A DNA stretch of 64,000 nucleotides from Eledone cirrhosa (taxonomy: Eukaryota). The translations under genes and the position numbers were made by a program. Below, one piece after another: positions 1 through 64,000 of the stretch; the stretch's first letter is position 1, and the number at the start of each line of letters is the position of its first letter. Where the stretch lies: the NCBI GenBank assembly GCA_964016885.1, contig OZ024740.1, forward strand, positions 361,894,001-361,958,000, in the 5' to 3' direction. Under the pieces are notes generated by a model that made no database searches, had not been told where the DNA came from, and was given only the letters and a program-made list of their open reading frames with translations.

Positions 1-429
1 AATGACACTACCCAACTTTAAAATCTTCCCCTTCTACAAGTGCTCAGATTCGTTCACACAGCAACAAAGAATAAACAAAGAAAATCTATTCCTTAACAAA
101 TTTAAACCAAAACTAAACGGGTTATCACCCCAATAGAATTGTCATAAAATATAAACACACATACGCACGGAATCACTACTATTAAAGACCAGAGACCAAT
201 TCTGTAGAATCAGGTTTATTCATTGACAGACCATGCCTTTGTGTGACCAACACATCCATGTTAAACCCTGCACGTGCACACACATATATCTATATATATA
301 TGCGCACACAGAATTCACCACTGTCGGTTGCGGGGCCCAATCTACATGAAGAACTCAATGTGATCAGAATGACTTGTATTTTAATTTCACTGCCCCAACT
401 TCTTATATTATGGAAAAAATATATGTGTC

Positions 430-705
430 TGTATGTATATATATATATATATATATTTGAAGGCCATTTCTCTGTGTGTGGGTGTATGTATGTGTATATG
501 TGTGTGTGTGTGCATGTGTGTGCATGTGGATGTATGTATTGTGTGTGCGTGTGTGTGTGTGTGTGTGTATGTATGTGGGTATCTGGATGTATGCGTATGT
601 GTATATATATATATATATATATGCATGTGTGTGTGTGTGTATATATATGTGTGTGTATGTGTGTATATATATGTGTGTGTGTGTGTATGTTTGTATGTGT
701 GTATG

Positions 706-738
<33 letters not shown>

Positions 739-879
739 ATGTATGTGTGTATCTGGATGTATGTGTATGTATATATATGTGTGTGTGTGTGTATATATAT
801 ATATGTGTGTGTGTATGTGTATATATGTGTGTGTGTGTGTGTGTGTATGTATATGTATGTGTGTGTGTATGTATGTGTG

Positions 880-920
<41 letters not shown>

Positions 921-975
921 GTATATGTATATGTATGTATGTGTGGATGAAGGTATGTGTGTATATATAGGTGTA
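430..975. repeat. Compound (TG)n/(TA)n microsatellite
   Basis: Continuous TG/TA/TATG runs; source of the spurious CV/YI/HT ORFs. Confidence 0.95.
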
Positions 976-1282
976 AGTGCACTAAATCCCTTTTTATCAC
1001 GCTCCACTCCCCTACCCACCACAGGAAGATATGTGTATGTATATTGCTTCCACCCCCTCACTGACCAGCAGCTGGCCAGTTGGTGATTGCTAAATCTGAC
1101 CTTTATAAAATAACCCACACCCCAAATAACTTCTCATTCACTACCAGAAAGGGACACAGCAGTCAACCTGTTGTTGCTACCTAGATGAAAACTGCTATGA
1201 AATCCCACAATGAATTTTATACTTGAATTTTCAAGTCTCAAATTTTAACTCTTCGTATTATTAATTTTTCTTAATATTAATC

Positions 1283-1330
1283 AACATTTGAAAAGATGGC
1301 TTTTGCAGACCCATCGAAACCGGTCATTTT
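1283..1330 (+). ncRNA. Minimal type I hammerhead-like motif, U3-A8 core variant
   Basis: aacat-TTGAAAA-GATGG(11 nt)CCATC-GAAA-CCGG-TC-atttt: 5-bp stem II, palindromic ACCGGT stem III, GUC site, stem I with one mismatch. Confidence 0.6.
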
Positions 1331-1549
1331 TTATACCCTTTATTATTTCCTTACCTTATAAAATTATGTTTTTTCACAAAAAAGTATTCTGTCTCTTATA
1401 TATTCCATGTGCCATTACCAACCTCAATTTTCTCTATAACCTTCGTTTTGTGTAGAAAATTACACTTTTCATATATATATATATATATATTATTTCGTTT
1501 CTGAATTTGTTTAGCAAGATTCTTTATCTGAAATCGTGTGTTGAAACCG

Positions 1550-1981
1550 ATATTGTTATACTTTGGGAGGGTCATGTTGCCAATAAGAAACACACGCACC
1601 AGTTGCTTTCACTTCAATTTATTATAATAAATTTATAAATTTATAAATTTCTGGTTGGTTGGTTGGTTCCACAACCAGATAGTTGTTTATATATTGTCAT
1701 AGTTCTTTCGTCACACACTCTGTGACGAAATGTTTCAAAATGGCGTAGGACAGAACAAAGGAGAGGCATAGAAACAAAGAAAGGAATCCCCAGTCACTGA
1801 AGAGGTCACAGAGTGTGTGACGAAAGAACTATGACAATATATAAACAACTATCTGGTTGTGGAACCAACCAACCAACCAGAAATTTATAAATTTATAAAT
1901 TTATTATAATAAATTGAAGTGAAAGCAACTGGTGCGTGTGTTTCTTATTGGCAACATGACCCTCCCAAAGTATAACAATAT
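1550..1981. mobile_element. Fold-back element with ~177-bp inverted arms carrying a hammerhead (Penelope-like non-autonomous)
   Basis: 1550-1726 is the reverse complement of 1805-1981 with no mismatch seen by eye; near TA tracts. The same terminus recurs at 2031-2141, ~35307-35380 and ~39993-40050. Confidence 0.8.
1793..1835 (+). ncRNA. Minimal type I hammerhead ribozyme
   Basis: gtca-CTGAAGA-G-GTCAC(agagtgt)GTGAC-GAAA-G-aa-C-TA-tgac: stem I gtca/tgac, 5-bp stem II, 2-bp stem III, CUA site. Confidence 0.75.
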
Positions 1982-2030
1982 ATATATATTAGTTTTGCCG
2001 TTTTTGATATGAAATCGTGTGTCGAAGCAA

Positions 2031-2141
2031 ATATTGTTATACTTGGGGAGGGTCATATTTGTGTAATAATACAGTGAGTGTGTTCTGTTATTAATTCTGG
2101 CAATATTATTATACAAATATGACTCTCCCCAAGTATAACAA
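2031..2141. mobile_element. Short MITE-like hairpin with the same termini as 1550-1981
   Basis: ~30-bp inverted ends TATTGTTATACTTGGGGAGGGTCATATTTG ... CAAATATGACTCTCCCCAAGTATAACAATA. Confidence 0.7.
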
Positions 2142-2210
2142 TATATATATATATATATACATATGTATATATATATATGTGTGCCTGTATTTATATATAT
2201 ATAATGCTTA

Positions 2211-2285
<75 letters not shown>

Positions 2286-3213
2286 GGGTACATACACACC
2301 CATACATACATAAGCATATTTCTTGCGTAAATGAATCTGGTTATATTTCAAAAAGAAAAAAAAGGGGTTGCTTCTGTTTATTATATCTTTTTGCTGATAA
2401 ATCCACAATAGTCAGCTACAAACTACCTCATCTATACATGTAAATTCTATACGGGGTGACCCCACTTCCTCACCCTACAGTAACCATAGAATTTCGTAGG
2501 ATTCACCTTATTCGCTTATATATATATACACTACTAAGCTGGCGTCAGTGTAGTAACTGTTTGTTGTATCTCTTCCGATAATGTAACGCCTGCTTTTTGC
2601 ATAGTATTCTTTTGCTAACAGCAATGGGGTCGTCTGCTACAAGTCATCACCCTCTTATCTCTTCTTGAATATTTATATTATTTTCTTTTCATCCTTACCA
2701 GTAGTTGTTCTCTTTCTTTTTTCTTTCTTTCTATCTTAAGTCTCTTCCATGATCTTTTATTAGTAAATTTTCTGGTGAAATTGGAGAAAAAATTTACCCA
2801 CGCATATACATTTATATATATAAATTTGAAATGCAGTTGTTCCAACGCATATGACTATAATAATAGTTGGTCACTATAACTAATAGTTGAAAAGATCGGG
2901 TAAATACCAGCTGATATCAACAAAAGACTTTTGAAATATTTATTAATTTCGTTGTTCAAAAAAAAAAAAAAAAAAAATCAAAGTTTGGTGAGTTGATGTT
3001 TTTATATATAATTATTTATAATTTTTTCCTTTGTTGTAAAATTATTTGTAAAATATGTTACTGTTTGAATGAAGTGTGTAGCTTCGTGGAGAGGGTGTTT
3101 GGTGGAGAGGTTGTTTTTTGACAAGTTTTTTTTTTATATTGTATTTTTCAGGATAATGTTGCCACCCACTTTTTCTTCTCATTTTGAATGTGCTGTATGA
3201 ACTTCCTCAATGT

Positions 3214-3345
3214 GAAAGGTGGTTTAATGGTTAGGCTGTTCAACTCACGATTGCAAGCTCATGTATTTAATTTCCCGGCAGCACGTTGTGTCCTTGAGCA
3301 AGACATTATGTCACGTTGCTCCAGTTCATGTCACGCTGAATTTTT
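3214..3345 (+). mobile_element. tRNA-type SINE family B, 5' fragment
   Basis: A-box-like GGTTTAATGGTTAGG followed by the GTGTCCTTGAGCAAGAC body shared with other copies. Confidence 0.65.
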
Positions 3346-4219
3346 TAAAGAATTGCGTTTCCCTCTTCCCTTTTATTTATATACATTCTTAATCTTTTCT
3401 TTCTCTTCCTGTTTATTAAATTAAATCAAAAAACAACTCTTCTATTCATTGCATTAACTGGACGATAACTGGACATTACGAACAGGCCGTTTCACTGTTT
3501 GAATTTACTGAAATCTTAGTCTTTGGAACCAAAAGAAGTCCAACGACATGTCTTGATTTAAGTGACATACCTCTCTATTGTTTAGCCTCAGGCTCTTTTA
3601 TATAATTTCATACAATCGCGATTATGAGTTCAAACCCTTCCGTTGGCTATTTCCTCTGTTAAACTTCTTCAAGTTCGATAAAATACATACAAGTCTAAAC
3701 TATATTTTTCAGTGTTTATTTTAACGTGTAGCTGACTCCTGCTTATGTAGTTCTAAATCTAATTTTTGGGAGTAAAATTATATTTTGTGTCAAATACTAT
3801 ATGCGCTTACATAACACTTAACAAATATTAAGACACCTGCTTCAAAGATATGTTCACTTCTAAAGTATCCTTTAAAAAAAAGCTGTTTTTTTTTCAATTT
3901 TTTTTTCAATGTGAGTTACTTTCGTTTCAGTGATATACACTCAACGACCGTTCTGTCCACCGGGGCCACGGTGTGGCCAGCGCTTGGACCCTCATTTGCT
4001 TATAATGAAGAGAGAAGGGGAGAGCGAGAGAGACGGAGACAGTGACCCTGCTGTAGTAGTTTTCTATTTGTATCAATACTCATTTTCTTATTTTATAGTA
4101 TTATCAATAACAGTATTACTGATATATCTTTCACAAACTTCTCATGTCCTTTAGTAAAACAGCAACCGGACATAATCTTTCAATATTAGTGTATTAAATT
4201 AAATCAATTACCGTATCAG

Positions 4220-6215
4220 CTGATATATATAGGGCCTTATGATATATATGGCCCTGGATACATAAGACTTCCGGATATATAGAAACCCGGATATATAAGA
4301 CACCCGGACTTATAGGACCCTGGACATATAAGACCCTCAGTCATATAAGAACCTCGCATATACTGGACCACCGGACATATAAGATACTCGGACATATAGG
4401 AAAATCATATATATAGGGTGATTAGACTCTAGGATTTCCGCAGCTTAGGACATGTAAGACGACTGGACATAAAGGATATATAAGACACACGAACATGTAG
4501 GCCCACCACACGTATAGAACCACCGGATGTATAGGACACCCGGTTATATAAGACTCTCACAAAGACAGGAACCATGGACATATAAGACCCCCGGACATAT
4601 TAGACTACTAGGAGTATAAGGCCATCGGACATGTAGGGGCACCAGACATATACAGACATATAAGGGCACTGGTCATATAGGACCACCCGGCAAATAGGAA
4701 CCCCAGATATATAGGGACGTCGGACATATATCTTTCGGATATATAAAACTCCTGGACAGACAGGACCCTCGGACATATAGGGCACCCGGACATATAAGAT
4801 TCTCGGGCATATAAGACAACAAGACATATAAAGCTACAGGACATATAGCGCCCCCGACATAGAGGATCCCCGGGCATGTAGGGCCGCTGGACATATAGAA
4901 CTACTAGTCATATAAGATCCTCAGATATATAGGTTCCCTGGACATATAGGAACTCCGGACAAATGAAAATCCCAGACATGTAAAACCTCTGGACATATAG
5001 GATCCTCAGACGCATAGGACAACCGAGCCTATAGGATAACTGGACATATAAGACCCTCGAACATATAGCGCATTTGGGCGAATAGGACCACCGGACATAT
5101 GAGAACCTCGGACATACCGGACCCCTGGACATACAAGACATCCGGAACTATAGTATCTCCGGACATATAGGACCCCTGGGCATATAAGACTCCCAGACAT
5201 ATAAGACCTCCGGACATAAGGCCACTGGACGTATAGGAATTTCGTGCGTATAGGATCACTGGACCCACCGGGTGTACAAGACCATCGGACATATAAGATA
5301 CCATAACATATAGGAATCCTGGGTATATGATCCTTGGACATATAGGACCACTAGACATATGAAACCTCCGGACATTTAGGACCATGGGACATATAGGAGA
5401 CCCCTTACATACAGGGTCACTGGATATATAGAATCCTCGGACGTATAGGGCCACCGGATATTTAGAACTATTGGACACATATGACATCCGGACATATCTG
5501 ACCTTCGGACACGCAGGATCCCTAATCATATATGACCCTCGGGCATATAGAACCCCCGGGAGTGTAAGACACTCAGGCATTTAAGATTCTCGGACATATA
5601 GGACCACCAGACATATAAAACCTCCGGACATATAGGGTCAGAGGATATATATGACCACCGGACATACAGAATCCCTGGATATGTAGGACCACCTGATACA
5701 TCGAACTACTGATCATATAAGGTCCTTGATCATATAGGACCGCCGGACGTATAGGACCACTGAACATATAGGACCACCGGACATATAGGACCACTGAACA
5801 TATAGAATCCCCGGACATTTAAGATCTTCGGGCACACAGGATCCCCGGGCATGTAGGACCCCCAGACATATATGACCACCGGACATATAGAAATACTGGA
5901 AATAAGGACCCTCGGACATATAAGAATCTTGGACATATCGGACCTTCAGACATATAAGATCCTCTCACATTCAGGACCACCGGACATAGAGTACCTGAAG
6001 ATATATAGAAATCTTGGGTGATAGGACCAAGCACCACTGTATATGTACGACCCCCGTAATAGTGGGAGCCCTGGACAATAGGACCCCTGGAGATACAAGA
6101 CTCCTGAATATATAGAACAACAAGACATATAGGACTATCGGACATATAGGGCTCCTGAACATATAGTACCGCAGAACTTATAGGACATATAAGACACCAG
6201 ACATACAGGAACCAC
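4220..6215. repeat. Degenerate ~17-18 bp minisatellite (GGACATATAGGACCACC-like), ~2 kb
   Basis: About a hundred diverged units with a GACATATA(A/G)GA core; explains the minus-strand 'YVRGSYMSGGPICP' ORFs. Confidence 0.9.
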
Positions 6216-6494
6216 GGATAATTCAGCAGGGAATATTAAGAAAATAAACTTTAGCTAACAAGATACTTCAACTTTGCAAATAAGACTAAGGTGATACATG
6301 TTTATCATACTTTGCCGGGGTGAGAGGGGAGCATTACATACCATCAAATAAAGTATTTCATCACTGTTCACTAAGACAAATTAGATTTGATAACACGTAC
6401 ACTTATAATTAGACAGACCTTATTTCATGGTATTCATTCTAGTTAAGGTGATGAAAATATATGGAACACAACCCCCACCTCCTCCCATCTCAAT

Positions 6495-6538
6495 TTTACT
6501 TTTGAAAATCATAAGAACTGTGAAACCGGTAAAGTAAA
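6495..6538 (+). ncRNA. Minimal hammerhead-like motif, U3-A8 core variant
   Basis: tttactt-TTGAAAA-tca(7 nt)tgt-GAAA-CCGG-TA-aagtaaa: 7-bp stem I, palindromic stem III, weak stem II. Homolog at 33143-33181 (-). Confidence 0.6.
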
Positions 6539-6583
6539 TAAATATTCTTAAAAGACTCCAGTTGCATTTCCAATTTCTTTTCC

Positions 6584-6616
<33 letters not shown>

Positions 6617-6663
6617 CACACACACACACACACATACATACATACATACATACACACACACAT

Positions 6664-6737
<74 letters not shown>

Positions 6738-7504
6738 TCTTTTACTTTTTTCAGTCATCAAACTACAGCCTTATTGGGGCACTACCTGACTTTAGGTTTG
6801 CCCAATAATTTCTGGAAGATCATCATTCATCCCTGTATGCAGGTTTCTCTTCTCCACGGTATCAATGTTGTCCCAGGAAAAGGCAATGGCTGATAGATAC
6901 ACCTTGGCCCCAGCATCATCAAATCTTATTTTTGTCAACTGAGTGAACTGAATTAACTTAAAATAATGTGATTAGCTTAAGGACACATCGTACATTGAGC
7001 GCCTTAATGACTAACTTGTATGTCTTATTTTTAACGCCTAATATAAAGAAGACATTGCAATAGGGAGTTGACAACCATTTAAAATTTAAAAAAAAAATTT
7101 ACTTTTACGTATTGTTCCCCATTCCTGGCCGAAACGTTGAGACGTTTGAGTGGTAATTATTAGGTTTCTGGTTTGACCACTTGGTCAAATGTCATTTACC
7201 ATCGCTTCGGATCGACCCATGCCATGTAAGAGAAGCTGGGTAGATGGAAACTGTTTCGAATCCCGCCAGATATACTGTTTATGCAATTCAAAGATCCAAC
7301 CTTGAATTACGGTAAGAGTACGCGTGTCTGTGTAGTCCGCAGCCACTTAATTTCATGAGCAAACTGTTCCATTGATTGAACAACACTCACCATCGAAGGC
7401 AAGAGAGATCTATTCCATTCCTCAACATACAACTTCCATATGATCAATGTTTCTCTGAGCAAGACCTTTTATTTCGGGTTGCTTCAGTCAAATGAGGGAG
7501 CCGC

Positions 7505-7910
7505 GATCCAGCAAATGAGTCTCCAGTCAATTAGGGTGTCTCTTGTCAACAAAGGTGTCTGAGCCAACAAGGGAGTCTTCATCTAACGAGGGAATCTTGA
7601 ACCAACAAGAGAGTCTTCAGCCAACGAGGGAATCTTCCGCCAGCCAGGGTGTCTGCACCAACAAGGGAGTCCCCATCTAAAAAATGAGTCTGCAGCAAAC
7701 CAAAGAGTCTGCAGCCAACCAGGGAGACCCAGCCAAGCAGGGGAGTCTGCAGTCAACGAAGGAGTCTGCGGTCAACGAGTGAGTTTTCAGCTAACGAGGG
7801 AGTCCTTAGCCAGCCAGCGAGTCTTCAGCCAACCAGAGGGATCCCAGCCAACCAGGGGCGTCTCTAGCTAGCCAGGGGGTCTCCAGCTAGCCAGGGAGTC
7901 TGTAGCCAGC
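7505..7910. repeat. Degenerate ~19-bp minisatellite (CAGCCAACCAGGGAGTCTG-like)
   Basis: About 20 diverged tandem units. Confidence 0.85.
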
Positions 7911-8682
7911 ATAGGCACCTCTACATGATCGCTTAATTTGTTAGAAAGGATTGCTAAATCTTCCTCAACTCCCATCCTATTGTTTTATGAACAAAAATAC
8001 CTTGAATAATGCATCTTTTTTAAAAAAATGATATTTAAATACCCTTTCATATGTAATACTCCTAACAAACAATAAAGCTAAATGGTCATTAATAGAAAAA
8101 CCCCAAGAGTTTACTCGATTCAAGGCTGCATTATTCCCAAGGCTAGATAAGTATCAGATTTCTTTGCTGTGACATTTTAGATATGTTATGCTTTATGAAT
8201 CTAGTAACAATTGAACTATTAATTATATAAATCTAACTGAAAAACAAGATATTTGCTAATACATATATTTGTAAACAACTCGGCACTAAACTGAGGATTT
8301 TGTGTTTCAGGATGCAGTAATCTCGAAGTGTGTTGTTTTATTAATTCTTAACTCTTTTGATACCAAGTGAATCGGTGATACATAACAAGCTGTATTACAG
8401 TGTTTATATTTATCTAAAAACCTTTTATGATAATTCTATGTAAGAAACTTTATGTCCCAAACACCAACTTAATAATAAGAAAATTACTTATATTACTTAA
8501 TCCTTCCAAATTCCTGATTATTTTCAAAATATTTTGAAAAGATCCTTGGCAGTATCTTTCATTAGAAATTATAGTAAGGAATAAGTTAGTGTTTAAGAAC
8601 TTTAATTAAGTTATGTTCTAAACACCAACTTAATGAGAAAGTTGAATTCCAAATACCCGAAACAAATTGCTTTCCAACTACA

Positions 8683-9000
8683 GTGAAAGCAAGTGGTTTA
8701 GTAGCTGCTGTTTTCTGCTCACGATTGCAAGTTCGTGTGTTCAATTCCCGGTGGTGCATTGTGTTCTTCGACAAGACACGTTATTTCACGTTACTCAAAT
8801 CTATTCAGCTGGCAAAAATGAGTTCTACTTGTAATTTAAAGGGCCAATTGTATCACACTGTGTCACATTAAATTACCCCAGAACAACATCATGGGTGCAC
8901 GTGTCTGTAGAATATCCAAACAGTTGCACGTTAGCTTCACGAGCAGGTTGCTCCGTAGGTCGTATACATTGGAACACTCGACGTCGGATCCGATGGAGAC
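8683..9000 (+). mobile_element. tRNA-type SINE family B, diverged near full length
   Basis: B-box-like GTTCAATTCCC; body CAGCTGGCAAAAATGAG...CACGAGCAGG shared with copies at 15.6, 24.7, 31.0 and 62.4 kb. Confidence 0.75.
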
Positions 9001-9962
9001 TCTGCTACAGTATCAATACTAAATTATTTTAAGACGCTAAGTTAAACTTGGAAGGCTTGGATTTTAAGAAATTCTTGCTTAACTGTTATCGAAACTACCC
9101 ATAACTTCATATTGATGCACATAGAAACGATAAATTATTTTCTCTATCTCTTTCATCCCTATGTCTAAAGAATTTCTATCTGAGAATTCGAATCTTTCAT
9201 AACTAATTGCAAATAACGTGTCTAAATATCCTGCCAAACAGTGTTTACTTCTACTGAATTGTGTTGAAGTAAAACCTGGAATGTTTTGTCTGTATTTTAA
9301 GAAATTCTTGCTTGAAGATTATCGGAGCGATCTATAAGTTCATATTGATATATGTGTAAACTAAAAGTATTTGTAAACAATGGAGCACACGCGGGGCGTG
9401 TAGTAAGATTGAAATTTAAGAGTAAATTTTCCTTTTTACTAAGACTACTACAACTCATATAAAATGTAAAATAATTGAATAAAATCGGGGATATAATCCC
9501 TTCAGGCTGAAGAAACGTGAACAGAATCATCGGCGGGAAACAAACCGAGCTTCTACCGTACGTCGAAAAGTGATTCTGTCAATTCTTTTCGTCTTAAGGG
9601 TTCTATTAGTCCTTTTATTCAACTATCTTATAGTAGTAGCCTTTGTAGAAAACAAAATATACCAATGTTTTTTTCTCTAATTCTTTCATCTTGATACCGA
9701 TTTTAATTTTGTGTGTAGAGAATTCCTGTTCGAGAATTCGAATCGTTTGTTACTAATTGAGAATAACTCGTCTAAATATAACTCTGCCAAACTGAAATCA
9801 TATTTCTGAAACAATGCAAACGAAAGGAAACTGCAATTTTGTCATACCTCATCAGTCTGGCAATTTCTAAGAAGGAAAAAAGGTTAGAATGAAACAAAAT
9901 TGGTTCAACATTTGAGTAGGGTATCCGTTTAGCATTCGTATTCATTATCTATCTATAAATGA

Positions 9963-10190
9963 GTGTGGATGATTGGCAGTATCGTTAGAACGTCGAACAA
10001 AATGACTTGCATTATCTGTCTCGACATTTTACGTTCTCAGTTTCAATCCAGCCGAGGTCGACTTGCTTTCCATTCTTCTGGAGTCGATAACATAAAGTAC
10101 CAGTCAAGTAAGAGGATCAATGTAATCGACTTGTACATCTCCCACAAAGAAAAAAAAATTCTGGTTTTGTGCCTAAATCAAAACTATTAT
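9963..10190 (+). mobile_element. tRNA-type SINE family A, older copy
   Basis: TTGGCAGTATCG head and GCCGAGGTCGACTTGCTTTCCATTC...GTCGATAA..AAGTACCAG core. Confidence 0.7.
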
Positions 10191-10255
10191 CTACTTATTA
10201 AAAAGTATTATCTTTCTATACATTATTCATGTTAAATTCCCCCACCATACACACA

Positions 10256-10351
<96 letters not shown>

Positions 10352-10362
10352 CACACACACAG

Positions 10363-10401
<39 letters not shown>

Positions 10402-10412
10402 GAACAGATTAA

Positions 10413-10461
10413 AGTTTAAGCAAAGAATCGCTGCTTTCACCCTTAACGGGATGTTCAGAAA
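10413..10461 (-). ncRNA. Hammerhead-like motif of the 39.5-40 kb family (core CTGAACA)
   Basis: Minus strand tttCTGAACAtcccgttaagggtGAAAgca...tgCTTaaact; lies between TA tracts. Confidence 0.45.
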
Positions 10462-10516
10462 TATATATGTAATCGTTATCGAACCCTCTTCGGATTTTAG
10501 TCTTCACAATTATTAT

Positions 10517-10565
<49 letters not shown>

Positions 10566-10859
10566 TATTTGAACAGCAACCGATACCAGGATGAAGATAT
10601 GGCTGTGTATACACAGACAAAGAAAAATTGTGGGAAGGTTCAGAGTCATGCCCGAGATCCCAATTCGATTACCCGGTGAAACTCCTTCATTTAGTTATTT
10701 AGTTTATGCTGCTAATGCCATTGGAAACTGAATAAACGTCACACATTCTCATCGATCCATATCATGTTTGGTGAGATGGGATTCTGGTGAGCCGAGTTTA
10801 CTTGAACAACATCATCTCTTTATAATTCTCTTCTGACAAACCGAAAATTATGTCTTTAT

Positions 10860-11053
10860 AATAATTGTTTCTACGTTAGGCACAAGGCCAGCAATTACCC
10901 AGTGTATTACTGGTACTTTATTTTATCGACCCCGTAAGGATGAAAGGCAAAGTTAACCTCGGCGGGATTTGAACTCAGAATGGCAAGGGCCGTAACTCTA
11001 TGCGTCAAAGCATGGCGTCCGACCCTCTACCGATACTGCCAATCCACCGCCCT
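10860..11053 (-). mobile_element. tRNA-type SINE family A, young full-length copy
   Basis: Near-identical to the copies at 17073, 28867, 36411, 49988, 55610 and 60145; B box GAGTTCAAATCCC; ATTAT tail. Confidence 0.9.
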
Positions 11054-11167
11054 TATAACCTTTTCACTTAATGTGCTGTCTGATGAAATCACGAGAATGG
11101 TTACATAATCAAGTGACTATGAACGTCATTGAAAAATGTATCCCAGCTTTATTAACTTCGCATTTTC

Positions 11168-11307
<140 letters not shown>

Positions 11308-11346
11308 GATCAGAGCAAACAGCACGGACACTCTATCTCAAAATTA

Positions 11347-11383
11347 TTTTTGAAAAGCATTTAGAAATGCGCAACCGGTAAAA
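11347..11383 (+). ncRNA. Hammerhead-like motif, U3-A8 core with GCAA in place of GAAA
   Basis: ttt-TTGAAAA-GCATT(taga)AATGC-GCAA-CCGG-TA-aaa, within a unique island (11309-11505) between TA tracts. Homolog at 17904-17939 (-). Confidence 0.45.
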
Positions 11384-11521
11384 ACTTAAAAACTTAAAAC
11401 CACAACTGAATACTAACCCATACAATCACTAATACTCTTTTATTCCTAATTAAACCATTTTTGAACTGTGAACAATTTTTCAGCATTTTCTATTCCGTTT
11501 ACCAATATATATATATATATT

Positions 11522-11870
<349 letters not shown>

Positions 11871-11961
11871 TATATATATATATATATATATAATCAAGGT
11901 TTAGCAAATAAGAAGAAGTTTCAAAATAAATTTTAAAAGATTCACTGTATTCACTATGGTT

Positions 11962-12048
11962 ACCTCTACCGAATCAGTTTCGAGTCTCAAAAATAAATGG
12001 ACAGTCCTTGCGGCCTTCCATTGAAAAGATAAACTCTCGTCAGAAGGT
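11962..12048 (-). ncRNA. Type I hammerhead ribozyme (inverted copy)
   Basis: Minus strand acctt-CTGACGA-GAGT...ACTC-GAAA-CTGATTCGG-TA-gaggt. Confidence 0.8.
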
Positions 12049-12551
12049 TCTTTTAACTCGGAGAATATAAAATTCCCGAGTTCAAATTACAAACTGGCGC
12101 TATTTAAAATTGTTCCCGAGATGAGAATGAATGATGTGGAAGCAATTCTGTCCATTGCCGTGTGTAAAGATAGAAATAGAAGCAGGGAGGTCAGTCTACT
12201 ATCACTATAAATAGCAACAGTCAGAATGTTCTGGCTCGTTAATTTATTAACCTGCCATTGAACCACATTAGCATATGGTTGGACAATACATGTGTCTCTA
12301 GACGCTTTTTGCGTGTAGGGATATATACTTTATTATTATTATTCTTCTCTTGGTGGAGATAAAATTTGGTCGTTCTGACTGCTGCTATTTATAGTGGTAG
12401 TAGACTGACCTCCATGCCTCTGCGTTCTATCTTTACACACGGCACTGGACAGAATTGCTTCCACATCATTCATTCTCATCTCGGGAACAATTTTAAATAG
12501 CGCAAGTTTGTAATTTGAACTCGGGAATTTTATATTCTCCGAGTGAAAAGA

Positions 12552-12639
12552 ACCTTCTGACGAGAGTTTATCTTTGCAATGGTAGGCCGCAAGGACTGTC
12601 AATTATTTTTGAGAGACTCGAAACCGATTCGGTAGAGGT
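12552..12639 (+). ncRNA. Type I hammerhead ribozyme with extended stem II
   Basis: acctt-CTGACGA-GAGTTT...[TCTTTGC/GCAAGGA branch]...AGACTC-GAAA-CCGATTCGG-TA-gaggt: complete canonical core, GUA site at 12632-12634. Confidence 0.85.
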
Positions 12640-12818
12640 AACCATAGTGAATACAGTGAATTTTTTAAAATTTATTTTGAAACTTTTTCTTATTTGCTAA
12701 ACTTTGATTATATATGTTCTGGCTCGTTAATTTATTAACCTGCCATTGAACCACATTGCCATATGGTTGGACAATACATGTGTCCCCAGACGCTTTTTGC
12801 GTGTATGGATATATACTT

Positions 12819-15265
<2,447 letters not shown>

Positions 15266-15603
15266 TTGTTTAATATACATAGCAATTCTCACTAGCTTCT
15301 GTATGGCAAAAGTGCGCCGTCAAAGTGAAGAGCGAGATATATATCATTAATTTTTGATTAAGCTATTCTTTTTATCTATGCTGCTGGCAATGTTATCCAA
15401 CCTATGAGATAAATATCTATATTTAAACCCGTGCCCGGTGTTTCCAATGACGAATTCTTTCAAGATAGGTTTCTTCAACAGGTTTAGGCATACGTACCAT
15501 TGTGATCTGAATTCAACCCCATAGAGATCGACTTTGCCTTTCGACCGACTAAGTACCAGGAATATGCTGGGGATTTATTTACTAAAATATACTCCACTTC
15601 TAC

Positions 15604-15910
15604 TGAAGGTGTGTAGCTTAGAGGTTAAGATGTTCTGCTTACGATTGTAAGGTCATGATGGAGTGTTGGGTCCTTGATCAAGGCACTTTATTTCACGTTG
15701 CTTCAATACAATCAGCTGGCAAAAATGAATTGTACCTTCACTTCTAAGAACCAGACTTATCATAGACTGTATCATGCTGAATCTCCCTGAGAACAATATT
15801 AAGTGTGTACACATGTCTATTGAGTGCTCGGCTACTTGCATTTTAATTTCACGAGCAAGCTGTTCCGTTGATCGAAACTGGAAAACTCATCATTGGAACC
15901 GACGGTGGTC
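15604..15910 (+). mobile_element. tRNA-type SINE family B
   Basis: Shared body TCCTTGATCAAGGCACTTTATTTCACG...AATCTCCCTGAGAAC...TTTCACGAGCA. Confidence 0.75.
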
Positions 15911-16186
15911 CAACACTATATGCTCCCTTTACAAATATGTTGATTTGTGCCAAAGATAGAAATCAGTATTGTAGTATTGTATATGCAAAGATCCGACTAA
16001 GAGTTGAGATAAAAAGTAACGAAAATAGATTTATACACTGTGTGTGAGTGTGTGTGTGAATCGACTCTTATGACAAGTGTTACAGCTATTCGAACAACTG
16101 ATCAGCCTGCATGTGAAATTAACATGCAAATGGCTGAGCATCCCGCTGACAAATGCACACTTAACTAGATAAATCCGTCGTATATG

Positions 16187-16317
<131 letters not shown>

Positions 16318-16380
16318 GTGTAACTTAGCAATTCGAGAAAAATAAGTGCCAGACATGAAAAAATGTACTGGGGTTGATAT

Positions 16381-16666
16381 AAAATAATAATAATTATTGT
16401 GTACAGTGCACTACAACTCATTAAAGGTACATGTATAGTACATAGAATAATGTAGAAATGTCAGGAAAGAGAATAGCGTGTGAGTCATGATATACACACA
16501 GTCACACATACACATGCATGCATGTGTATGGAGGGGGAATATCAGGTGTAGTAATAGCGAATTTCAGGAAGCATGGAACTTTTGAAGGATGCATTGTCCC
16601 GACAGCTAACAACTGATGCAGGTAGTTTGTTCCATGCTTCAGCAACTCTGAGCATGAAAAAATGCC
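16381..16666 (-). mobile_element. CR1/L2-type LINE 3' fragment
   Basis: Minus strand translates HFFMLRVAEAWNKLPASVVSCRDNASFKSSM..., matching the FF..RV...WN.LP..VV...FK ORF2 C-terminus; followed by a 3' UTR and ATT tail. Confidence 0.7.
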
Positions 16667-17072
16667 TGTCGTCTAATGGCAGAAACCAATAAAAGAGACT
16701 AAAAGCATATAGAGAGGGTACTTATATGGATTAACATAAGATTAAAGACCCATAAACCGATATAAAATGGTTTCTAGGACAATGGCAAGTAGTTTTGGTT
16801 AAATAGAAGTTAACAAACTTTAACACATTATAGGGAAACAGTGGTTTTCAGAGACGAATGTCTCTCTCTCCTCCTCTTATAATCCCAGCTTTCCTCAACT
16901 CCTCCACTATTTTGAATTGTCATCTAGTAATGTTTTAACAGAACATGATAAGCTTTTCAAACCCCAATAATTGTATAGTCCCAAAACAGGATTTTGTCTG
17001 AAGCGGCATTTTTGTTTTTTGTGAATTGTTAATTCGTGATCACCCTTACTGTCAGGTGTATTGGCATTTCAT

Positions 17073-17255
17073 TGGTGGATTGGCAGTATCAGTAGAGGGT
17101 CGGACATCATGCTTTGATGTATAGAGTTACCGCCCTTGCCATTCTGAGTTCAAATCCCGCCGAGGTTAACTTTTCCTTTCATCCTTACGGGGTCGATAAA
17201 ATAAAGTACCAGTAATGTACTGGGTAATTGCTGGCCTTGTGCCAAACGTAGAAAC

Positions 17256-17259
<4 letters not shown>
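17073..17259 (+). mobile_element. tRNA-type SINE family A, young copy
   Basis: Full head, CTTTCATCCTTACGGGGTCGATAAAATAAAGTACCAG core and tail. Confidence 0.9.
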
Positions 17260-17289
<30 letters not shown>

Positions 17290-17393
17290 AGGGAGTGTAA
17301 CGTGAAGCTACTGTAGGTTCACCCAGGTGAGCACTCGATGTTTAGGTTCACATCAGTAGCGAGGTGTAGAGCTAGACAGAGTGTAATATAATA

Positions 17394-17662
17394 ATACAAG
17401 GGTGATTTGTTAAGCCTTCATTGCGTTTATTGATTAGTGACACACCTTTAGCTATTGATCAGCTCAAGGTTCGATCTGTATCGATCTGGCCCGACTCTTG
17501 AATCAAAAGCTCGCCTGACCTCTGTCATTATTACTACAACAGAGGTTCGACGAGCTTTTGATTCCAGAGTCGGGCCAGATCGATACAGATCGAACCTTCA
17601 GCTGATCAATAGCGAAACGCGCGTCACCAATCAACAAACGTAATGAAGGCTTAACAAATCGT

Positions 17663-17670
<8 letters not shown>
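17394..17670. mobile_element. Imperfect ~275-bp fold-back hairpin containing a hammerhead 3' half
   Basis: ~130-bp arms around loop 17526-17538; the right arm has GC-GAAACGCGCGTC (17614-17625); no CTGANGA found. Confidence 0.7.
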
Positions 17671-17709
<39 letters not shown>

Positions 17710-17726
17710 CACTTTCTCCAAGCGTG

Positions 17727-17728
<2 letters not shown>

Positions 17729-17793
<65 letters not shown>

Positions 17794-18637
17794 TAAAAGG
17801 AAAAGAAAATGCTGACAAATTGTTCCCAGTGAAAAATAGTTTAATTAGGAATAAGTAAAAATTAGTAATAAGTATTGGTTAGTATTCAGTTTTAGTTTTA
17901 AGTTTTTACCAGTTGCGCATTTCTAATGCTTTTCAAAAATAATTTTGAGATAGAGCGCCCGTGATGTTTGCTCTAATCTGATTAGTTTTGAAAATTCTAC
18001 CTGTTTTATGTGAAAAAAGTGGCTCCAGAGGTATTAAAATAAGTTTCGCGCCAATTCGTGTTGCAAAAATTCTTGTGGTCAAAACAATTTTGATTGGTCG
18101 GTAGAGGTCACGTGAATGTTAAAATTTGATTTTGCGCCAAATGTAGATTTGTCGAAGAGTGTCTTTTTTCGCCTGATTGAGAAGTCACTGAAAAATAAGT
18201 CTTCTAAGACAAATATGTGTGTGTGTGGGTGTGTAGTAAAGAGGTTCATTGTTGTGATAATGGTCAGTAGGGATGTAGTGTGAATTGCAGTCATGTTGAA
18301 AGGTCAACAGTTCAGGTGCCTATTAAGACAAATATGTGTGTGTGTGTGTGTGTAGCAGAGTAATTCGTCAGTAGGAATGTGTCTGTACGTGTGTGGGGGA
18401 TATTTTAACATGTTAAAAGATATTTTTCAGCTCTTGTCTTATACGGAGATGTGTGTGTGTGTATATATGTCTCTTTGTATGTTAGTATGTGTGTGTGTAT
18501 ATGTGTGTGTGTGTATATATGTGTGTATGTGTGTGTGTGGACCAGTATTTTTGTGATACTGGTAAAAATGGTGTACGTTATTCGATATTTTCAGCAAAAA
18601 CGATTCTCTAAAGAGAACATCAAAAACATTAATAATA

Positions 18638-18683
<46 letters not shown>

Positions 18684-18689
18684 CACATA
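17729..18689 (-). mobile_element. ~960-bp non-coding insertion with 19-bp target duplication, TA tracts at both ends, HHR-like motif and promoter-like motifs
   Basis: CACTTTCTCCAAGCGTGAA at 17710-17728 and 18690-18708; HHR-like motif at 17904-17939 (-); patchy homology to 33040-34103. Confidence 0.7.
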
Positions 18690-19666
18690 CACTTTCTCCA
18701 AGCGTGAACCTAATATGGCTTTGAACGTGTGCATCCTTGTGTTTGTTTTGCTTCAACTTGTGTGGCTTAGTGATTAGGGTGCTATATCCATGATCATAAG
18801 GTCGTATGTTCGATTTCGGAACCGAGCGGTGCGGTGTTTTTTAAAACAAGACATTTCATTTAAGGCTGCTTTTTATGATAAGACTGAGAACCCTATATTT
18901 AAAACCCTTCTATGAAATACAATCGCATAAGAGGCCAGCTAAACCTGCCTGGGCGTAAGCTATGAATTTCATTTCAATATATACTATTCTTTCCCTGTTT
19001 GGATTTCTTCCCTTTGGCTAAAATTCTTTAACTGGGATTTGAAATTCCTTCTCTGGGAGCCAGGTTTCTCCCATTTGGGAATCACTGTGCTAAAGAGTTC
19101 CTTTAGGTAATATTTTCTGGTATTTTAAACATTTCTTGGTCTATTAATATAGATTAAATTTAATAATTCTGTAAACTTTTTCCGGTTCGGTTAATTTAGT
19201 TTGGATTCAGAGCTGTTTTACTTAAATAACAGATGTTGATATATACCGTAAGAAATGATTATAGGATTAATACACGCATATGTGAACAGAAGCCTGCTTT
19301 AAGTATGCGGTATGGCAAGAAGTAATGTGTGATGAATTTTTTTAAAATGCTTCGCATTTTTAATGTTTTCTAACAAACAAAGCAAATGATTGTGTTGCAT
19401 GATATGGTTGAGAACAGGTAGCATCTGTAAACGTTGCTATTACTGTTGAAGATGATAGATATATGAGGATATTTGCTTCTTGAAGCCTAACGATCCATCA
19501 CTATTTGAAGTCTTAACAATACAGTAGTGTATATATAATGAGAAAGGAGATATATAGAGTCACTGTAAAAGATTTAGGAAGACCAAACAGCAAAATGAAG
19601 GTGGATTAGTGAGAGTGTGTTTCATTAGAAAGGAATTAAATTTTGTAAACAGATAAGGTAGTAGTG

Positions 19667-19721
<55 letters not shown>

Positions 19722-19744
19722 CAACATCAACAGTATTATTATCA

Positions 19745-20180
19745 GTGATGGATTGGCAGTATCCGTAGAGGGTCAGTGGCCATGCTTTGCAGCATAGAGT
19801 TATGTCCCTTTACGGTTTGAGTTCAAATCCTGCCGAGGTTAACTTTGCTTTGAGTTCAAATCCTGCCGAGGTTAACTCACTCATCCTTACGGGGTCGATA
19901 AAATAAAGCACCAGTAATGCACTGGGGTTGATTTAATCGACTTTCCCCTCGCCTTCAAATTATTGGCCTTGTGCCTATACTAGAAATCATTGGATTGGCA
20001 GTATCGGTAGAGGGTCGGGCGCCATGCTTTGAAGCATAGAGTTACCCCCCTTTATGATCTGAGTTCAAATCCCGCCGAGGTTAACTTTGCCTTTCATCCT
20101 TACGGGGTCGATAAAATAAAGTACCAGTAATGCACTGGGATAATTGCTGGCCTGGTGCCAAAAGTAGAAACAATTATTAT
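19745..20180 (+). mobile_element. Two adjacent family A SINEs
   Basis: Two heads (19745, 19991); internal duplication of TTTGAGTTCAAATCCTGCCGAGGTTAACT; flanked by (GTA)n. Confidence 0.85.
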
Positions 20181-20607
20181 TAGCAGTAGTAGTAGTAGTA
20201 GTAGTGGTGGTGGTGGTAGTAGTATAGTGATAGTAGTAGTGGTGGTGGTGGTAATAGTAGTAATTGTAATAGTATGCAACACCAAAATCAAAATGAGAAA
20301 TCATTATTATATAATTTCTTCGGTAGTTTCCTTCGATTTTCTACTGCATCACCTGGTGCACGTTCGTGTTCCTGAGGTGTGTACAGTATTGTGTTCGTAT
20401 TTTTGAGGGAGTTGGTGGGGAATATAAACTCTTGTTAGTGTACTGCATCAGTCTTGTTCTTGTTATGGGGTTTAGTTTGTTGTTGTTTCTGGTGTTGTGT
20501 TTTTGTTTTCTCTTATGTATGGCGTATGTAATGAGAGTTAGGTTATTATTTGGGTATTAATCTTGAAGAATATATGTTGTGGGAGTTGTGTTATCTTATT
20601 ATTATAA

Positions 20608-20815
20608 ATTGGCAGTAGAGGGTCCAACGCCATGCTTTGCAGCATAGAGTTACGGCCCTTTATGATCTGAGTTCAAATCCCGTCGGTGTTAACTCTGCCT
20701 TTCATCCTTACAGGGTCGATGAAATAAAGTACCAGTCACGCACTGGGGTCGATTTAATCGACTTCCCCCTCTCTCAAAATTGCTGGCATTGTGCCTATAT
20801 AAGAAACAATTATTA
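20608..20815 (+). mobile_element. Family A SINE
   Basis: B box and conserved core present. Confidence 0.85.
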
Positions 20816-22318
20816 TAAATGTTATTCACATTTTCCTCCAAACAATATCAATGCCACTACAGGATACAAAGCCATAAAATGGATTCCACGGTACAGCGCT
20901 AGAGTTAAAATGTTCTACTGCTTTTCGTTTCGTCTTTTTATTCCTTTGTGTTCAGTAATAAACCAAAACTGATTCAATTAGTTTTACGTATTCCTTGCTA
21001 TGTGCTAATGTAAGAAATCTATATTTTATTTAATACGATGTGTAATGTTACAGATTGAATGTATTAATCATCATTAAGTTTTAACGAACTAGTATCAAAA
21101 AGGATTTTCTATTTTTATTTGTTCAATTTACTTCAAACGCAAGATGTTTTTAATTCAATTTACTTTTTTGTTACTGTACTAATTTAAAATATATGTGAGG
21201 TGTATTAGATTGAAAGCAGGCCTTTTCAATAAATAATAATTTATCTTTTATCGCTTTTAAGAGAGGTTAACTGATAATTCAGTGCTGACGTAAAGAAGGT
21301 TATTGTTATTATCACAGTGATCTGAGAGAAATAGGTTCAGACAGACTATACATTTTATACAATGCTTTATGGCATGTAATTGGCCGATAGCTCTTCGTCA
21401 TGTGAATAACATTGCATTTTAGTATCAGAATTGTTTCCACCAAACACCTATCAGTTTAGTATATTTATATCCCCAATGAGAGCTTGTTACCCTCGTTAGA
21501 AGTTTAATTTGTTGTACCAATGGAATAGACCTTCGCCAGTTTCGACGATGAGTGTTCCGGTTGTTTGATCATTAGAAATGCTTGCTTATGAAATTAACGT
21601 ATAAGTGGCAAGCATCTGGAAGAGACTTAACTGTCGGCTATTGATACAACAGTCCATAAAGCATGGCCAAATGGTTAACGAGTTCGCTTCCCCATAATGA
21701 AGTCCCGGATTCGATCTTTCTACGTGGCATCTTGGGTAATTGTCATTTATCATAGCGTCGATGCCTTGTGGGTAAAATTAGGTAGTCAGAAACTGTTTAG
21801 AAACCCGAAAACCCCACTTATAATACAAGATGAACTGTAGCTGCAATTGAAAGGGCTTGACGTTTTGCACACTGTGTCAATCTGAATCTGACTGAGAATT
21901 ACATTAAGGCTACATATGTCTGTGAAATGCTACTTTCACATTATTTTCACGGGTAGGCTGTTCCATTGATCCAACAACTGGAAAACTTGCCATTGGAAGC
22001 GACGGACATCCTTCACTGCTGATGAAAACGTCAATGAAGACAGATAAGCTGTCTGTTTCGTTATGGTCAAAATGGAACATGCATCGTCGAATCAGATCGA
22101 GGTCCCTTCTATATATTCCTATGTTCTTTCTTTTTACGACCTCCATACATTACTATATTCTTTTGCATTTTTTTTTTAGTTAGTGAAAAGTATCGCTATT
22201 TATTCTTGCTGCATGTTCAACTATGATCATGTTACAGGCACCACGGGACAAGAGCAGTTGATGCATTTCACTGTCATTACAGTTCGTCAGCCCTCGCTTA
22301 CTCACTCTAAATATATTC

Positions 22319-22367
<49 letters not shown>

Positions 22368-24619
22368 ATTATAAATTATTTCATCATGACTGGTGAATTG
22401 GTGGTATATGGCGTTGAAAGTATTTTCTGTGGGGCCTATATGAGATTTCGTGGTGTCGCCGGTAGAGAAATTTCCAACTACATAATTTGTTTAATTACAT
22501 CTCAAACGAATGTCCATCAAACAAATTACTCTGGTCATTTCAGTTATGTCCTTCTTTGTATGTGATAAAGTGGCGTTTGACTAGAGGTCTCTTCATGAAC
22601 AGAAATATAAGAGTACTTGTCTTCTGATGAACGGTTGATAAGCAATGAAACATGAAAAGTCAACCTGTTGTTTTTCCCATTTGGTTAAATTGCCACAGCG
22701 AAGCTTAAAACTGTACTTATACCTAAATTATATTTATAGTATATTTTTTTAATAAACGCCGGTTGCTGCATAAATATCAATTACCGCGCCAGCTGGATTC
22801 CAAGCATTAGTTGTTTCTAGATTCAGTTCATATTGTTGTTATGATGCTTATGACAGTCATCACTGGACAATAACAGTCGGTTATGGAATAGCTAATGGCA
22901 TATTTTACCCCATGATATAGGAGGACGGTGTGGTACGTTAATCTTTACTTGCTTCTTAGTGCAATTAAAGCGTGTGGCTGAGCATTAGGAAAGATTAAAA
23001 TGTTTTATTTTATTTCATTTATCTATCTATTCTAATTTCATTTACTTATTTATTTATTTCATTTTTTCCCCATTAAGGTAGTAAGATTGAGGTTAGTTTT
23101 GGCTGGTATTCTATCACCTTTATTCTATTTAATTTCCATGACTTTAATAGCGTTCCCGTTGGCCGCCGCTCTGATTTGAGTTTGGGTTGAAGGTGGGAGT
23201 GATACCTAAAAAAGTGACCAAAGCGGTTGGTGTCCTGGCCTTTGAAGTTTGGTATAAAGCTATAAGTGGTAGAATGGTGGTACGTGTCTCACCGAATGCT
23301 ATGTCTTTCCTCCCTTCCTCGTTTCTTTGGTTCTTTTTTTTTATTGGTTTATTCCTTATTCTTCAGGCTTGCCAGACCAAGCTAATTTTGATAAAATATG
23401 GCATAAAAATGATATTCCAGTAAGTTTGAATTTTATAAAATAATTTAGCAAATCTCCATTTGCTTATTTTATTCTTATTTGTGTATTTACATTTGTGTGT
23501 GTATATGCATATATGTGTGTTTGTTTAAAATGCGGTTTGAAGTATGTGATTAATTTTATATTGCTTTTGGACTTTGTATTTATGTAATATTCCTCCTTTA
23601 ACCATATTGTTTATTTCAATAATATTTTTTTCTTGTGTTGTATGGTCTATGATTTTTCTGATACAAACTTCCCTGTGCATGGCAGCACACGATTAGAACA
23701 TATTTTGTCTCGGTGGTAAGTTAAGGGAGTTATGGTTGAAATACGCAAGGAGAAGGTGAAGCACGGTATATTATGTAGTGTGGCTGTAGTCGCTGCATAT
23801 AATAATAGTTTTATTATATAGGAATTACATAATATGCAGTTTCATAACGTGTGTCTACCCCATTTGCTGGCTGTTGCGCGGTCCATGGTTGGTTTACGAA
23901 ATCGGGAATGCAGGTCAGACGCAGGTTTAAGGTGTTTTCTGAGTGTTTTGTTTACGGGTTAAGGCAATCGACGGTCCTGCTTATACAAACACACACACAC
24001 ATTGTGTGTATATATATATATATAATTCGGAATATAAAAAAAACAGACAACGCAGGAGTACATGTTACAAATAGTATTAGTTTCACGCTTAGTGAGAGTT
24101 GGGTTTGTGGGTGCAGCGTTTCGGACATCAGGAGAGTGGGGAGGGGGGACTCCGAGAAGGAGTGAGGGGAGGAGTTAGCGAGTAAAAGGAGATAAAGATA
24201 AAACATGAAGTGGAAAATAAACACACATACACACAAATACACACAGATACACACAGATACACACACATACACACAGATACACACATACACACACATACAC
24301 ACAAATACACACATACACACAAATACACACAGATCTTTGGGTGGTCGAACTCCTATATATACCTCAGACAAGAAGGATTGAGATTTATTTGTTCCGCACT
24401 TCAAATTTCACATCTAAAGTCTGGTTTAGCAATTTAATCTCCTTGAAGTCAATAAAACAATCATTAAGAACCATTTGAGATACAAAGCTAGAGTATACAG
24501 TTTACTAACTTATTATTCAGTACAAGATGTGTCTGTTATCCATAACACTTATCGGACTACTTATGCACGCGACAGTATATGTGTATGTATTCATATGGGC
24601 ACGCAGGTATCTATGATGG

Positions 24620-25060
24620 CATCTGGTTTCGTGGTTACTCTGTTAAGCTCACGGCGTTAAGTTGTAAGTTTCCAGTGATGCCTTTTGTCATTGAGCAAGA
24701 CTCTTTATTTCACATAGCTTAGTGGTTAGGAGTATTGGGCTTACGGACTTAGATTGTGAGTTCGATTCCCGATCGCGTTTTTTCCTTGAGCAAGACACTA
24801 TATTTCATATTGTTCCTGTCCACTCAGATGGAAAAAATGAGTTGTACTTGTAGTTCATAGGCCAGCTTTGTCACACGATGAATCTCCCTGAAAACTACGT
24901 TAAGGGTTTCATGCGTCCGTGAAATACTTAGTTACTTGTACAAGATGGACTGTACCTGTAATTCAAACTGCCAGTCATGGGCATGTCTGTGGAATGCTTC
25001 CTGGCAATAACAGTTCAAGAACAAGATGTTCCATTGGTCAAACAACTGGGATACACGTCA
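24620..25060 (+). mobile_element. Nested or duplicated family B SINEs
   Basis: Two heads and two TTGAGCAAGAC motifs; B box GAGTTCGATTCCC. Confidence 0.7.
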
Positions 25061-26049
25061 ATCTCACAACTTTAGACTGAAGAGCCGAACACTCTAACTA
25101 CTAAGCCACGTGTCTTGACAAAATCGAGACATAATTAACAAATACTTTTCTTTTAACAATGAGTAGGATGCATGTATACTACAGGTAACATTCCTACAAT
25201 ATATAGTCGGCTTACACAATTATGTCAACAAGTATATATAGGAATCTGACAAGAAAGAATGAAATGCTGCTGAAAATATAAGATCACTGCCCATGAGACA
25301 GTAATTCAATATTTCCCTTAGTCACATATTTCTAGTAAGAACCGGCAAAGAGAAGCTGTACTTAAGCTATCGGCTTTCTAGAAACAGCTGTCAAATCTTA
25401 CTCAAATTACACTCTATCGTATTAAAAAATGAAGTTTATATTCAATAATGTAGCCCTTGATAGAAAAAAAAAACGAGATGGTTACTTAAGGAAAGCTTCG
25501 ATTATAGGTTTGCCCAATTAGAGCGGGTCTGAGGTTAAAAAACAACAACAACAACAACTCTTATACAATCGATTATTATAAATGTGACACGATGACAAAG
25601 AATCTATCAAAATTCCCTTCTAATTATATAAAAAAATAAATTTAGATGTAATAAACATACAAACACCAGATATCACTAATTGTTTGGGCTAAGACGATCA
25701 ATTTCTCGATACGCAAAAATACTCCCACACAAAACATATACCCCTCCCCCATATATATATATATATTGAATATATATATATATTGAATATATATATATTG
25801 AATATATATATATTTACACTGATAAGAAAACTATATATTCTCGCCTGTTTTCAAGTCCAGAAGTTGCAAAAGCGGGCGGGATTGATTGTTCTGATGGGAA
25901 CCAGTTCAGTTCTGAATGCATCGACGATTGTCCCCTTGCGTCTGCTGGACACCGCCAGGTGCCGATAGCCACCGGTGTTTTTGCATAGCTTCAGCTTTCT
26001 AAATGTTTATTTATAACCATACCGTATTTCTCTAGAAATACGAAATTCC

Positions 26050-26108
<59 letters not shown>

Positions 26109-26173
26109 TTTGTATACTCCACTAATGTATTGAGTAACTTACTTACTGTGGTTACCTCCGATTGAAGCCGGGA

Positions 26174-26231
<58 letters not shown>

Positions 26232-26309
26232 ACAAAGGAATTGTGGTAAGGAACCAGATGGACCATAACGCACCAGAGTACTCAATACTTAGGGTAGTAG
26301 AGTGGGAAA

Positions 26310-26423
26310 TAGGAAAAAGTATGACCCCGACGGCAGAGCTCAAGCCGTTTCGACGGCTATATCTGGACTCAGATATAGCCGTCGAAACGGCTTGAACTCT
26401 GCCGTCGGGGTCATACTTTTCCC

Positions 26424-26425
<2 letters not shown>
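26310..26425. mobile_element. Near-perfect ~115-bp hairpin centred on a hammerhead stem II
   Basis: GACGGCTATATCTG-gact-CAGATATAGCCGTC-GAAA-CGGC(ttgaactct)GCCG-TC-ggggtcatac; the 5' side is the inverted copy of the 3' half. Confidence 0.8.
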
Positions 26426-26508
<83 letters not shown>

Positions 26509-26640
26509 TTATTAGTGGAAGTAGAGGAATTACTGCTGAGCTCGCGGTAGATCCTCTGCTCCCACTAATATACCCACTCTTGCCATGTAGCGAGTACATC
26601 TTTGATTTGTGGACTTTCTAGTCTCTGTAACACCGACTAT

Positions 26641-26703
<63 letters not shown>

Positions 26704-26771
26704 GAGATATAGCGGGTAATTGCTTTTGATGCTAGAAACCCTGAAAGGCAGTTTAGCTAAACATACATATT

Positions 26772-27000
26772 TTAACCCTTTAGCATTTAAACCGGCCAAA
26801 TCCGGCCAGAATTATCTCACCTCTTTCTGTTCAAACCGGCTGTAACCGACTGCTCATACTTATGTTAAGGTATTGTTCTCAAAATAAATAATATCAAAAT
26901 CGCCTAGATTCAATATTATATGAGATAATTATAAGAGATAAAGTGTTTACCATGAAAATACAACAGTAAATGTAGAGTAATGTAAATGCTAAAGGGTTAA
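26772..27000. mobile_element. piggyBac-type MITE
   Basis: TTAA-CCCTTTAGCATTTA ... TAAATGCTAAAGGG-TTAA: 14-bp TIR with TTAA flanks. Confidence 0.85.
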
Positions 27001-28319
27001 GGAGGACTGACGGAGAAAGATAAAAACTGACATTTATAATAAGATATTCATAGATGTGAATTTATTTAACAGTTTCAGCAAACGATTGTATATCTATTTA
27101 GGAGACAACACAACAAAAAAACGCGCGAAAATGCGCTAAAACAAAATGCCGAAGAGCTAAAATAGAGTGGCTGCACCACATAAAAAATGTGCGTGTTAAG
27201 CACTGCTAAAACGCATCATATATAGCGTTTTTCGCGTTAAATAAACAACGCTGTTCACTTGACTCGATCTAGATGTAGCCATTTTAAGAGAAACTAATAT
27301 CTAAAATAAAGTTACTTTGACATTTAACAAAACATGCTTTGGTAAACGAATTAATTAGACAGTTCTTAAATTAGCAAGTTTTCCTATTCAAAAATTGCAA
27401 CAAATGTAACCTGTAACTGTGTGTAAAAATAACTTTGATGTTTCTTGAAATGTTACATGAATAAGAATAAAAGAAATAGGAAACACAGAGAGATAGAAAA
27501 CATGGCTGTTCTTGTTTTTATAAAGGAATGTTCGTATTTCCTTGGTAATTCTTTATTAGTTTCGAATCTTTCACAGCCCCATCTTCAAAATTATTACCAC
27601 ATATTTCGCACTACTCATAAAGGATCATGGGAGTTATAGGAAATCATGCACACCTGATTCAAAATTTCTCACCGGTTGAAGCAAGGCAGTTATGATTGAT
27701 TACACGTAAACTTTGTTAATTTTGGGTTTTTCGTAAAACCTTAGTTGTTCGTTTTGAATAGTTAGAGTGTCGGACAAAATACCTCGTGGTATTTAGTCAG
27801 CTCTTTTCTGAGTTCAATCCTTACCAAGATCAAATCCTTTCATCCTTTCGGGGGTCGATAAAATAAAGTACTAGTTTGGCACTGAGGCAGATATAATCAA
27901 CTTTTCCCCATCCCACAAATTGGTGGCTTAGTACCTTAATTCGAAAGCCCTTATTACCACTTCTACACTAACGGGATAACCTGCTCCTACATAAAACTAT
28001 ACAACAGATGGAGCCATCAGTCAAAATCCTTTTTTTTATAAAACAGTATTCAAAATTCTTGTGCTGCGATTTTCGTTCACCATCGTTACTATCTATTTAT
28101 GTAACATTTAATCCCATGTGCCGACTCAACATTCTTCTAACATATTTAGCTACACATTTTATAAAGATTATCGTGACTTTTATACTATTTACCTTAACAA
28201 AATGATCACACAGTTAAGGATTGTAAATATTTGATTATTAAAGTGTAAAATAACCATAAGAAAAGCCATTCTTATTTTTTAAAATGTATACTACTGTGCC
28301 AAGGCTTTTTATATTTCTA

Positions 28320-28355
<36 letters not shown>

Positions 28356-28866
28356 CATTTAAACGCTTTTCTCTGGTTAGATCATTCATTCTGGAGAGGC
28401 TTCACTTGGTAAAGATGATACCAACATCTGTTGTGCAGATGAATCACTCTATGTAGTTGGGTCCTACCTCCGACCAACTCCAACTCCCGTATACTGTTTA
28501 TAGTCAGAAATAGTTACAAATGTCTTAGTACTTTTAAATCCCGATTCAGGTTGAGGTTTAACGCATTTCCTATCATTAATGATGGTATAATAGGGCAGAG
28601 GATTAGCAGAATCGGTAGAGCGTCGGATAAAATGCTTTGTGGTATATATTCTGAACACTATGATCAGAGTTCAAATCACACCAATATCGAATTTGCTTTT
28701 CATTTTCCAATGCCGATAAAAATACAATACCAGTGAAGTAGTGGGATCGATGTAATTGATGTAATCGACGTTTCCCTTCTTTCAAAATTGATGGCGTTGT
28801 ACCTAAATCAGTAAGTAGGTTTTGTAAAATTTTTAGAATAAGAAGTCTTAATACTAAGAGTAGAGT

Positions 28867-29050
28867 ATTGGCAGTATCGGTAGAGGGTCGGACGCCATGC
28901 TTTGACGTATAGAGTTACGGCCCTTGCCATTCTGAGTTCAAATCCCGCCGAGGTTAACTTTACCTTTCATCCTTACGGGGTCGATAAAATAAAGTACCAG
29001 TAATGCACTGGATAATTGCTGGCCTTGTGCCAAAAGTAGAAACAATTATT
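28867..29050 (+). mobile_element. Family A SINE, young copy
   Basis: Near-consensus sequence; an older copy lies at 28594-28810. Confidence 0.9.
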
Positions 29051-29139
29051 TGTATACTATGCTATGGATAAAACTGCTTTATAGCCTTAAATATCTGAAT
29101 GCCTTATACAGTTGTATGATCAACTTATATAATTTACCA

Positions 29140-29174
<35 letters not shown>

Positions 29175-29847
29175 GTATATGCGTGTGTGTATGGAGAGGG
29201 AGAAAGAGAGAGAGAGATCTGTGTGTGCGCGAGTAAAGAGTAGTCGCTCAGTGGTCAGGATGTTGGGTTCATAATATTACGTTTGTGGGTCAAATCTCGG
29301 ACTGTTTCTGCAGCTCACTCAGCTGGATAAATTGAGTTGCGCCGACATTGGTTCGAAGCTGTATCGTCTTTTACATTTTCCTTGGAAAACATCATTGTCG
29401 TAGATCTGGGAGACTGGCATGCATAGACAACAGCTAGTCTAAGATGTCAAAAGAGCTATCCAAAATCTATCTAAGATGTTTTTACTCAATTTGTTTACTT
29501 AGGTATATTTTATTCAATGCCAAAATAACCTTGTTTTATCTATTAAAATAGATACAGCTAGATTCAGTTTAATTTGATAAAGAAAAAAACCCACGATGAA
29601 AATATTTCTGAATTTAAGTTTAGCCATTTTTAAAATAATAATTTCTGCAACATAATCGTGATCTACACTTTCGAATGCTGTTGATGTTGAGTTTGTTCTG
29701 CTAATAATTGACATAAGGTAGAAAAATGTGGAGAATATTCCTGATGCTAGCCATTCTGTGAAGGGTGGATTGGAAAAAAATGTTTATTGTGTTGCTTGGT
29801 TATACAAAACAAACTAGACGTTATGGAAAGAGGAAAACAATGGTTTA

Positions 29848-30605
29848 TAATAATGATTTCTACTTTAGACACAAAGCCATCAATTTTGGTGGAGGGGAAA
29901 GTCGATTAAATCGACCCCAGTGCATTACTGGTGTTTTATTTTATCAACTTTGTAAGGATGAAAGGCAAAGCTAACTTCGGCGGGATTTGAACTCAACGAT
30001 GGTTTATAATAATTGTTCCTACTTTTGACACAAGGTCAGCAATTATTCCAGTGGATTACTGGTGCTTTATTTTATCGACCCCGTAAGGATGAAAGGCAAA
30101 GTTAACCTCGGTGGGATTTGAACTCAGACCGTAAAGGGGCGTAACTCTTTGCTGCAAAGGATGACGTCTGACCTTCTACCGATACTGCCAATCCACCGCC
30201 CTCTGCCAATCCAATGATTTCTAATTTAGTTACCAATTTTGAGGAGGTACAAGTGAAGTATTTTATTTTATCAACATTGGAAGGACGAAAGACAAAGTTG
30301 ACCTCGACTGGATTTGAATTTAGAACATAAAGAGCATAAATACCACAAAGCATTTTATCCGACGCTCTAACAATTCTTGCAAACAACAAATGATCAATTA
30401 TAATATTGATTTCTGATTTAGACACAAGGCCAACAATTTGGGTGAGGGAGGAGAAGAAAGTCGATTAAATCGCTTCCAGTGCGTTACTGATACTTTATTT
30501 CATCGATCCCGTAAGGATGAAATGCAAAATTGAGCTCGATGGGATTTGAACTCAGAACGCGGAAAGTCGTAACTAAATACTGCAAAGCAAATTTTCATAC
30601 GTTCT
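29848..30605 (-). mobile_element. Cluster of four same-orientation family A SINEs
   Basis: Four reverse-complement cores (GGATGAAAGGCAAAG...GGATTTGAACTC). Confidence 0.85.
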
Positions 30606-31034
30606 AATTATAATAATAGAAACAGTGATTTGTTAGATTGGTGTAAAGATTCCAAATACTACAGTCAATGGTGAAGGTCTTATTTATTTATATATACTAT
30701 ATAAAAAGAATGTAGTAAATGGTATGTCGAGTTATATATATCGTTATTCATGCGCATGGATAAGATAAAAGTAGGCTGCAAAGTTGTTGCTAGATTGGGC
30801 TTGGACATTGCCTCTGTACTGGTATTTAGAAAGTTCAAGGTCTTTTATCAATAATTCGAAGGAACACGACCAACAAATCTTTTAAAGGTAATTGATTAGA
30901 TAATGTAATTCCGTACAATATTGAGTAATCAACGACACTGGGAGATGAGCAATTAATCTCCTACATTGTTTAAAAAGTTATTCAAGATATGGTGATAGCA
31001 TCTTTTGGGTACTATCTAAAACTATATTATCTGA

Positions 31035-31295
31035 CGATGTGAGATCGATTCTCAGCAGCGTGTTGTGTTTTTTAGCAAGGCACATTATTTCATGTTGCTC
31101 CAGTCCGTTCAGCTGGAACAAAAATAAGTTGTATCTGTAATTCAAAGGCCCGGCTTGTCACACACTGTATCACACCGAATCTCCCTAAGAACTTTGTTAA
31201 AGGGGCACGTATCTGTGGAATGTTAATTCCACGAGCAGGCTGTTCTGTTGTTCGAACAATATGTACACTCGTCGTTGTAACCAACTGAGGTCCAA
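31035..31295 (+). mobile_element. Family B SINE body
   Basis: Matches the shared family B body. Confidence 0.7.
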
Positions 31296-32634
31296 CAATA
31301 ACAGTAAGAATGTATCTCTTTAACTCAATTGTTGGATAGCTCTATTATTTATATTGTTTGTAATTTTAACTTCCATTTGGTCGTACTTGCAATAACACAA
31401 TATATTTAACAGTTCAGTACGCTCTGTTGCAACACAAGATCAACTTGTAATAGTTTCCTCTTACAAGTCATAAACTTCACGAGACAACTTAGGTTAAACC
31501 CGATTGTTTGAAAAACAAACCTTTTTGTTTATATATGAAATATATTTAATGCAATTTTCTGCCAGAGGAAATATTAAGTGAATATTAATTATTATCACAT
31601 AAATCAGTGAGAGCACGCAGTCATTTCTACATACATTCAGTAATTAACAGAAGTTTAATATAATTCTATTTGCTAAGAAACTCTCTACTGCCTGCTTGAT
31701 TATATAATAGATATATTTTTGGTATCATAAAGGTAATTAATTCAATACTGGTGATACATCAAATTAGAAGTAGCATATCCCATATCGTATATCACATATC
31801 TGCTGTCTTCTGTTCTTGACAAAAATATAAATAGCATTTCTTGAGGGTTATTTTAGTCTGAGTGTGAGTAAGTACTTCACAAAGAGCTGTTTGGTGTAAG
31901 TCCAAAATAAGAGAAATTACTGAGTATATAAGATTGCTACTGATGTAGACAGAGAATAGATATGTAAGGAAGGAAGGAAATGGAAATTTCTTCTCGGGTA
32001 TGATTGAGGATGTGAGATTTTAGAGACAGCAGCAGTAAGCCAGTCTGATGTATTACATCTAAGCAACAAACAGTCAAGGTGTAAACGAGATGCTGAAACA
32101 AAGAAAAATATCAGAAGATACTAACAACAATCTGAAGGGAAATAGTAGGAATATGTCTGGAGTTTAAAAGCTTTCGCCAAGATTATTTCGCCTCCTTGCT
32201 GTTGTCTGCTTCTCGATAAATTATATTCCACCATCTGCTGTTCCCAATACTAATAGCATTAGTTCTAATGTGCAAGCGCGTGGCTTAGTGATTAAGGTGC
32301 TCGGCTCATGATTATGTGGGTAACGAAAAGAAGACAGGCAAGAATTTGGTTGGAGGTGGACGATATGTAACTTATTATTTCAGAAGAAAAGTAAGTAACG
32401 ATGGAAAAGTAGAGTGAGGGGTCAACAAACCTCTATATGATAAAATATTTCTAGCAGTGTTATATACCAACGCCGAGAGAAGATAAGTTTAACAATTGAA
32501 CGATAACAATTTTGTTCTGGTTAATTCGATTTTGAAAGAGCTTTATACAGTATGCATAGGCATTTTGAAGAAATCGTAGAGAGAATAACAAGAAATACCC
32601 AGAGGAAATTCACAGACACGTGCACACACACACA

Positions 32635-32680
<46 letters not shown>

Positions 32681-33039
32681 AAGCAAAGAAAATTTCAATG
32701 ATACGAAAGATTTCCTGGTGGAAGTTCAGGTGTACTCCAGGTTGGTATCCAGTTTCGGGGTGAAAATCTATTAGAAAATCCGTCAACATGAATGGACCTG
32801 TTATTTTTATCTAAAGACGTTTTTTTTCCAATTCCAACCCGCCCGTCCCCTAAATCTATCTTATTTCTCATTCTTTCTTCTGATGAAAGACTAGCGTCCA
32901 AAACAGCAAGACCCGCTTCCTGCTATATCAAACGTTAACCTAATATATCCCTTCCATATACTGTACCGATTGTGTTGTAATTTCTGTTTACCTTTACATA
33001 TATATATATATATATTAGAAATTGATTTTTTTTTTTTAC

Positions 33040-33827
33040 AAAATGAAAAGAAAAACGAGATGTCCTACATGAGTGAAAGTATAACGAAAAAAGATGAAAT
33101 CAAAAATGCAACTGGAGTCTTTTTAAGAATATTTATTTGGTTCCTTTACCGGTTTCGCAGTTCTTGTGTTTTTCAAAAGTAGAATTAAGCTGGAGGGTTT
33201 GTGGTTTTTCTCACATCTGGTTGGTGTTCGAATGTTACATCTGTTTTATATGGAAAAAAAGTGACTCGAAATGCTGGGTTTTTAGAAAAGTAATTTTGTT
33301 GGTTGATGACTGTCATGTGAATAAGTATAATAACTTTCGCGTCAGTTCGCGTTACAAACTTCTTATTATATTTGCCTTTAAAAAAAAAGGGGGGGGGGGG
33401 ATCAGATTGTTTTTTTCATATATGAGTGAAATTAGGTTGGTTGATGCAGTCACGTGAATAAGCGCATCAACTTTCGCGCCAGTTTGTGTTTGAGTTTCTT
33501 TTTACTTAAAAAAGTGGCTCAAAAAAGTTTTTTTTTTAATAAATGTAATTTGATTGGTTATAAATGAAATTATGACTGTCACGTGAACAACTACATTAAA
33601 TTTCGTGCCCGTATTTGGGAATTATTTTGGTAGCCATTTAGAGAATGTTGTGCCAAACAAAAGATAATGGTCAAGAAAAAAAGGATGGGGAGAATTGTTC
33701 TGGTTCAGCTGATGTGTCAAAATTCAGACTTTCTATTGAAATAAAGAAAGTAGAGATATGTATTTTTATTTGTGTGCTGGTGTGTGTGTAGGAAAATGAT
33801 TCTATTAGTAGAAATGGGGGAGGGAGT

Positions 33828-33893
<66 letters not shown>

Positions 33894-33956
33894 ATGTGTG
33901 TGTGTATATGTGTGTGTGGGAGTATAGTTGGCATGTTAAGATGGAGAGAATATATA

Positions 33957-33989
<33 letters not shown>

Positions 33990-34103
33990 GAAAATGATTT
34001 CGTTAGTAGAAATGGGAGAGAGAGTTATGTGTGTTTGGGGGGTATGGTTAGCATGTTAAGGTGTTAGAGTATTAACGTATGTTAAGGTTTATTTAGCTCT
34101 GTA
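33040..34103 (-). mobile_element. Non-coding Penelope-like element: promoter-like repeats upstream of an HHR-like motif
   Basis: HHR-like motif at 33143-33181 (-); three CCAAT/GTCACGTG/TTTCGCG modules at 33295-33610; shares motifs with 17790-18437 and 6475-6590. Confidence 0.55.
33295..33610 (-). promoter_or_regulatory. Three repeated CCAAT-like + E-box (GTCACGTG) + E2F-like (TTTCGCGCC) modules
   Basis: GTCACGTG at 33449 and 33578 (GTCATGTG at 33312); TTTCGCG at 33335 and 33472 (TTTCGTG at 33601); GATTGG at 33552. Confidence 0.45.
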
Positions 34104-34138
34104 TATTTAGTTATGTAATAAACAACATAAGACAATTA

Positions 34139-34211
34139 TTTCATTTACCAAAGGTTTCACGAAGACAGACGAGTTTGACACAGACGTCTGAAATTGTTCG
34201 TCAGAATGAAA
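34139..34211 (-). ncRNA. Type I hammerhead ribozyme (inverted copy)
   Basis: Exact reverse complement of 34242-34314. Confidence 0.85.
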
Positions 34212-34241
34212 ATTTATTTAAGACATCCGTTTTAAATAAAT

Positions 34242-34314
34242 TTTCATTCTGACGAACAATTTCAGACGTCTGTGTCAAACTCGTCTGTCTTCGTGAAACC
34301 TTTGGTAAATGAAA
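34242..34314 (+). ncRNA. Type I hammerhead ribozyme
   Basis: tttcatt-CTGACGA-AC...CAGACG/CGTCTG...GT-GAAA-CC(ttt)GG-TA-aatgaaa: 7-bp stem I, full core, GUA site at 34305-34307. Confidence 0.85.
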
Positions 34315-34432
34315 TAATTGTCTTATGTTGTTTATTACATAACTAAAAGCTCTGTAGCCTACAGAGAGCACTCTCCTTTGCTTTACCTTTCCTATGGAAA
34401 CACTTAATATATATATATATAAATATACACAC

Positions 34433-34490
<58 letters not shown>

Positions 34491-35609
34491 GTGTGTATGT
34501 GTATTATATCAATGCAGCAATTACTGAAAATATAAATTTTACCTATTGGTTGTTGCGCCAACGAGCAGTTGTGAAAAGCCAGTCGGCGAAGCTTGTATCG
34601 TAACTAACTCCATTTTTAACTTTGCCTTTTATCCTTGCGGAGTCGATAAAATAAAGTACCAGTAATACACTGGATAATTGCTGGCCTTGTGCCAAAAGTA
34701 GAAACAATTATTATAAAAAAATATAAATGATCTCGCTACTCCTTGTATAGAGGTCTGTTCTCAGATAATGTTTGTAATCTGTGAAATATATACCAGTATA
34801 TATTTTACAATAACTATATTATGATCTTTCACTATTCTCTGTCATTATACTGCAACTATGGTTGGTTTTTGTGTTTTGTTTGGTCACTATAATCGTTAGT
34901 GGTTGAAGGCGGGGGGCATTTCCCGATGAATAAGGAAACTGCTAGTTATATATATTTATTTCTTGTCATGAAATTCAGCGAAACCTTGTGACACATTTTA
35001 AATAACAAGAATATGCAAAATTTAAACTAATAGTGAGAGTAGTTTTTATGATGTAAATGTCTTTAGGTGTGGTAGACTTTGTAAGCGATGTGTATTTTGG
35101 AGAGATAGGGTGAATATGTAAATGTAGAGATGAACTGGAGAAAAAATGACCTGCACCACCTCATTCAACATCAACTGTCCAATGTGAGAGCAAATGGGGT
35201 GTCTGAATGTGTGTGATAGCATATATACACCTAGGTGTCGTCATAGTTATTTTCGTCCGAGTTAAGGTATAAAAAGTTTAACACTGGGATTGTTTCGCTA
35301 CACATATATATTGTTATACTTTAGTAGGTTCACATTGTCAATAAAAGCACAGCCACCGGTTGAGTTTCACTTCGGTTTTATTATTAGTCAGGCAACTAAT
35401 CCATCCCTCGGTTAGTTTAGTAGCCGGATGGATATTTAATTGTCAAAGCTCTTTCAGTAGACATTCTCTGACCTTATCACTAACTATTCTGGTCTTTCCG
35501 TGGCTTCTTTTCATTCTGATTTTATTTTAACTACCCCCATCCTTGGATAGGATGAAGTAAATAAAACAAAATCAAAACGAAACAATTTTAGTCTTGAAGT
35601 AATTTCTAC

Positions 35610-35662
<53 letters not shown>

Positions 35663-35669
35663 AAATTTG

Positions 35670-37640
35670 GCACCCTGACAGCTGGGCTCCTTTCGTTTCA
35701 ACAGTTAGTTCCGAACTGCACCACCTGTTGAAATGGCAGTCTACACCTGGGTCTCCTGTTGGGTGGATTTTGCATGTAAAACCTGTCCAGCGATTCTCTC
35801 CTGAGACATTCTAACTACATGCCCGTAATATCAGAGCTGTGATACCTCAATCCGCAGAAGTAGCGGGTCTACTTGGAGTGAATCTCTGATCTCCGAGCTA
35901 TGCACTCTATCGAGTAACGTTACTCTAAAGACCCTTCGGAGGAACCTCCTTTCGACCGCTTGTATTCGCGATCGCATTCTTTCGGTCATTACCCATGATT
36001 CGTGACCATAGGTGAGGGTTGGCACGGATACTAAACTGATTACCGAAACATTATTGCACCGGCTCCAGCAATTCTGACACTTAATTCAGCCTCCCATCTT
36101 CCATCATTCGTGAACATAGCCTCGAGATACTTGAACTTCTCCACCTGCTTCAGTAGAAATCCCTTCACATGTATAGTGCACTGCTCAAGCTTCCTTGAGA
36201 GGACGGACGAGTGTCTCAGTCTTCGCAGCACTGATTTTCATTTGAGCCATGCAGAACTCGGCATTAAATCTATCAAGCGTATGTCGGAGATCACTTTCTG
36301 ACGAGTGAAGTAATGCCATATCGTCTGCAAATTCCAGCCAACTGATCTTACAACTGCCAGTCGTGATACCAATATCAACCCGGTTGCGCATGTCAACCCT
36401 GTTCATGAAAATAATTGTTTCTACTATTGGCACAAGGCCAGCAATTACCCAGTACATTACTGGTACTTTATTTTATCGACCCCGTAAGGATGAAAGGCAA
36501 AGTTAACCTCGGTGGGATTTGAACTCAGAATGTGGCAAGGCCGTAATTCTATACGTCAAAGCATGGTGTCCGACGCTCTACCGATACTGCCAATTCACCA
36601 CCCTCCTGTTCATGAAAATAATGAACAGGGGAGGTAACAGTATGCACCCTTGGCAGAGACCGACTCCGTTCCATTTATCCGAACACAAATACTCGGACAT
36701 TCGTATAGAGACATTAGAGCAATAAGAAGCTGGTCATCAATCCCATAATCCTGCAGAACCTACTACAGCATGTCCAGCGGAACGTGATCATATGCCTTTA
36801 CGAGGTCAACAAAGTAAGATTACACATCTTGGCAGTATTCCCGCGATTTCTTAATGACCTGCCGCAGTGTAAATATTTGATCGGCTGTGCTGCGTCTGGG
36901 GCAAAAATCACACTGTTCAACAGCTAGCTTGGACTCGACAATTTCCTTACACCTCTTTGTCAGATACTTAGCATAGATTTTACCGGGGAGTTATATCAAG
37001 AAGATTCCTCTATAATTGGAGGAATCTCTCGTGTCTCCCTTTTTGAAAATTGGGATTATCACTCCCGATTTCCATTGCTTAGGTGCCTTTCCAGAGATAC
37101 TTCAGAGAATATCTTCCCTATTTACGGCTTAAACATCTCGGGGCGAATTTCATCCTTCCCAGCGGCCTTGCCGCATTTGAGATCTTCCATTGCTCTTGTG
37201 ATCTCAGTCTCTGAGAGATTAGTCATCGCCCCCAAATGCGCCTCATGTAGATCAGAAGTTGCTGTTGTGATCGGGTTTAGAAGATCAACAAAGTATTCTC
37301 TCCAAATTGCAAGGATGCACCTCTCTGAAGAAAGGAAAACTCCAGACGCATTCCTGATAGCAGGTGTGGAGGAGGATTTCTTATTACGAAGTCGGTGGAT
37401 GGTCTGCCAGAACACTTTATTGTCAGATCTGAAGTCGGGTTCCAGCTTAACCCGAAGGTCCTCCCATGTCTTAATACTGTTTCTGCTGCGATTCTTCGTG
37501 CCTGCATGTACGTGCAAGAAGGAGAACTTATTTCCAAGCCAAGCATTTTAGGCATCCTTCTTTGCTCGGATGGCACTTTAGACCTCTTGATTGTGACACG
37601 AGCTGATTGCATGTCTGATCTAGGAGAATGCACACAGTGT
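35670..37640 (-). pseudogene. 5'-truncated, frameshifted RTE-type LINE reverse transcriptase
   Basis: Motifs in order: GKAAGKDEIRPEM, NYRGI, YFVDLVKAYDHV, GLCQGCILLPPLF, FADDMALL, VEKFKYL, PTLTYGHESW, RRFLRRV; stops and frameshifts present. Confidence 0.88.
36411..36604 (-). mobile_element. Family A SINE nested in the LINE with an 18-bp TSD
   Basis: CCTGTTCATGAAAATAAT at 36398-36415 and 36605-36622. Confidence 0.92.
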
Positions 37641-38191
37641 AGTTATTTGTTGAGGTTTCACAATTTGCATAATGCTTATGTAATTTTTACATACGACGAA
37701 CGTTGCTTGTTCGCTTAATTGTTTAGTTGTGAAATAATTTAGCTCTGGGTGACATTCATCCCAGTGTAGCTTCAATCTGTTATATAGCCAAAGGAGGAAT
37801 CATTTTTTTGCCATTTTGTAACAATCAAATAGGTCATTGTTAAGTTCGTATCTCCAAGAAAAATGCGGTTTATAGTTTCAGTTCCTTCTATAACTACAAC
37901 TAAAAGGTTCTTTTGCCTTACGTGTTGTTATTTTTCTTCGAGTCTTCACTAGAGTTGTTGATGTTATGCTGCGTACAGCCATGCTGTTTGTAGCAAATCG
38001 TTGTAAAGTGAATTGAAGTTTTAGACGGATATCTGATCGATTTCGAAGAAAAAGTGTCTTCAATGAATATTATCAGAAAAATGTCCAGTTATTTAACAAG
38101 GCTGATAATTGCGGCATTACTGTTGGAGATAATGCTGACCTTAAACTTTATGAATAGTCTTCCACGCCATAAGTCCGACTGCCTTTGTGTT

Positions 38192-38250
<59 letters not shown>

Positions 38251-39323
38251 CTTTAGGTTTGTTGGTTCACCACTGGATAGAATTGGTCATTCCGTATGGT
38301 CAACCTTGGTGTAATATTGTGGAGAGTACTCAACGTAGTGCAGTTCACCCATCTTCGTTGGTGGTGCGAGTACGGAGTTAATTATAAATAAAATAAAATA
38401 ACGCGTTGGGCACTCGGAAAGTTCAGCCTTCCTTGAGTGCTCGGAAAAATACATTTCTCCTCTTTCGGTAAACGAAATTACTCGGAGCGGCTTGCTTTGC
38501 CCCGGTCCCACCGCGCCGCCTGTTTTGGCCGCCATATTATACTTATACCTATAAACTCCAGGTTTAGGCATAACTATTACTCGGAAAAATTAATTTCCAT
38601 TTCTTTCGCTGGACGATACCACTCGAGACTGGCTGACTCATGGTAGCGGGTGCTGGCTGAGACTCGCAATCGAAATCTTTACTCTATATCCCATCCTAAT
38701 ATCTTATCGAGATAATTTTTTTCATATAAGACTCTCTCTGTAAGTTCATTAAATAAATCTCGCCACCTTAACCTTTAATTTTCTAATAATTTATTTTTCA
38801 ATTTATCATTTTGCAATTTAATATTTTTAATTTAATTTAATTTCATCCTATAACTCGCAACATAAGTTAAACGTTCCAATCAATGGTTCACACATTAGAC
38901 CATACAAACACCCATTATAGATTCTTTGGCGTAGCATTTTTTTCGCGGCATTTTCTAGCATGAATGTAGTGTAACCCTTACGCTGACTTCTTTCTCCCTT
39001 TCTTCCTTTCTTTCTTTCTTCCCCTTTTTCTTTGACGGAGAGGTGGTAGTGCATTATAAGCCTTCGCCCCCTCACCGGATGGTCATAGTAGATTCAGTTG
39101 CCACCACTTTGAGGGCGACTGGCCGAGGTAAAGGCAGCTAGTTGGTCAGTCGTCCTCTTTGTCTCTGTCTCTGATTTTTCGGACCCATGGTTTTTTTACA
39201 TATTCCTTTGTTATATTCCAATACCTGGTGATATCACCGGATTCATATGGAACCCGGTCATTGAAATGATCATAGTATAATAAACCTTTCAAGGATTTAC
39301 ACCAGTCCAGCCTCCTGTTATTT

Positions 39324-39440
<117 letters not shown>

Positions 39441-39532
39441 GTAATAATAATAAATTTGAAGACTAAAATCCAAAGAGGGCTCGATAAAGATAAATATATA
39501 TCATATATATAAGAACCCTAGAGCAAATATTT

Positions 39533-39971
39533 ATTAAAATAACAGATTAAAGTTTAAGCAAAGAATCGCTGCTTTCACCCTTAACGGGATCTTCTGAAAC
39601 TAAAAAAAATCAATCTTGAAAGCAGAAGTAAATATTTCGAAAAATGTTGCAACTCTGAAGCCGAGAATCATTCAGTTACCTAGATAGAATATTAGTCTAC
39701 GACTTCATTTATACCATAAACGTGGTTTTGTCTTTGCGCGTAATTGTTCTCACCGCTCCACATAACGACGTATTATCTTCGCTTTTTTCTTTTCATTGCC
39801 AGGGAACGTCTTCACGAACCAAAGTATCGTCTTCCTGTTTTCCTTCGGTTGCAGCATTTTTCGAAATATTTACTTCTGCGTTCACAGATTGATTTTTTTT
39901 TTAGTTTCAGAAGATCCCGTTAAGGGTGAAAGCAGCGATTCTTTGCTTAAACTTTAATCTGTTATTTTAAT
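39533..39971. mobile_element. Fold-back element with ~120-bp inverted arms carrying variant hammerheads
   Basis: 39533-39653 is inverted at 39848-39971; solo arm copies at ~10400-10461 and ~42168-42283. Confidence 0.8.
39903..39953 (+). ncRNA. Hammerhead-like fold with CAGAAGA core
   Basis: agttt-CAGAAGA-tCCC(gttaa)GGGt-GAAA-GCA(9 nt)TGC-TT-aaact; identical copy at 39551-39601 (-), near-identical at 42215-42265 (+). Confidence 0.55.
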
Positions 39972-40050
39972 ATATATACATATATATATATATATTGTTA
40001 TACTTTGGGAGGATCATGTTGCCAATAAGAAACACACGCACCAGTTGTTT

Positions 40051-40168
<118 letters not shown>

Positions 40169-40547
40169 AGCGTCGGAAACATGCACTATTTGTTCCGGCT
40201 CTTTATGTTCTGAGTTCAAATTTCACCAAGATCAGCTTTGCCTTTCATTTTGTTGAGGTCGATGAAATAAAGTACCAGTTAAGTACTAGGGTTAATATAC
40301 TCGCCCCCCCCCCCCATTGCTGATTGGGTGCCAAAACCACACACGCACACATACATATCATTATTTTCTTTTTTTTAAATGTATTTTTTCTTCCTCGCTA
40401 CATGATACATATTGATAACCTTGTACGTAGAACTTTCCCTCATCTGCCTACCTTTTATTCTACTATTTTCTTCCTTTCACCCTTTTTTCTGTTAAGCAAA
40501 GTCAACCAAGTCTCCTTTTTACAAAAAGTAGCCCTCAGCATTATCTA

Positions 40548-41020
40548 ATAATGGTTTCAAATTGAGGAACAATGCAGGTAATTTACGGATGGGAAGATCG
40601 ATATTATTGATACCAGTACTTTACTGGTACTTTATATCGACCTCGGAAAGATGAAACGCAAAGTTGACTTTGGCAGCATTTGATTTCATAATAATGTTTC
40701 TACTTTTGGCACAAGGCCAACAAATACCCAGTGCATTACTGGTACTTTATTTTATCGACCCCGTAAGGATGAAAGGCAAAGTTAACCTCGACGGGATTTG
40801 ATTTCATAATAATGGTTCCTAATTCAGACACAATGTCAGCAGTTTTTGGAGGGATCGGTAAACGTCGATGATTTCATTGGTACTTTATTTTATCGACCCT
40901 CGGTAGGACGGAGGGCTAAGTTGACCCCAGAGACGTTTGAACTCAGAATGTAAAGAGCGATAACTAAATGTCACAAAGCTTTTTGTCGGACACTCTAAAG
41001 ATTCTGACAAGCCACCATCC
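40548..41020 (-). mobile_element. Cluster of three family A SINE pieces
   Basis: Three reverse-complement cores in tandem. Confidence 0.8.
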
Positions 41021-41224
41021 TTATTAGTGATACTATACATTAATGTGTTGTTATTACTTATCACAGCTTTCCTACTCATTCCATCGTCTACTCGTATATT
41101 ACCTAGTACAAACCGCGCTCCTGTATTCTGGCATTTTCTCTTTTCTCTAAAGCTTAAATAGCAGCTCTTATCACCCTGGTATCCTCTTCCTTCATTTTCG
41201 AACATTAACACATACTCACTATAC

Positions 41225-41272
<48 letters not shown>

Positions 41273-42281
41273 GGAGGTGGGTGTAATTGTAAACGTAAAT
41301 AACAATAACAATAATCCATCACTATGAATAATAGTTGAAAGAAAACCGCAAAATATACCTGAAAACTTTAGCCCATTTTCTTAAATATTTATAGGGATCA
41401 AGTATTGCTATAGCCATATACGTTGGGATGACTACATTTTATACACACACACAGATTGGAAAGGCGAATATGGAAAGCCAGGCACATGCAGCAATGTATG
41501 TATGTATGTAGGCACAGGTACAGCCGTATATCTTCAGCCAACATTCCTCCCCCGTTCATAGCTTTCTGACAACTCAGCCTCTTTCAATTTCTTAGCTCTC
41601 ATCACAAGTTTTTCGTTTCAGTATCTTCTCTATAATGCATTAACCACTTCCAAATCAGTTTCGGCTGTTGTATGTGCAATAAATAAATACAAAAAACACA
41701 AAACAAAAAAAACATCTGACAATGAGCTGTCAGAAGAAATATTACAAACAGCCAAAATATATGTTCATTAGGGCGGCGGATTAGCAGAATCGTTAGAACG
41801 ATAGACAAGTAAATTACATTAGTTATTTTGGCTCTTAACGTTCAGAGTTCAAATCCCGCTGAGGTTAAATTTGTCTTTCATCCCTCCACGGTTGATATAA
41901 TATATAAAAAAAACGAACAAACAATTAAGTACTGGGGCTGATATAATAGACTTTATCCGTCCCACCAGAGAAATGTTGGCCTTGTGTCCCAAATTAGACA
42001 CTGTTATATTTCTTCCCATTATAACTTGTTGGTGTGTACATGAATGCACAGGTTTGTGAATGTGTATACAAAGTAAGTAATTGTCTCGATAACTGGGTAT
42101 TCATACATGAACACGGAAATTTTATGTATGTACATACACACGCATAAACAATATATATATATATATAAACGTTTTTTGAAATATTCACTTCTGCGTTTAC
42201 AGATTGACTTTGTTAGTTTCAGAAGATCCCGTTTAGGGTGAAAGCAGCGATTCTTTGCTTAAACTTTAATCTCTTATTTTA

Positions 42282-42284
<3 letters not shown>

Positions 42285-42337
<53 letters not shown>

Positions 42338-42579
42338 GCATATATATGTGTCTATATATGTATATCATCATCATCATCATCATCATCGTTTAACGTCCAT
42401 ATGTATATATATGTATATATATGTATGTATATATGTATGTATATATATATGTATATGTATGTATATATATATATATATATGTATATGTATGTATATATAT
42501 ATATGTATATGTATGTATATATATAATATATGTATATATATATATATATATTATTTTATAATATATATTATATATGTAT

Positions 42580-42613
<34 letters not shown>

Positions 42614-42682
42614 GTATATATATATGTATATATATATATATATATGTATGTATATATATATATGTATGTATATATATATATG

Positions 42683-42778
<96 letters not shown>

Positions 42779-42802
42779 ATATATATATACATATATATAT
42801 AC

Positions 42803-42838
<36 letters not shown>

Positions 42839-43066
42839 ATGAAAAAATGGGGAGAAGAATACTGCATGGTTGCACATGGATAACATGTTATAAAATGAGT
42901 CCCTCATCAGTGATTTACCAACGGTCATAGGTATTTCATTGCATTAAAAATCATATACCTCATGTTGGCGCAATAATAACTAAAATAAGTTATTAGGACA
43001 ATTAAAGCGCGTAAAGCGAGTGAGACAAGTAAACAACATAGAGGAAAATATATATATATGTATATA

Positions 43067-43135
<69 letters not shown>

Positions 43136-43303
43136 ATATATATAATATATGTATATATATATATAATATATGTGTATATATATAATATATGTGTATATAT
43201 ATATATAATATATGTGTATATATATATATATATGTATGTATATATATATATATATGTATGTGTATATATATATATATATATGTATGTGTATATATATATG
43301 TAT

Positions 43304-43335
<32 letters not shown>

Positions 43336-43612
43336 GTATATATATATGTATGTATGTATATATATATGTATATATATATATGTATGTATATATATATGTA
43401 TGTATATATGCATGTATATATATATATATGTATGTATGTATATGTATATGTATGTATATATATATATATGTATGTATATGTATGTGTGTATATATATATA
43501 TGTATCTATATGCATGTGTATGTATATATATATATGTATGTGTATGTATATATATGTATATATACATATATATATATATTTATGTATTCACACACAAACA
43601 CATATATATGTG
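42285..43612. repeat. Compound (TA)n/(TATG)n microsatellites
   Basis: Two long arrays separated by a ~210-bp unique island. Confidence 0.95.
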
Positions 43613-43985
43613 TGGTGGGTGTCTATAAGATGTTACTAATTGTTCAACTAGTAAGACCGTTATCCGACTTAGAACTCCATATTTTAAAGAAAGTATTGTA
43701 GATATTATAATTCGATGGCGAACCGGTTTACCTTTTACCTTAGGGCCTGTATGTCGTATAATATTTGTTTCTACTTTTGGCACAAGGCCAGCAAATACTC
43801 AGTACATTACTGGTACTTTTATTTTTCGTCTATGTATGTATGTATGTATGTATGTATGTATGTATCTCTCTCTATGTATATTTATATATATATATATATA
43901 TATACATTTATATGTGTGTGTAAATATTTATATGTATTATACAAATAAACTCGTGTACGTATGTCTGTTATGAGTATATATATAT

Positions 43986-44028
<43 letters not shown>

Positions 44029-44174
44029 AATATACATGTATCTATAGATATATAAGTGTGTCAATATATACTTACACACAGCCACACACACACACATATA
44101 TATATATATACACACACATAAATATACATGTATCTATAGATATATAAGTGTGTCAATATATACTTATACACAGC

Positions 44175-44233
<59 letters not shown>

Positions 44234-44840
44234 GCGATAAACATTGCTCCCTATCTTTTATAATTTTTTAAACTAACGTTTAGTTTGTTTACATAGAAAT
44301 GAAATCGGCCCAGTGAAGAAAATAGGATGGCCTGTAACGTTTGATAAGGATGTTTTTTGAAACTCATATCTGTACCTGAATCATAAAGGATTCGCAATGA
44401 GTAATCATATGTGCAAGAACGGAAAGTGGGGAGGGTGCTGTGTACGAGAGGTGCGGTGAAGCAGGGGCTACATACTGTTTGTAAAGGTACGTCTGGGCTT
44501 GTGTGTATGTTTGTTTTTAGGTGTACGATATGAACGAATGCTTTAGATGTCTGGTATTTCCTAAGGAAGGTAGCGAAGTTGGTAATCATTAGAACGGTCA
44601 GGTTGACTGCTTTGCGGTATTCAAGCCTTTTATTCTTTCGAGGTCAATAAATAAAGTACCAGTCCATTGTTCCTTTCTATATATACATATAACTTTTCCA
44701 CTTTCTTCCTCTTATCCTCTCTGGAAGAAATCGGATGCTTTTAGACCTGGAGGGGGATGTGCTCCACCAGGTTAAAATCTCCAGACATGTAATGATGGTG
44801 TCCCTACGAATGCATCAGAAGTTAATACCCTCTCAAAAAG

Positions 44841-44873
<33 letters not shown>

Positions 44874-46064
44874 TATAAAATAAATGTGTGTGTTTGTAAG
44901 AGTGTTTAATTTCATGAGTGCGTGTGTGTTTGTAAAGGTACGTTTAGATTCATGTGTGCGTGTGTTTGGAAGGGTACAAATGAAGCTCATGTGTGCGTTT
45001 ATGTTTCGAAGGGTACATTTAAGCTTATGTGTACATACACGTGTGTATTTGTGTTTAGGTGTGAAGGAATATATAAAGAATAACTTTAGGTGTTAGGTAC
45101 TTCCTATGTAGTAGTTCCATTCTCAAGTTTTTTGTTCCTGTTATCATCGTTGATGTCTTCTTCAACACAGATATTCTCTTCACTTGTGTTGTTATCTTCA
45201 CATTCACTATTCTTATCATTTAAGTCGTTTTTTTTAAAAAAATTGTTGTGTTTATATATGTACATGTATCACCTTTTTCCTTCATTTTTTTCTTGTTCTC
45301 TCTGTGTTACTTTGCTAAATAACAGTGATAACTAGCCTACCACGGTATATTTCTTAATTTTGCAGTAAATAAATAAATAAACATAAAAATGGTTCTTTTT
45401 CCTATCTTAGCGAACTAACAAAATCAGAAACTAATGTAAAACTTAGCTGACTTTAATTTAAGTACAGCAGTAGCAGACTCTCAGATAGACCAAGAGATAG
45501 AGATAAAAGTGGGGGAAGAGAGAGAGAGAGAGACCTCATCCTACCGAAAGGTAATACTTTGCCATAGTACCTTCTGCTACCCCAGCTTTATCTGTATCTC
45601 TCTCTGACTCCAACTATTACCAACATCATCAGCACCAGCACAACAATCACTAGCATGATTAACGATTCTATAGGCAGTAAACCAGCTTAAATCTGTGTGT
45701 CACAACACTGTACACCAGTTCGACTTTTCTCACAAGAGCTACATGGTGATTACCTCTCTCACACTATAATACACTTAGTCTCTCTCAAAAAACAGAAAGA
45801 ACTCTCTAGTTCTTTGGACTCTGGTTTGCTCTTCGAAATTTTTTACAAATCTGAGGTTGGTAGGATTTCTATTCCATTACCCACATTTTACCTCTCCTTT
45901 CCTTAAACCTGTTGAAAATATTTAAAATATCAATTTTTTTATTACGTTCACTAAACTCTTATCAACAACTTTAAAGTTGGTTTGTTGTTATTTATTATCC
46001 ATATTTTTTATGTGTATGTATGATATATATATATGTATATATATATACACACATACATACACAT

Positions 46065-46206
46065 AATTTTGTTTCAAATCAAAGCGACTTCTAAAGGTCT
46101 AGTAATATTTCATTCTGTGGAAAAATCTCCAGGGAAGTTTCCTGGTGATTTCACAAGCTGAAACAGTACTAGTCCTGTAGAGGTCACTTCAATTTAAAAT
46201 AAAATT
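46065..46206. mobile_element. Old imperfect fold-back hairpin with a hammerhead-like 3' half
   Basis: Arms centred on CCAGG-gaagttt-CCTGG; right arm has T-GAAAC-A-GTA (46159-46168); lies between TA tracts. Confidence 0.55.
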
Positions 46207-46268
46207 AAGTATCCTTCTATTTGATGTATTGAGTACTTTAACTGTGTCCTTCTGCTCTTTAATGGAAA

Positions 46269-46325
<57 letters not shown>

Positions 46326-47609
46326 ACATTTTCCCATCACCTTTTTTTATTTCATCCTTCCTTCTCATATCTAATTTATTCAAATGTTAAATCATCTACC
46401 TATAACATGAGCAATTAAATTATAAATTTATCTTAAAATTTTAATTTAAGCATATATATATATATGTGTGTGTATGTGTATCAATTTATAAAATCCCCCT
46501 TTTTTTTTTTTTACCAAATTTGTATTTCTATATTAAGAATATTTGAGCATTACATCTTACCTTGAAGGTACATAACCAAGTTGTTAGGTTATTAGTCTCA
46601 TGATTGTATGGGGTCCAATACCTGGACCTGGTGATGCATTGTGTCCTTGAGCATGATACTTTTTTTTCATTTCTCAAGTCAACTTAGCTGGAAAAATGAG
46701 TTGTGATAACACTGGTACCAAGCTGTGCCAGCTTTTGCCTTTCTCTTATAGAGTGTATGTATTGTTTACATATAAATCACAATGACACTGGTGCCAAGGT
46801 ATATTGGCCTTTGTCTTTTTCTTGGACAATGTTGGTGGCATGGGAAGGGGAGAATTGCATGCATGATTGATTGCTGGTCTTCAACAAAACACTTTACTCA
46901 AGTTTGCAACTTGGAGTGGTACTCTCCAGGTGCAAACTGATGGTCAGTCATAACCGGAGAGAACCTACCATACCTTCCCTTATAACTTGATATTTTAGCT
47001 AAATAACAAAATTTAAATTCTCTCACTTCCATTCCTGAGTTTAGAAATAACCAAGATAAAAGCTGGATTAAGACCCTTAGAAGCCCTAAGCACTGAAAAG
47101 ATTATGGTACTGCCATATACTATATTGGAAAAAAAAAACTCCTATATACTATTCTGGAGAAAAAGTCCCATATACTGTACCTCTCTTTAATTGAGGCCCT
47201 AAGCATGTGCTTATTTTGCTTAATAGTTGATCTAGGGCTGGCCATGATATTCTATAATTTATTGGAAAATTTGTCAGGAATCTCTGATATCATAGCTATA
47301 AATTCCTTTATTAACTTATTGTTGGTTCACACTAGGCTATCCAGAACTCTATATCAGTTTAAGTAACACCTATTCTTTGATCTGTAATCCAAAAATATTT
47401 GTTTTTAAATTAAAAAAGATTTAAAATGCTCAACACTTTCAGAACTTTAATTAACTATATTTTTCTGGGGTGATATATATGTTTACCTTATACTGTCTCC
47501 TAGGGTATTTTACCCAATTTATTTAACAAATGTATTGTTAATAAATGCTTTGTGGCAGCTTTTCAGAATAAATGCAAATAGATTTCAAATTTTCAAATTC
47601 ATCCAGTAT

Positions 47610-47654
<45 letters not shown>

Positions 47655-47699
47655 ATATATATATGTATATATATATATGTATGTATATATGTATATATG

Positions 47700-47837
<138 letters not shown>

Positions 47838-49987
47838 AAACAATATTAGATCTAAATAGGCAATTTATTTAATCATATATTTTAGGAGATCTCTTGTTTG
47901 AAGAATTTCGTTATTGTCCTGTTATTACTTTGCCAGCAACAAACTTAAACCCCAAAGCCACTATTCAACAACAGTATAGATTTTTATTCTAAGAATAAAA
48001 CAGAATTGTAGTAATGATGTAATTGGTATTTCATACCAACAGATATACACACATACACACAACCACCCCCACATCACATCCATATCCTACCTAACACACA
48101 CACACACACACAATTTCAGTCTGCTAGTAACTCTGGTGTCTGATTAGTTAGTGCTCCACACATGTAGAGTTTCTACCTTTATAAGGGAAATGTGATAGGT
48201 ACAATGTGAAGCTGGTTTGCTTATTTTGAAACACTATATAGATCTCTTATGTTTACTTTTAGAATTCATATAAAGTTACATTACTTAAATGAAAAATAAT
48301 CTATTTGCTTGATAAATTCATATCATAAATTTATTTGCTCTAACTTCCTGTGGAAGGTTTCTTATAATACTTACTAAACACCAGATAAATATAAATTTGA
48401 AATACAATTCAATGAAACTAATGTAAGCATCTGAGTTTCTCATCACATCAAAATGACAAGCCCTCAACATGGGGCCATATTAATCATAAGGCTAACTAGA
48501 TTGAAACCTAGAAACCTAGAAGGGACAAGGAACCCATGGAAGTTTTTTTCTTTGCTGTAGTGTGGTGAAAGACTGAATCAGCAGAAGGATCCTGAAATAT
48601 CTGGAAAGCTAGGGGCTGATCAACATTTTTGTTGATGTAGTAGGATGGAAAAATTGGAATGCCAGTGAGGACTCAAAATATCTGAAAGCCTAAGGGCTCC
48701 ATTGAGACTAGGGGTCAATTGTTTTTGCTGTAGTGGAGTAAAAGGTTTAAGGGGCCAGATAAACCATGAAATGCCTGAAAATGTAGGGGTCTGGCCATGG
48801 ATTAATATGACTCTATCCTTATAGATTATTGATAAACATTACATCTAAGGCTAAGTGTATATTTTGTCCCTTCAAATTTCATCATGACATAATACCAGAT
48901 GAAACATTAATCATAATTACAAATTCTTTTATTTAAATGGTTTCAGTCATTAGACTGTATCCATATTGGGACACCTCCTTAATTCAGTTGATTATATCAC
49001 CCCAAGTACTTAATTATTCAAGCCTAATAGTTATTTTATCAATATTTTTTTGTTGAACTGCAAAGTTACAAGACAAACACAGGCACAAATTTAAATACAG
49101 ACACATATACACACATTATATTTATATAAGTGTATCATCATCATCATCATCATCATCATTTAACATCCATTTTCCATGCTAAACGATGATGATGATGATA
49201 TATATATATAAATATAATGATTGTATATGTGATATAATAATATATATATACATGCACAGAAACACACACACAATGGGCTTCTGTAGTTTCACAATACATT
49301 GGTCATCAAGCCAAGACAATATTAGAAGAGACTTGCCCAAGGAGCCATGCCACACAGCAGAACTGAACCCAGAACCATATGGTCACAAAGCAAATTCTTT
49401 AACCACACAACTATGTCTGCATTCCTTAACCACAGAACTATGTCTGCAATATTTATATTAGGAAGTCTAAGAACATAATGTTTAGGAAGTTAAAATAATT
49501 TTAAGCTCACTCTGCTTATTAAAAAAATAACAACAGCAACAACAATTACAAAATGCCTGGAAGCATATGCGAGACTGGATCTTCTGGTCTATTGCCAGAG
49601 ACAGAAAATTAGCCAAAAACTGTTGCTAGGGAAACAAAATTAACATAAACTTACAAGTCAATGGTATTATCGTTTCAATTCCTGCATTCTAATTCTAACT
49701 ATATATATTGCAACATTTTAATCCTCCCGCTATAAAGAAGATAGACTCAGACGAATACATGTATGTGTATGGACGAGTGTATATATATATATATGTGTGT
49801 GTATGGATATATGGGTGTGTGTATGTATGTTTGTAAGGATGGATCAGTGAATGTTTATGTGCATGGATGTATGTATGTATGCCTGTATGTGAATGTGTTG
49901 ATATCACGTGCATATCCCCAAACATATGCATGGCTATATCAAAATAATATTTACCTATAAATACCTTTGTATTATTTGAAGTACTAC

Positions 49988-50180
49988 AGGGCGGTGGATT
50001 GGCAGTATCGGTAGAGGGTCGGACGCCATGCTTTGACGCATAGAGTTACGGCCCTTGCCATTCTGAGTTCAAATCGCGCCGAGGTTAACTTTGCCTTTCA
50101 TCCTTACAGGGTCGATAAAATAAAGTACCAGTAATGTACTGGGTAATTTCTGGCCTTGTGCCAATAGTAGAAACAATTAT
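49988..50180 (+). mobile_element. Family A SINE, young, 16-bp TSD
   Basis: ATTATTTGAAGTACTA at 49971-49986 and 50176-50191. Confidence 0.92.
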
Positions 50181-50399
50181 TTGAAGTACTATTAGTTATC
50201 TATAGTTTTTTTGTTTCTTTTTGTAAAGCTGTTTAAAGATATACTATTTAGAAGAGAGCAAACTTGATATCAAATTTGATATCGTTTTCACATAATTCCT
50301 TTTTTCACTTTTAGCTCAATGTTTTTATTTCAACAAAATATCTGGGTTATATAAGCCACCAGCCTCCTCCCACCCTTGGACCAACCCAATGCAGAAAGA

Positions 50400-50567
50400 C
50401 AGGGCTGGCCTTAGGAGGTGTGGGGCCCAATTGCATGTTACATATATATTTGCAATATGTTATTATGTGTACCTGATAAGCTGAGAGTAGATTACTCTAG
50501 TGCAGGGTCTCCATCGGCATGGGGCCCAATTGGGAGTCATTAGTCCAATTGATTAAATCCAGTTCTG
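50400..50567. mobile_element. Degenerate hAT-type MITE
   Basis: CAGGGCTGG ... CCAGTTCTG ends with internal GGGGCCCAATTG repeats; similar remnants near 47.06-47.24 and 58.74-58.90 kb. Confidence 0.5.
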
Positions 50568-53500
50568 ACTGCAGAATCCAGCTAGTGGATTGAACTACTT
50601 TCTCTTTTCAAGGTTTAAGATTACATTGCCAAGATGGTCTCGGCAGCTTCTAAATTTCACATTTAATCTAATCCCCACTTAAAACATCTTAAATTTACTT
50701 TCCCACCTGTTGGCAGCATTCTCACTGCCATCATTATGGACCTGATACCATCAGAGACTGAAATCTTTTCATCTAGAAACCTATATTACTTACTGATTAT
50801 ATAAAACCTTATTTAACATTTGTGCAGTAAACTACCCCTAGCATCAATGAGAAAGCCTCTATAGTGACTATTAGAAATAACAGCTAAATTTTGTCAAATC
50901 CCATTGTACTATCTTAAAAAAAAAAAAGAATAGACATATTGGATAATGTATACCCAGATATGTATAAAATACTGTATTTTATTACTGGGCAGTGGTATTT
51001 GTATGGTGTGTCTTCAGTAGTTTCAGTTAGCTGTAATTCCAGAGTTTGTTAGTCAAATATTGGAATTTTGGTGGGTGATTGTGGTTCTAGTGAACTTTTG
51101 GCAGAATCGGTAGTGCATTTGACACCATGCATTGCAGCATAGTTATGGCACCTTATGTTCTGAGTTCAAATCCTGTCAAGGTTAGCTTTGTCTTTCATCT
51201 TCATGTGATTGATAAATTAAAGCATCAGTAATGCACTGGGTTGATTCAATCAATTTTTCCCTCCCCCAAATTGCTGGCCTTGTGCCTAAATCTGAAAACA
51301 TTATTTCAATGTTTAATATGTGGTAATTCTTGTAACCAGGTAATTCTATTTTGTATAATGTGTCTTGAGTAGTTTAGGTTTGTTGCTTTCCTCTGTGAAT
51401 TAATTATACTTTTTCTTTTAATCTTACATAAGATTTACATCTTACTTATATTTTATTGCTTTCACCCTCTCTCCCTTCTTTTGGTCTCACCCTCTTTTTC
51501 TTGCTCTACCTCTCCTCTCTCTCACTTTTGTCTCTCCCTCCCTCTTCTACTCTATAGATCCCTATACAATGTTCTTTTATTCGATCTCTTGCTTTCAACT
51601 ACTCCAGCATGTGAGTGGTTGGAAGTAAACAAAAATTGGAAAAAATTGTTGAAACTTTATAAAATGGATGAAATGATAAAAAAATCATTACATAATGAAA
51701 CAAAATTCATACCCTTAAAACATTTTAAATATCAAAATATTAAAACTTCATAAATATATTCTCCACTCATGAGAATTTCAAAAATGCACCATCTAAATAT
51801 ATGTTGATTAGCTCCTTGACTTAAACATGGGGTTTGGATTTTTGCCCATTTCTCAGACATGAAATAGGGGATTGGCTTATATTTGGTTCAGATTATGAGT
51901 GTATACAGTAATTACTGTATGTGTTCATGTAAAAGTTGAATTTTTGAGACTATTATTTGAAGTTAAATTTATGGGGTTGACCATTACATGGATACTTTTT
52001 GAGGGATTGAAATTCACACTTCAATCGAAAATATTGTAACAAGGAGAAGCTGAAATGGACACTAAATGAATAAAAAACAAGAAAGAAAAATGAGTTACAT
52101 TAATAATACCAATGTTTCCACACATGAAAGAACATTTCCTAATACCAAAATATAAATAAAGGCACATAATTCTATAAATATTTTCATTTGCATACATCAG
52201 GATATAATAGCATAGAGAAGTTAATTTTGTCATTGTAACATTTATGTTCAGGGTAATACCTCGATTCACAGTTGTTGATCTGTGAAGAATTAGGGTCAAC
52301 GTTTACATGGAGAAGACCAAATTCTTTTAAACAAAAATAGGGGTAATTTTTTTTCACGGGAATGACATTAACATGAGAGTATATGATACTTACATTTTAT
52401 AAAGTTTACATGTTTTTTGCCACATCAAATCATCATCTATATAATATGATATATCTGCTATTAAACCATATAAATGGAGAGAAATGCACTATGTTGAACT
52501 AATTGTGACCAGTAATCTTTTACTGCTTTCTGACATGAGACTGTGGCTATGCTGGGGCACCACCCTCATTTAGTCAATTTTATTACTCTATTCCAGTATT
52601 TATTTATTTAAAATCTGGTACTTATTTTATCGATCCCTTTGTTGTCAAACTGTTTGGTTACAGAAAATAAACAAAGACACAATGTAAAAATGGTCACACT
52701 CACACATACACAAGCATATTTATATAATGAGTTTCTGTCAACTAAATTCCACTCACAATGCATTGGTTGACTCAAGGATATAGTAGAAGACAATTGCCCA
52801 AAATGCTGTGTAGCAGGACTGATCCCATATTACATGATTGTGAAGTGAACACCTTAAATATAGTCATGCCTACATTTTGGAGTTGTAAATTTTTAATCAT
52901 TACTACAATTCCTCTGAACATATCTGCTATATATGTCTCCATTTCTAAATATTCATAATTCTATTTTAATATTATATTTTGAAGTATAATTACATAGATA
53001 TTCAGCATATATGTACAAATGAGATATAGAATTGAATGTATGTACCTTTGGATAATTAACTATTCACATGGTTAAATGTAACGGCCTTGTGAGTGGAAAA
53101 TGAAATACTTATTGTTGCAACATGAGCTAGGAAATATATTGTGTATATGTTTATATGCATGTGTATATTTATGTGTGTAATTTTTAAGGCGTTACACACA
53201 CACACACACACACACACTCACACATATTACACACTGTAAAGTGGTCGTGTAGGTGTCATGACTAAAAATACGCAGCCCACACTGTAAAATGGTAATGTAA
53301 GAGCCACGACAAAAAGCACCCAACACACTTGATTAATATCATTCTTTGTATATTGGTAATATCAATGTAAGTAGACATATGTGGAATGTTTATCCACTAG
53401 TACGTTCATTTCATGAACAGGTTGTGCTGTTGATCGAATGAACTGGAACACTTATTGTCAGAAGCAACAAAGGTCCAACATGGAATATGTAATTATGCAC

Positions 53501-55609
53501 AAAATTAGACTCTACACATCAGTTTGTATTAAAGGAAGGAAGTGGCATATTTCAACATTAAAATGACTAAACTATTGGAAAGATTACGATAAACAGGCAG
53601 GTCAGTTGGAAGAATTTGATGAAGACATTGGCTGTACTGCTATTCCTTTTAGACTAGCAAATATGTAGATCTTGAAAGAAGGCTATTTGAGATCTCAGGC
53701 TAGCTAATGGTATTTCACTTGGCAAAAAATCACAAAGAGCACTGAGACGTGATCTTGAGCAAGAATTTATATTCTTTTGTTTAAAGTCTTTCTAACTGAA
53801 TAGAAGCAGTAAGTCAACCATCAAATTGGACCAAGGAAAAAAGCATTTTCATTGCTGATACTATCTACCAGTCAAACTCCTGGCAGAAAGAGCAGTGTGA
53901 AATAAAGTATTTTGATCAAGAATACAACTCAACACCTGATGAAGGAATCAAACCTGCAACCTTATAATTGTGGGTCCAACATCACCATTAGGCCACAAAC
54001 CCAACTAAAGGTTAGTTACAAAGCTGTAATACCTCATATAAAGCCAATCTAAATAAAAGCACTGGATTAAATCCTACTGGTACTAATCAAATCTTATCCT
54101 ATTTGAGGAGTTATTTATATGCATTATGGAAAGAATCCCATTATATATAATTCTGCCTTTTATCAAGAATGCTGTGCTTCTTGTATGTAAAACATTCTTC
54201 TACACGAAAAGGAATTGTGTTTAAGGAGCTGCTTCAGTTGGCATTTAATCAGAACCTGTTTGCAATGTTGATTAAGAAATACATACAATCTATGAGGCAC
54301 ATTCAATAGCCTATGAAAGGAGTCCTCAAAACACTTCTGAGAAATATTCAAAAATATTCCACTTAATATAAATAATGACTTTGAGATGGCTCAACAAGTT
54401 TGAAAATTTGATAACAACAATAGTGAATTACGACTGTATTTCTATGAGAAGTGGTAAGTTGGCAGTCATTAGAACATTGGCTGGAATGCTTTGTGGTATT
54501 CTTTCTTGCTCTCTGCACTCTGAGTTCAAATCCTGCTATGGTCAACTTTGTCTTTCATCCTTTCGAGGTTGATAAATAAAGTATAAGTCCAGTACTGGGA
54601 TCAATGCTTCCTCAGTATCACTTCTATCATGCTTTCTTTCTCTGGAAGAAATCATCTGTGTTCAGACCTGGATGAGCTCTGTTACATTTAAAATGCAAAA
54701 CTGTACCCCTACAACTTCACCGAGAGTTAGGAGCCCATGGTCATGGCAATTGTATTTCTTTGAGAAGTGGCATTTAGTAATATCCAATTCATTCTTTTGG
54801 CAAAAATATCACAACTGGGTAAAATTGACAGGGTTGTCCTCAGAATTGGCATGGGCCTCTGTTGATTTTAACAATTAGTGTTTCAGTTGTTTTATCAATG
54901 GCCTGATTGTGAAATTAACATGTGAATGGTGGAGCATTCCACAGGTATGTGTATCTTTAACACAATTCTCAGGGAGATTCAGTATGTCACAGTGTATGTG
55001 ATAAGGTTAACCCTTTGAATCCTAGCTACAGTCTATCTGACATGTTTCCAAGCAGTTTCCATTTAACCAATTTCACTCACAAGGCATGGATCATCCTGTA
55101 GCTATTGTAAATGACACCTAGCCAAAATACCATGCAGTGGGATCAATCCCAGGATCCAATGACTGTGAAGTGAACTCTTTAACTTTTCTTCCAAGTTGTG
55201 TCCACGATTGAAAATGTAATAATAGTATTTTGTCATTGAAGAATGGTTTGTGTTGTGACAATATGCTTGGTTGTTGGCGTTAAGAGTTTCAGAAATCATT
55301 GTACGACAATGTTTCCACTGGCATCAATCCATCATTAAAGGAGCCTCCATTTTCAAAAGCAGAAGGGAGGAAGAAAATGACAACAATGAAAGATCCAATT
55401 TAATCAACCATGCCATCTACCTACACTCACCTGCCTTCTGAGTTACTCCATGTTCCATTCAAGATTTGGATTTAGTTATCAATGTTAATGTCCTAGAGAA
55501 GTTAATAAAATTGGAGGAACTAAATTCTTGGATATGAAAAACAGCCAACAACAAGACAATAAGAATAGCAAACCTTTAGGGCACCAGACAAATTACATTG
55601 CATTATTTA

Positions 55610-55798
55610 GCGGTGGATTGGCAGTATCGGTAGAGGGTTTGACGCCATGCTTTCCAGCATAGTTACGTCCCTTTATGATCTGAGTTCAAATCCCGCCGAG
55701 GTTGACTTTGCCTTTCATCCTTACGGGGTCGATAAAATAAAGTACCAGTAATGCACTGGGTAATTGCTGGCCTTGTGCCTAAAGTAGAAACAATTATT
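55610..55798 (+). mobile_element. Family A SINE, young copy
   Basis: Near-consensus sequence with ATTATTTAG flanking duplication. Confidence 0.9.
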
Positions 55799-56559
55799 TA
55801 GTCATGCCTATTAGTATTTAGTCCCTTATGTTCTAAATTGAAATCCCACTGATGTCAACTTTAACTTTTATCTTTCTGGTATTGATAAGATAGTTTCAGA
55901 TTCTATAGAACTGAAGCAGATGGAATGTAAATGTTTCCTAGTATAAAACGTCAGGCGTGTATTCATGTTTAAGTGAACTGAGGTGTAAGGAATTGTGATT
56001 TGCAAAGACACATTCAAACTCCCTTTACGGATATATTCATTCAGTTAAATTGTCTAATACATTAATCGTTCAGCAATTTCAATCCTGAGTTGTACAAATC
56101 ATCATTACTTCCTTATAAAGTGTATCCTTATGTATCACAGTAACTTAGAAAGTCAATGTGTTCAGACCTGGAGAGGGATGGTTTCCACCAGAATTAACAT
56201 CCTGAAAGACACGTCATGCGTCAGGACAGTACCCATATGACTGTCAGGAGTTAAGGGCTCTTTTATTTATTTCTATCTGACACTATTCCAGTTTAGGATG
56301 CCAGCCTGTTGACCGTCTCATCCTCAAAAGTTCTGATAATTATTTCTCAGAACCAGATAAGCTAATGTACATAGAATAAAGAGTCTTAAATATCCCACTC
56401 AAAGATTCATTATTATGCCACAAGCTGGTGTAAATCTCATGACCACCTGAGCTATAAAGATTACTTCTTGACCACCAAAGATTCCTCATCATCATCATCA
56501 TCATTATCATCTTCATTGTGCATCTGTCTTTCTATACTTGCATGACTTGAATGTGTCTA

Positions 56560-56900
56560 TTCCAGTATAGCCTCCCTCCAATTGTTCAGTTCTTTTATCT
56601 TCTCTATGAGGTTCAGCATCATTAGATCAGCTCTCACCACTTCAGCCAAAGTTTTCCTCTACTGCAGCTTCGTTTATACTGGAGTCTCTTGGCACTTTTT
56701 CATCCAATGATCAACATCCATATAAAACACATGTTCATACGAGCACAGACTTCTCTCTTGCACACTACATCTGTTTCCTCTAATATCCAGTTTTTCTCGT
56801 AGCTCATCCATACCCTGCTTCATGTACATTAGCATCAAACATCCATCGAAGCATGAATGCTTAATTTCTTTCCAGCCTTTGCATATCCCCGGATTCAATG
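56560..56900 (-). mobile_element. Old RTE-like LINE 3' remnant
   Basis: ELREKLDIRG..CSVQERSL..YEHV..MD.D.WMKKC resembles the RRLRW.GHV.RM C-terminal region; (ATG)n tail near 56486-56510. Confidence 0.5.
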
Positions 56901-57289
56901 CTATGCAACCATCATAAACTAACCTATCAGTTAGAGAGAGAAGCCCTTTACATCCTTTCTCTAACTAACCCTCTAATATATATGAAGGATAAAACTTACC
57001 TTATTGGTAATCTTGATATTATAGACATTATAGATATTTCTTGTATGTTTTTCCTGCAATGATCTATGTTTCCTGCTGATTGTATCCATACACCATGCAC
57101 TTATACAAATTGGTTCTATTCCTTTGCCTCTAGGCATTTAATGAATAGATTAGAGCAAACAACATACACTCTCACTTTATCCAAGCTCAATCTTTAAAAA
57201 TTGCTACCTTCAATAATCATCCCCAAATTCCTTATGCTACTTCTGAAAATCATCATTCTACTCTTTTCAAGACATTCTATTGTTCAATA

Positions 57290-57575
57290 CTATTCAGTAC
57301 ATCTGATCTATAGCTCAATACCTTTCAGTACATCTGATCTATAAATCAATACATTTTAGTACACAGTCTATAGATCAATATCTTTCAGTATATCTGATCT
57401 ATAGACCAATATCTTTCAGTACAGCTGATCTATAAATCAATACATTTAAGTACACAGTCTATAGATCAATATCTTTCAGTGCGGTCTACAGATCAATACC
57501 TTTTATCATGCCGTCTATAGATCAATATATTTCAGTACAGTCTATAGACCAATACCTTTCAGTTCATGCGACCTA
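57290..57575. repeat. ~26-31 bp minisatellite (TCTATAGATCAATACCTTTCAGTACA-like)
   Basis: About 10 diverged tandem units. Confidence 0.85.
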
Positions 57576-59343
57576 TACTCACCTTCAAAAGATCATTTGA
57601 AATCATTCTTTTGTTTTATTGACAGTGAGAACATTGATCCAATGCTAGAATAGAAATGAGCAAGATATGGATAGTTAGATTTAAGTCTAAACTAAAATAT
57701 TCGATCCGTGAAAGTATTTCATTTACATAGAACTGTAAGACACTATTTTGTAGTTGTACCTGTAGGGTAAGTGACTTGATCTGAGACTTAATATCGAAAC
57801 TAAAGCAATTACAGTGGGGAAGAGTCATTTTAGCCACAATTGTACTTGTATGACAAATGACTTGATCTGGGACTAGGTGTTGAAACTAAATAAAATACTG
57901 TGTAGAAGAGTCATTTTAGCCATTTAAAAAACACAAAACCTGTTAAATTTACTTTGTACTTATTGTTAATTTTTTGGTGTCAACATTTTTGTCACACTGT
58001 CTATGACCTGGTCACTGACAGTTCCATTGCAACTAAAACACTGTTTTGTAAAAAATGCCTTAAATTTGACAAGATTGAGTATAATTTTATTATATCTAAT
58101 AATTTGATCCATTGTGTTGTCATTAAAATATAGTGAAGGCATGTGGACAAGTTGTTAAGGTATTGAACTTGTGGGTTTGATTCTTGGACCAGATGGTGCA
58201 TTGATTCTTCAGCAAAATACTTTATTTCACATCATTCCTTCTGGTAGGAGTTGTGTCTAGCAGATAGTATCAGCAATGAAAACAACTATGGAAAAATGTC
58301 CTTGGCTCTAATCTGATAATCTGCAATTTCCTTTTCTTTCCATTGCTGGTAAAAAACTGCCACTAGATTCCATTAATTTTGTTAATTAATTTTAATGAGG
58401 ATTATTAAATAATAATTCTTTGTGTCCTGTGCTGCATTAGCAAGTCATTCTTGAAAATTCCCAAAACACCCTGCTCTGACTACATCACATTAAAAGTTAT
58501 TGTGTTTACTCTAATATTATAAATGTTCACTATGATCTCACTACGAGTAAAGATACTATAAGTATTTGAATTAACAAACTTGTTTATAGATATTTTCTGT
58601 GGAATATCACAGGGTGGTAAGAGTTAATGTGTGTGTGAGGGATTTCATAAAGATGTCAACATTATCAAAAGGTATATTTAAGTTGAAGTTGAAAACAAGC
58701 AAAACCAGTTATTTCTGCGACTGCTCAATGATGATTCAGAACAGGGACAGATTAAGCTTGAATGAGATCCCTGGCCCAACATTTCATTTAGCCCCTTGCA
58801 TACTATTTATGATAGCACAAAAAAAAAAAAAAATTAACTGGGACCCTTTAAATATTGTAGGGTCTTGAGCTACAGTCAAATCAGCCCACCTTCTTATCTG
58901 CCACTTATTCAGACTATAGGAATCTGGTCAATATAGGACTTATCCTTCCTAAATCTTGCTTACTGTGATCTTAACATGTGTCCTACAATGTTTTACAGTA
59001 TCTCAACAATGTTGCTTGCAAGTATCTTGCTTTGTACTGACGTGCATGATACTATATCAGTTCTTACTCTCACAAAGATGTACTCTTTTTGGTATTTTCA
59101 TCAGATGGCCTTTCTTCAATTCTCCAGGCTCCTTTCTTTCTTTCCCTATCTTTAATATGGAAAAAACTTTCCTTTGTGTGTACACTGTTCATGATGGGAT
59201 GAGTTTTATTTGGTTACCTTTGTAATCTACCTGGTTAACCATTTGCAAACTTGTTGGACATATAAAATAATATTGCAGCCACACTTCACCCCGGAGTAGC
59301 TTCAGCTACATTTTGGTACAGCTAATGTGATCTTGACCTAGAG

Positions 59344-59411
59344 AACGATAGACATGATATATCAGGGAAGAAATCTTAAGATTTCTTCCCTGCTATATCA
59401 CGTCTATCGTT
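59344..59411. repeat. 68-bp zero-loop palindrome
   Basis: AACGATAGACATGATATATCAGGGAAGAAATCTT|AAGATTTCTTCCCTGCTATATCACGTCTATCGTT, with two mismatches. Confidence 0.9.
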
Positions 59412-60144
59412 ATATCAATAAATATACTAGAATAACAATCTTTATTAATAAGCATATATTACATACTTATACTAATAAGCAGTACATATTTTAGAAATAA
59501 ACTATGATAAGAATATCACATAAATAAGCCGTGAATTAAAACAATCACTTACTTCTGCTTCATTGTTATTTTAAGAACTTGCAAATGTATACAAGAAGCC
59601 CACAGCCTTTCTGGTACTTGAAATTTTGACATTTAATATGCCAGCTGTCTATGTCGTTAGCTATGAGTAGCAGACAAAGCAGATCTCTAAATCAGGAGGA
59701 ACTAGCAGAAATGTGATCAGAATACTTTCAATACCGTTTATGTACAAAGGTGAGATGCAGAGGTACAGGCAGGATGATTCATTCGTTACACTGTGGCAAC
59801 AACCTATCTCAGCATTAAATCATAAAAAAGGCCAAGAATGTTGTTGTTTTTTTAAATTATCTTATTAAATAAAATTAAACCTTTCGTTACTCTATCTCTA
59901 ATGGATGGAGAGATGTAGTAATATAATTAATTTTCCGATTATCATGCTGGTGTTTGGACCATAACTTAATAAAGGCTCATACATAAAATTACGATGGAAG
60001 GTTTTTAGATAGATATAAACAATTTAGAATAACATTTTTATATTGTACAAGCAGGGGTGGTTAGAGACAGTTTGGTATCAAAATGTATGGAAAGATAAAA
60101 CATAAATGAATAGAAATTTAGCTAGCTTTTGTCTTCTTTTAAAT

Positions 60145-60331
60145 TAATTGTTTCTACTTTAGGCACAAGCCAGCAATTACCCAGTGTATTACTGGTACTT
60201 TATTTTATCGACTCCGTAGGGATGAAAGGCAAAGTCAACCTCGGCGGGATTTGAACTCAGATCGTAAAGGGATGTAACTATGCTGCAAAGCATGGCCTCC
60301 GACCCTCTACCGATACTGCCAATCCACCGCC
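60145..60331 (-). mobile_element. Family A SINE, young, 18-bp TSD
   Basis: GTCTTCTTTTAAATTAAT at 60131-60148 and 60332-60349. Confidence 0.92.
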
Positions 60332-61830
60332 GTCTTCTTTTAAATTAATGCTATATTTGAAGGCAAAAAATTAGCAGAGATATTAGTGTCGCACTTTTTC
60401 TGGCTTACTGCAGTCTGAGTTCAAATCTCACTGAGGTCAACCTTAACTTTGATCCTTTTGAAGTCAATAAAGTACCAGTCCACTCCTGAGTTTGAGTCTT
60501 CCTCTATCTATCTTTATTGCTTTCTCTTTCTTTCTTTGCATAGAGAAGGATCAATGCTGTCAGGTTTAAAATGCCAAGACATGCTGTGTATTAGGATAGC
60601 ACCCCTATGATACCATCAAGAGTTAAGGGCCTTTTCCATTCCTTTCCTACATTTGTTCAGGCTTATGATTTATGACACTATGTTTGTTGAAATATAATAG
60701 TATATGTATTTAATTATATAATATTATGTTAATCAGCATTTTAAATATGTTTAATTGATTAGTATTTCAGTTGTTGTCTGGAAGAATTCTAGTTCTTGAG
60801 AAAATAAAAACAAAGAATTTATTTATAATGCATTACAATAATGATTACAATCTATTGAATGTTGTGCATTTCACAATATCAGAAACACTGGGCAGTAGTG
60901 AAGCAATTTCGGTACAAGAGGTAGCCACATTTGCTATTTGAACATGAAGTCATTTGCATTACATGGTTTCACCAATATTCCCATGTCTACAACACACATA
61001 CTACCATGTTTCTTCTATAAAAAGTTGTAAAGATATGTCGGATAGTACACTGTGATGATACCTTTCATATGCTTCACCCTACTATGAGGGGAAATTCATC
61101 TGTAATGCAGTCACACATAGACCCCTCCTGCAATGGTATAATTGGTGAGGAGGATAGTTGAAAATGTAAATAGACACAAGTCAGATATTGAATTAATATT
61201 TGGCCCTAGCATGTATGATGTCTACTGTTGGAATGAAGACCGGCTGACAATATATACATCAGATGTATGTAATTACTGAGCATGGAGGTGATTTATTTGC
61301 AATGCTGTCGATGTTCTGGTTGGAGCCAGCATATATGGTGTCCGCTGTTGGGATTTTGACTGGCTGACAATATCTATCAGATGTCTGTAATAACCATGCA
61401 TGAGTGGCTTCTGTTCATGTTGCTGGAGATGCACTGATTGAAGTTGGCTCAACCCAACCTGGGTGAACACCAGTACAAGTACAACTATTAAGACATATAA
61501 CACCTTTACAAACTTGAAAGAGGAACCAAATCCTAATAAAGACCCCCAGCCATGGAGCTAATGCAGCTTCAATCTGCACATGGTATTATGAACATACTCT
61601 GTTTGCAGTTAGAATGATCCAGAAAATAGGTCAAGAGTAAAATAATATATATATTTACATCACCTTCATAAACTTTGCTTTTGACAATGCAAGGGAGGAT
61701 GGTTTATGAAACATTATAACTACATTTGGATGAATTAATGGGTTTATCTATTTTGTTAAAGCTGTTGTATATTTTTGTATGTTTTGTAAAACGTTGGTCA
61801 CTCTGGAAAGAGAATGAGAGAATGAGAGAG

Positions 61831-61904
<74 letters not shown>

Positions 61905-62590
61905 GGGAGGGTAGTGGTAACACTGAAAACAAATTTTTCTTCAAATCTCAAACAATTATAATAATATTTGTGAATTTATATATAACTTATGAATAATACA
62001 TGTAAAATGCCATAGTGATACTTGGTGATTGTTTCAAATTAAACCCTAGAATGTTCACAGGGTCAACTAGATATGATGATATCAGGGCATGTGAACAAGC
62101 AGTAAGTCATGAGAGGCACTTAAAAAAAGGACCTTTTTGATAAGTGAGAATATCTCCTAACAACAAGAATTGGAGCTGGACTACTTTAACAAAAAAACTT
62201 ACGAAAGGGATATGCCCATGTCTATTGTAGGCATGCTAGGATATGCAAAATTAAGGCTTGCCAAAAACATAAACTAGAACAAGATGATGTATTGATCTGA
62301 AAATATAAGAATAGAGCTGATGTACATTGTTATCAAAGAAAACGGTTGGATAAGCAAAAAACTCCATATATGTGTATATGAGTTTTTGTGTGAAGACACC
62401 TGACTTTGTGGTTAGGGTGTTTGGCTCATACTGTGTCCTTAAGCATGGCACTTTATTTTTCACTGCTCCACTCCCACTCAGCTGGAAAAAATGAATTGTA
62501 CCTGTAATTCAACGAGTCAGCTTTGTAAGATATTGTGTCATGCTGCAACTCTCTGAGAACTATTTAAGGGAGCATATGTTTGTGGAATGC

Positions 62591-63220
62591 TTAGTCAATG
62601 TGTTTTCATTGCTGTTTAGCACTAGGCCAACTTTGATTGAGCAGCCTTTTAGTCAATGTGTTTCATTGCTGTTTAGCACTAGGCCAACTTTGATTGAGCA
62701 GCCTTTTAGTCAATGTGTTTCATTGCTGTTTAGCACTAGGCCAACTTTGATTGAGCAGCCTTTTAGTCAATGTGTTTTCATTGCTGTTTAGCACTAGGCC
62801 AACTTTGATTGAGCAGCCTTTTAGTCAATGTGTTTTCATTGCTGTTTAGCACTAGGCCAACTTTGATTGAGCAGCCTTTTAGTCAATGTGTTTCATTGCT
62901 GTTTAGCACTAGGCCAACTTTGATTGAGCAGCCTTTTAGTCAATGTGTTTCATTGCTGTTTAGCACTAGGCCAACTTTGATTGAGCAGCCTTTTAGTCAA
63001 TGTGTTTCATTGCTGTTTAGCACTAGGCCAACTTTGATTGAGCAGCCTTTTAGTCAATGTGTTTCATTGCTGTTTAGCACTAGGCCAACTTTGATTGAGC
63101 AGCCTTTTAGTCAATGTGTTTCATTGCTGTTTAGCACTAGGCCAACTTTGATTGAGCAGCCTTTTAGTCAATGTGTTTCATTGCTGTTTAGCACTAGGCC
63201 AACTTTGATTGAGCAGCCTT
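62591..63220. repeat. Near-perfect 57/58-bp minisatellite, about 11 units
   Basis: TTAGTCAATGTGTTT(T)CATTGCTGTTTAGCACTAGGCCAACTTTGATTGAGCAGCCTT repeated; units differ by one T. Confidence 0.95.
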
Positions 63221-63299
63221 ATGAAAGGTATTCCAGTTGAGACTATTTTGTCCCTTTGTATATTAGTGTCTATACTGTCCAATGTAGACTGTTTTTTAT

Positions 63300-63558
63300 T
63301 TAACCCTTTTGATAGCAAGCTACCTGAAACTGCCCTTGGTTCTACAAAACAAAACTATTTTCAATAAAATGTTTATATTTATCTAAAAATTTCCTATCAT
63401 AATTTTATCTAAAAAGTTTTGTTAAGTTATGTTTCCAACACTAGATAAATAATGAGAATGTTAGTTGCTATATCCTTCCTAATTCTTGATTATTTTCAAA
63501 ATTATTTGAAAATCACTGACAGTATCTTTTATCAAAAATATGGTAATAAAAGGGTTAA
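63300..63558. mobile_element. piggyBac-type MITE, second family
   Basis: TTAA-CCCTTTT ... AAAAGGG-TTAA; related copies begin at ~8348 and ~63872. Confidence 0.7.
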
Positions 63559-64000
63559 GATGGTAGAAAATGATTTGAGGGAAATCTTGTTACTATTTAT
63601 AGCAGAAAGAGCAATACCATAGATGATTGCCATTAACACAAAATTTACATGATGATGGTGCAGGCAGAGCTAAATACTTAAGAATCTCGTGTCATGAGGA
63701 CAAGGTTTTAGATTTGATCTCACAGCAATTTGCGTGTCTAACTCCCTACACTGTTCAAACAAAACTTAATAGAACTAAAGTGAATGGATTTATAGCAAAT
63801 AATTAGATTAGGAATGTCATCTATTATGAAAGAATTTATAACCTTGCCACAGTCAGAAAACAATATACCATTTAGCCCTTTTGATACCAAACTACTTGAA
63901 ACAATGCTGGATTTATAATGCAAAACTGTTTATTTTGAAATGTTTATACTTATATTAAATTCTTCCATCATAATTTTATTTTAAAATGTTTTCTTAAGTA

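What the first reader, a model, noticed from the sequence alone, without database searches (positions are those of the whole stretch)
34095..34356. 242-bp palindrome with a canonical hammerhead on both strands and a 9-bp flanking duplication
Seen: 116-bp arms with no mismatch found; each arm is a full HHR (7-bp stem I, CUGACGA, GAAA, GUA); AGCTCTGTA flanks both sides. Inference: a very recent insertion. A transcript in either direction holds one ribozyme plus its antisense, so cleavage would compete with a long dsRNA hairpin (a possible ADAR/Dicer substrate).
Basis: partly seen in the sequence, partly recalled or inferred. Interest (0 to 1): 0.8.

Follow-up and report, generated by a model that had tools for sequence, protein, structure and literature searches.

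The report
Head-to-head Penelope retroelement end pair
The palindrome is real, but it is two back-to-back copies of the ribozyme-bearing end of a common Penelope-like jumping gene, the supposed target-site duplication is not one, and the ribozyme is predicted to be locked inactive in the hairpin.

Summary
The palindrome is confirmed: 116-bp perfect arms, a 10-nt spacer and a type I hammerhead core on each strand.

The arm is the pseudo-LTR (pLTR) of an abundant Penelope-like element (PLE). The same sequence flanks RT + GIY-YIG ORFs with Hydra-clade motifs. Head-to-head pairs recur: at least 9 of the 40 best-scoring loci.

The 9-bp 'duplication' is not a target-site duplication. The right copy starts the element's own optional 3' tail (20 of 25 other tailed arms). 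The left copy is the broken end of a different PLE plus TA.

The ribozyme is not fully canonical. A rare G>A change breaks helix II in both arms. In either direction the antisense arm is transcribed first, so the active fold is predicted not to form. Transcription could not be tested.

One lead: 10 of 48 copies, this one included, end at the same nucleotide, 6 with an extra G. This may be a copied RNA cap.

The scan noted the same structure in another genome (e1-9995956). This is a known PLE insertion form. Interest is low.

The parts
34106..34221 (-). Left arm: inverted pLTR copy of the Hydra-type PLE with a type I hammerhead (core 34204-34146), ending at the family's short 3' end
   Evidence: arm flanks RT/EN ORFs elsewhere
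34222..34231 (+). Centre. 34223-34231 is templated pLTR sequence (ACATCCGTT), with a 2-nt AC/GT overlap between the arms; G34222 matches neither arm's template and sits at a recurrent 5' end point
34232..34347 (+). Right arm: direct pLTR copy
34242..34314 (+). Type I hammerhead: helix I 34242-34248/34308-34314, CUGACGA 34249-34255, helix II 34256-34294 (pair 3 broken by A34258), GAAA 34295-34298, helix III ACC-UUU-GGU, predicted cleavage after A34307
34348..34407 (+). The element's optional 3' tail (about 60 nt); its first 9 nt are the right-hand 'TSD'
   Evidence: tail on 26 of 48 arm ends; exact AGCTCTGTA in 20 of 25 other tailed arms
34408..34490 (.). (TA)n target run grading into (CA)/(GA) microsatellite
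34102..34105 (.). TATA: remnant of the (TA)n target at the short end; supplies the last TA of the left 'TSD'
   Evidence: raw reads of the family leave the window before 34102 into (TA)n (537 and 489 reads)
33017..34101 (-). Neighbour: 5'-truncated 3' end of a different, Neptune-like PLE; its last 7 nt (34095-34101, AGCTCTG) supply most of the left 'TSD'

Best explanation
This is a short, protein-less insertion of a Penelope-like retrotransposon with Hydra-clade protein motifs: two copies of its hammerhead-bearing end repeat joined head to head in a TA microsatellite, likely made in one target-primed reverse-transcription event and predicted to be catalytically silent. Shown: the arm's identity as a pLTR, the two fixed 3' ends (short, and with a 60-nt tail), the (TA)n flanks, the 2-nt overlap at the centre, and the non-TSD nature of the 9-mer. 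Inferred: the element's RT/GIY-YIG protein, supplied from another copy, nicked (TA)n and copied an uncleaved sense RNA from its internal start sites back to the RNA's 5' end near ACATCC. The two arms were then joined through the AC/GT microhomology. I slightly favour two cDNAs primed from the two target strands, one from each start site (about 55%), because this explains why only one arm has the tail. Fold-back self-priming of a single cDNA is the alternative (about 40%). Any read-through RNA would zip into a 116-bp hairpin before the ribozyme is complete; only a transcript starting at the centre could free it, and this copy's helix II is damaged.
For: 1923 first-look candidates for the arm, 40 scored. 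The arm lies downstream and upstream, direct and inverted, of RT+EN frames in L057, L084, L088, L098, L102 and L103; L057, L084 and L088 carry this same subfamily (87-95% identity). RWK, DKT, CxCX5C, CxxC and CxH motifs are present in those frames, the Hydra diagnostics of PMC8557442 section 11. 9 of 10 palindromes with both ends visible have the tail on one arm only. Other pairs have different centres and 0-8 arm differences. Helix II is rewritten but still paired in three subfamilies around a constant core. Active-fold probability is 3e-4 for this arm alone, 6e-2 for L003 and about 1e-81 in the palindrome. Literature: inverted pLTRs, an optional tail and junction palindromes (PMC3846280); paired HHRs on opposite strands (PMC4209133); both strands nicked and extended, the tail bounded by two RT start sites, and HHR cleavage not needed for insertion in vitro (PMC11167929).
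Against: No intact autonomous copy of this exact subfamily was found: the frames examined are broken or 5'-truncated, and the nearest other arm+tail is 94.9% identical, so the source copy is unknown. Pfam gave no match for the Hydra-type ORFs (0 families for 3 ORFs), so the clade call rests on motifs, not on a tree. The tail (about 60 nt) is longer than the 30-40 bp described. The 7-nt match between the neighbour's break point and the tail start is unexplained; chance is roughly 1 in 1000 by my estimate. Two cDNAs and fold-back cannot be told apart from these junctions.
Confidence: 0.87

Rival explanations
1. A discrete, self-contained palindromic hammerhead element (retrozyme- or MITE-like) that moves as a 242-bp unit and made a 9-bp target-site duplication.
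For: Perfect arms and a 9-mer on both sides; two other loci share nearly the same centre (L012, L007). PLE insertions with 8-10 bp TSDs are described (PMC3846280).
Against: The right 9-mer is element tail and the left is another element's sequence plus TA. The left junction is unique in the genome (1 match each). The 8 strict-pattern palindromes have 8 different centres, so they arose independently. The arm belongs to RT-encoding elements.
Confidence: 0.04
2. A sequencing or assembly fold-back chimera.
For: The arms are identical and share two variants that are rare elsewhere; no contig laid spans the whole palindrome.
Against: Contigs matching the private-variant arm exactly have about twice the depth of the unique flank (21.8 vs 10.2/9.4 in X1; 22.6 vs 8.6 in X2). 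This is one sample, possibly the assembly's own, and the flanks could be haplotype-specific. The structure has the family's own asymmetric ends, and sister palindromes with 5-8 arm differences exist.
Confidence: 0.04
3. A host-exapted regulatory hairpin (dsRNA for ADAR or Dicer, or a ribozyme switch).
For: It would form a -196 kcal/mol hairpin if transcribed.
Against: No transcription evidence is available. None of the 16 window ORFs tested passes a Pfam cut-off (small exons not excluded). It sits in nested repeats and has many equivalent sister loci.
Confidence: 0.05

Closest known systems
Hydra clade of C-terminal EN+ Penelope-like elements (Craig et al. 2021, PMC8557442)
   Same: RT followed by GIY-YIG; RWK, DKT, CxCX5C, CxxC and CxH motifs; canonical-type HHR in the pLTR; insertion into (TA)n; inverted 5'-truncated copy; tail at one end.
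   Different: This locus keeps no ORF; the tail is about 60 nt, not 30-40; the EN-to-pLTR distance in relatives is about 1.5-5 kb, longer than the <3 kb elements described.
Penelope inverted-pLTR insertions in Adineta vaga (Arkhipova et al. 2013, PMC3846280)
   Same: Head-to-head pLTRs that overlap at the junction, junction palindromes, an optional tail on one arm.
   Different: There an ORF usually lies within the unit and 8-10 bp TSDs are visible; here it is pLTR only and any TSD is hidden in (TA)n.
PLE hammerheads (Cervera and de la Pena 2014, PMC4209133)
   Same: Type I HHR in the pLTR, dispersed truncated copies, pairs on opposite strands.
   Different: Here helix III has 3 bp with a non-palindromic loop, helix II is long and closed by A-U rather than G-C, and the pair is closer than the 100-700 bp reported.
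Non-LTR retrozymes (bioRxiv 10.64898/2026.07.22.740005)
   Same: Small non-coding type I HHR repeats related to pLTRs.
   Different: Retrozymes are head-to-tail tandem arrays; this is a head-to-head pair that cannot yield two ribozymes on one strand.

Membership tests
EN+ Penelope-like element | Sequence is the terminal repeat (pLTR) of an RT + C-terminal GIY-YIG ORF | tested here: met
   Arm found flanking RT/EN frames in direct and inverted orientation in L057, L084, L088, L098, L102, L103; YRDD and YVGMT motifs
EN+ Penelope-like element | Inverted 5'-truncated copy and optional tail on one end | tested here: met
   9 of 10 palindromes with both ends visible have a tail on one arm only
EN+ Penelope-like element | RT groups with PLE/telomerase RTs in a phylogeny | not tested
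   No named reference PLE proteins were at hand; the 120 listed homologues are unnamed
Hydra clade | RWK and DKT motifs | tested here: met
   RWK in L084 and L098; DKTKN in L084, L098 and L102, of 5 loci read
Hydra clade | CxCX5C linker; CxxC and CxH around the conserved E and N | tested here: met
   CxCX5C and CSLC in 4 of 5 loci, CPH in 3 of 5; CxCX5C in 116 of 120 homologues
Hydra clade | Insertion into (TA)n | tested here: met
   21 of 48 arm ends run directly into TA; tails end in TA; raw reads
Type I hammerhead ribozyme | Conserved core CUGANGA / GAAA / NUH with three helices | tested here: met
   Core intact here and in 36 of 46 arms; helix II sequence differs between subfamilies but stays paired
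Type I hammerhead ribozyme | Stable helix II next to the core in this copy | tested here: not met
   A34258 gives an A-C mismatch; predicted pairing of helix II 0.008; the core mispairs instead
Type I hammerhead ribozyme | Self-cleavage activity | not testable with these tools
   Needs in vitro transcription
Insertion with a target-site duplication | Both direct repeats derive from host target DNA | tested here: not met
   Right copy is element tail; left copy is neighbour PLE plus TA
Non-LTR retrozyme | Head-to-tail tandem HHR units | tested here: not met
   One HHR per strand, head to head

The most novel reading that the evidence does not exclude
These palindromes are 'strong-stop' products that record the cap of a sense PLE transcript. 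RT starts at the internal tail sites, runs to a fixed capped start (ACATCC, in an initiator-like TCACATC, 26 nt before the hammerhead core), copies the cap as an extra base, and the cDNA end then primes the second arm. 10 of 48 copies end at exactly this base, 9 of the 10 are inverted junctions, and 6 of the 10 carry a G there. If so, head-to-head PLE palindromes come from a sense, capped, uncleaved RNA rather than the antisense template proposed in PMC3846280, and the pLTR start site can be read from the genome.
Probability: 0.35. Interest if true: 0.5.

Novelty: new member of a known kind. Interest (0 to 1): 0.2.

Why it matters
As a locus it matters little: it is one of many dead PLE end-pairs in this genome. 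The family is a useful natural data set for how PLEs integrate, which is still unresolved. Many independent junctions share two fixed 3' ends and one 5' hot spot, which bears on whether the template is sense or antisense and on where the tail comes from. It also shows that an apparent TSD can be a coincidence of two nested elements.

Tried and rejected
Rfam gave no family at gathering score and only generic miRNA-hairpin models at E-value level; these are not evidence of a miRNA.

TSD reading: rejected.

A tail-to-tail junction elsewhere that could explain the left 9-mer: only the window itself matched. A multicopy chimera of the two PLEs: only the window matched.

Homogenisation of arms by gene conversion was considered because arms share rare variants. 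It is not needed: close pairs with 5-7 differences exist (L104, L112, L115), and pairs 5 kb apart also share variants.

An automated local-alignment test of G enrichment at the hot spot was not significant (4 of 7 vs 11 of 37, Fisher p = 0.21). It mis-extended several ends into AT-rich flanks and counted both arms of a pair, so a stricter rule was run. In 5 of the 6 G cases there the junction is inverted, and in 4 of these the G can be read as templated by the other arm.

Runs X5 and X9 (other organisms) laid nothing, which is no proof of absence. The RAD-seq runs did not cover the unique flank, so no empty allele could be sought.

Pfam did not recognise the Hydra-type ORFs. A literature search on a guessed host group found nothing relevant; the host was not identified. 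A search for Penelope-like + non-templated + cap + pLTR found 0 papers; most subscription papers are outside that library. No supplements were read; supplementary files S1/S2 of PMC8557442 may already list this family.

Full report
OBSERVATION. The stretch 34106-34347 is a 242-bp palindrome with exact 116-bp arms and a 10-nt centre. It folds at -195.8 kcal/mol, z = -34. A loose descriptor found three hammerhead-like strings in the window: the two arms (34249-34307 +, 34204-34146 -) and one at 22624-22661 that was not followed up. AGCTCTGTA stands at 34095-34103 and 34348-34356. Rfam has no match at gathering score.

THE ARM IS A HIGH-COPY REPEAT. In the 3.0-Gb genome the arm gave 1923 first-look candidates, of which 40 were scored. 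At least 9 of those loci, the window included, show a second match on the other strand within 200 bp, minus before plus, that is head to head. A strict centre pattern found 8 palindromes with 8 different centres, and a second pattern found 5, two of them new. Among short-gap head-to-head pairs the arms differ at 0/116 (window), 1/114, 2/91, 3/114, 8/112, 0/116, 0/67, 7/88, 0/55, 1/56, 6/114 and 5/112 positions. The family has therefore produced such palindromes repeatedly and at different times.

IT IS THE pLTR OF A PENELOPE-LIKE ELEMENT. In 28 longer stretches, the arm lies after the endonuclease end in the same orientation and before the RT in direct or inverted orientation, for example in L057, L084, L088, L098, L102 and L103. 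Some stretches showed no arm within range (L087, L090, L092, L096, L101). The frames carry YRDD, YVGMT, RWK, DKT, CxCX5C, CxxC and CxH (5 loci read). These are the diagnostics given for the Hydra clade, which also targets (TA)n and carries canonical HHRs (PMC8557442, section 11 read in full). Pfam did not recognise these ORFs. A homologue search gave 2558 proteins among 8000 scored, the 120 listed all without a useful name; 116 of the 120 have CxCX5C. No tree was built.

THE 9-BP 'DUPLICATION'. Of 48 arm ends, 26 continue into a fixed tail, 21 run straight into TA, and 1 does so after a few A's. The tail starts with AGCTCTGTA in 20 of 25 other tailed arms, so the right copy is element sequence. 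The left flank is another repeat (723 candidates). In the 19 other loci all 20 motif matches read TTAG(C/T)TCTG and go on with G(T/C)TTTTAT. That repeat belongs to an RT + GIY-YIG element (PF01541, E 9e-7) with a CX4CxxC linker, lying on the minus strand from about 33017 to 34101. Raw reads from two other samples break at the same point: 147 and 223 reads leave the window after 34101, and 537 and 489 reads enter it from (TA)n before 34102. The left copy is thus seven bases of the neighbour plus TA. The junction is unique in the genome. Why the neighbour breaks at a 7-mer that equals the tail start is unexplained; chance or a microhomology-guided join are both possible. Nine of 10 palindromes with both ends visible have the tail on one arm only, the pattern described for PLEs (PMC3846280 passages and Discussion; PMC8557442 passages).

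THE RIBOZYME. The family motif looks selected: the core is intact in 36 of 46 near-complete arms, and three subfamilies have unrelated helix II sequences that all pair (45 distinct intact-core sequences). This copy has A at 34258 where 41 of 46 arms have G, which breaks the third pair of helix II. The predicted probability of the hammerhead fold is 3e-4 for the isolated motif, against 6e-2 (L003), 1e-2 (L005), 3e-3 (L013), 3e-2 (L102) and 0.15 (L083); a seventh, mis-parsed copy (L093) is ignored. In the palindrome it is about 1e-81. The antisense arm is made first in both directions, and folding of growing transcripts shows the hairpin complete at each of 5 lengths tried. These are thermodynamic predictions without tertiary contacts or protein. 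Published metazoan PLE hammerheads cleave weakly or need the element's protein, and cleavage is not required for insertion in vitro (PMC4209133 parts 1-2 of 4; PMC11167929 parts 1-2 of 4).

REAL OR ARTEFACT. Contigs that match the private-variant arm without error have depth 21.8 and 22.6, against 8.6-10.2 for unique right-flank contigs. This fits two copies, with the caveats of one sample and possibly haplotype-specific flanks. No listed contig spans the palindrome. Diverged sister palindromes and the family-specific asymmetric ends also argue for a real structure.

AGE. Zero differences in 116 bp bounds arm divergence at 2.5%. The nearest other arm+tail held is 94.9% identical. It is young relative to several sisters; an absolute age was not estimated.

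MECHANISM. Inferred: target-primed reverse transcription into (TA)n on an uncleaved RNA, since both sides of the cleavage site are present. The centre shows a 2-nt overlap between the arms, and overlaps of 1-2 nt recur in L007, L012, L104, L115 and L022. PMC11167929 reports that a PLE protein nicks and extends both target strands and that the tail lies between two internal RT start sites. Two cDNAs, one from each site, joined at their 3' ends would give exactly this asymmetric palindrome. Fold-back of one cDNA gives the same centre.

THE 5' HOT SPOT. Four-base-unbiased patterns found 48 copies with an intact ACATCC. By a strict rule 10 end exactly there, 9 of them at inverted junctions; the preceding base is G in 6, T in 2 and A in 2 (binomial P 0.003 to 0.08 depending on the null). 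L120 also looks like a G case by eye but missed the rule. In the window the G matches neither arm's template. An untemplated 5' G is taken as a sign of cap copying for L1 (PMC9341517, passages). Against: the automated test was not significant, four of the six G's can be read as templated by the other arm, and an RT pause could make the same hot spot. The match of TCACATC to an initiator consensus is from recall.

CONTEXT. None of 16 window ORFs tested, out of 51 listed, passes a Pfam cut-off. No RNA run of this organism was offered, so transcription, editing and dicing remain untested. The bioRxiv retrozyme preprint was read in part 1 of 5 only. One earlier scan note from another genome reaches the same reading; it was seen after my reading was set and is not independent evidence.

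VERDICT. A real and tidy example of a known PLE insertion form, with the TSD claim refuted and the ribozyme predicted silent. New member of a known kind, interest 0.2.

Noticed in passing
window 33143-33180, minus strand: The neighbouring Neptune-like PLE carries its own minimal hammerhead with the U3-A8 core variant (UUGAAAA ... GAAA CCGG UA). The motif was seen 12 times in 11 of 19 related loci; helix II is damaged in the window's copy.
   Followed up: partly
window 34095-34101 and 34348-34354: The neighbour's truncation point falls on a 7-mer identical to the start of this element's tail; chance or microhomology, unresolved.
   Followed up: partly
window 22624-22661, plus strand: A third CUGAUGA...GAAAC string matched the loose hammerhead descriptor; its helices were not checked.
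   Followed up: no
window 34616-34717: Fragment of an extremely abundant short repeat (summed contig depth in the millions), probably a SINE; not identified.
   Followed up: no
L012/L013 (G000:C3:130987062-130987303): A sister palindrome with the same turning point, identical arms sharing five non-majority variants, and a tail on both arms; the only two-tailed case among 10.
   Followed up: partly
window 34352-34368: The tail begins with a small hairpin (CTCTGTAG-C-CTACAGAG), perfect in this copy and in L004; a candidate for the RT start-site structure.
   Followed up: no
L053:5565-7189 and L096:8337-9998: A further, more distant Hydra-like RT/EN family (about 35-45% identity to the main one in the RT), with an Asn-rich linker in L096.
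   Followed up: no
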